This document shows, one piece after another, positions 1-64,000 of a stretch of 64,000 bases of DNA; the first letter of the stretch is position 1, and each line of letters starts with the position of its first letter. Below the pieces are notes generated by a model, which searched no databases, was not told where the DNA came from, and saw only the letters and a program-made list of their open reading frames with translations. The stretch comes from Balanoglossus misakiensis (Eukaryota > Animalia > Hemichordata): contig CM082589.2 in assembly GCA_040954595.2 (NCBI GenBank), forward strand, positions 6,321,186 through 6,385,185. The letters run 5' to 3'. The position numbers and the translations under genes are program-made.

Positions 1-2
1 TC

Positions 3-359
3 TCCGCCACCACGGGCCCGTCCACCAACGAATTCGGCCCGGCGGCCACCCTGCTCAAGGCCAGGAAGAGAATCATACGCGTCCTCCTATTGGTCATGAT
101 GGCCTTCACTGTCTGCTGGACGCCCAATCAGTTTCTCTTCCTGGCGTTCAACTTCGGCGCCCCGATCGTCTACGGCAGCATATACTACAGCTTCTTCGTG
201 CTCCTGGCGTTCTCGAACTCCGTCATCAACCCCATAATCTACGCCTTCAAGTACAAACAGTTCAGGCGGGGCATTTGCCAGGTGTTCTGTCCTCGTTGGT
301 CGCGCCTCAACCAGGTGAACGATAGCTCCCTGGTTGCCACAACATCAGTGCCACCATAA
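3..359 (+). CDS. 3' end (ICL3-TM6-TM7-tail) of a rhodopsin-family GPCR, galanin/allatostatin-A-receptor-like; 5' part lies outside the window
   Basis: Frame open from base 3: ...LLKARKRIIRVLLLVMMAFTVCWTPNQ (TM6 CWxP)...LAFSNSVINPIIYAFKYKQFRRG (TM7 NPxxY and helix 8), stop at 357-359. The subfamily call is inferred from motif style. Confidence 0.92.
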   Translation, partial: SATTGPSTNEFGPAATLLKARKRIIRVLLLVMMAFTVCWTPNQFLFLAFNFGAPIVYGSIYYSFFVLLAFSNSVINPIIYAFKYKQFRRGICQVFCPRWSRLNQVNDSSLVATTSVPP

Positions 360-1741
360 CACGACTGTCAGAACGCCGTGACGATTACCGCCCTCTTAAG
401 GCGAAAATCGAAAGTAAAGTTGTACAATCATCCATTAATAACAGTCTGCCTCGAATGAGTTAAGAGACTACCTCTAACACTAACAATTTCTGGGATCGAA
501 TAACTCTTTGTGGAGAAACCTCAAAAAATCAGGTAAAACCCAAAACAAAATTTTTCGAAAACGTAGTTCGACCATAGGAACACACACATGAGTTGAGAAT
601 ATTATTAATTTTCACAACTTTCAAGGGCTTTCCAAGGTCACGTGAGACGTGTAAACCGGCGGGGATGTCTTGATTTGTTGATACCTGTTTTTGTAGCCAT
701 TTACCGCTTAATAAATTGCACTTTTGTGTTATATGACGTATAACACGGATATCAGCTTTTGAATAGGTGTATATTTTATAAGGATATATCTACATAAATT
801 ATATATTCCTGCATTATGTATTTATTTATTCTTTTATGAGATATTTGAATTGATAACCTGGAGCAAATATCCGTGAATGATATGACACCCCAACACGTGT
901 ACTTTGTAGATAAGTTTTAATCTCGCTCAATACTGCACCACAATCGCTGTATCTTGTCACTGCGATAGTTATGTTTTGTGACTAGTGCAAATGCTCCTAA
1001 CAATTAGCTTACAAAGGACATGATCCTTTGTTCAATGTAACTACCTCACGTCGTTTTATCAGTATCACGGATCGTAAGGTGATTCAAATGAATTTTCAGA
1101 AGAAAAAGTGCACAATTTAACGTATATATGTATTTATATATTTCTGTGTTTTTTTATCACGCCAACCGTAATGGAAATTCTTGCCGATGAATGTTTGAAC
1201 AGTTTGTAGGCTTTACATGACCACAGAGGGGAGACTCGTACTCTTATATGTTGTAGGCCACCCTGACTAAAATCATTCGTAGAATTTGTCTTTCTGTGCC
1301 GTCACGTGTCTTAGACAGCTCGAGGACAGAAGAGGCCTAGCCAGGGTAGTGGGGAGATGTACCACCCGAATGGACCCATTTAGCAATTTTTATCTTGGAG
1401 TGCGTAGTTCTTAAAGTTGGGATCTGGTTTAGAAGCAGACCCTGTTTTTATTCATTCGCGCGAAACGCGAAAGTACGGAAGCTCATTGATGCCAATCGGT
1501 AACAAAAAAATCTAGTAATTACGATTCTGTGGTTTGTTTTGTCATGATTTGATTATTATTGCAGATAAATATGTGTTGTTTGCATTACTATATCTTGTTT
1601 TGTGATATATGTAATATATTAAAATACCGCAGTAAGTAAAGCTATACGTTATATTGATATAAATATGAATAAAGAAAAATGTATGTTTATTATTCTGACT
1701 TTTTATGTATAGTTTTGTTGCCTCGACATCTTACACTCATT

Positions 1742-1767
1742 CCACCACCACCACCACCACCACCACC

Positions 1768-1843
<76 letters not shown>
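1742..1843. repeat. Compound (CCA)n(TCA)n microsatellite
   Basis: Directly visible trinucleotide run; it produces the spurious poly-P/S and poly-M/V ORFs. Confidence 0.97.
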
Positions 1844-1844
<1 letters not shown>

Positions 1845-2861
1845 TGTCACGATATGATTTACATGGTCACCGGTCTGTACAGTGACGACTTTCTGTTTTT
1901 GAATTCTGTTTTGTGAACGACAGTTCTGTGAATTTACATGACACAAGCACATGGTGTTTACAAGTTATAGTAGGTAACTGAGCGGGTTATTAACATGTTG
2001 TACGCGTTACATCTGTTGGGTGGCATCGAGTACGCCAATCAGCTTCTGAGACCGCGTTTGAAACGGTTGTGATGCAAAACTGGTCATATAAAAGGTCGAT
2101 GCTTCAGGTCCTAGGGGCTCCACTCTACTTCCGGCGTTCCTCTGGTCACCGCGTGTTGCTTCAGGGTACAGAGTCACCGTCCGTGTCCGTGTTGGTTGGG
2201 CGTGCGTTCGTCTGTTGTGCCTTGTCAGTCTACCAGTCATCGGTTGCGAGACATCGGTCACCCATACCTGCGTTTACGTCTGCATTGTCCACTCACCGTC
2301 GACCGTCTCCGAACAGTCGTGAAGCCAGCAGCTCCGTTCCAGGCCCAGGAAATCGCCGTTTCGTCGGTTGCCGGACCTTGCTTCGTCGTTCTTCGCTCGG
2401 GGACTCTGGACATTGTTCTTGTCGGTGAGTTTTTGTGTGCATAACTTTTCGTCACCCGCATTATTATAGGTAGTTCCTACAGAGGCATTTTGTGTGCATA
2501 CTTCTTGTATTTCGTTGTTTCTGGTGAATTACGATCTGGTTACACCATATTTAAATGTGTACGTGTGAGCTCTTTTCTGCACAACACTCTGGCTCCCAAA
2601 CACTCATTTTGGCGATACTAAATTCACGTCACAGTTGGCTAGTGTATCACATACCATCTTGTGACAATTGGGGCTCGTCCGGGATCGTGAATTTCTCTAA
2701 AATTTCCATTTCGTCATTGTCATACCAGAGTGTAATAAGTTCGGAAAGGCTATCACTGTTGGAACGGCATTGGGTCAGTCTCAAAACATGGATTTGCAAG
2801 CATTGGTTACCCTTGGTAAAGAAATGGGTTATGAAGGTGAAGCACTTATCATCTTGTGACA

Positions 2862-2876
2862 ATCATCATCATCATT

Positions 2877-2957
<81 letters not shown>
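2862..2957. repeat. (CAT)n microsatellite
   Basis: Directly visible; explains the poly-His ORF. Confidence 0.97.
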
Positions 2958-4505
2958 TGAGATATAGAGACGAGGAAAGTATTTTCTATTATGTCATTTT
3001 TTCAGAGAGAAAAATAAGCATCTACAAACATATTAATCCGAGTTTATTCTACTTAACATGTCAACTACAGAACATTCATAATCAGCGACGAAAGTTACAA
3101 TATAATATTTGACAACATTGCAGTTATCATTTACACAATACATACATATACTTGGTCAATTACATTAAACAGACCTCTCCCTACCTTCCCAATAAAATGA
3201 CAGAAAAAATCGTTTATTTCAAGGATAATACAAAAGGCCTCTTCACTGTCAGTATTATCGAGGAATTTTGGAAGACCTCGTCTCTTCCTCTCGGAAGGCA
3301 GCACTACTATGAACTCGTGTGGGGCGCTATTTCCTATTTGCCCATCATGAAAACTCAGTGAATTCAATGAGCGGGTGTTTTTGTTGTGTTATACGTTGAG
3401 GTTAAAAAGTCTTGTTCTGTTCGTTTTGATAAGAAGCTCCGAAAAAAAAAATGTTTTCTTATTAATTCACTTAATGTTAATAAACGTCCATTACAGGATG
3501 AAATGTCTATACTTTGCCATCAATAATCAGCGATGAAACCTTTTTATCGGATACAACAGCACTAACAGAAACTGGCCTAAGATACGCAGCCACACCCACA
3601 ACACTAGACGGATACTATAGCCATTGGTGAAAAGCGCCACCATTCGTCGAAATCGACAAAACATTTCAAGGTTCTAATTTAAAGCATATGATAAGTCTAA
3701 AGGGCTCACTAAATAGTACAGAAAAAAACACTACACCCCATATGTGGTATTTGAATGTCGACTACTTTGACAACTATAGAATATAAATAGGTGAAACACT
3801 CATTTGATTAACTACAAACCCTAAGTCTCACTGGTTTTCTATACATATGGAGAAGAAACAGTCGTGTAAAAGCCACATTCTTGATCTCAAAAGCAACAGG
3901 AAGTTGATCGATACGAAAAAAATATCAGTAAAATATAAAATAGTGAAAATTAATGCATAAGGAAATATTGTCATCATTGGAAGGCATTGCCACTTAGTGT
4001 TTAAAACATTTCGTGTAAAAAATAAAATAGCAAAAATATTCTGCGTGTTGGTAGACAGTCTTTCATGCATAGAAATTTATCGCCTGTCCGACATGACATC
4101 ACTATAAACATGCTACCCTTCCCGGCAAATCCGCACCAAAAAGGTCAAAGGTGAACAATACAGGCAACGACAAAACACGTGACGACAACACCAAGTTACT
4201 TCAGAATCCGACGTCACATCCGCTGTAAATACAAACACTGTTGATTTGCGAAGGTTAACGATATGCAAACTGTATGCGAAGTTTAACTCCAGAGAGAGTC
4301 GACTGTGGTAGGTTTTAAATTTTTCGTTCAGGGAAACGTTTCCTGAATTCTTTAGAATAGACAATGAAAACATAAAATGTGAAACCATTGACTGCTGTCT
4401 ATGGTGAAAATTAAGGCAGTAACTTGGTTCTATTTCCAGGTTACCCAGCCATCATAATCGAAATTGCACTGTTGACGTCATGTATGGTAGGCACAGATTT
4501 TACAT

Positions 4506-4766
4506 TAGGAGACTTTCATGACCCCTATATGACCTTACATCCTCGTACTTCCGGTGTTAAGAATCCACCAGGTTGACTAAACTTCTACAAAAACTGTACA
4601 ATCGCAGCTGTTGTCAATAAATTGTGTACTGAATTCCAAAAGTAACCCTTTTTCAAGCAACATTTTACATGTTTCTTGTCTGGTCCCAAAATGTTGAATT
4701 TTGACAACCCCGCACCAACGGAAGTACGAGGATGTAAGGTCACATAGGGGTCATGAAAGTGACCTA
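4506..4766. mobile_element. MITE-like non-autonomous DNA element, about 260 bp with about 48 bp terminal inverted repeats
   Basis: taggagactttcatgacccctatatgaccttacatcctcgtacttccg (4506-4553) is nearly the exact reverse complement of cggaagtacgaggatgtaaggtcacataggggtcatgaaagtgaccta (4719-4766). TA lies at both outer ends. Confidence 0.75.
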
Positions 4767-4812
4767 TTCTACCGAATGAACACCTAAAACTTTATTGGAT
4801 TTTCTTATAAAT

Positions 4813-6599
4813 TCAAACTTCTTCCTTTGGTTTCTCCTCTTCCCCGTTGGAGACTTCGAAATAAGTTGGCGGCTTCTGTTCGTTATTTCCTTCAACCTTT
4901 TCCTCGATCAATCGCGCCTTGTCCGATGTCTTGATGTCGGGTGAGGGCGGATGACTCGCGGCTTTCTCGTCTTTGTCGCTTGCGGGCGTTTCCGGAGGCG
5001 CTTGTTCCTCCTCTTTCGTGGGGCTGGGCGTGGCCGCCGGTGACTTCTTCTTCTCCCCATTCACGCCGTTCGGATCGGGTTCGGCCATCGGGGCCCGGGT
5101 GTACCCTTTCTTGTCGTTAGAGGGCGACTTCTCCTTGTCGTCTCTCGACTTGATTTTCAGGACCACGGGGCCTTTGTTTCTTCGGATGGTGTACACTTGG
5201 TAAATGATGCAGCTTAACAGCATCACGGCCACCAGCACGCCGACGATGAGAATTGCAATTTCCCAGGGTTTCCAAATTTCTGAAAGGAAGAAAGAGGTAA
5301 TCGTGCAATATATATTACCCTTAAGTCCCAGATTTCGCAAAACAAATACATCAAGATTATAAGTTGCCAGGCAAAAAAGGCAAAGTTTGAAGTATATGCC
5401 TCTTGGAATTCGAACATGTTTACGTCAAGGATCACTTGAAGCCATGTGGATACGCAGAGAATCGTGAGGACATTAACGACGTCCGTGTGTGGCTTCCAGG
5501 GGGAAGATTACTATCACGACGCAATGTGCGCCAGCAGGTTGCTGCAATAAAACAATATCTTGACATATTCGCGACAGGATTCCTAAAAGATGACCGTTTT
5601 TATAATTCATTGCATTCTCAGCCTGTCTTTCATCGGAACACGTTTTCGCTCTAAAAAGTTCACACCGTTCCGGTATTGGTGATCGTTAATTGCGGGGAAA
5701 GGGGAGAAAATTGCTTTCCTTCATTAATTCGGATCTCGGAAGGAAATTCCAGGTGAGTGATCCACATTCAACGAACTTAAGGCCAAGCCACCGAGGGGTA
5801 ACCATAGCAACTGAAACATCATCGGGATGATTAAACTTACCACGGGGTAAATGAGCGCGCAAATCGTGACGGAGGCATATTGAAACAAACCACACGGACG
5901 CAAGGTCAGCGAACAGCATTTCAATGACATCTGGAAAAAGATCTTGAATTTTGCACATGCGCACAGTGTGTCTCCCATCTGCCATCTGTTAATAAGGCAC
6001 TTAGCTAAGTCATTGATAGGTGATGTGATTAGGGATGTCGTTTATAGATCGACGGCCACCGCTTTCGCGCGCAGATGTAATTGTCACCGTTCCTCAAGCT
6101 CTAGGACACTAATTACTAACGATTTCGCCATTCAAGACTGAACACGCTGTAAATGCCCGGATGTTTCAGTGAAGATTGTAGAAAACATAATCGACTTACG
6201 GTCACTTGGCCGTGTCGGCGGCTTCTCTACTGTTTCTTCTTCAACGGGTTGTTCGTTACTTAGCTTTCCAGTTCCCCTGACTTGATCTAGCCGCGGAAAA
6301 AAATAAACAATCAGGCGATTAAAATGGAGTCTGTGATGTTTAAAATAAAGCATGGAATTTACATGCGAAGCTACTCACTGCATTCGTGAATTGACCAATA
6401 AAACATGTTCCACCCCCCCCCCCTTTATTGAGAAAAAAATGCCCATTTCTATTCAATAAAATAATGAAAAAAAAATCAACCAAATATTCGGAGCAAATCA
6501 TTCGCTATAATCATTCTTACGATATTACTAACCTGCATGGACAATTATGAATAGAAGACAAATGTAACAAAAAAGCTGCCATGTTTGGAATCTCGCCAT
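4813..6599 (-). CDS. Gene A: uncharacterised single-pass type I membrane protein (about 206 aa) with a PPxY tail
   Basis: Exons 6599-6533 (MARFQTWQLFCYICLLFIIVHA, signal peptide, GT donor, phase 1), 6286-6200 (DQVRGTGKLSNEQPVEEETVEKPPTRPSD) and 5279-4813 (QIWKPWEIAILIVGVLVAVMLLSCIIYQVYTIRRNK...KPPTYFEV...KEEV*). All introns are GT-AG and phases match. AATAAA on the minus strand at 4796-4791. Confidence 0.82.
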
Positions 6600-8128
6600 T
6601 TTCTCGACCGTCCGCTAATTCACCTTTGTCACAGATCAGTGTTCGTAGTCAACGAATCCACATAAAGGCAGCTGAAAGAAAATTGAAGACATACAAGAAA
6701 CATATATATTAGTGGAGGATAAACAACGAAAACACACGTACTTGTAGTGAGGAATAACCGATTTATTCTCACTAGTCACTACAAGTTTAGTGAAATTCTC
6801 TGGTCCGTATCGACCAGCCCAGCCAAGTTTAAGGTCATCCAGTCATTTTCTCCTGATATTAGTAAGTCACGAAAAAGGCATATATATAGATATGTTTTGT
6901 TATTTTGAGTATAAAGGGTCGATATAATATTTACCAAAAATGTGACCGATATCTTTTATACTGCTTGTCTGTTATTGTATCTCCCTTGCTTGCTGTGTTT
7001 TTCTCTCTCAAAAAGTTTAACAGTCTTGCTTTGCTGATGTAATTTTATTTGTAACACGAGACGCGAAAACACAGAAAAATCGTTGGCAGAAATCCCAATA
7101 TTCATATGTTAAAATTGATACACGTAAATAACAAAGAAACCCGTTCGATAACCATAGCTGCACGCCCCTGAGGGTTATACGTGTTTGCACACGTCGGCAG
7201 TGTGTTTTACCTTATTCATATTCGATTCTATGGAGGTTACCCTGAGGTCAACGTGGGAGACTCACGACCGATGTTATTTTCCCCTTTCGAGCGAGATCAT
7301 AAATGCTCCCTGGGGACCGCCATCGATCAGAGCGCACCGGGGCATAAAACACAACTCTACAGATGGCGCCGTTCTTCCCACAAAAGAATAAGAGCTCGAC
7401 CTGTCAGGGGACGCATATTCTACTTCTTAGTGCACGGATATGTCTTAATTTCAATGGAGTCTCCCGGGCGAGTTAATGACAGGCATTTACTGCATGGAGA
7501 GACTTTGCCACCTGTACAATTACCTTGCAAGAGAAATATTCCCGCAAATTGGACAATTAAAAGAAATTATATAAATGGAATCACGCCAGACGGGCTGTTG
7601 TGATTGGACGATGGGACTTGGCGTTCCTTCTAGTAGAGAGAGCTATTAGGCTTGATCGCTATCAGGGAAAAGGGAATATGAGAAAAAAGTGACCTCCCCC
7701 CCCCCCCCACCCATTTCATTGTACGCACAGGGAGAAAATATATACATCCTGCGGCAGGCAGCCAAATATTTTCCAGTCTCACTGGGATATCTCTAAACCG
7801 CGGAAAAGCAAGCAGGCTTTGCGGCAGCCTTTGATGTAGAAGTGGGTGAGGTATTCGTGTAGTGTAGCGTTGCTGACCTAGTAATTTGGGCTTCTAGTCA
7901 TACAGCCGTCCATAGCAGATGCTCACAGCATTATCTCCATAATTGATTTATACTGGCAGATATCCACTGCAATTCAATTCCACGAATAGGATATATGAGC
8001 CAATCAACAAAGGTGGTGTTGATTCGTGACTTAAGTCGCATCGCAATACTTGTTTCTTTCTTTCTATTATAGTACATGTCTGCATGCACGAGCATGTATT
8101 TATTCAAAGTTTTCTCCGTCTGTCTGCT

Positions 8129-8280
8129 CATAGATAGATAGATACATAGATAGATACATAGATAGATACATAGATACATAGATAGATACATAGATAGATA
8201 CATAGATACATAGATAGATACATAGATAGATACATAGATAGATACATAGATACATACATAGATACATAAATACATACATA
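8129..8280. repeat. (TAGA/TACA)n tetranucleotide microsatellite
   Basis: Directly visible. Confidence 0.95.
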
Positions 8281-9269
8281 TGCACCAGAAAATGAAATAA
8301 TCAGCTTATATTATTTATCACTAGAGGCTTTCAGCTAAGAATGTACACGTGGGGTTACTGTCATTGAGAAAGTACATTCATCCCATTTTCCGATAGAGTA
8401 CGTGTAATCAAAACTGAAAGTCAAATTTCCTTTTTGCGTTTATCACATTTAATTGCAGCAATCCCTAATCAGTGCGGAAACACGTCACGAATATTCGCAT
8501 ATATGTGGGCGTCGGTTGGGGGACACAAAAGATAACCGTTTCCACGGTTCGAACCGGATCTTCTTGGCCGGCTCAATTGCATACAGGGTGATTGATGAAA
8601 GCGTGCCTCGATTGGTTGTGTATTCGACATTAATGGCCGACAAGTGAGTCTCGGTTGAGATTCATGACTCACCGCCGCGAATTGCCGGCTATGATGTAGC
8701 ATATACCTCCGTATCAGACATAATGGTTAGGGGGCCCTTAGCGGGGAAATCTTTCATACCACGGCACATCCTTGCATGGGGAAAATTCATATTATCAAAT
8801 GTTGCAGATTTTCTAAAATTGTGAAGTCATATCCTCAGAATGGGTAAAAACAAACGTTTCTTCAAAATCGTTACTAAAAACAAATAATTTAAATTTTTGC
8901 TGATAAGTTTTAAGCGACGAATAGAAAATTGTAAAAGAAATATCATCTGTCATATAATTATAAAACAGAACGACGTTGCTATGTAAATAATTTGACCACT
9001 GTTCGTCTCTTGCTGTCGTCAAGATGAAGAATAGTTTGACAAAATATAATTTTAATACTCGAGCTGAATATCTCAGTTTCGTCGGTTGACCTTTGACCTT
9101 ATATATGCAACAGGAATTTAAAATCAACTGGTGAGTGTACATGTAGTACACGTGACCGCTTTAACCTGTGAAAGGTATTACGGTCACATATGCAAATCTA
9201 ACTACAGTTACCATGGAAAGTGGCGATCGCATATATTTACTCGGGTGGCCACTTGAAAACAAAGCGCCA

Positions 9270-9473
<204 letters not shown>

Positions 9474-12400
9474 GGTGGTTTAGGTGGTGGTAGTGGGGAT
9501 GGTGGGTTGTGATGCAGCGGCTGTGGTGGTCGTTTTGAAAGCGTGGTGGAGGCTACAGAAGCCTGTGGGAAACGGCTTACAATACGTGCCAGGGCGGAAA
9601 GAAGTCTATCTTTGATAACTGGCTATCTCTCCGCGCTCTCCACATTCTCCTTTCGTCGTCTGTCGCTCTATTGTCATTAACGGAGGTGCCGCTAGGAATC
9701 CACGGCACTTCAAAGGCCTAATTGAACCCTCGAGGAACACCCACGTCCTCAATCTTCGAAACTGTACAGAGAGATAATGCAGGTAGATAACGAAGCATTT
9801 CTGCATGCGAGGACTAAACATGGATATTAATAAATATCCCGGGGCAGCCCACTGAAAGAGTTTAATGACAAATTGACCTGACAATCTTCGACTGTTTGAA
9901 ACTGACTGCCAATGGCCGACTTGAATCGATTGAAACACGTACTGAAAGCGGTTTCTTGTGTGAAAAGTTATCTCATAGCGGGTCTTGTCACATACAATAG
10001 AGATATGGCGGGTAGATTCTCGCAACAGACGACCACTTATGCTGCGTTCTGAGTGATGTCATGTTTGTTCCGAATGTTTTGAAGATTTATGACTGTCGCG
10101 CGCCGCGACTGCCGTAATTCCGGATACTCGTTATCGGAATGATAAATGTCTAGACGCTTCAAGTGCTAACATATACTTCATGGAAAAATGGAGTGTTGTG
10201 TTGTGTGGTGTGGTGTGGTGTGGTATGCTGTAATCTCCAACAGTCACTTTCTTACCAATTTCATAATATTATCACGGAGGATAACGTGACAACGCACAGC
10301 CTACTAACAGCAAGCGAAAAACCGAGCTGCGTGCCGAAAATGAAGAATTAAAAAAAACTGTAAAATGAGAGAAATTTGACGCCATGGTATGCAAATTATT
10401 TGCAAAGAATGTTAGATATAGGGTAGCTGGAGCAATAATTTTACGGTTTTATCTCTACCGGGCCACTGGACTCGCTCGTCAGGAGACCATGTTTTTATCA
10501 TATAAATATTATGTTCAACATCGGTATATATCAGAATATTTCCCATAAATTATTCAACAGGAACAGCTTTAGAAAAATATAATGATACAATGAGCAGCAT
10601 ATCGGTATTATGAAGCGGAAAATAAAAGATGATTCTTTGATGAAGCGCCGGAATTCTGCATAGGCGCGACCTTTTGACACCGAGAAACTGCATCAAACGT
10701 TGATCATCGTCTGATTGTGTATTCTGTACACGTTTGCAAACCACCGTGATGTGACCGGTACGCGACGTGAACGCAAGCCCTATGGAGGTTTGAAAGTGCC
10801 TGTGCATAAAACGCCCACATAGCGTGATTAGCACACTTAAAGCCTATTCTTAAGTGTATGTGACAGTGTCGAGTTTGGTAGGGTTAACACGACATCTGCA
10901 TTATTAAACGTCGCGTGGCCTTTCTTCTCGATGGATTGGCGCGACATACGATCAATGTGAAAATAGGACAGCCTTGTTAAGAACCAGAACACAACATATC
11001 GAATAAATTCCAGTCTTCTTTTATTGATATTTTAATTAATTCGGGGGGGGGGGGACTATCCTCTTTTAAGCTTACACCTGTCCTCTTTGCCAAAGCCATG
11101 TCGCAGGAAATCCTCGTCTTTGATGCCTCCAAATACGACTAACTCTCTTTCCTCCAAATTTATTCAGCTTACAAGCATATATTCATGGCACAACGTGGCA
11201 AATCAAGCATTGAATGCATGCTTCGGTAAACCACGCAGCGTTCTCTTTGAAACCGCCCCGTTCCCATGGCAGCAGCAGTGGAGATGCATCGTAAATAATC
11301 TTCACCTGAATTCGATACACTTAGAATGATAAATTGCATTACGCATCATGCCGATATGTTTAATTATTCCGCCGTCGCGCTTTTTTACTCTAAGATAACT
11401 AAGATTGTGATGCAAATATTTGTTTTGTCATTAACAAAAAAATATGAATCATGGGATATCACGTGACCGGTTCTCTGAACCAATACCGATACTGTGCACG
11501 ACGGTTAATGGCACTTTGAAGGCAGAAAAGTGAAACGAGCAATATCTAGGTCATTGTGTATACATGTATGTCAGCTGCCAAAGCCTGCCAATAATATCAG
11601 TGTCCTTTGTCACAATTCAGAGTTCAACTGGATTTCTATCAGTATTCATGACGGTCGCTCTGCTCAAGCGAGATATTCTCATTAATTAGCATGCATCAAC
11701 GCTCAGATCTGACAGGCACGACCATTGACTGAATTCACGACACTTTCTATTATTTGACTTGATCTGACCGTTTTTTTCTCGGATTGGTTAAAACCATTTG
11801 AAGATGAGCTGTACCTTTGATGATGGGTTGAGACTGACAATACAATAGACGTGCTTGCTAATCTTTCAAGCGAACGGACAGGTAAACGCGAGGCTGTCAA
11901 GGGCAGTTAGACGTTATAACGCCAATAGCATTCGACGAGATGTCAAATATAGGCAATCGTCTGAATGACTCAGTAAAATGACGTTGGTGTCGCATCCGAC
12001 AAGTGAACTATTTTTCAGTGAACATTTAGTCCCTAATATCAACATTTTGCCACAACCTTGCCACAATATTTGGTGACGAAAGAAAAAAAAGGATGGCATA
12101 CCCAAGAAGTTCAATCTATCAAATACCTGTACCGTGAAGAATCTGATAGATGAAAATATTTTCTCGTGGTAAATATTCATGAGCTAAAGATAATGCGTGC
12201 ATTCTAATTTAATCAGCTATGCCATAGTAAATCTCTTGAGAGAGACAATGCGATGGGTTGGAGACTCATCTCGGAGTTCGGTGCCGAGATCCGTCCGAAA
12301 TCAGCCGAAGTGTAAACGACATTATCAGAGCACTGAGGCCATTTAACCAGACTGTGTTTCCTGATGATTCTTTTCCTGTGACTGACACAACAGACAAAAT

Positions 12401-14162
12401 AACCGAAACTGGGAGAGTTAAATAGAAAATTAAACAACCCCTAACGCACAATGAAATCATTGATCCAATATGTGCAGACTTTATTTCAAAGCAGGAAATG
12501 ACAATTCATCATGTTTCTAATACGTCGAATGACTGTCACGAGTGAAAGCTTTTGAGAGAATCGCTTTCATGGCAACGTACAACCATGAAAAGCGCAGTTG
12601 TAAAAATACGTAGACCAACATATCTTGTAAAAGCCAGGCAGGTTAAGCCATTGTAAATAGTACATTTCATAAATATGGGTCGATTTAACAACACTAGATA
12701 GCTTGAACGATTGCCTGCGCGGTTTTAAATGGGGCTAAGAGGCTGTGCAAACAAAATTTTTAATTTGTTGTCCATACACGTTTGGAATACTTGGGAGCAC
12801 ACCCCAACACGCGTGCGCGTGCCATTTACTATAGCGATTTCATGTTTGCCTTGCTTTCAAGCTCAGACAAATACCACTGTCGGGAGGGGGGTATTTGTTC
12901 GAGTTTGAAGCAACCAGCGACTAGAACAACCCGAGGGTACTGAGTTAACCCATCGAAGACAATAATTCCCACATGTTATTTGAGAAACGAAATTTAAATG
13001 TGCAAAAAGGCGTGCTCACATCCAATTACTAGTATAACACAGCCATTTTCTCTGAATCAACGTTTTATCGAATTATAGGTTAAATATGGGGAATATATCT
13101 AAAAGGCTATCATATATAGGGGTATTCAGTCAGAAATCAGGATACATTTCCTATTTAAAAAATCCCCGAAATACTTATTTAGGTTAAAATAAATAGAATT
13201 CTGAGAATGATGGTAATCCTTCGGGAGCTCGCCAGATTGGCTTAAGGGCAGTATCTGTCACGTTCGCATTTTTATTTGCCTAACGGTAATAGAGTATGAG
13301 TCAGCGTTGCTCAGGGATGGAGGAAGAAAATTACACATTGTACAGCACGTTTATTTCCACGTATTGAAAATATTTTTCCGGAGAAAATCAACTTCTGCCG
13401 TTAGGAGAAGAAAGGCACATTCGTTTAGTAAGGGCTTATACTTTTAATTGGTCGCGCTGAGGTGACGGCGAGTTCATTGTCAGGAAACAGATGCCCAGAC
13501 AAGGAACGGCGTAAGGGTTGTAATTGAGTGGGGGCTACGCCTTCTTTTGAATCGTGGCAGTAAAAACGTACATTTCGTGCCTAACGTGCACATTTCCCGA
13601 CCCCGGATTAAGATGGTAGTGGCGAAATGCGTGCAAATTTGGAAATAGGAAGTGGTGTTTTCTCCTTACCTGCATATGGTGGCGAAATTCGGTCTTGGCT
13701 CCGTGTCAGACGGGCGAGGCCATGACAGATGCGATCATGTGACACGATGACGGGCCGCTGATAGACCTGCAAACTCTGAATTATTCAACAAGTCACGTGA
13801 TTTTTTCCCTTGTCTTTTCACAGAGTGTGGGCGGCCTCGCGTGTGGTAGCTATTACCCCTTCTTACCCCTCCTCGCCACTTCTCCCAGAAAATAAGGCCT
13901 AGATTTCGCAAAACGTCTGGAATCGAGAAGCGGAATACTCTGCAAAGTGCACAGACAGTGAAAAATGGAGTCACAAAAAAATCGTTAAATTCATCACAGC
14001 GTGTCACTGCCGTCTGTCATGACACTGCTAATTTATGATAATTACGTCAAACAAACGACCCTTTGTTATCCAATTCTTCACTCCGTGATTCACGTCTGAC
14101 TCGGCTAATACCTTCCGCGCGTAATTGCTTTTCGTTCTGTAATCACCGATGGCAGTGATGAC

Positions 14163-14255
14163 TTAACCCTTTCACCCCCATTTCCCTGTATTGAGGTCCA
14201 TCTTTACAATAGAAAACAATGAGTTTGGACTAAACCATGGAAGTGAAAGGGTAAA
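14163..14255. mobile_element. Short piggyBac-type MITE remnant
   Basis: TTAA|CCCTTTCAC...GTGAAAGGG|TAAA: 9 bp TIRs starting CCC with a TTAA-like target site, degenerate on the right side. Confidence 0.6.
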
Positions 14256-14348
14256 TTGTATTCATGATCCGCCGATCCATTCTGAACACAACCATGACAA
14301 TGTCGGATTCCGGATATGTAATTAATGTATTACCGTTTTCCGTTTAAA

Positions 14349-15821
14349 GTATAGGGCAAAACTGTATTAACCGCCATCTTGAAAACCGCATTGCATTGTG
14401 GGACGACTGGGGGGGAGTACCTGAAGACCCATAGCATTGTAATGTAGACATCTACCGAGACACTCTATTCCTCCAAACGTTTTTTTCCCGACAAACTCTC
14501 AGATTTCAGTTCTAATAGCCGTCTTCTGTTCTGAAAAGTATTATTATTATCGTCGAGCCGTTCCAGAAGATTTTTGAGGATCCAACAATAGCGGGTGTTG
14601 CCATTATTCATTGGTATTAAGTGCTGTTGCTATGTGTTTGACAAATTCGTTTCTGAATACGTTCAAGTAGAATTTTCGTGGCACACTTACAATAACTGTA
14701 AAATAACTAAAAATAACAAACTTTCCATAAAGTATGACCAGAAGCTGATGCTGATTACTTGGCTCGGATTACAGATGAACATGCCACGCCCCCTTTTAAA
14801 AAAACCCTGTCCAAACCGCTCTGAAACATGCACAAAAATGAAAAGAATTTTTTGCATTAACTTTTGATTAGCAAGAAGTTTTTCTTTCAAATCTGTTTTT
14901 TATTGTTTTGTTATGTAAACCAGTAAGTGAATGTGGAGATGGAAGAAAAAAAGCGTGAACGGCTTCATTATAATGCAAGCCAAGCTGTGATAATAGTAAG
15001 GCCAGCCATGAAAGCGTCCTTTCAAGATTTTCGTGACACCGACGTAGAATTTCAACACATAATGGAGATCATTGCAATCGTTTTTTGGTCTAATTTGTTT
15101 TATTTTCGTCTAATAAGACTTAGTGAAATTAGTCTTTGAAAGGACGCTTTCATGGCTGGCCTTAATTTTCACTGTGACAGCTTGGCTTGCATTATAATGA
15201 AGCCGTTCACGCTTTTTTTCTTCCATCTCCACATTCACTTACTGGTTTACATAACAAAACAAAAAAAAAACAGATTTGAAAGAGAAACTTCTTGCTAATC
15301 AAAATTTAATGCAAAAAATTCTTTTCATTTTTGTGCATGTTTCAGAGCGGTTTGGACATTTTTTTGAAAAGGGGGCGTGGCATGTTCATCTGTAATCTGA
15401 GCCAAGTAATCAGCATCAGCTTCTGGTCATACTTTTAAATAACATAAAGTTTGTTATTTTTAGTTATTTTACAGTTATTGTAATTGTGTCACGAAAATTC
15501 TACTTGGACGTATTCAGAAACGAATTTGTCAAACACATAGCAACAGCACTTAATACCAATGAATAATGGCAACACCCGCTATTGTTGGATCCTCAAAAAT
15601 CTTCTGGAACGGCTCGACGATGATAATAATACTTTTCAGAACAGAAGACGGCTATTAGAACTGAAATCTGAGAGTTTGTCGGGAAAAAAACGTTTGGAGG
15701 AATAGAGTGTCTCGGTAGATGTCTACATTACAATGCTATGGGTCTTCAGGTACTCCCCCCCAGTCGTCCCACAATGCAATGCGGTTTTCAAGATGGCGGT
15801 TAATACAGTTTTGCCCTATAC
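14349..15821. mobile_element. Foldback-type non-autonomous DNA transposon, about 1.47 kb, with about 680 bp inverted arms
   Basis: About 14349-15025 is the near-exact reverse complement of about 15135-15821 (gtatagggcaaaactgtattaaccgccatcttg... / ...caagatggcggttaatacagttttgccctatac), with an about 110 bp spacer. Termini read TATA|GGGC...GCCC|TATA. No transposase ORF. Confidence 0.85.
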
Positions 15822-18800
15822 CATAAGCCTCGAAAAGAAGTTTTACACTTTTTCTCGTATTTTGCCTATTGTCTTTAAAATTGAGGAATAAAAATTGAAT
15901 TTGGCTGTGAGAGCAAAATTGTCTCAAATTTGAAATTCAAAGTGGTCGCCAATCTCTGTGTTTACTCAAGGAAGAAAATTAAAATTAACAATTCCTTGTA
16001 AAAACGAGTCGGTCAATCTCGTTTTCCAAAAGACTCCTGACACACTTATAATACTAGTACAGCAAAGAGTTGTAGTGTCCGAGGGAACATCATTTTTTCT
16101 GAGAACTGCCCCGAGGCGCATAATGGACTTTAAATCCCGGTTCACATGAACGCGAATGTAGCAGGGGGTTCGAAGAGAAAGAGCCAATCCCGCAACCTGA
16201 TTTTAATCACATCGCCTTGACAACAACAGAAAGCGACAGGTATTTTCGCATCACCATTTCGCGGAAATGTGTAATGTATCCCGCAAGTAACTCCAGCAGC
16301 TTATAAGTGAAATTGCTTCGGGTGTTTAATACTACGAGTCGGTGTACTGCAGATCGATTTTATCAAACTCTATCATGCTGACACACATATATACATGTTG
16401 TGGCCTTTCCAAATGAGGGCGGTAGGCCAAGGGCAATTGCTAAAATCAGAATTTACATAATTATGACGATTCATTGTCTGCATCAATTAACTGCATTGCT
16501 TGATTTTGAATATTAAACGTGTCAGTAACGAATTCAATTAAAACGTTTTATGCCTGTCACGTGACTCGATCAGTCGTTACTTCTTTGCCTTCATGAAAAC
16601 GGCCTTTCCAATCATCGATCTGACCTTATGAAGTAGGGTCACGGCGTTCGACCGAATAAACATGATTAGTTTAATATACCACTGCATAGACAAACCAAAC
16701 ATGCTGAGGTACACTGTCACACACTATGATCAGATTTTCATTTCACTGATTTTTGAGGTTCATTGCCATTCTTGTTCAGTCTCCTACCTGCCTATTAGCA
16801 CATTCTGGTTGATATGGGCTAAGGAACATATAGAATGGGTGTGATTGTTTTGACCTTTTGCGAAGGAAATATATTCCTTCGTAAACTGTCGTACCGGCTG
16901 GAGCCCTCCGCCTACGCTGACTTGACAATAGAGTACTAGTCAATGTTGAACGTTCATTCTTTTGAATTATATAAATTAGTGAATTACCGCAATTCTCGAG
17001 AAACGTTCTTATTCATAAAGCTCATTTTTCTCAGAAACGTATTCAGCGAGTTCGACATTTTTTAAAAACAAAACGGCTGTATTTCGCACTTACAACGAAT
17101 GCATGCACAAGCAATATTCGAAGATTCGGCGCCACCAACGGTAGCACCCATGCAATCCACAATATTGGTGAATTTTCCGTTTGTCACGTACAAATTGAAA
17201 TTCGATCTTTTTCCTTTCATGGAGTAGGCCTATTTTCTGGTTCTTGTCACCCGACAGCGATTCAAGAACTGGATTTCAGTTTCTTCAAGAAGGCCCTCCC
17301 CAGGCATATTTTACTGTACACGCAGAAAGATCACGTTTCGTAATAATTACAAACGAAAGCTTCGGTGCATTGCCCCGACGCAGTAGCGAGATCGCGAATA
17401 TAACACACAAAATTGCTTACGAAACGAAGAGCAGCGTTCATAGCCAAATGGAGGTACATGTACATAATAGATACTAGTATCCTCATTTCAATACTATGTC
17501 AATGCAGAAGATAACGCTTTATTAAGCAGTAGAGCCTGTCAACTTTGGAGATTATTAAGCAAGGGCCTGGTTGTACCACAGATAATTAGATTTGTCTGTA
17601 TCCCGAAGACTTGTATGAATATATAGGTATGGCTTGAAGGGAAGTAGTTTTTGAGTGGTATTTGCATCACCAAGGATTCACCGTATCAGGGGCTTTTCGA
17701 ATATGAGGTTTTCAAATCCTATTAGACAGCGCTCAGGGAACCAGTGATATTTCAAGACTTCAAAGCCGCGTTTATAGCTACAGTTGACGAATGGAAAAGA
17801 AAAATCCGTTTCCATCAGCGGAGTTAAGGCTCCTGGAGTCCCAACGGTAATCCAGTTTAGTCTCGTGTCCCTGGATATGCAAGGCTTGGGCAGTATGCTT
17901 ACAGTCACGTATCTTTGCCGTAGAAACCTAGTCGCAATCTGGCACAAACAACAGATTCTGCAGACAACACAAGGGTCATTATGTGGTGACCTAAACGTGA
18001 TTTTCTGTAAAATTTTGGAATGCCATCGCTCTACCTCGCTTCCCAGAACGTTTATTATCTATCTGCGGGGGGGGGGGGGTCGTGTACCACACGGGTTCAA
18101 CGTGACCCATAATTCTCCGTGTATGTCCGGATTGGCCACTTTAATCAAAGCATCAGTACATCAATAGATCAAGGCGATTCTGTAATATGTTCGAAGGCAT
18201 ATTGGTAATCATGGACGATACATAGATTTTTCAAAGCAGACTTTCATCATTTTATTCGATATCCCAGAAGAACAGAAGTTACACTGCTGCAGAAACGAAA
18301 CGATATTCGACAATTGGTTAAATACTCTGAAAATACCTCAAGTATCATTCCTGAACCATTGCAATAAATATAACAAAATATATACACAAAATACACAATA
18401 CAATTGTCACTATATTATCTCGTTAAATATGTCAATACACTAATTCAAACGCCGACAGTGGTATATATACGACTTTCGTTTACAAAGTTTGGCAATTTGC
18501 GATTAGGAGACCAAGGGAACTAAAGTTGATACGCAGAACAAAAACACAGACATAAAGTAGCGTAAGAATACAGCTAATACCACTTGAATGTACTGCCATT
18601 AAAGTAACAGTACTTTATTGGCTATACGGGTGTAAATTTTTGTTTTAGGAAAAGTCAAACATGTTTGGTGAAATTCCACGGAAAATACAGATATTTTAGT
18701 TAATTAAAAAAAATCTGTAACCAACGGGTAAGAAAATGTAAAGTGGTTTTTCGATAAGAACTTTGTAATATTTTTGATCTATGCTATCATGGCCGCATAT

Positions 18801-18868
18801 TCTCAGGCTTCCTAGCTGTATACAGTTGTAGGTTATAAACAAAATAATCATAAAAACATAAAAAAAAC

Positions 18869-18976
<108 letters not shown>

Positions 18977-19016
18977 CGCATTAGCATTAGATCAATAATT
19001 TTGTAAAATATATTTA

Positions 19017-19326
19017 AGCAATAAAACACCCCCAGCCATGGTATACCACGAGATTTTGACCAGTTCACGACATATACGCACGAGCGATAGCGAGTGCGTA
19101 TATGGAGTTTAACTGGTCAAAATCGAGTGGTATACCATGGCTGGGGGTGTTTTATTGCTATTATATTATGCCAGTATATTGAAACTTTGCATAAAACATT
19201 TTAAAAAGGCATTTTCTTTGACTATGATATATGACTGTGGTATATGGCTAATATATCACGGTCACGTGTCGTGTCTCGACCAATCAAATAACGTGATTTA
19301 CACCATCAATATACTGGTATAATATA
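19017..19326. mobile_element. Non-autonomous element built from two adjacent inverted-repeat modules
   Basis: 19017-19159 is an imperfect palindrome (agcaataaaacacccccagccatggtataccac... / ...gtggtataccatggctgggggtgttttattgct). 19162-19326 is bounded by tatattatgccagtatattga / tcaatatactggtataatata. Confidence 0.65.
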
Positions 19327-20616
19327 ATATTAAATGTATCCATGTATCATGCTTGCACGTTAAAATATATCTTTATTCTTTTATCATCATATAACATAAT
19401 TCTATTCTTGTTAGGTAAATATTTGACTGAACTTCAAGGGAGCTACATCATTTGAAAAAAAAGTATATTTCAAACGTTTAAAATCCTATAATGTGCATGT
19501 ATGGATATCCCAGTGTGACGATAGACTATCTTTCAAACGGACAATGTCAATACATGACCTTTCTTGACTGCTCCACAGTACAAGGCAAAATCCGAAATGT
19601 CAAACATATTGACGATATTTTGTACTAGCATGTTACTGTAACGCCTGAAGAAGCTAGGAAATGGTCTCTCGAGATATCTGCCTTGAAAACAGCGAAAATA
19701 TGCACGAGAACATCCGATACAATCTCCTATTCAAATGTCATCGTCTCTCAATCATAAATGTTGATTAGAGACTCTCCGTGCGAATATTCTGCGTGTTGGT
19801 AACGATTTATTGTCACGATCACACAATATAGCTGGTCACGATCAATCAGAAAAGCAATGAGCCTCGGGATGTTTGGGTCACGTGATTTACAATCTGCGCA
19901 TGGCACACCGCAAAATGTGGTCATGCGCAAACGGTCAGGAGTGCAGTGCAACGGCGACATATATTATAGCATCACCGTCGTGTCTACTCGTTCTGTGTTA
20001 CTGTGGTAACATAACACATAGCCTCGAGTTGTTTCCTTCTGAAGTGTACAGAGTACAGCAGTACTAACATTTACAGAGGCTTGAAAAACTTTCACAGTAC
20101 CGTCCTTGGACATGGGTCACTGACCTCTCCGTATTACATGTACTTGAAGTCAATGAGATGACGCACAGAATTGCATGCGTGGGATGATGTTGTAGAAATA
20201 GAAGAAAGCGATTACGCCATGTTAAATTACAGTTAGTGGTCACGGATGCGAGTTCATACCACTGAATTTTACGAGTAAACAACATAGAGCTAGGCAGCCA
20301 TCAGTCACATGCCGTTTCCATAACAACCAGTTATATTAATTCGCCCCTCACCTTTCTTTGCCATCCTTCACTCATCTGATGAAATAATTACACAAAATTG
20401 AAGTGCATTTTATAGACAAGGCATCACGGTGTCGGCAATTAACATTCATGACCCATACAGTCTACTAATCAGGGTATCTAAAACGCGGCTACGCAGGGAG
20501 TATTTTAACTTCTTGGCAATTTAACTATCACAGCGAACACTACTCGTTATTAAGGTAAATGTCAATTAACTTCTCTTCTCTTGTTGTACATAAATCGCTG
20601 TTGATTCACTCTGTAT

Positions 20617-20806
20617 ACTTCATAAAGTCTTGGCTATCTAGGCTGACTTGCTGTTTTATGTGCTCGAATATTGCCTACGTCACAGCAGTGAGGTCATCTT
20701 AGCAAAGTCTATAGTACTTCATAAAGACGTGGGTGTTTAGCTGACGTGCTGTTTCATGTGCACGAATACTGGCCACGTCACAGCAGGGAGGTCATGTAGT
20801 TAAGTC
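20617..20806. repeat. Diverged tandem duplication, about 100 bp unit, two copies
   Basis: tacttcataaag..ctgac.tgctgttt.atgtgc.cgaata..cgtcacagcag.gaggtcat.tag occurs twice in tandem. Confidence 0.8.
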
Positions 20807-21427
20807 CACTCTAATGGCGCGCATTTGGGAGGCGAGCGAACGACGGAAGAACACTGTGCAAAAGATATGTAGATAGAGGGATAGGTTTAGTCATCTGGGT
20901 AACTGGTAGAAGCCATCCGGCAATCGTATGAAAGACATTTCTGTGAGTGGAGTCGGGTGAGGATACTGTCGTCATCCACAATTCCGTATCGCTCTGAAAT
21001 GCACGGTGTGTTCACCACATTAGGGGTATAGACACATTTAAATGCACAAAGCGTACAGCCAATTTACCCCGTAAATCACACACAGGACATGTATTAATTT
21101 TTCAGTCAAGGCTAAGCAGCTGCCATGTCAGATTAATCCCCAATCAATAACGGAACGGGTTGAAATCCCAGCAGGCATGGTGCAAAATGTCACTCCCGCC
21201 CGCTCTCGTGTACATCTCCCTCAAATTCCTTCAGACAGCAAATGTACTTCAGTTTGCATTGGATAAATGGAACATGTGCAAGGTTTTCCAGCAGGACGAC
21301 GCCTGTACGTGATCCACTCATGTTAACATAAATCCTCTTTCCAGTCCCCATACAACTCCGAGTTAGCTGATCTTATGAATGAATGAATCTGTAACATACT
21401 GTAAACTATAACAATCCCGTCCTACTG

Positions 21428-22325
21428 TCAAATGTTAGATGGGTTCTCTCGGTTGCCGCTGATAAATGGCTCGATCTCAGCATTATTCACAACATCGGCA
21501 TAATCTGGAGGCGGTGCGTCCGAAGGTGGCGCGCCAGAGTAGGCCGTTTCCGCAGAAGCGATGGGGCCATTGAGCGGCGTGGCCGAGTCCTCGAGACCGT
21601 TGTCTGACAATTCGTCCTCGTGCTGCAGCTGTTTTGCCGCCAAGTGTGGTTGGACAGACAGCGGCGGCGGCAGGTCAACTTCGGTCGGGGTCACAGGGTA
21701 CGGCAACTTGGCGGCATTGATAACAATGGTGGGTTGCCCTTCCTTGGAAAAAGTCACGTCCGCAAAATCGCTCTGCGCCGCCTGGTCCTTGTAGACGCTG
21801 CCGTTGGCGCGAGGGTACATGTAGGCTGGCTTGGGCGCGGCTTCCGGCGCGCCCCCAGTCGACAGACGGGAACAGGAAGTGGTTTCCTCTTCGTCCTGTT
21901 CCGGTCCGCCGTGCTTCAGGCTGTGGTAGCCGGGCGTCGATGGGTACGAGTCTCTCCTCTCACTACAGTTTGTCGGTCTGTCCTGCAACTGTATGCTCTC
22001 CTCTCCTTCGCTGACGGCTTTGTACTCCTGTTGTTCTTGAGCTTTCTTCTTCTTAGTTTTGCAACACATGCAGAGGACGATCAGAATGCAACAGCCCACG
22101 CCACCAACGATCAGAGCAATCTCCCAGGGTTCCAAGTGAAGGCCTAAAAAAACATAACAGCAGCAGACAAGCAAATAAGAACATTCTCCATCAGAAAAAT
22201 GTTTCACTCGCTTGTTATATTCTGAAATTTGAAAGCTGTCAAGTGTGGCGAGTAGATTGTGCAAATGTCTTGCAAGAAAATAAAAATTGTGTCCACATAG
22301 GTTAACATGCCTCTCTGTCCCCCTC

Positions 22326-22376
<51 letters not shown>

Positions 22377-22380
22377 GCCT

Positions 22381-22411
<31 letters not shown>

Positions 22412-25400
22412 CCACACATTTACTAGTACCGCTGTTGCATTCACCACTATGGGTTTTTCAAACCGGATTAACTGATATTGCCCTTAGGTATTTTGAGGCA
22501 CATGCGATCAGGGTGATGTTATCCACACCATTTTATATCTGAAATACTAAGTAGCTTCTGCAGAAAATGCTCGGAAAAGCAGATCACTCTGTGATAATTG
22601 TTATGCGGATCTAATTAGACATACATGTTTGCAAACGGTCTAAGCCTTTCAAATTGAATCAAAGCACGCAGCTGTCGTGAGTTTGAAATGTCAGTTTCAC
22701 TGAGGCCCGCCTTTATATGCCATCCGTTCGCTTCTCTCATTTAAAATGGCGTCGTCGGAATCTTTTGATCATTTTTTATATTCGTGATATATGATCAGTC
22801 TGGGTGTGCAAGCTGAAACGTGACAACTAAGTGTCACACCACTTCTAGCTCTTATGTCTCCTCGGGAGAAAAAATATGATGATATCTCCGTTTTGCTATT
22901 TCAGTGATTACTGCGTAGTACATATCGTGCCAAGTAGTCAGAACTACGATCATGGAAGAAGAATTTAACGTATAATTACTTATGAACAGAGGAGTGCCAA
23001 CTGTAATAAGTGTAATAAACATAGCCCTGTATAAATTCAATTATTTGTTGATATTTTTATTCATCTCAAGTAGCTTAAGTACCCCAATCACATCGTTTGG
23101 AAGACAGTCATGTTTGTGTACTTAGCAAAGCCATCAAATCCGCGATGTAGCTGAGTGGCCTTGGCAACGGAGAGCGCTTGCAAAGCGCGGCGGCACATAA
23201 TTCAAAGCACCGAATGGGTACTTGAGAATCGTTTCGCCTCTACATAACAGCGTAATAAGGATTGCAGTAAAACCTTTACAAATACTGTAGGCTGCTCACG
23301 TCTTTGTCGAGGAATAGATTCTAGCAACTCACCCGGAAATAATTGAACTTCAATTTGCCATACCTAGAGCGTCTACTAACAAAATCCTCGTTATGTGTTA
23401 TCCTATCATAGCCCTATATTTGTATACAACCTATGTAGCGAGTGATAAGCGTAGCCATCTAATGCTTAAAACAAGAGTATGTATGTATGCATGCATGCAT
23501 GCATGCATGCATGCATGCATGTATGTATGTATGTGTGTATGTATGTATGTATGTATGTATGTATGTATGTATGTATGTATGTATGTATGTATGTATGTAT
23601 GTATGTATGTATGTATGTATGTATGTATGTATGTATGTATGTATGTATGTATGTATGTATGTATGTATGTATGTATGTATGTATGTATGTATGTATGTAT
23701 GTATCGTATGTATCGTATGTGTGTATGTGTCGTGCATGTATACCAATTTACATGCCTATAAATAAACGCGAATGTCTAATGGTGACATTTACATTACCGC
23801 ACGACCTCACGTCCGCACCTGCAATCATGATAACGCGAAAGTTTAATCTTCGTGTTGTCCTGAGGGAGTGTCCCCACATGAACTGAAAATCAACATGGTG
23901 ACGTTCTTGTCAGAATAGCCTTATCCGTACTGCGTTCTTCCTCCTATAAAACTATGAATATGCCTTAAATAAAATTTAGAGGGCATTTGACGTCATTAAC
24001 CGCCTTTTTCTTGTGTAACTGAAACAATTTCCAGGATGTCACTCAGCCATCAAATTAACGCAAACTTCAGACTTGGTTTCTAGGCAACTCGGTACAGATA
24101 GGAGCACTGTGTTATCGTGAGGTCAGCGTTTGAGATTTTTAAAATTGCAGTGGTTTTTACGTTATCGCAACATGGTCGCCCTGATTCATCAATTGCGCCA
24201 GGGGCCGGGTGTGTACTCGACTGCGTGTAGCGTTCGCTGACGCAATAGGCGCGTCGACTGCAGCGTCACATTTATATGTGATATAGATGTTTCTTCCCCC
24301 GCGTTCCTTTGGGAAGTCTTTTTCGTCTAAATCCCCGTTATCGCGATCGTCTTCCTTTAAATGACTTTTGTTGATAACAAGAGGGCGTGAATTATTCAAG
24401 AGACATTTTTTTCCATAATTCCCGACCGATTGCTACAGTGCAAGGGGAAGGATTCGTGCATGACAAAAACAGTCGTTCGTTCGTTCGCTCATTCATTCAT
24501 TCATTCATTCATTCATTCGTTCGTTCGTTCGTTCGTTCGTTCGTTCGTTCGTTCGTTCGTTCGTTCGTTCGTCCGTTCATTCATTCATTCATTCATTCAT
24601 TCATTCATTCATTCATTCATTCATTCATTCATTCATTCATTCATTCATTCATTCATTCATTCATATAATGTCCAACACCGGAAAACATACGTACAATATC
24701 AGACATAATCACCTTTGACCGTGACTCGTGCAAGCCTCAATGTAGTTCACACAAAAAATGCATTTGTTTACCGTCACGTTTATTTTATGTGCAATACAAG
24801 ATATTTAGTGTTTTTTATTAATAATGTATAATTCAGAGAGATTATCAAATCCTCCCTGGGGAGTCTACATATATCTATGTTTGTTCAACTAAATGATGCA
24901 AATTGTTCCGGTTTAAAAATGTTAGAACTGCATAATGCACACCTATCAAAATATGCAGTTGCTGACTGAAAACACAAACTCAAACCTCCGCATATGTTAC
25001 CACCGGGATTAAAGGTACATAGTCACCTATGTAAATTTAGCCATCGTTACCATGGCGAGATAAGATCTAGCCAATCACAAGTCTTCGCATGCTGGCCACG
25101 TGGAAAAATGTATGTCATCAAAAAGATATATGTAAATGTATGTAAATTAAGGGTGCAAGTAAACCTTTAAGGTCATATCATCTATGTTCTATTATTAAAA
25201 GTGCAAATTAGACTTACCCGCGTTTACAAAGCCCGCGCCACCCGCTCCGCTACTGAAAGTACCAGTGCGTCGAACGCGTTGCCTAAAACGCGTACGCGTG
25301 CCACTGTTCGGCTTTGTAGCTGTAAAGGGAACAACACGTGACGTTTAGCATACAAACACCAAGGAATCGTACACAAGTCAGAACCTTTTGATCACAACAT

Positions 25401-26265
25401 TTGATTTCCCAGTTTGGTTTCGATTAATGCATTGCTGTTTCTCGACTTGGTCGATAGGAGGTAAGGCTGATTTTGATACATCTCACTCGAGAAACTTAAG
25501 GGTCATGTGTAATTAAACCACGCCCATGATTAAACTGACTTATTGCGTTTGACCTCAACCCGCCAAACGAAAGACAGTTCATATTTTATGTGAAAGTGTT
25601 GATGACTTAGATTTTCATATACCGCTACCTAATAACACCCTACAATTATTTAATCCAATTACAAAAAATGAGTTTACAAATACAATGGTATTTGATTTGA
25701 TCACTGTCATTGTTCATTGCTCCAGCTGTATCTAAACTCTGTACATCTGTTTGTAGCTATAAAGATGGCATCCGCCAGGGGCAGGGGGAACCGATAGGAA
25801 ATTGGATAGTGAATATCTACTAGTGACGGCAATAAAATTGTTCAAAAATGAGATTGGTGATACCAAAGAAATGCAAGTTGAAACCGGCAACTCGGCGGTA
25901 ATAAAAGATGCCATCGTGAACTTCAACGCCTAATGGAATTTCATGACGACTAAGATTTTTAATAATATACTTAAAGAAAACCGTAGAAGTATGTAATCAC
26001 CGTTCAATGATTGCCTGGCGTGGGCACGACGACAAGTTGTCTTGATTAGTTAATTGATTCTGAAGTGACATTACTGAGACGGCAATATATGCCAGTAAGC
26101 ACAGTATCTATTCGGGTGGCTGGATCAACTTCAAGATAGAGCCATGTTTTATATAATGACGCAGGAATACTCACCTTCGGATAAGATGCAGTAGGCAAGG
26201 CTGGCGGTCAACCTGAACATTGGGTTATTCACAAGCCTAGCGCGTGGCATGGTGACCAAGCTCAT
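21428..26265 (-). CDS. Gene B: uncharacterised single-pass type I membrane protein (about 302 aa) with a furin-type site, juxtamembrane Cys cluster and PPxY tail
   Basis: Exons 26265-26175 (MSLVTMPRARLVNNPMFRLTASLAYCILSE, donor gtgagt, phase 1), 25319-25218 (ATKPNSGTRTRFRQRVRRTGTFSSGAGGAGFVNA, tttacag/gtaagt, 102 nt) and 22143-21428 (GLHLEPWEIALIVGGVGCCILIVLCMCCKTKKKK...PPPDYADV...PSNI*). The last exon is strong. The first exon is a weaker signal peptide and the choice of start Met is uncertain. Confidence 0.75.
22326..22411. repeat. (TCTG)n and (CT)n microsatellites in a gene B intron
   Basis: Directly visible. Confidence 0.95.
23478..23725. repeat. (ATGC)n/(ATGT)n microsatellite
   Basis: Directly visible. 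Confidence 0.97.
24474..24664. repeat. (TTCG)n/(TTCA)n microsatellite
   Basis: Directly visible. Confidence 0.97.
25009..25170. mobile_element. Kolobok-type MITE
   Basis: TTAA|AGGTAC...AAACCT|TTAA: TTAA target duplication with purine-starting short imperfect TIRs, the known Kolobok signature. Confidence 0.55.
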
Positions 26266-26705
26266 CACACCGTCCACCTCAAGGCAACAGCGGGGAATAT
26301 CTAAGATAAAAACAAGGAAAGGACGAAGCAAAATTAAAGCTACTTCGGCGAGATGAAAGTACCGGTCCGCCGGCACTCTTAACTGCTCCGTTCGGTGAAA
26401 ATACGCAGCACCTCTATACGGTCACCCACTCATCCGTACGTATTTGATGGGGATTCAGCTCATGACAGCTCATCGAACCTCGTTATGCTTGTTATCGTGT
26501 CCGTCTCCCATGGGCCAATAATCCCGAGAACAGTCCAATGTCACCGCAAGGACAATTTACCCTTATGCAAACACATATCGTCACGGTTCAGAAAGGGCCA
26601 TATACTATGAAGGACTATAAAACCCCACATCTCATATGATTTTTTTCTCAGTATGCTCCGCCGGAAAACTGTACACCGAGTCTATAGACGAGATTTCGAA
26701 TGATA

Positions 26706-26884
26706 CGCAAAGTCGAAAAGAGGTCATTTTTTGATGATTTTCATGATCTATAACCCATGATTTTTTTTAATGAAGACAATTTGAAAATTCGCAAAGTCGA
26801 AAAATTGTAATTTTTTGATGATTTTCATGAGCTATATATATATAACCCATGATTTTTTTTTAAATGAAGAAATTTTGAAAATTC
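26706..26884. repeat. Tandem duplication, about 85-95 bp unit, two copies
   Basis: cgcaaagtcgaaaa...ttttttgatgattttcatga...aacccatgattttt...tgaaaattc occurs twice. Confidence 0.8.
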
Positions 26885-27034
26885 TGTTCACCGGAAACTG
26901 ATGTGAACTGGTAAATATGGGCCGAAAGAGTTCATGATGTATATGTACAGTGTTATAACAAGAAACAAGGATACATTGCCGTTCTGATAACAAGAACGAC
27001 CAAACTGTCTTATTGTAACAGACAACCTTATTAA

Positions 27035-27514
27035 ACCAGCGTCGAAGAGCCGTTAATCCCTACTGAGTGTACCTAATGAAATGATTCTCATATTACATTG
27101 ACGGCAGTGTATAGTGAAAGATGAACTAAAGACCTCTGCCGGAAATTTTAATTTGACGCTGTACTTTTCCCTAGCAATAACTTAATTGGTTAATTAACCT
27201 ATGATTGTCTGCAATTTTACAACGTTCAGCACAAAAAAGATCGACAAAAATTATATGTATTGTTGTTCCATCAATTTTTAACTTGTATGGTAAATACCAA
27301 TAACTAAATGTTTAATTAGTCGTAAACATTTCTCAATGCCTTCTTTTCTGCCGATGTCCACGCATCAATCAAAATCCTAACCAGCGTCGAGGAACCGATA
27401 ATCCCTGAATGTGCTTAATGAAATGCTACTCATATTACATTGACAGCAGGAGTATAGAATGAATACACGGTAAACCGCCGCAGGATGCTTTAATTTGTCG
27501 CTGTACATTTCCCT
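27035..27514. repeat. Local dispersed duplication of about 135 bp (about 27035-27172 and about 27380-27514)
   Basis: accagcgtcga.ga.ccg.taatccct...taatgaaatg...ctcatattacattgac...tttaatttg.cgctgtac.tttcccta is present twice. Confidence 0.75.
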
Positions 27515-30500
27515 AAAGTTGCATTACGACGTTTTTCTTGAAAATGTAATGCTCGCTAAAATAACATTAGAAAGGTCCTTGAGAAGCGTATACAGTATTC
27601 AATAATGCAGTATTGCTTGCTTAATAATCAGAAATTCGTCGAAATCGGCTCTCTACGGAAATTCAAATCTTAAGAGACATCCTTTTAAAATATAGGCACA
27701 CTTGATGTCATCCATCCATCCATCCCTTCAGAGATGATTCACTGTTCGTGTTTTGCGTTAAGATTTGTAAATAGCGTCCAACACAAACATTTTTTTTCCG
27801 CCAAAATGGTTGTGTATACATAAATGGTTCGTGATATGTCACAAATATATCCCTTTCCTGTGCGGCGGAAGACAAGGAGGAAATTGCTACTAAAACAGCA
27901 GAGTCTCACAATTAATCGCCTTACTGTTTAGTGTCACACAAAAACACACGGTATTTATTGTGACAACTATTAAAGCCCCTGTAACTATAACTTTTGGCCC
28001 ATTCTCGGTATTTTTCTCCTATCGGGTATCTCCGACACAGACCATGGTCTCCGCCATCTTGTCTGTTGTTAGGAGAACACACTTATTTGCGGCATTGACT
28101 GTGCGCAATTTTTTGTAACCAGAGTCTCTGGTTTGACACATGCGCATTAGACGATGACCGCCTTTTAAATTCATACCTAGTAGCGTTGCCAGAGAAAAAT
28201 GTGAGGTCGTTACTCAACTTGTGACCGATGATGTGACAACTGAACTCGTGCGGAATGATGGAAGAGAAGGGCACAGTTTTAAACGATAATTTTTGAGACA
28301 CTGAAAGGGACAGAATGGAAAATTGCCATCCCTTTTCCCTAATGACTACTTTTAGGCTCGGCATCCAGTCACCAAGGGGAAGGATTTCACAGTTTCCTTT
28401 TGTTTAGCGGTAATGTGATCGGTCTCAAGACGATAATTTGAGTGGACGCAGAGCGCCGCGCCTGTGTCGCACGTCCCCCGGAATCTACAGCTTCGTGCGA
28501 TACACTAATTGGTTTACTGAGGAAAGGTGACGATGTGGATGGCACATCGACATATATTCCGTGTAGGAACTGTCGTTTCTCATTTCCTTAAATAGGTTTT
28601 TGCTACCTAGGTAAGTGATAAAAATATCAAGTGGTCGGAAACATTTCAAGATGGCGGATTTCTGCCATGTATAATAAATTTGAATTTGGAAGGTAAATTG
28701 GTGTTTGGTTACACTGACATATTCATCAGAAAAAATGACACAATGTGAAAAGGTTGAACGAGTTCTACAAAGACAACTTTTACTAGCAGTCTGTCTCGGT
28801 TCATATGTAAACGCTGTCTTTCTTTTGCCTTCGGGTGGTTTCGCATTGCCTTGCCTTTTCGAAACAAAGATTAACTGGGAAAAAACACAACCCTGGCCAC
28901 ATTCCTAGAATTTCCCTACAAAACATGAAATACACGCATGTCATATGTGCATCTCATTTCATGATCAAATTTGCTGCTGTAACGCGACACCCATGTAATT
29001 TAAATAAATAATTACCTCCACCTGGGCAAAATTTATGTCCCGCGATGTAGGCTTATAATTGCGGTAATTTCTGAGTTTGCACATTCTACACGTGTCGTAG
29101 TCACGAGGCCAAAATAAAGATATGTATAACAAATATTAGTTTTTGAACATAAGGCGTAATTGCACTGGTGTTTTGCGTATATAATAACACCACCTACAGT
29201 TTTGCAGTAGACGTCATAAATTAATTCATGCTTTTGAAAGATCAAGGCAATTAATGTCCAGACAAAACGACTGCTTTTCAATTCAGTGAAAATTTAAAAA
29301 AAAATCCTATATCTACCAAACATACATTTATTACCTTCGTGTACTCTTTCACAGTAGAAACATAACTTCTATTTCAGGCAAAATGTACATACGTGCTCCT
29401 GAATAGGTGTCACAATGTAAGACCTTAAAGTTCACGACCTTTTATAATGACATCTTGTCGCAGACAAGGGATTTAACCGCCCACGCTCTCAGATTCGTAG
29501 TTGGGCAAAATTAGATAATCCTTATTCGTAAATGGCTATATGGACAGGTTATCTAACGAAAGCTTCGCCACGTCACGATTTTGATATGCCTGAGTTTACG
29601 GTTGAGCAATTTCGATGTGGTGTTTTTTTCAATGCTCTTAAAATGCACGTTTTATAGTACAGTAATGCCTATGGAGACTTTTATTTCACTTTGTTGTCAT
29701 AGATACTGCATTGTATATTTTTCAAGGATATGTTCACGGATTATGCACAAAAGAAAAACTGTAATGGTTTCATATGATTTTTTATACCCATAGAAAAAGT
29801 GAGTGGTACGATTTTTTAAAAGGCAGTTTGCTTTTTATTTGAGCACAGCTCGCAAATGTCTTTTTCTGAAGAGTGTTTAACGAGGCTTTGTACGTTATTG
29901 CATCAACTGCCGTTTCAGTGTTGTTAGATTTGATTGATATGAAATACCTCTGGAGATATGATTTTTGCACATCTCATTTCATTTCATTTCACTGACTGTC
30001 TGTACCTTAACAACTGAGCGATAAACCCTGATAATTTTCTAACACGTCTCGCGTTTTGTATATACTCAGAACATTGACTGTCGCCTATTATTACATTCTA
30101 ATTCTATTAGCGAAGGTTTTAACGTAAAATGTGACACTGTGCGTATACAGCAGACACTCATTTTACATGTTAGTGACGTCAGTTGTGTAAGGACACCTTT
30201 TACAAGCATAAAGTGCTTTCCATATGATCCTATCGAGATGGTTAGATATCTTTCTTATTGTTACGTAGGAGAAGTTTGCTGTTGTTTTGTGACCAGGTGT
30301 GTTTTTTCGCTTACTTTCGTAATTTGAATATTTGCATGACCAGGTGTGGTGCATTCATTATTTTCACCATTGTGTTGCGGCGTAGCTGCTAATTTGGACT
30401 TGCCCGTGTGAGCTGTTCTGTTCCTCGCCGGCTTGGAAGCTGTGCTGTATTTCATGCTGCCCTGGTCTGGAAACCGCGCCCAGAAGCCGAGTAATGTTGT

Positions 30501-33500
30501 TTCATGCTGCCCTGGTCTGGAAACCGCGCCAAGAAGCCGTGCTACCTCATGGGGAATTCGTCCGAAAGCCGTGCCGTCTACCGGGGAATTGTGCCAGAAC
30601 GCTACTCGGACTGAACGTCACTGTTGGGACTGCCGTGGTGCTGGTCGCGTTCGTCGTGCGCTACGGAGCCTTGGACTAGTCACATTTAAGGTAGTCATTT
30701 ATTTTTGTGTGTTTTTTCCCAGTGTACAATCATTTTATATTTACCAATGTTTAGTTGTAATAATGAAAAGTTTCCATAAGCAAGGAAATAACGTGTGGTG
30801 TGCCTATTGTTGACCGTCTTTTGTTGCGTGCTGCGCTGGTTGGTTCACCAAAGCGAGCCATTCAGTAAGTCTATTTGCTCGCTGCCCTGTTTCGGAACTG
30901 AACGGCCAGCGTGCCGTAACACTTATGAAGTCGTTATAAGCACTGAAGCGTTCATAGTTCGTATTGGGTATGAATGTGATGAGAACTACAGTCGTGAATA
31001 GATGAATACTTGCATATGTTGAATCCTACTGTCTGTATTGGTGTAGCAGACATGGAAGAAGGCACATAATTAGGGATACGCTTCATGCAGATGACCCTAC
31101 CATCACGTGACTGGGACCTAGCTGAAGCTTGATAATGTCGTAGGCCTAAGTCTGTGCACAGAGAAATTAATCTTCATTTTGAATGCGGATTTCGAAGTCT
31201 TCCAGGTGGCTTTGAAAGTGTCATAAACGACTGATGTTTCCCGCGTTAATAGCGTGTAAAGCTGGTTTGCTTTTCTGCTGTTTGTTAAATGCCAACTCCA
31301 ACGCATTTCCCATGGACCGTCAGCACAGAAATCCGTGTCTCGAATATGCCATTTTGTTTCGCTGCAAAACTGCGTGTCGTGACCCGTGGTAAATCATATC
31401 AAATCACTGTTGACAGACTACACGGTGGACTTTTCCCAAGCGGCTCTAGGTTCCTGTCGGAGGAATAACGACGAAGCGAGCGATATCAGTGCCAATCAGG
31501 CCGCCCTGATTGTCGAGTGAATGCCGTGCAAACTACGGGATGTTTGGAAAGCGTGGGCCGCTGTCTGATTGCCGTCATTTACCAATAGTTTGCATCATCT
31601 GATTGCGGCTAACCTTTTGAGCCATTTTGAACACAGCGTCTCCTGATCACCTCTCCCACAAACTACTACGACGGTGACGTAATATACAGATCAACATAAT
31701 ATGGTTGCTTCAAGGCATATACATTGTACGTGTCATTGTACATATTTACTCAAATTGCGAGAAAAGCCACGTATTTTTGAGAAAAGATATGAATTTTCTA
31801 CGAGTACTGCTTATAATCACTCTTATACGAATAAGTGGAGAATGCTTACATAATAAGTCGAAAGCGGAGACTGTACAGTTAATATGCAAAAATGTTCAGA
31901 CCACGAATATGACGAGGAAAACATTTCTAATTGCATGAGCAAGTGAAAATCTGAACGTTGAGTAAAAAAATAAATGAAATCCATTTCATCAGATATACAG
32001 AGGCGTACATAATGTTATATACATCAGGAGATTAATTAATTAACAAATTAATAAGAATTTATATTTCAGACAAGACGATATAACATGTTAAATGGACATG
32101 ATAAACATCTCTGATTTTGCTTATATCTTCATAAAGGTCATCATATGACGTTCGCGCTTCGATTAATCATCGAACTCACCGGCCGCATCAACGACAAATA
32201 TTATTAAATGATTATTCAGAATCTAAATAGGAATGAATGGTAATACTTGTGGTATTAAAACACATAAATTATACCCTGTTCTACTTAGGTGTTTTAAATA
32301 TGTCAATTGTTATCTATTGTGAAAGATTTTGACGCGTAAAATTGATTATTATATGAATGCGATATTCATAACAAATCGCATGTAATCTGTACGTCGTGTA
32401 GCATTTCAACAAGTACGGGTAATTCGTGTTCTGTCCATTAATCGCCGCAACAAATCAATGCACCTTTCACTCACGAAGAGCTTTAACACTCGCATCTATA
32501 AACTCAAGACAAAGTGTCTGATAAATTATGTAAAAATATGGTTTTCACCTTATTTACGATTACCCTTTTACTAATGGGTTCTGAGTGCCCCGCGAAATGT
32601 GTTATCCGGTTATTGTACCTCAGGAATATTGTTGTCAAATTTCCATGGTAATGTCAGTGCAAATTTACAAATCACGACTGTAACACTCGGTTGGAATAGT
32701 TATTGAAGCACCGGCATTATTACCATCATAAACGCTCGGGTACAGCAATTAATTGCCTTAATAAAGGGAAGTCATGAAAATGTCAACGTGTGACCATAAT
32801 TTCAGGGATATGTTCAGGTAAATAATCTGCTATAACACGGGGATATTCCCGTTGCTCATCGGCGCCGATTGAAACCGACAACCCCCCCCCCCCGGAGATA
32901 TTCACTCGTATGTATACCTAAATTTATTCGGAGTTGTGGAAAACATAATCCTAGACAAATACAACAACCTCAGTGAGATGTCCCTTCAGGTATATGAAAT
33001 TTGATAAAAGCGACTTCGACCCTGACCGTGACGATAGTGGTGACAAAAATCTAACAGCGTTTTGAATTTTCTCATCTTAGAATATATCAGCTAAGGCAAC
33101 CATTCGGAAGCAGACTAAGTTTTAAAGGCTATTAGACTGATGATAAAAAGGGATTCTGAAAAAAAAAAACTATAAAACGAAATCCTTGATTTTTTATGTA
33201 TTGCCAAGAGCAAAACGCCAGACCAATCTAAGGTAGCCGTTACATTAATCCAAGAAATATATAGCTTTTGACTGTTGCTATACATAAAGATAATGCGTTG
33301 TTAGGGGAAAATCAGAAAGTGCTCAATACATAAAAGTGTTTCGTATTTAAAGAGCTGATTTCAAACACACGATTACTATTGTAAACATTAATGATTGAAA
33401 CTAACCAATATGTTACTATATGGGGCCTCTTTACAAAACAGGTATTTACCTATGATTGATATTAAAATGTTAACAGTTCACCTCACTGATATACATGATC

Positions 33501-36317
33501 TATATGTTTTGAATGTTCCGTGACAAGAACCACACCTTTCAAATGATGCATCGTCGATATCTGATATTGGTTATACATTGAAGAAATGTGTGTTAGTAAC
33601 ATCTGGTACATTAGGTTAACAATGTACACATTTTTGGGCTTCTTGTTCTGATCAATATATTCTCTGTTTGGGAGCTGCTGTTATATGCCACATAACCTTT
33701 TATATTATCTATGCTTTTCATTTTCGAGGATATGTGCTCGTTCCGGGTCATTTCTCTTCTTTGGAACTTCGGGTAGGATTGCAAGTGGCAAGGGATTAAC
33801 AGAATTAAATGTATCTTGCGTGCGTTGGTCTGTCACCTTTTTCAATGGCTTTGTATCAGGTTACATGTACCCGGCAGGCTATTTGGTTACGAATGGCAAC
33901 GCATCAAACCCGACACGTTCTTCTTCAAATAAACTAGTATGTGCAGTACACGACGATGCGGAAACGAGTTTCTTCTGCTGCTATAGCATAGTACACACAC
34001 CGCGATAGGTTGAGGAGACATACATGTAACCGTGTACAGTTTTGTAAAGGAACAAAAAAAAACATGCAAATGTAGAACTGATAGAAGAAAGCATGCATTT
34101 GATTGGTTTACCCTGTGGCTACACTTCCCATACTGCCCAATGGCGTCTCACGACAGTAAAGATAATAGATCTTCGGAATTGTAAAATGACACCGGTGTGT
34201 TTCGTATTTCCCTTGGGTTCGACGCGGGCTCACCCGGAGATTACGTCAAAAATGACTGACACACAGTGCGCATGATTAGTTCCTATAGGCAAGCCACCAC
34301 GGTTGTCTTTCATGTAAACGACATCGCGTTCTTGTCTTGTACGGCTTTTCTTGCCTAGGTAGGCTCATGAACCAAGCCCCTTTAACTTGACATACATTCA
34401 CGGCAAAATTTTACCAAAAATGAACAATTTTTGTCTCTGAATGATTAGGTTTCAAGGTAAAGAAACTCGCAGCTGGCGAATACACTCCAGTATAGATTAT
34501 CTTGGCCTTGACTATCCGAGGAGTGTAGCGGTCTCATTTCGCGGTAACCATACACTCTAATCAGAGAGGCACCGCTTACCATCTGCGTCTGTGTGTCCAT
34601 GGGCATGTATGGAGGACATATCTGCTTTAATGCGAAATCAATCAAAAGAACATCTACGACAGTCGATGTCATCATTCACTTTAACAAATCTCCTGACATT
34701 ATCAAGTAATTTTCAATTTCTGAGTTCATCGCCGCGCCGCACAACTGGCGTTCATTGTACTATTGAACGGAGGTAATTGTTTTACTGTAAAAGCTCGGTA
34801 CTGCTACAGCAGATATGCGAAATAAAATGGATCAGGAAATAAGCAATCACTTAAACACCGAGCAACCAGGGAAGACACAACTAGTTTATCTGAACGTACG
34901 GTACGGTGAATTTTAAGAATTATTCCTATGAAACAGGACTTCGCGTGACAAAATCGTCTTGTGATTCTCCTCTAGGCAAAAACCATCGTTTGTGAATAAA
35001 TTTGCATATATTGACTGCTATATCAGGTAAAGGTTGATATGTTTTCATCATCACGAAATGTAATGCACCCCCTGCCGGATATTGTACAGTCTATCATAAA
35101 ATAGTGGCCGAACGATACAAGCATCGTGGGCTCCAAACCCTGAGGTAACATTCTCATCACGTCTGTCCGGCGAAAATCGCCGTTATTTGCAGATAATAAT
35201 TTTATATGACCGACTTGAGAAATGACTCTCAGCGGCGGCTCTTAAACAGTGATGCAAGCCAAGTTACGTGTGTTGGAAGTTTCATGTTTCATAACCGTCT
35301 CGTATTTACAGTAGATTGCAGCTACGGTTGCCGTTTTCTTACATTATAGCGAAAAAACAAACAAACAAAAAAATGTGCGGTGAAAAAGTGCCACAGTTTA
35401 AGGACAACACTAGCATTTTCATAAATTTGTATATCCATAAATGTTACTCTTGATAAACAGCTTTCGACAAAAATGTCACCAAAACGTTAAAGGCACACAA
35501 TCACCCGAAATTTGCATATTCCATATATGACAAAAAAGAGTCGTGCGTGTAAATAACATTCTGACTGATCGTTGCCAGTTTTAAACACCGTGAAGGACAG
35601 TGTCACTAATCACGCATCTTAATACAACAATAAAAACATGAACGACTGTTGGCAATGGCTTTAGGCCTATTTAGTGCGATTGAAGAAGACCAGGTATATG
35701 TCTGAAATTGAATTCGAATCTCAGGCAATTGTCATTACATGTACATTAGACTCATCACAGTAAACTGTGTATCGAGGAAAAGTTTTGTGTGTGTGTGTGT
35801 GGGTGATCCAAACAGAAGAAATTAAGAAAGATTGCTTCCGAAACGAAGAGCGTTCATTGAAGTATACCTTAATGAGTTCTAGGCTAGTCGTCACGACTTC
35901 TACACTAAGTGTATATTCGACCGAGATAAACGACTAAGTCGTGACCATAGTCTGAGTTTGTAGTCTTGAATGAACCCCATTTAACCTCAGAGCAGAAACT
36001 GAAATTGGACAGTGCATGTCGTGTGTAATCAAGGAAACGTTGCGAATTATTAGGGGTAATTCAAGATGGAGATAAGAATCAACAGAATGGATGTTGTACC
36101 AGACTTACAAAAAAGATAGTGTCGTCTTACGGACAACAATCAATTTATGCCTCCAGCTAAGCTTTTATGTAAACCCTAATATGTAGTACACGTTTCCACT
36201 TATCTTGTCTTGCTCATACTAGTAAGAAATCGACGCCAGATATTTTGTACAGACCGACCATGTCAGCAACGTTCATTCGTTCGTTCCTCCATTCCATCCT
36301 TCCTTCCTTCATCCATC

Positions 36318-36442
36318 CATTCATTCATTCATTCATTCATTCATTCATTCATTCATTCATTCATTCATTCATTCATTCATTCATTCATTCATTCATTCAT
36401 TCATTCATTCATTCATTTATTCATTCGTTCATTCATTCATTT
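36318..36442. repeat. (TTCA)n microsatellite
   Basis: Directly visible. Confidence 0.95.
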
Positions 36443-36946
36443 CCTCAGCGATTCGGCAACAATAATTACCATCATCGAGCGCTGACTGGGTGATAAACGT
36501 TCTTTGATACAGAGCACGCGAAATGATATCCAATGGCGCGATGTGTAATGCATAGTAGTCAGGAACCACAACGTGGCAGACGACAGACATGTAATCAATA
36601 ATTCAATGATTCCAATGCGAATTTAACAACTTTTGTGGCCAGGTGAGATCAGAATCTCAAAGGACCTGGGGTTTAAGAATTTTCACTCTACGCAGGGCTA
36701 TGAAAGTCGGTCGCTGGAGGACATGTTCAAAGAATACTTTCTGATGTATATAACAGGCATAACTTATTCGTGGTCATTGGTACGTTGGGGATAAAAAGCT
36801 TGAGAGCAAAATCTACATGTAGTCTAGTGGGTTTGAAAGCTAACTAACATAATCTAGCAAACGATAATTATCATCCGTCGAATTGCATTCAAGTTTTTCA
36901 ATCACTACAAGAAACGGTGCGTCCATTTTAAATATCAATGTATATA

Positions 36947-37064
36947 CAACATTTTCATTCATATGTTTCGTGTTAGGTTTTATAGAAAAATAACTACAAA
37001 AACCAACATTTTCATTCATATGTTTTGTGTTAGGTTTTATAGAAAAATAACTACAAAAACCAAC
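36947..37064. repeat. Tandem duplication, about 58 bp unit, two copies
   Basis: caacattttcattcatatgttt.gtgttaggttttatagaaaaataactacaaaaacca occurs twice. Confidence 0.85.
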
Positions 37065-40000
37065 TTAGCGAGCAAATCCCCACATGGGATCACTTCACTT
37101 GAAATTACGAAGTCACGACACTGAGAAGATATTCATGTTTAATTGCAACCTGGCCTTTACCCAAGAGATTCGATTGTAAAGCAGAATGATTTAGAACGCG
37201 TCCCCAATAACCGTCATGCAGCAGTTGACATGACCTTCAAGCTGAAAGAAATCTGTTACTGCGAGGAACACGGCAGCTTTTAATGGATACGTGGATGCCG
37301 CTCGCCCCCGGGAGTGTTGTTTTTAATTGATAGATAGGTCACCGACTTATGAATTGACTGAAGCGGTGGGAGATGAAGCAATTGGAGCATTATCATTCTT
37401 GACACGTCCATATCATATCATATATTATGAGAATTGAACACTGATGTAAATCTTTTGATGCCAAGTGAATGTGCATATTTCCCACCGAGCCCCATCGTTT
37501 ATGCAACAGTGTATAGGGCAAGATTTGATCACGTGTATTGTCTATGGAGACAAGACAGTTTAATGATGCGATAAACACTCGGTGAAGTATTGAGCCGGTG
37601 CATTGTTCCCCCCACGACGCGTATATGTATACTTCTCTCGCGATTCTTGTCTAGCCACTGCAATGAGCAAAAAAAGACAATTATCTCGCAAACCAATCAT
37701 AGCCGTGGAACTAATCTTTCGGTTTGTGCTTTCCGTCGACTCGGGAATTGTTTGTGTGCTAGTAGCGTTATATCCAGTGTTGTGTCTGCCAGCACTATAA
37801 AGCAATGACGTGTAGCCTGCGAGGTCTGCGTGCATGGAAATCGAAGCACAAATTCGTCGTTTCGGATCTTGGAACTACAATTAACAGTACTGAGGATTTC
37901 AAAAATATGGTTCACAGCGACCGACACTGTCATACTTTTCATCACGATTTTAAAACAACACGATGTAGAATAAAATCCAGAATTTAATATAGTATATGCT
38001 GTTGTTGTAGCTGTTGTTTTCGTTATGGTGGTGGTTATGACAACAAATCATTGGGTTGGTAAGCGGTCTTAAAATTGACCCCACAGTTCAGCTTACAAAC
38101 AGCGATCGCAGTTTTTCTTCTTCGTCGCACAAGAAGTATTTGCGGGCATTCAATCGATACGACCCCAACTCATCACAAAATACATACGGCTATGATCGTA
38201 TCGACGTAAATGTATGTTTGAGAGCGCAGGCGATTCAGAAGTCATGTCGTTGGAAACAGTCGGTTAGCCATACTTTCACTGTGTATCATGTTTGTCTAGG
38301 ATTTCACGCGAGAAAATGAGATTATTGATCACACTGAAATCGGCATTGAAACTTTGGCACATTTTTTTGCCATTTCAAATCTAATTACAGATAACCAACA
38401 CGACTCTTATACTATTATTAGTGATAGTTGGGTCAGTCTCAGAATTAATCATTGTTGTGGATATTATCTCGAGAGAATGTGATAAGATAACATAAAACGA
38501 ATCGCGAGTGTGTCTGTTAATTCCACTATATTTTTGTTTGAAACTCCTTTCCCGGAGAAAAATGTTGAAACCACACGAGAACAGAATTCTTGTGATGAGC
38601 TGAACAGCGCGATCACTTTCTGATATATCAGCGCTCTGCTAGTTTTCCTTGCTGTACAAATGTCACCTCCGCGTGTACGCATATACACTGTGCCTGTATT
38701 TAAACAACCTGCTTACCAGACAAGCCGATGTAAAATCTGTACGGCGATGGCGACGCTCGCGCTGTTTCTATAAACCAAAGTCTCCTACCTTCCCTTCGAC
38801 GTTTCCGTTTTGTTATTATTACAGCGGCGTTGAGTTTCAGACCATCCACGGCGACGCTGTGATGGCCATCGTTCGCTCTCACTCGGGAGCGCCGGTGTAG
38901 ACGGTATGTCCTCGGTCGATAATCGCACCGAATGCGTGTGGGTGACCTGTGGCGATGATTACTATGCCCATCCTAGCATGACCCATGTGTGTAACCATGG
39001 CAACTGTGTCATATTATAATAGATGCGCAAGTAGTGAGCCACAGAAATCGTGGCGTACCATTGTGTTGAAATGTATATATTACTAGGGCTGGATGTGGCA
39101 AGTTTCTGTTTTGCTGTTATTATCAAGTATCTATATGAAAGTGTAAACTTTAAGTCCACATAGGACACATAAATAAATAAATAAATTTAAAATGAATAAA
39201 TAAAATAATATAACATATTCTCTCTATGATAAAACAAATCGATATTGTTTTACGTTGTTTACAACATATTATATATTTCAAACGACGATTTGTGCGAACA
39301 CCAGTTGTTTACAACATATTATATATTTCAAACGACGATTTGGGTGAACACCAGTCTATTTTCGAATGCTTTTAAATAATACTGGTAGCACAGGTTCCAA
39401 GTGATCGTTGTCGATTTAAACCTGACGTAATTCGGGTATTTTCGCGATGTTTTCTATTTCCCTTCTTCCGGCGGGAGTTGTCATTCGTGACATTTTACTT
39501 GCGGCAGTGGACTGCACAGTAGAATGTGTTCACATCTGATATGCATCTGTTCTTCCCCGATTTAGATTGAAATACGTGCCGGGTTCTGAGAATCAGAGAT
39601 ACAGAGACGCGCGCGTGACGCGCGATGTACGTCTTGGTGATGTCTGAAGACTCACAATCGGAAAGCACCATCTCATTTATAGCGAAAAGGATTCGGCATG
39701 AAATATTCACACCAAACGTTTCCCTTCTATAGCGAGACCCAACTGCCGAGTCATTTATTATCCACCGCTCAGGGACAAATTCTATCCTTGCGACAGTTCC
39801 GCTGTCGTGACAAACGTCTGATTCACACAAGTCGACAATAACACCTCACTTTACAATCAAGGACCATTTTATTTTAGTCTCCTAGGTGATATCGAAGTCT
39901 TCGTTTTCATTGCATTCGACACCTCTTCAAAGTCTGTCATTGACTGGAGAGAAAATCTCAAAGTAGTCTACGATTTTTAATTGGAATTGCTGAAATAAAA

Positions 40001-42144
40001 ACAAGACAAGTGTCGATTAATTTTCCTCGTTAAATCAACATTGGTGACTTAAATTTGGCTAATATCTGTGCCAACGTGTCTATACTGAATGTATGATGCA
40101 TTTACTCACTTCATCGTGGGCTCATCGTGCATTGATTTTATTTATGATATTGTCGACGTTTACACTTACTATATACGGATCACTTGACAGCAGTAGACAT
40201 GAGAAATGTATCGTGTTAATAAAAGAAAATTACGAATGCATATATGTCAAGTTTTTTCTGATTTTAACATACTTACTAGCTTATTTTATACTCAATTACA
40301 TTGCGTCCGCTACATTAGCTTTCCATGAATACTGCGATTGCACCATGACTCCTATGACGTCAGAGGATGCCATCTGGTCTACACTTGACTTGTTCTGATA
40401 TACTAATCCTATCAAAGATCGGCTTTCCCCAGTTATTGTGTGTACTTGAAGCTCTGTCTGAAGTAATTAAAGTGGCAAATTAGCAGCGATAACATAGAAC
40501 AAGTATACATGGATGGCTGCCCCAGCAAGTGATCTGAGTGTGTATAAGCCTGGTACCCGTACCGAGAACCCCATTATTTTGTCTGTCACGTGTTTGACTT
40601 TGCGACCTGTATTACAGATATGCGTCTTGACAGGTTTTGGCGGACATTTCCGGAGGTATCCATTGCGGTGACAGAGCCTGAAATTTCAGTGTAGGGGCCT
40701 TGTATTTTTTCTTCTTCATTACATATTATTGTTGAATCTACGCCAGTGAACACGAGGGTTCAATTTTCGGTGCTGTCGCTTCAGGCAGCGATACGTGTTG
40801 ACGGAGCATGTAATGTGCGCATAGACGTGCAGATCCCCTGACCCCTGACCCAGTCACGTCACGACAACGTCAATCGAGATTCCGGTATGCAAAACCACAC
40901 AGCCTGAAAAAGGCCACCCACCTAAACATGCGTGCGCTTACACACCTCACAAAACACAGCCATGTCATCACAACAGTTTGATTAGACCTTACATGTATGT
41001 CACAGCAACTCTGACGATTGTGTCATATTTGTTTATTAGTAAAAAAAAACCTCACTTCAACCTTACACTTGTGCAATGGTCCATCATGATGGTTTGATTC
41101 TGCGTTTTATAGCACCAATATTGTTGATTCTAGGCTGTTAATGAGTAATTTAAAATTAATCCAGCGTGTTTGATTTTAAAATACGAATGCCAGGCAGATG
41201 AACGACGTTTAGTTTACTTTATTTGGTTTTATTACAATAAAACAACTCACTGATTCCTAATTGTAAGTTATAACCTGTTTTAAATTGTCGTGTTCAAATA
41301 AGCCACACATGTGAATTACGAATGCGCCTTAAAATGTAAACCTATAAAAATTCAAATTACTTCTACAGCTAACAGCTCCAGGAATGCACAAATTTTAACC
41401 ACTGACTACAAAATTCTGCTCATCTTCGGCGCATGCGCAAAGTTCTCTTCAAAGATAAATCTTGAAATATATGTATTTGTTCTTGATTACCACGAATAAA
41501 TTTGTTGTCGTTTTTCTCTGTAAATATTTTAATATTGGCACCGAAGCTCATGATTAGCTATATTATACAGTAAAAAGAAAGGGGAAGGTTTAGTTATACA
41601 TAAAAAAAGAATCTTGTCGAAGATGCGAGTACAATATTTTGTCCACTGAAATTCTTCGTGCAAGTGCTAAAGAACAAAGTGACAAAATCTAAAATACTGT
41701 AAGCAAATATTTAATGAACATGGCAAAAAGGAAACCCCGAGTTCATACCAAAACTAAAACTCGTCGTTGGAACACTTTGCGACCCAACATAAATGTTTGA
41801 AAGAATTCAACCACTAATAAAAAGAATAAAAAATCGGGCACAGGCGGCGTTATTTTGTTTGTTCCACGAGATAAACATTGATAAGATCAATACAGATTAA
41901 AAATAAAAAGTAATAACTACACATCTGTGAAATAATTCAACGACTAAAAAACAGCCAAAGGCTAACCTGTAACACGTGACCAGTGGGATATGCCCCCCCC
42001 CCCATTTCACATTCCAGTCGCAAACTACTTGAAGAACATTGTTGTGGTTGGCTAGCGAAATGTACAAGAGCTAAGTGATAACTTTTTTAGTCCGTTGATG
42101 ATGGCTCGCACAGAAGCAAAGTGTACGGTCCTGCTCTCGGTTCT

Positions 42145-42765
42145 TTACACGTTGTCGCCGTAATACTTCGTCGAGGAGGACGACTCGCTGCAGAGAAGTT
42201 TGTAAGCCACCGGAATGATGACGATCAAGGATACGAAGAGGATGCCGAAGAATAGGATGATCACGATGGCATATCCGGGAATCGTGTCTGGAGAAAAAAA
42301 ATCATAAGTTCGTCGTATCAAAGCACTCATCACGTTGACGGATGACGAAAATTGGACCATAAACGAAATAAAATCTGTTATGTCTTGGGGGCGCTATTAT
42401 ACAAGTACTGCGATTTGTTTCAACCACCACCATGCTGTAGTCTTGAAAATGAACGTCCAAAAATTTGATGTTCAGTTTGACGCAACAGTCGTTGAAAAGC
42501 CGAGAAAAATGGCAGGGGTGCGAACGAATGCTTTGCTGCGGCCCTTAAGAATTTGGCACACAGCCCGCGTCCACTTCAAACACAATAGGAACGCCGTGAG
42601 TCTCAGATACATGTACAGGTCATGCGCTTTAGCCTTCGACCATACATCACCTAAAAGCCCGAGCAAGTGTACTAAATCATAGACGACATAATGTTACTTA
42701 CACGCTGCCACACACGGTAAATTGCAGAGAATGAAGAAAAGCACGAACGTGAGGAATTTCAACAT
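42145..42765 (-). CDS. Gene C: 68 aa membrane microprotein (signal peptide, TM, short tail); paralogue of gene D
   Basis: Exon 42765-42702 MLKFLTFVLFFILCNLPCVAA (donor gtaagt, phase 1) plus exon 42287-42145 YTIPGYAIVIILFFGILFVSLIVIIPVAYKLLCSESSSSTKYYGDNV* (acceptor tttctccag). Similarity to gene D in both exons supports coding status. Confidence 0.82.
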
Positions 42766-45700
42766 CTTGATTCACAGCACCGGTTTATCTGAAAAGCGGT
42801 AAAACCAGTGGCATTATTTGTTAATACTATTAAGAAGTTGATATTTCTGATATTGTGAGTCCATATAACAATGAAATTGACGGTAATATTGGTGAGATTC
42901 TACTTGTTGTGCACGAGAACGGCATGGAGGGCCCAGCCTGTTTTCGAAATTTGGCAGTGAGGTCATCCCGTTTTTTCAGTCTTTTTGACGACAGAGAAGT
43001 CAGCGGCTTATTGGCGTGCTCCGAAGTAAATTAACCGACTGCAGGACGAACTAAAATTACCTAAATGGACCTACATATATACATAGACGTACCCACGTGT
43101 AAAAATGTCTGCCTGTTGCTAGTCTAGTGGGCAGCCATTTTGAACTCACAGACAAAGTCTAAAGGACACTACTGTGATAGTATCTTCTTCGCCTCAACTG
43201 TGCAATTCAAATATTTGCACAAGTGTTTCGGTTGACAGAATGTGCGCATAAGGGATATTGGAATAGCTAACGAAGCGCCACAAAATATTATCGACCAAAT
43301 TATACCGAAAACTGTTTACGTTGGCCTTGACTGTGCTTATATATCGTTTAGAACTTGAATTCGATTTTTAACCGGTTGGAAACAAAGGATGCATTATTGG
43401 CTATCCGCCTCCATTGACATGACAATCCAGTCGTTAAAGTATACGACGACAAAAGATACTGTGAACATCGATAAAATTTCAGTTATTGCAACTGAAAGCC
43501 CTGCATGTAAGTCACGTCACAGGTGAGAATAACTTCAGGCATCTGTTTTTAGGGACTAGATATTACATGAGACAGCGATTTACAACTTCTGACCACCTTA
43601 TAACCAGTGCCCTTGACCTAAAATTAGACTACCGCCGCCATATTGATTTGTATATTTATAAGGTAGACGTCATTTTATTGGACGCCAATCTTTGCTATTG
43701 TCTAATTGCAGGACAAGTTTTTTGCGCAGCCGGTTACGAGGAGAGAAATTTCCGCGCCGGGGATAATAAGGAAAGAGCGATCGCGTTATTTTTCACGGGA
43801 ACCTGTATTTTCCTGACGAGTGTTTGAATAATTTCTAACGGTTCCACGAGATTTGAAACACGACCATGCGCAACGAGCGAAAATTAATCAAAGCGAAAAT
43901 TCATCGAGATCGACCTATACATCGCATGACACTTAAGGTAAATGCGATAATTTGATAGTTAATAAATTTGCAAGCAACGAAAACTTACCTGTAGTAATTT
44001 TTTCGAAGTCACTTCACCTGTAGCGGCCGTTGGCACCGATTATTGATTGCAAAATATGGTGTTTTGAGCGAGCTGTACCCTGGTATGTGTTAAAATTTAA
44101 ACTAGTTGATAATTAACTTCTCCCCGCCTGTTTGATTTACGGCGTTGTGCAACTTATCTGGTACAGTATATTTAATAATTTCCCAAACCCCGCAATTTTC
44201 GACGAACTCCGCTTCTGATCTGTATGCTGGAATTAACTCGAGGAAAACTGTCGATAACTTTCTGCAGACCCAAAATTGTCTCGCCGTATGTTTTATTTTG
44301 TGTGCACGCTAAATCCTGACGTCATATAAACTGAATGTGACCTTTGGGACGGGAAACAATCCGTAATATTTACACGGTCGAACCAGACAGTAGCCTGCTC
44401 GCCCCCGGATTACCTGAGCCCAAGTATTAAGTATTTCAACTGTTCTCTGAAGACAGTTGGACAACAGTACAGCAAATAAATTAAGTAACACAGGTGTGTA
44501 CTGAACACTGTCCATCTTCGTGGCTGTTGTCAGACGTCGCTGTATGTATTTCAACACACGTCAGGCACGCGTATATATGTAATGCGAATTGCTTGCAAAA
44601 TTAATGCAGTAGTTGATTTCTGTTAATCAATTACAGACGCAAGGTTGTTCATGCATCGATCTGCATTCCAGCTATCGCGCGAGATAACTACAAACCAGTG
44701 AGTCAGTAGAGCCTGGGTAATCTGCCAAAATAAACACAGATAAAAAAGGCGTATTCGCCGAGGATATGCGCTGCATATCCCTTCAGTGTTACATAACTGA
44801 GTTATTAGTAAATTTCAACTGTGTCCACACAGTAGTCAACTGAATTGTGTATGATTTTCAACTGTTACAACAAGAAGGCATGGTTAGTGTTTGCATTTTA
44901 TTGAAACTGACGTCTCCTGACGAAACAATGTCGAGTGGGGACAAAATATTTTTTTCGTGGGTGTGATGTCTATCTTGGTTTCATGGGGAAGTGAAATGAT
45001 GAGTCAAAATTGATTTTTTTTGAAAGAAACATGTAGGCGCGCGCAAGTGTTCACGGTAGCGATTTTTAGAATGACGGAGATACGTTATAGGTCGGTGTCA
45101 TCTATATTTATGCTTAAAATTGCCGTTAGAGTCAAAGGCACTGATAAGAGATGATATGTGTGTAGATAACAAACCGTTTGTTGATATATTAACATTTAGA
45201 GAGGGCGGGCTTTCGATTGACTTGGTGCGTGACAAATGAAATTAGGGGGGATGTTTTGTTTTTGTTTCAATGGAGCCCTTTTCAATGACATTTTATTGAT
45301 CGGTTATTGATCCTACATGTTCTGCGCATGATAATTTACATATGCATCCCAGCCACCTGGTACGCACTATAAAAGACCCTCAAATTTATGCCACGCGGTT
45401 CTTCATTTCATTTCGTTACGCACAACCGTGCGGTTCCGTGGTGGCTGTGATATGGTCCGTAGATGACGGTGATTTTGGAGGCCTACTCCTCTCCGTTAAA
45501 CCTACAAAGTGGTGGGGTGAGTTTCCCTGTTAATGTTCTACCAGCATTTGTAAATTTTCGTAAGCTCGAACTTGAAATTTAATACCGTTCAAACTCGGCT
45601 AAATGCTTATAAACTCCTTGAACTCGTTTTTGATGCGGACAGAATACGACAATTACATTTTTTCATGAACGAAGGGTTTAGAGTTGTATTTCAATTATTT

Positions 45701-46238
45701 TCTGTAATTTTGTTTGTGCGACAGGGTTTCTTTGTATGTCGTTCCCCTATGCGTGTCTATATTTTGGAATAAATCTTGGTTGCATACTGGAATATTGAGT
45801 GCTGTACGTTCGTTCCTTGGTCCGAGAGTGACGTGTGGAATGAGCGACCCACATTGGAGTGAACCCTTGGTCACAGGTGCATGGCGTGGTCTTTATGACA
45901 CACCTGTGGCAAATTTGGGCGTGTCCGGCCCCATCCCACCGAAGTAATATTTGCATAATAATTGTAGAAAGAGCGGTTCTAACAAAAACGTTCAGAAGCC
46001 CCAACACACTAGTAGTATACACCTGTAGTCAATAGTCAATCCAACGGTCTTTGATTTTCTATGGCATTGTACATGTAACACCTTTATTGTTAATTATAAA
46101 CAAGTAAAAGAACAAAGAAATAGACAACAATATACAAGGAAGACCAATTCTGAAAAAAATAGCTGCAAACGAGTACTTTTCCCTGCAGGAGAGGTGGTGC
46201 GTTTATCAAACATTAAGTCCTGATTCTTTTCGAATATT

Positions 46239-46855
46239 TCACAGTTCTTCTAGTTCCGCCGCAGGCGCCTTTTCCCTGTCACTTTTTGTCGTCTCATCTC
46301 GTTTGTAGCCACAACAGAATACCACGATGCATACTGGGATTATACAGATCAAAGCACACACGAGGATGCCGCCTAAGACCATCAGTATGATTGACCAGAC
46401 TGGCAAATCTTCTGAAAATTGCATAAAAAATATTCAGATTTAGGAATGCTGTATCATGCAATGTATCATTCACACGTACAAAATGCCTTCCATTGCATAT
46501 GTAGTTAGCGCCCCCCCCCCCCCCCTCTGGAGTAGGTGCGGTCTGCATTCACTTATAAAATATATGATTTTCATAACAGTATTTCTGCGGAGTTACAATG
46601 AAGCTTTTGATTGACGTCACGGGTACAGCGAAATGTCATTTTTAATGTATACACGTAATTCTGAGCTCAGTGCGCGATATCAGATGTGAAATAGAACTTT
46701 GTCACAAAAATGATTTGTTGCAAGGAAAATGAGATAAGGGTTTGCAGAGACTTGATTGTTTTTACTGGTAACCCATCGATATACTTACCAGCAGACACTA
46801 ACGGAAGATTGCATAAGACGAGGAAGAGAACATATGTGAGGAATTTATTCATCAT
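46239..46855 (-). CDS. Gene D: 79 aa membrane microprotein (signal peptide, TM, Cys-rich juxtamembrane tail); paralogue of gene C
   Basis: Exon 46855-46789 MMNKFLTYVLFLVLCNLPLVSA (donor gtaagt, phase 1) plus exon 46411-46239 EDLPVWSIILMVLGGILVCALICIIPVCIVVFCCGYKRDETTKSDREKAPAAELEEL* (acceptor attttcag). Confidence 0.82.
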
Positions 46856-46959
46856 GGTGACGTTTGTTATTTTTGCCTGTAGATAGAAATCAATAGATGT
46901 TAGACCTAACTAAGGGCATGGCTTGAATGATAACGAATGCTTGGTCGAACAAATCCGAA

Positions 46960-46988
46960 CCACCACCACCACCACCACCACCACCAAG

Positions 46989-47030
<42 letters not shown>

Positions 47031-47041
47031 AACAACAACAA
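46960..47041. repeat. (CCA)n(CAA)n microsatellite
   Basis: Directly visible. Confidence 0.95.
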
Positions 47042-48131
47042 ATGAATGTGAAAGAATGGTGATCATTTGTACTGAACTGAGCGACAGAGATGCGGTTGAT
47101 ATCAGAAACCATCACTTGACCCTTCATAACGCATACATCGCTTGTCTGTCCATGACCCTGTGGTATGAACTCAAACTGACCATGCGCGCTGGAGTGTACC
47201 TATACTGATGCACGTACCGGTTTCTTGCAAAGGATGTTTACAATTCCAATTGAACGACACGTACCAGTTAGAGCAACTGCAAATTCCATCATGGTATAGC
47301 AGCATGGGCACAGATGCGTCAATTTAATTATTGATTTGAAGTCAGAAAGATACTGTCGACTTTGAAGTTGACGGAACTGTATACATGTACCACACAGTTT
47401 CTAGTGACTGTACACGGCAGTATATCCTCAATACGTGATTTTCTAGTTAACCTATTATATATAATACATAGAGTAGACTTACCTTACCGGTGTCCTTATA
47501 TACTGAGGTCGATACAAACTATGCGTGGTCCTCAAACGGATGGTTGGGCATTGTGTTAATATTAAACAGTTTGTCTAATCAAATATCAACTCACATGCAG
47601 GGCGGGTGGTTCGATCTCTTTGTTCCAAACTATTTTACAATGACGACGGTGTCGTTTTCAACCACAAACTTTTTTTTATTATGTCTGAGTGTTTCAACAG
47701 AAGTGGTGGCTAAATAGTACAATTTGGGTTTCTTTAAAACTGTGGTTTCTGATTTATGTCATAATTTTTGACTGGTAAATCTGGACATTCAAGCGGGGTC
47801 CATGTTAACCTCAAATGACCTTCGGCTCTGTGTTCATTTATATCACGAACTCAATGCAGCCGATGGTAAATTATCAACAACCTCATGTAATGTTTGACTA
47901 GAGAAACTTGCCCGCCGAGTTTGACTCCTTATTTGAGACGCAAAACAATTCTAGTACACAATACGGAACAATTGCAACGCACTTCTTTATTTACTTATAC
48001 AAAAAATCACTTTTTAGTACACAAGGAATCAGATACAACGTGAAAAAGTTCAATTTTAAAGTAATATCTGCAGCTTCCACAAAGAGAAACGCGATAAACT
48101 GGATAAAATGGCCTGAAATCTCTCCTGGTTT

Positions 48132-59960
<11,829 letters not shown>

Positions 59961-60856
59961 TCTGAGATTACCAGGCCTGTCAGCGAAATGTCAGAAGTGT
60001 TCTTCGGAAAAGTAAAGTCCGACAAGGCGAAAGTATGTCCGCGACACTGCGATGCCTCTACTGAACTGCCTTGGGTATTCTGTGCTACACACAGGTCGGT
60101 CATCCAATGTCAAAGTTCACCCCGCTGCGCCAAGATACGCATCTAGAATTATGCATAAGCTAGTGAACTGCAAATCTACATGCGCAAACATCAACACAAT
60201 CTGACAAGCCACCACAACGTCGCAACGTTTACGTGTAACTGCGACTTGCGACCTTTGAACCTTCGCCACTGCTTAAATCGAGTTGACGGTATGCCTGGGC
60301 CTGGGTTAGTATTAACCGCAGAGACCATGGAAGCACGTGTAAGGCCAACGGTCACCCCGACGGTGCCCCTGGCCAATATTTCTACCTCTGGCGGCGCTGT
60401 GCTACACGAAAGGAGTCAGGCATGGGCAACGCAACGGTAAATCATGCTCTCATCATTGGCAATACATACGGTCACATTATTTGGATGAAATTGCATGTAT
60501 TCTCGACATGGTGCTATCTTCGAACTTGGAGCTCGTTTATCTACAGCAAAAACGTCAAATCACCTGGACGCACGCACCTGGTTACAGTGAAACTCGCTAT
60601 ATACTTCAAGTTGTTAGACCGGAATAGTTTTAATTTATATACAGTGAAACCAGTATATTAATGCATCGAAAATGTCTTTAATACTTGTTACCTATTTCGT
60701 CATACATTACCAAGACCGTTATTAGTACTCGGACTGAAAGATATTGTAGATATTAATGGTTTTTTTTTATTAATAAAAGTCAATCATTCTCTGCACCCCA
60801 AATATGACTTCTGTCGTATGTATCCGGGAACATCCGCGTTATTCTTATATATGAAG

Positions 60857-62614
60857 TCATTTTGCTGTGTCATAGATATTGTCGACAAAACCTTCATCTG
60901 TATTTGGTCTCTTCGTCTTCTTTGACTTATCAACTTGTGCGTACAGCTGGTCTGGGTCATCATCATCATCTTTCAAGCGTGAATCACTTCTTTCTGGTAC
61001 AGTGGGCAACTTCTCTGTGACAGCATCCGCCGCATGCGCATCTTTGTGCGCATACGATCCATCTGGTTCCATGTCACCATTGGCAATGTGTTCGTTTTCT
61101 GCTCTATCTTGGCCAGACCTCTTTGGCTTGTCTACCTGGGCATAGAGTATGTCTATCTCGGAGCGGTACTGGCCACTGTCTTGGTCCTGGGTTTTGGTCT
61201 CTGTGTTATCTTTGATTGTTTTCTTTGGCTTGTCTACCTGGGCGTAGAGATCATCAACACCAGAACTGTTCGGGTCGATCGACTGGCTCTGGTCCTCCGA
61301 TCGCGGGCTGGTATCTTCCTCGACTGCATGACCGGCATAGGCTGTGATGTCAGGTGAGCTGTCACCTGACTCTGACGCACCGGAAGGCACTGTAACGTCA
61401 GGATTTGGCGCGCGCGCTTCGTTGGTGTATGCCACAGCTTGAGTAGTTGTCTCTCTTTCTGTTGCCACTCTTGTTCTGCGCTCGGCAGGCGCCTCCACCA
61501 GGCGTACATGGGTGATGAGTGTTGGGTTAGGTGCTACAGGTTGGCGTTTCTTCGTCCTAAATCGACCGAAGAAATTCGGAATTAGGCCTACAATGTATGT
61601 CACGATTAACTGTAGCAGTCCTAGGTCATAGAGACTGTGATGTGTTTTGTACCAGTAGTGCATTGTTGAATTGCACGGTCAGAAGTTGCCATGTGTGTAA
61701 AATGATCAGGCGATTGTGAGGAGACTGAAAGGCAAATCAAATTATTGCACCCACCTTCGCCTTCGTCGACAAATTAATACCACTGCAATGACCATAAATA
61801 TTATCAACAATACAATGATGCAGACACCGGTGACGATGTGAACGGTTACATCTAAAACAATAGAAATTGACTACGTAAATATGATACGATACCAGTTGCT
61901 ATGGCAACACGGTCGAATTGATACAGACTACAGTGTATATGTTTGAGAGATCAGCCAATCAGCGGCTGATCGAAATCCTGGCAGCGGCCATTTTGTTTTA
62001 CAAATCGTTCTATAGAATTTCCCCAGACCCAGTGGAGCGCAGCGGAAGAAGCAGGGGGAGGGGGGTCTGGGTAACCGAGACTGGTGTGTCTTCGACTCAC
62101 CTTCGATTTTTCTTGGTCCAGATGAAGGCTGAATAGTCCTAACATGGGCAGTCGATGATATTGTACCGGTTTCTAAAGTGGTAAAAAAGTAAAAGCTCAA
62201 TATGATGCATTAAAATCTTTAAAGATTTTGTCTGGAAAAAATGGACCCCGGTGGTGAATATTGTCTTCAGATGGGACTGTGACAATGTCATCCTTACCTT
62301 CATATTGCAATACAAAGCCCAGATCATTCCTGTTTAACATGGATGAACTGTAAAACCGCCGCGGTGCCGAAGATCATAGCAATATGTCAAATAGAAAACA
62401 ACCACTGACAAATACAGAGCTCTCTGCTGGCGTGAACACCTGCGTGCATGGCGCTCCATTTTTTACTTCCTGGTGAGCTCGTGAACTGCCTGCCAAATTA
62501 TGATCGACGCCGCTGCACTTTCAAAGTTAACTACTTACCTTGGTGGCTCATTCCTACCAGGGTAAGCAAGAAATAAAGTCCAACCGGACAGCAAACGGCA
62601 AATCTGTGGTCCAT
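60857..62614 (-). CDS. Gene E: transmembrane-adaptor-like type I protein (about 314 aa) with three LYAQVDK tyrosine motifs
   Basis: Exons 62614-62539 (MDHRFAVCCPVGLYFLLTLVGMSHQ, donor gtaagt, phase 1), 62172-62101 (ETGTISSTAHVRTIQPSSGPRKIE), 61851-61755 (DVTVHIVTGVCIIVLLIIFMVIAVVLICRRRRR, TM plus stop-transfer) and 61556-60857 (disordered tail). Phases are consistent. AATAAA on the minus strand at 60771-60766. The last three exons are more certain than the first. Confidence 0.8.
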
Positions 62615-64000
62615 TTCTTCGTTTTCTGTCGAGTACAGAGTGAGACCGACTACCCTAGACGGTCACACGACTATAGCATTCCTTTCACTCTTTCTTGTGT
62701 ATAGGTCAACCCCAGAAGAATGCGCGGCATTGTCTGAGCGCCCCGGGGTCATCCTGAAGTATTCATTATGTAAAATACCACAGGTCAAGAGGAAACGCTC
62801 CACATTGTGTGGTAGTAAAAGTCACACACATTGTACCTTGCTTGCACTGAACAAAAATGGTGTTGACATCTCCTACTTTACGAAAACAAATCAGATTCTT
62901 CAATGAGAATTAAACAGAGACGGAAAAATCACTTTATTGGCATTTTCCTGATAAATTCCACGTGCACGAAGAAAACACACAAATTAATAAATAAACAGAA
63001 AATGATTCTGTACATAAGACGGTCCAGATATTCATGATTCGTCTTCTGAAATGTGAATGCAAATATCATCACCGGGTCTTGACGATTTTCCGGTTATTTC
63101 ATATATACAATAAATATCTAGTTATTACATATAAATAAATATCTCATGATTCATGAGAAAAAAATCTATCCAGCTGCTTTATAGTCGTGACACAAAACTG
63201 AACGAAATTTCAGGCAATCAAGAAAAATGTTTTAAGATATCTCACTAGTCATCATATAATATTTTTTAGAAAACAGTAGCATATTTCGTGCTAAGGTTGC
63301 ACGCTTCAGTAAACAGCACAATGAACGCAGAAGTATTTACATGTATATGTACAACACAACAGACTGTAATGAAACGCCATAATGAAATATAAATTCCCAT
63401 GCAGTACATGCCAATTATGAACTCTGAAATCACATGTCCCACTTTGGGTGTCATAGCCTGGACAGTTTCTATGGTCATTCTATAGGGTCAGTGGATTTTC
63501 AAAAAAAAATGTGTGTATTGGATATATATCACTCGGTACATTACACAATCTAGACGTACATATTACACTATCTCACCAACGAAACCAATACGAAACTCAA
63601 TATAGATAGAGGCACTGTGTAATATAATAGCCAGTATACTTTCATGTTTTGCAATGTTCACGATGGGAACGTTAATCACTTTTGAGAGACAACGATATAT
63701 TTAATCAAAAATGTGATGGATCACGCTTGTTCTTCAAAGCGCCGACTCGGACATTGTTCGTTCTTGAGGCCTGAAAGTAATTAAGCAAGAGGAAAATATG
63801 ACGTTGTATGATAGACAAGTCATTAATGTCATGATAAGAAATGAGTATTTTTCATTAATTAGGAAGGAAAACGTCCAATCTTATGAGGTATGCTCAAAAA
63901 TATCCCTTTGAGAAAGTCGCCTGGGAATCAACGCACATGCAGGTATAAACTATGTCAGTCGCTATGCCTGTCGATTTAAGCGTCGAGTTCACAGGGCATT

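What the first reader, a model, noticed from the sequence alone, without database searches (positions are those of the whole stretch)
60857..61851. Gene E tail carries three EPIYA/ITIM-like LYAQVDK repeats
Seen: DDLYAQVDKPKK, DILYAQVDKPKR and DQLYAQVDKSKK, with the first two nearly identical in DNA, indicating internal duplication. The tail also has YTN and a terminal DNIYD, eight Tyr in total in an acidic disordered region, behind a roughly 28 aa ectodomain and a Cys-RRRRR juxtamembrane segment. Known: acidic residues before Tyr favour Src-family phosphorylation, ILYAQV fits the ITIM consensus (I/V/L/S-x-Y-x-x-L/V), YxN is the Grb2 SH2 motif, and Helicobacter CagA EPIYAKVNKKK binds Csk. Inference: an invertebrate PAG1/Cbp-like scaffold recruiting Csk or SHP-type SH2 proteins, possibly in immune cells.
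Basis: partly seen in the sequence, partly recalled or inferred. Interest (0 to 1): 0.7.

Follow-up and report, generated by a model that had tools for sequence, protein, structure and literature searches.

The report
Receptor that lost its outer head
This gene, closest to acorn-worm genes, is a relative of scavenger-type surface receptors whose outer domains are gone except for a small fossil in an intron; what remains is predicted to be a bare membrane anchor with three tyrosine sites that likely recruit the Src brake Csk, unless it is a recently dead gene copy.

Summary
The three LYAQVDK motifs are real and beyond chance. The only full-tail relatives found are six Ptychodera flava proteins; the three long ones carry SRCR/WSC-CUB ectodomains, Kremen-like in the WSC-CUB part. 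Intron 1 holds the last 25 codons of that CUB domain, with a 9-codon gap and no usable in-frame acceptor. So this is a receptor that lost its head, not a demonstrated PAG1 relative. Sites 1 and 3 and an unnoticed PxxPxR motif are conserved; site 2 is a local duplicate. The ITIM fit (1 of 3 sites; 0 of 12 in relatives), the Grb2 YxN and the juxtamembrane Cys are not conserved. LYAQV is the VE-cadherin Csk-binding sequence, so Csk docking is the best guess, untested. No RNA or genome was available, and the loss looks recent, so a young pseudogene or deletion allele remains a strong rival.

The parts
62539..62614 (-). Exon 1 (predicted): 25-codon signal-peptide-like exon, phase-1 donor
   Evidence: ATG with purine at -3 and G at +4, donor AAG|gtaagt. 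P. flava P0030 also has 25 residues from MD to S-x-Q before its SRCR domain, but identity is only 6 of 25. No signal-peptide predictor was run.
62298..62373 (-). Fossil of the last 25 codons of the family's CUB domain, inside predicted intron 1; 9-codon gap; intact phase-1 donor; no usable in-frame acceptor
   Evidence: Best of 642 six-frame chunks for 3 of 3 P. flava CUB queries; 1, 0 and 0 of 2000 shuffles reach the score; the HMM alone gives E 0.67 window-wide. 9 of 10 identity in the last block with P0030 and P0031. All 14 AG sites tested give a stop within 63 aa. A T-rich tract without AG ends at the homology boundary.
62101..62172 (-). Exon 2 (predicted): 24-codon Ser/Thr-rich stalk, phase 1-1
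   Evidence: Canonical AG/GT, 8 of 24 residues Ser/Thr.
61755..61851 (-). Exon 3 (predicted): single transmembrane helix, Cys77 and Arg cluster
   Evidence: Hydropathy peak 3.58; aligns with the TM of six P. flava proteins, none of which has the juxtamembrane Cys.
60857..61556 (-). Exon 4 (predicted): 232-aa disordered tail with 8 Tyr and stop codon
   Evidence: Open frame; homologous to P0001, E 9.3e-6; 28-34% identity over TM plus tail to six P. flava proteins.
61229..61249 (-). Site 1, LYAQVDK (ancestral position)
   Evidence: Y-[AS]-x-[VI] at this column in 6 of 6 relatives.
61127..61147 (-). Site 2, LYAQVDK: local duplicate of site 1; the only ITIM-consensus site
   Evidence: 27 of 30 nt identical to site 1, spacing 102 nt; absent from 6 of 6 relatives.
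60989..61006 (-).
   Evidence: Present at the same place in 5 of 6 relatives.
60926..60946 (-). Site 3, LYAQVDK followed by SKK (most conserved part of the tail)
   Evidence: YAQVDKSKK in 5 of 6 relatives, YTQVDKSKK in the sixth.
61421..61429 (-). YTN (YxN pattern), not conserved
   Evidence: F-I-N at this column in 6 of 6 relatives.
60869..60883 (-). Terminal DNIYD: the family's N-x-x-Y motif, one residue shorter
   Evidence: DNI[IV]YE in 5 of the 5 relatives that reach this point.
60766..60771 (-). AATAAA, candidate polyadenylation signal
   Evidence: 85 nt after the stop codon.

Best explanation
This gene is a member of an acorn-worm SRCR-WSC-CUB receptor family that has lost its folded ectodomain, and it likely still makes a 314-residue headless membrane protein whose tail would, once phosphorylated by Src-type kinases, recruit Csk and so damp Src signalling at the membrane. 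Shown: homology of TM and tail to the family, a CUB fossil between signal and stalk exons, an open four-exon frame, conservation of sites 1 and 3 and of PxxPxR, duplication of site 1. Inferred: a deletion removed SRCR, WSC and most of CUB; because the flanking exons are phase 1, the signal exon can splice straight to the stalk; the orphan CUB piece is skipped. Inferred from established knowledge: an SH3 protein (a Src-family kinase or Grb2/Crk-type adaptor) binds PxxPxR, the Y-A-Q-V tyrosines are phosphorylated, the Csk SH2 domain docks there and Csk phosphorylates the inhibitory tail of nearby Src kinases. Without a head the protein could not sense ligand, so it would act as a constitutive or partner-driven brake, like vertebrate transmembrane adaptors.
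For: Family: P0001 is the only hit of the tail among 563 candidates; five more P. flava proteins follow by profile; 3 of 3 long ones carry CUB and WSC, 2 of 3 also SRCR (two of the three WSC scores are under Pfam's cut-off); WSC-CUB matches Kremen1, E 2.7e-20. Fossil. Open frame with 6 of 6 canonical splice dinucleotides and AATAAA. One indel in the 72-99 nt fossil against no frameshift in 945 coding nt gives P 0.03-0.05 under neutral decay if the events are independent. Site 2 kept 9 of 9 residues of the site-1 core while the flanks diverged. Motif: Y685 of VE-cadherin lies in LYAQV (10.1101/2024.04.17.589974, passage) and binds Csk (PMC11550946, abstract); PAG's Csk site is YSSV (PMC3492796, passage); CagA A and B segments (IYAQV, IYAKV) bind Csk while C and D (IYATI) bind SHP2 (PMC2768901 and PMC3593179, passages). 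Atlas features of P0001: SCIMP 0.91, PAG 0.86, LIME1 0.85.
Against: No transcript was seen. The fossil's last block is almost undecayed (9 of 10 residues), so the loss is probably recent, and at 0.5-1% neutral divergence a dead copy keeps its frame 57-34% of the time. Phase symmetry means the frame survives the deletion automatically, so that is no sign of selection. Motif conservation may date from before the loss. The two indel events could be one rearrangement. The terminal N-x-x-Y has lost a residue. At least two P. flava models also look broken: they start at an out-of-frame ATG inside the CUB end (8 of 9 and 7 of 9 positions compatible), so the family appears to shed copies. SH2 choice cannot be read from sequence: amphioxus motifs DDYATV and HDYSEV bound SHIP1 and, less, SHP1/2 (PMC8211107, passages), and CagA B also binds p85. 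The Atlas top hit shares only 150 of 256 features, under the tool's 170 guide.
Confidence: 0.42

Rival explanations
1. A young pseudogene or deletion allele: one copy of a birth-and-death receptor family lost its ectodomain recently and has not yet gathered stops; the motifs are simply inherited from the working receptor.
For: Near-undecayed CUB block; open frame expected at low divergence (57% at 0.5%, 34% at 1%); phase-1 symmetry keeps the frame without selection; P0002 and P0003 look like broken copies or broken models; six paralogues in P. flava, two with consecutive accessions.
Against: The fossil carries a 27-nt gap and has no working acceptor while 945 coding nt and 6 splice dinucleotides are intact (P 0.03-0.05 if independent; frame survival falls to 0.4% at 5% divergence); AATAAA and a good start context remain.
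Confidence: 0.3
2. A working headless protein whose sites are ITIM-like and recruit SHP2 or SHIP rather than Csk.
For: Site 2 fits (I/L/V)xYxx(L/V) (PMC2194117, passage); several sites in a row suit tandem-SH2 phosphatases (established knowledge); an amphioxus receptor with acidic -2 residues recruited SHIP1 and SHP1/2.
Against: Sites 1 and 3 have Asp and Gln at -2; 0 of 12 sites in six relatives fit the consensus; the +1 to +5 pattern matches the Csk-binding CagA A/B segments, not the SHP2-binding C/D segments.
Confidence: 0.16
3. An assembly artefact: the real gene is a full SRCR-WSC-CUB receptor and the contig dropped several kilobases inside intron 1.
For: The family is multi-copy in P. 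flava, which invites mis-joins; no reads were available to check the join.
Against: A single mis-join would not also explain the separate 27-nt gap and the missing acceptor; no SRCR, WSC or other CUB piece scores anywhere else in the window (best E 0.7-2.1).
Confidence: 0.07
4. A true invertebrate orthologue of PAG1/Cbp.
For: Layout resembles transmembrane adaptors; PAG and LIME1 clusters appear among Atlas look-alikes of P0001 at 0.85-0.86.
Against: No PAG Pfam match at E up to 10; the tail belongs to a CUB-bearing receptor family; signal exon present; no CxxC; no YEEI/V sites.
Confidence: 0.03

Closest known systems
Ptychodera flava uncharacterised SRCR-WSC-CUB receptors (XP_070554902.1, XP_070555034.1, XP_070555392.1) and short models (XP_070554901.1, XP_070555333.1, XP_070554385.1)
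   Same: Homologous TM and tail (28-34%), sites 1 and 3, PxxPxR, terminal GFVDNI motif, end of the CUB domain, 25-residue leader before the first domain.
   Different: This copy has no SRCR, WSC or foldable CUB, a much shorter stalk, a third Tyr site, a juxtamembrane Cys, a shortened N-x-x-Y, and lacks the YE[LV]L tyrosine and one of the two terminal repeats.
Vertebrate transmembrane adaptors (PAG1/Cbp, LIME1, SCIMP, SIT1)
   Same: Short outside part, one TM, long tail with several Tyr motifs (PMC4861716, passages); Csk-type Y-[AS]-x-V site; proline-rich SH3 site; similar language-model features of a relative.
   Different: No sequence homology shown; one juxtamembrane Cys, not CxxC; about 25-30 outside residues behind a predicted signal peptide rather than a few; descent from a multidomain receptor is visible.
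Kremen1/2 (Kringle-WSC-CUB-TM; PMC5014086, abstract)
   Same: The parent family shares the WSC-CUB unit (E 2.7e-20 over residues 134-369 of P0030).
   Different: SRCR replaces Kringle in the parents; this gene keeps only a CUB fossil; no tail similarity was tested or seen.
Csk-docking sites of VE-cadherin (Y685) and Helicobacter CagA EPIYA-A/B
   Same: LYAQV identical to VE-cadherin; Y-A-[QK]-V plus downstream Lys run as in CagA A/B; motif multiplied by duplication in a disordered region.
   Different: No E-P-I before the Tyr; no homology outside the motif; convergence on a short motif.

Membership tests
Acorn-worm SRCR-WSC-CUB receptor family | Homologous TM and cytoplasmic tail | tested here: met
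   E 9.3e-6 and 3e-6 to P0001; 28-34% identity to six proteins.
Acorn-worm SRCR-WSC-CUB receptor family | Folded SRCR, WSC and CUB ectodomain | tested here: not met
   Only CUB profile positions 84-108 remain and cannot be spliced in frame from any of 14 AG sites. A descendant, not an intact member.
Transmembrane adaptor proteins (TRAP layout) | Short extracellular part, single TM, long tail with several Tyr motifs | tested here: met
   Four-exon model, 8 Tyr; definition from PMC4861716. Rests on predicted splicing.
Transmembrane adaptor proteins (TRAP layout) | Juxtamembrane palmitoylation motif (CxxC in LAT, PAG, LIME) | tested here: inconclusive
   One Cys at the TM end, no CxxC; absent in 6 of 6 relatives.
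Transmembrane adaptor proteins (TRAP layout) | Expressed, tyrosine-phosphorylated, binds SH2 proteins | not testable with these tools
   Needs transcripts and binding assays.
PAG1/Cbp orthologues | Sequence match to the PAG family (PF15347) | tested here: not met
   No PAG hit at E up to 10 for the tail or P0001.
PAG1/Cbp orthologues | YEEI/V Src-SH2 sites plus one YSSV Csk site, two palmitoylation Cys | tested here: not met
   None of the 8 Tyr is YEEI/V; three YAQV instead (PAG features).
ITIM receptors | (I/L/V/S)xYxx(L/V), conserved | tested here: not met
   1 of 3 sites here, 0 of 12 sites in relatives.
EPIYA motif proteins | E-P-I-Y-A pentapeptide | tested here: not met
   Residues before Y-A are DDL, DIL, DQL; only the downstream half resembles EPIYA-A/B.
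Csk SH2 ligands | pY-[AS]-x-V as in PAG (YSSV), VE-cadherin (YAQV), CagA A/B | tested here: met
   Pattern met at 3 of 3 sites (references). Pattern only; binding untested; no measured Csk consensus was found in the passages read.

The most novel reading that the evidence does not exclude
A transmembrane adaptor caught being born: exon loss stripped a Kremen-like scavenger receptor down to anchor plus tail, the stranded CUB exon was silenced at its splice acceptor, and a lineage-specific Cys and third Csk site make it a PAG-like Src brake by convergence. It would be a visible route by which adaptor-type proteins arise from receptors.
Probability: 0.3. Interest if true: 0.66.

Novelty: new variant of a known kind. 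Interest (0 to 1): 0.42.

Why it matters
Vertebrate transmembrane adaptors diverge so fast that their origins are hard to trace (own knowledge; searches listed no title on an adaptor arising from a receptor by ectodomain loss). Here the parent family and the scar are both visible, so the idea that adaptors can arise from receptors by exon loss becomes testable with RT-PCR, a second genome and peptide pull-downs. The work also flags an apparently unstudied family of SRCR-WSC-CUB receptors with Csk-type tails in acorn worms. The motif itself is ordinary: it matches known Csk sites and recurs, multiplied, in unrelated unnamed receptors. If the copy is dead, only the parent family remains of interest.

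Tried and rejected
No whole genome is held for this window, so paralogues with intact ectodomains, the proteome-wide motif count and the presence of Csk could not be checked. No RNA holder was listed; this is no evidence on expression. The metagenome scan matched 322 stretches, none a relative. The Atlas did not hold the window's tail or P0032. Pfam gave nothing above cut-off for the tail and nothing for the 63-codon intron frame read through its stop. A longer CUB remnant was sought with a frameshift-aware alignment and rejected: the 5' part of intron 1 scores 26-27 against shuffle means of about 28 (18 and 20 of 30 shuffles reach it), and the best score upstream of exon 1 was 33, with no shuffle control. 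My first impression that the 5' part resembled the CUB start was therefore wrong. The Grb2 YxN reading was rejected on conservation. The 27 unnamed ENA/JGI/NCBI hits (16, 3, 8) were left out of the family alignment because they match mainly through the repeated motif (3-44% query coverage) and the eight long ones have no SRCR, WSC or CUB. No structure or complex prediction was run: the tail is disordered, phosphotyrosine cannot be modelled and no Csk sequence was at hand. Literature: none of the 17 papers listed holds YAQVDK; searches listed no paper on a hemichordate SRCR-WSC-CUB family (listings only; PMC10855680 does not mention Ptychodera or Saccoglossus in its main text; its supplements were not read and may list such architectures).

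Full report
Observation. A four-exon model (62614-62539, 62172-62101, 61851-61755, 61556-60857) has canonical GT-AG ends, phases 1-1-2 and an open frame of 314 aa: signal-like leader, Ser/Thr stalk, one TM, Cys77 and five Arg, and a tail with 8 Tyr. AATAAA follows 85 nt after the stop. Three Y-[AST]-x-[VI] sites arise in 180 of 200000 shuffles of the tail. Sites 1 and 2 are 102 nt apart and share 27 of 30 core bases, but only 24 of the next 72; site 3 differs at most third positions. The splicing is predicted; no RNA was available.

Relatives. The tail found one protein among 563 candidates, an uncharacterised Ptychodera flava protein, also the best of 4 hits in the unindexed search. A two-sequence profile added two more of similar length and three longer ones (only the 7988 best candidates were scored). 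The long ones carry CUB and WSC, two also SRCR, and their WSC-CUB part matches Kremen1. SRCR proteins with WSC and CUB domains are common in sea urchin (PMC10855680, passages). The window is therefore likely from an acorn worm; earlier scan notes on the same genome say the same (unchecked notes).

The fossil. Searching the window with the long relatives showed a short match inside predicted intron 1: 62373-62299 reads as the last strands of the family's CUB domain. It is the best of 642 six-frame chunks for all three queries, and 1, 0 and 0 of 2000 shuffles of the intron reach its score; a profile alone gives only E 0.67 over the window, so the case rests on rank, position and the 9-of-10 block. 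It lies exactly between signal and stalk exons and ends in a strong phase-1 donor where the relatives pass from CUB to stalk. It lacks 9 codons, and nothing 5' of it resembles SRCR, WSC or CUB. All 14 AG sites tested upstream of its donor give a stop within 63 aa. At its 5' edge a T-rich tract, as rich as two of the three true acceptors (13 of 24; top 24 of 333 positions), ends without AG; this suggests a stranded exon with a dead acceptor, but it is an inference, since the P. flava exon structure could not be read. Even if that piece were spliced in, it would add 26 residues, not a folded domain.

Which motifs matter. In the alignment with all six relatives, site 1 and site 3 are conserved in 6 of 6, PxxPxR in 5 of 6, and site 2 is absent from all. 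The ITIM consensus (PMC2194117, passage) fits only site 2 here and 0 of 12 sites in the relatives. The YxN column is Phe in 6 of 6. The terminal DNIYD is the family's N-x-x-Y motif minus one residue. The juxtamembrane Cys is private to this copy.

Mechanism. Csk has no membrane anchor and is recruited and activated through its SH2 domain by scaffolds such as PAG (YSSV), LIME, SIT1 and VE-cadherin (PMC3492796, passages). VE-cadherin Y685 lies in LYAQV (10.1101/2024.04.17.589974, passage) and recruits Csk in a negative feedback loop (PMC11550946, abstract). CagA segments A and B (IYAKV, IYAQV) bind Csk, segments C and D (IYATI) bind SHP2 (PMC2768901 and PMC3593179, passages). The three sites fall in the first class. 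I infer that the parent receptors couple ligand binding to Csk recruitment and that this copy, if expressed, does so without a ligand-binding head, as a transmembrane adaptor in the sense of PMC4861716 (passages). A language-model look-up of P0001 returned SCIMP at 0.91 and PAG, LIME1 and GAPT clusters below 0.9; this reflects layout, not kinship, and Pfam finds no PAG match. Against Csk exclusivity, amphioxus motifs with acidic -2 residues bound SHIP1 and SHP1/2 (PMC8211107, passages).

Alive or dead. The fossil's best block is nearly undecayed, which points to a recent loss. In a simple neutral model (assumed indel rate 0.1 per substitution) the frame survives 57% of the time at 0.5% divergence, 34% at 1%, 11% at 2% and 0.4% at 5%. 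One indel in the fossil against none shifting 945 coding bases gives P 0.03-0.05, if that indel is independent of the large deletion. Phase symmetry keeps the frame for free. Two P. flava short models begin at an out-of-frame ATG within the CUB end, so broken copies or broken models occur in the family. I put function at a little better than even, and function with Csk as main partner at about 0.42.

Comparison and novelty. It works, by prediction, like PAG1, LIME1 or SCIMP, but fails membership of PAG1, ITIM receptors and EPIYA proteins. It is a truncated descendant of an unstudied Kremen-like receptor family. None of the 17 papers listed holds YAQVDK, and searches listed no title on this family or on an adaptor born by ectodomain loss (listings only; subscription journals are mostly missing). 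The motif alone is not special: most of the unnamed hits carry it, up to six times, some behind unrelated ectodomains, and the scan has noted similar tails in other animals. Verdict: observation confirmed, interpretation partly supported, new variant of a known kind, interest 0.42.

Noticed in passing
P0004-P0022, P0032-P0039 (unnamed database proteins): Proteins that match mainly through the motif carry up to six LYAQVDK copies in Lys-rich tails, often ending in YSVVNK plus PxxPxK; the eight long ones have a TM and an ectodomain with no SRCR, WSC, CUB or other folded-domain Pfam match. A multi-copy receptor family with an expanding Csk-type cassette; origin not determined.
   Followed up: partly
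P0002, P0003 (P. flava XP_070555333.1, XP_070554385.1): Their first ten residues are compatible with the end of the CUB domain read one base out of frame (8 of 9 and 7 of 9 positions), so these models are probably broken copies or mispredictions.
   Followed up: partly
window about 48500-59963, minus strand: ABCC-type ABC transporter gene (TMD0, ABC_membrane and ABC_tran matches) starts about 900 nt downstream of the studied gene on the same strand.
   Followed up: partly
window 21428-22150 and 4813-5290, minus strand: Two other single-pass TM-plus-tail exons, both beginning the TM with PWEIA, with Tyr or PPxY-like motifs in the tail; the first has a weak TMEM51 match, the second none. Possibly paralogues of each other.
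   Followed up: partly
window 46269-46376, minus strand: Another TM-like exon with juxtamembrane CC seen in the tblastn output.
   Followed up: no
window 3-359, plus strand: 3' end of a rhodopsin-type GPCR (7tm_1, E 1.1e-10).
   Followed up: no
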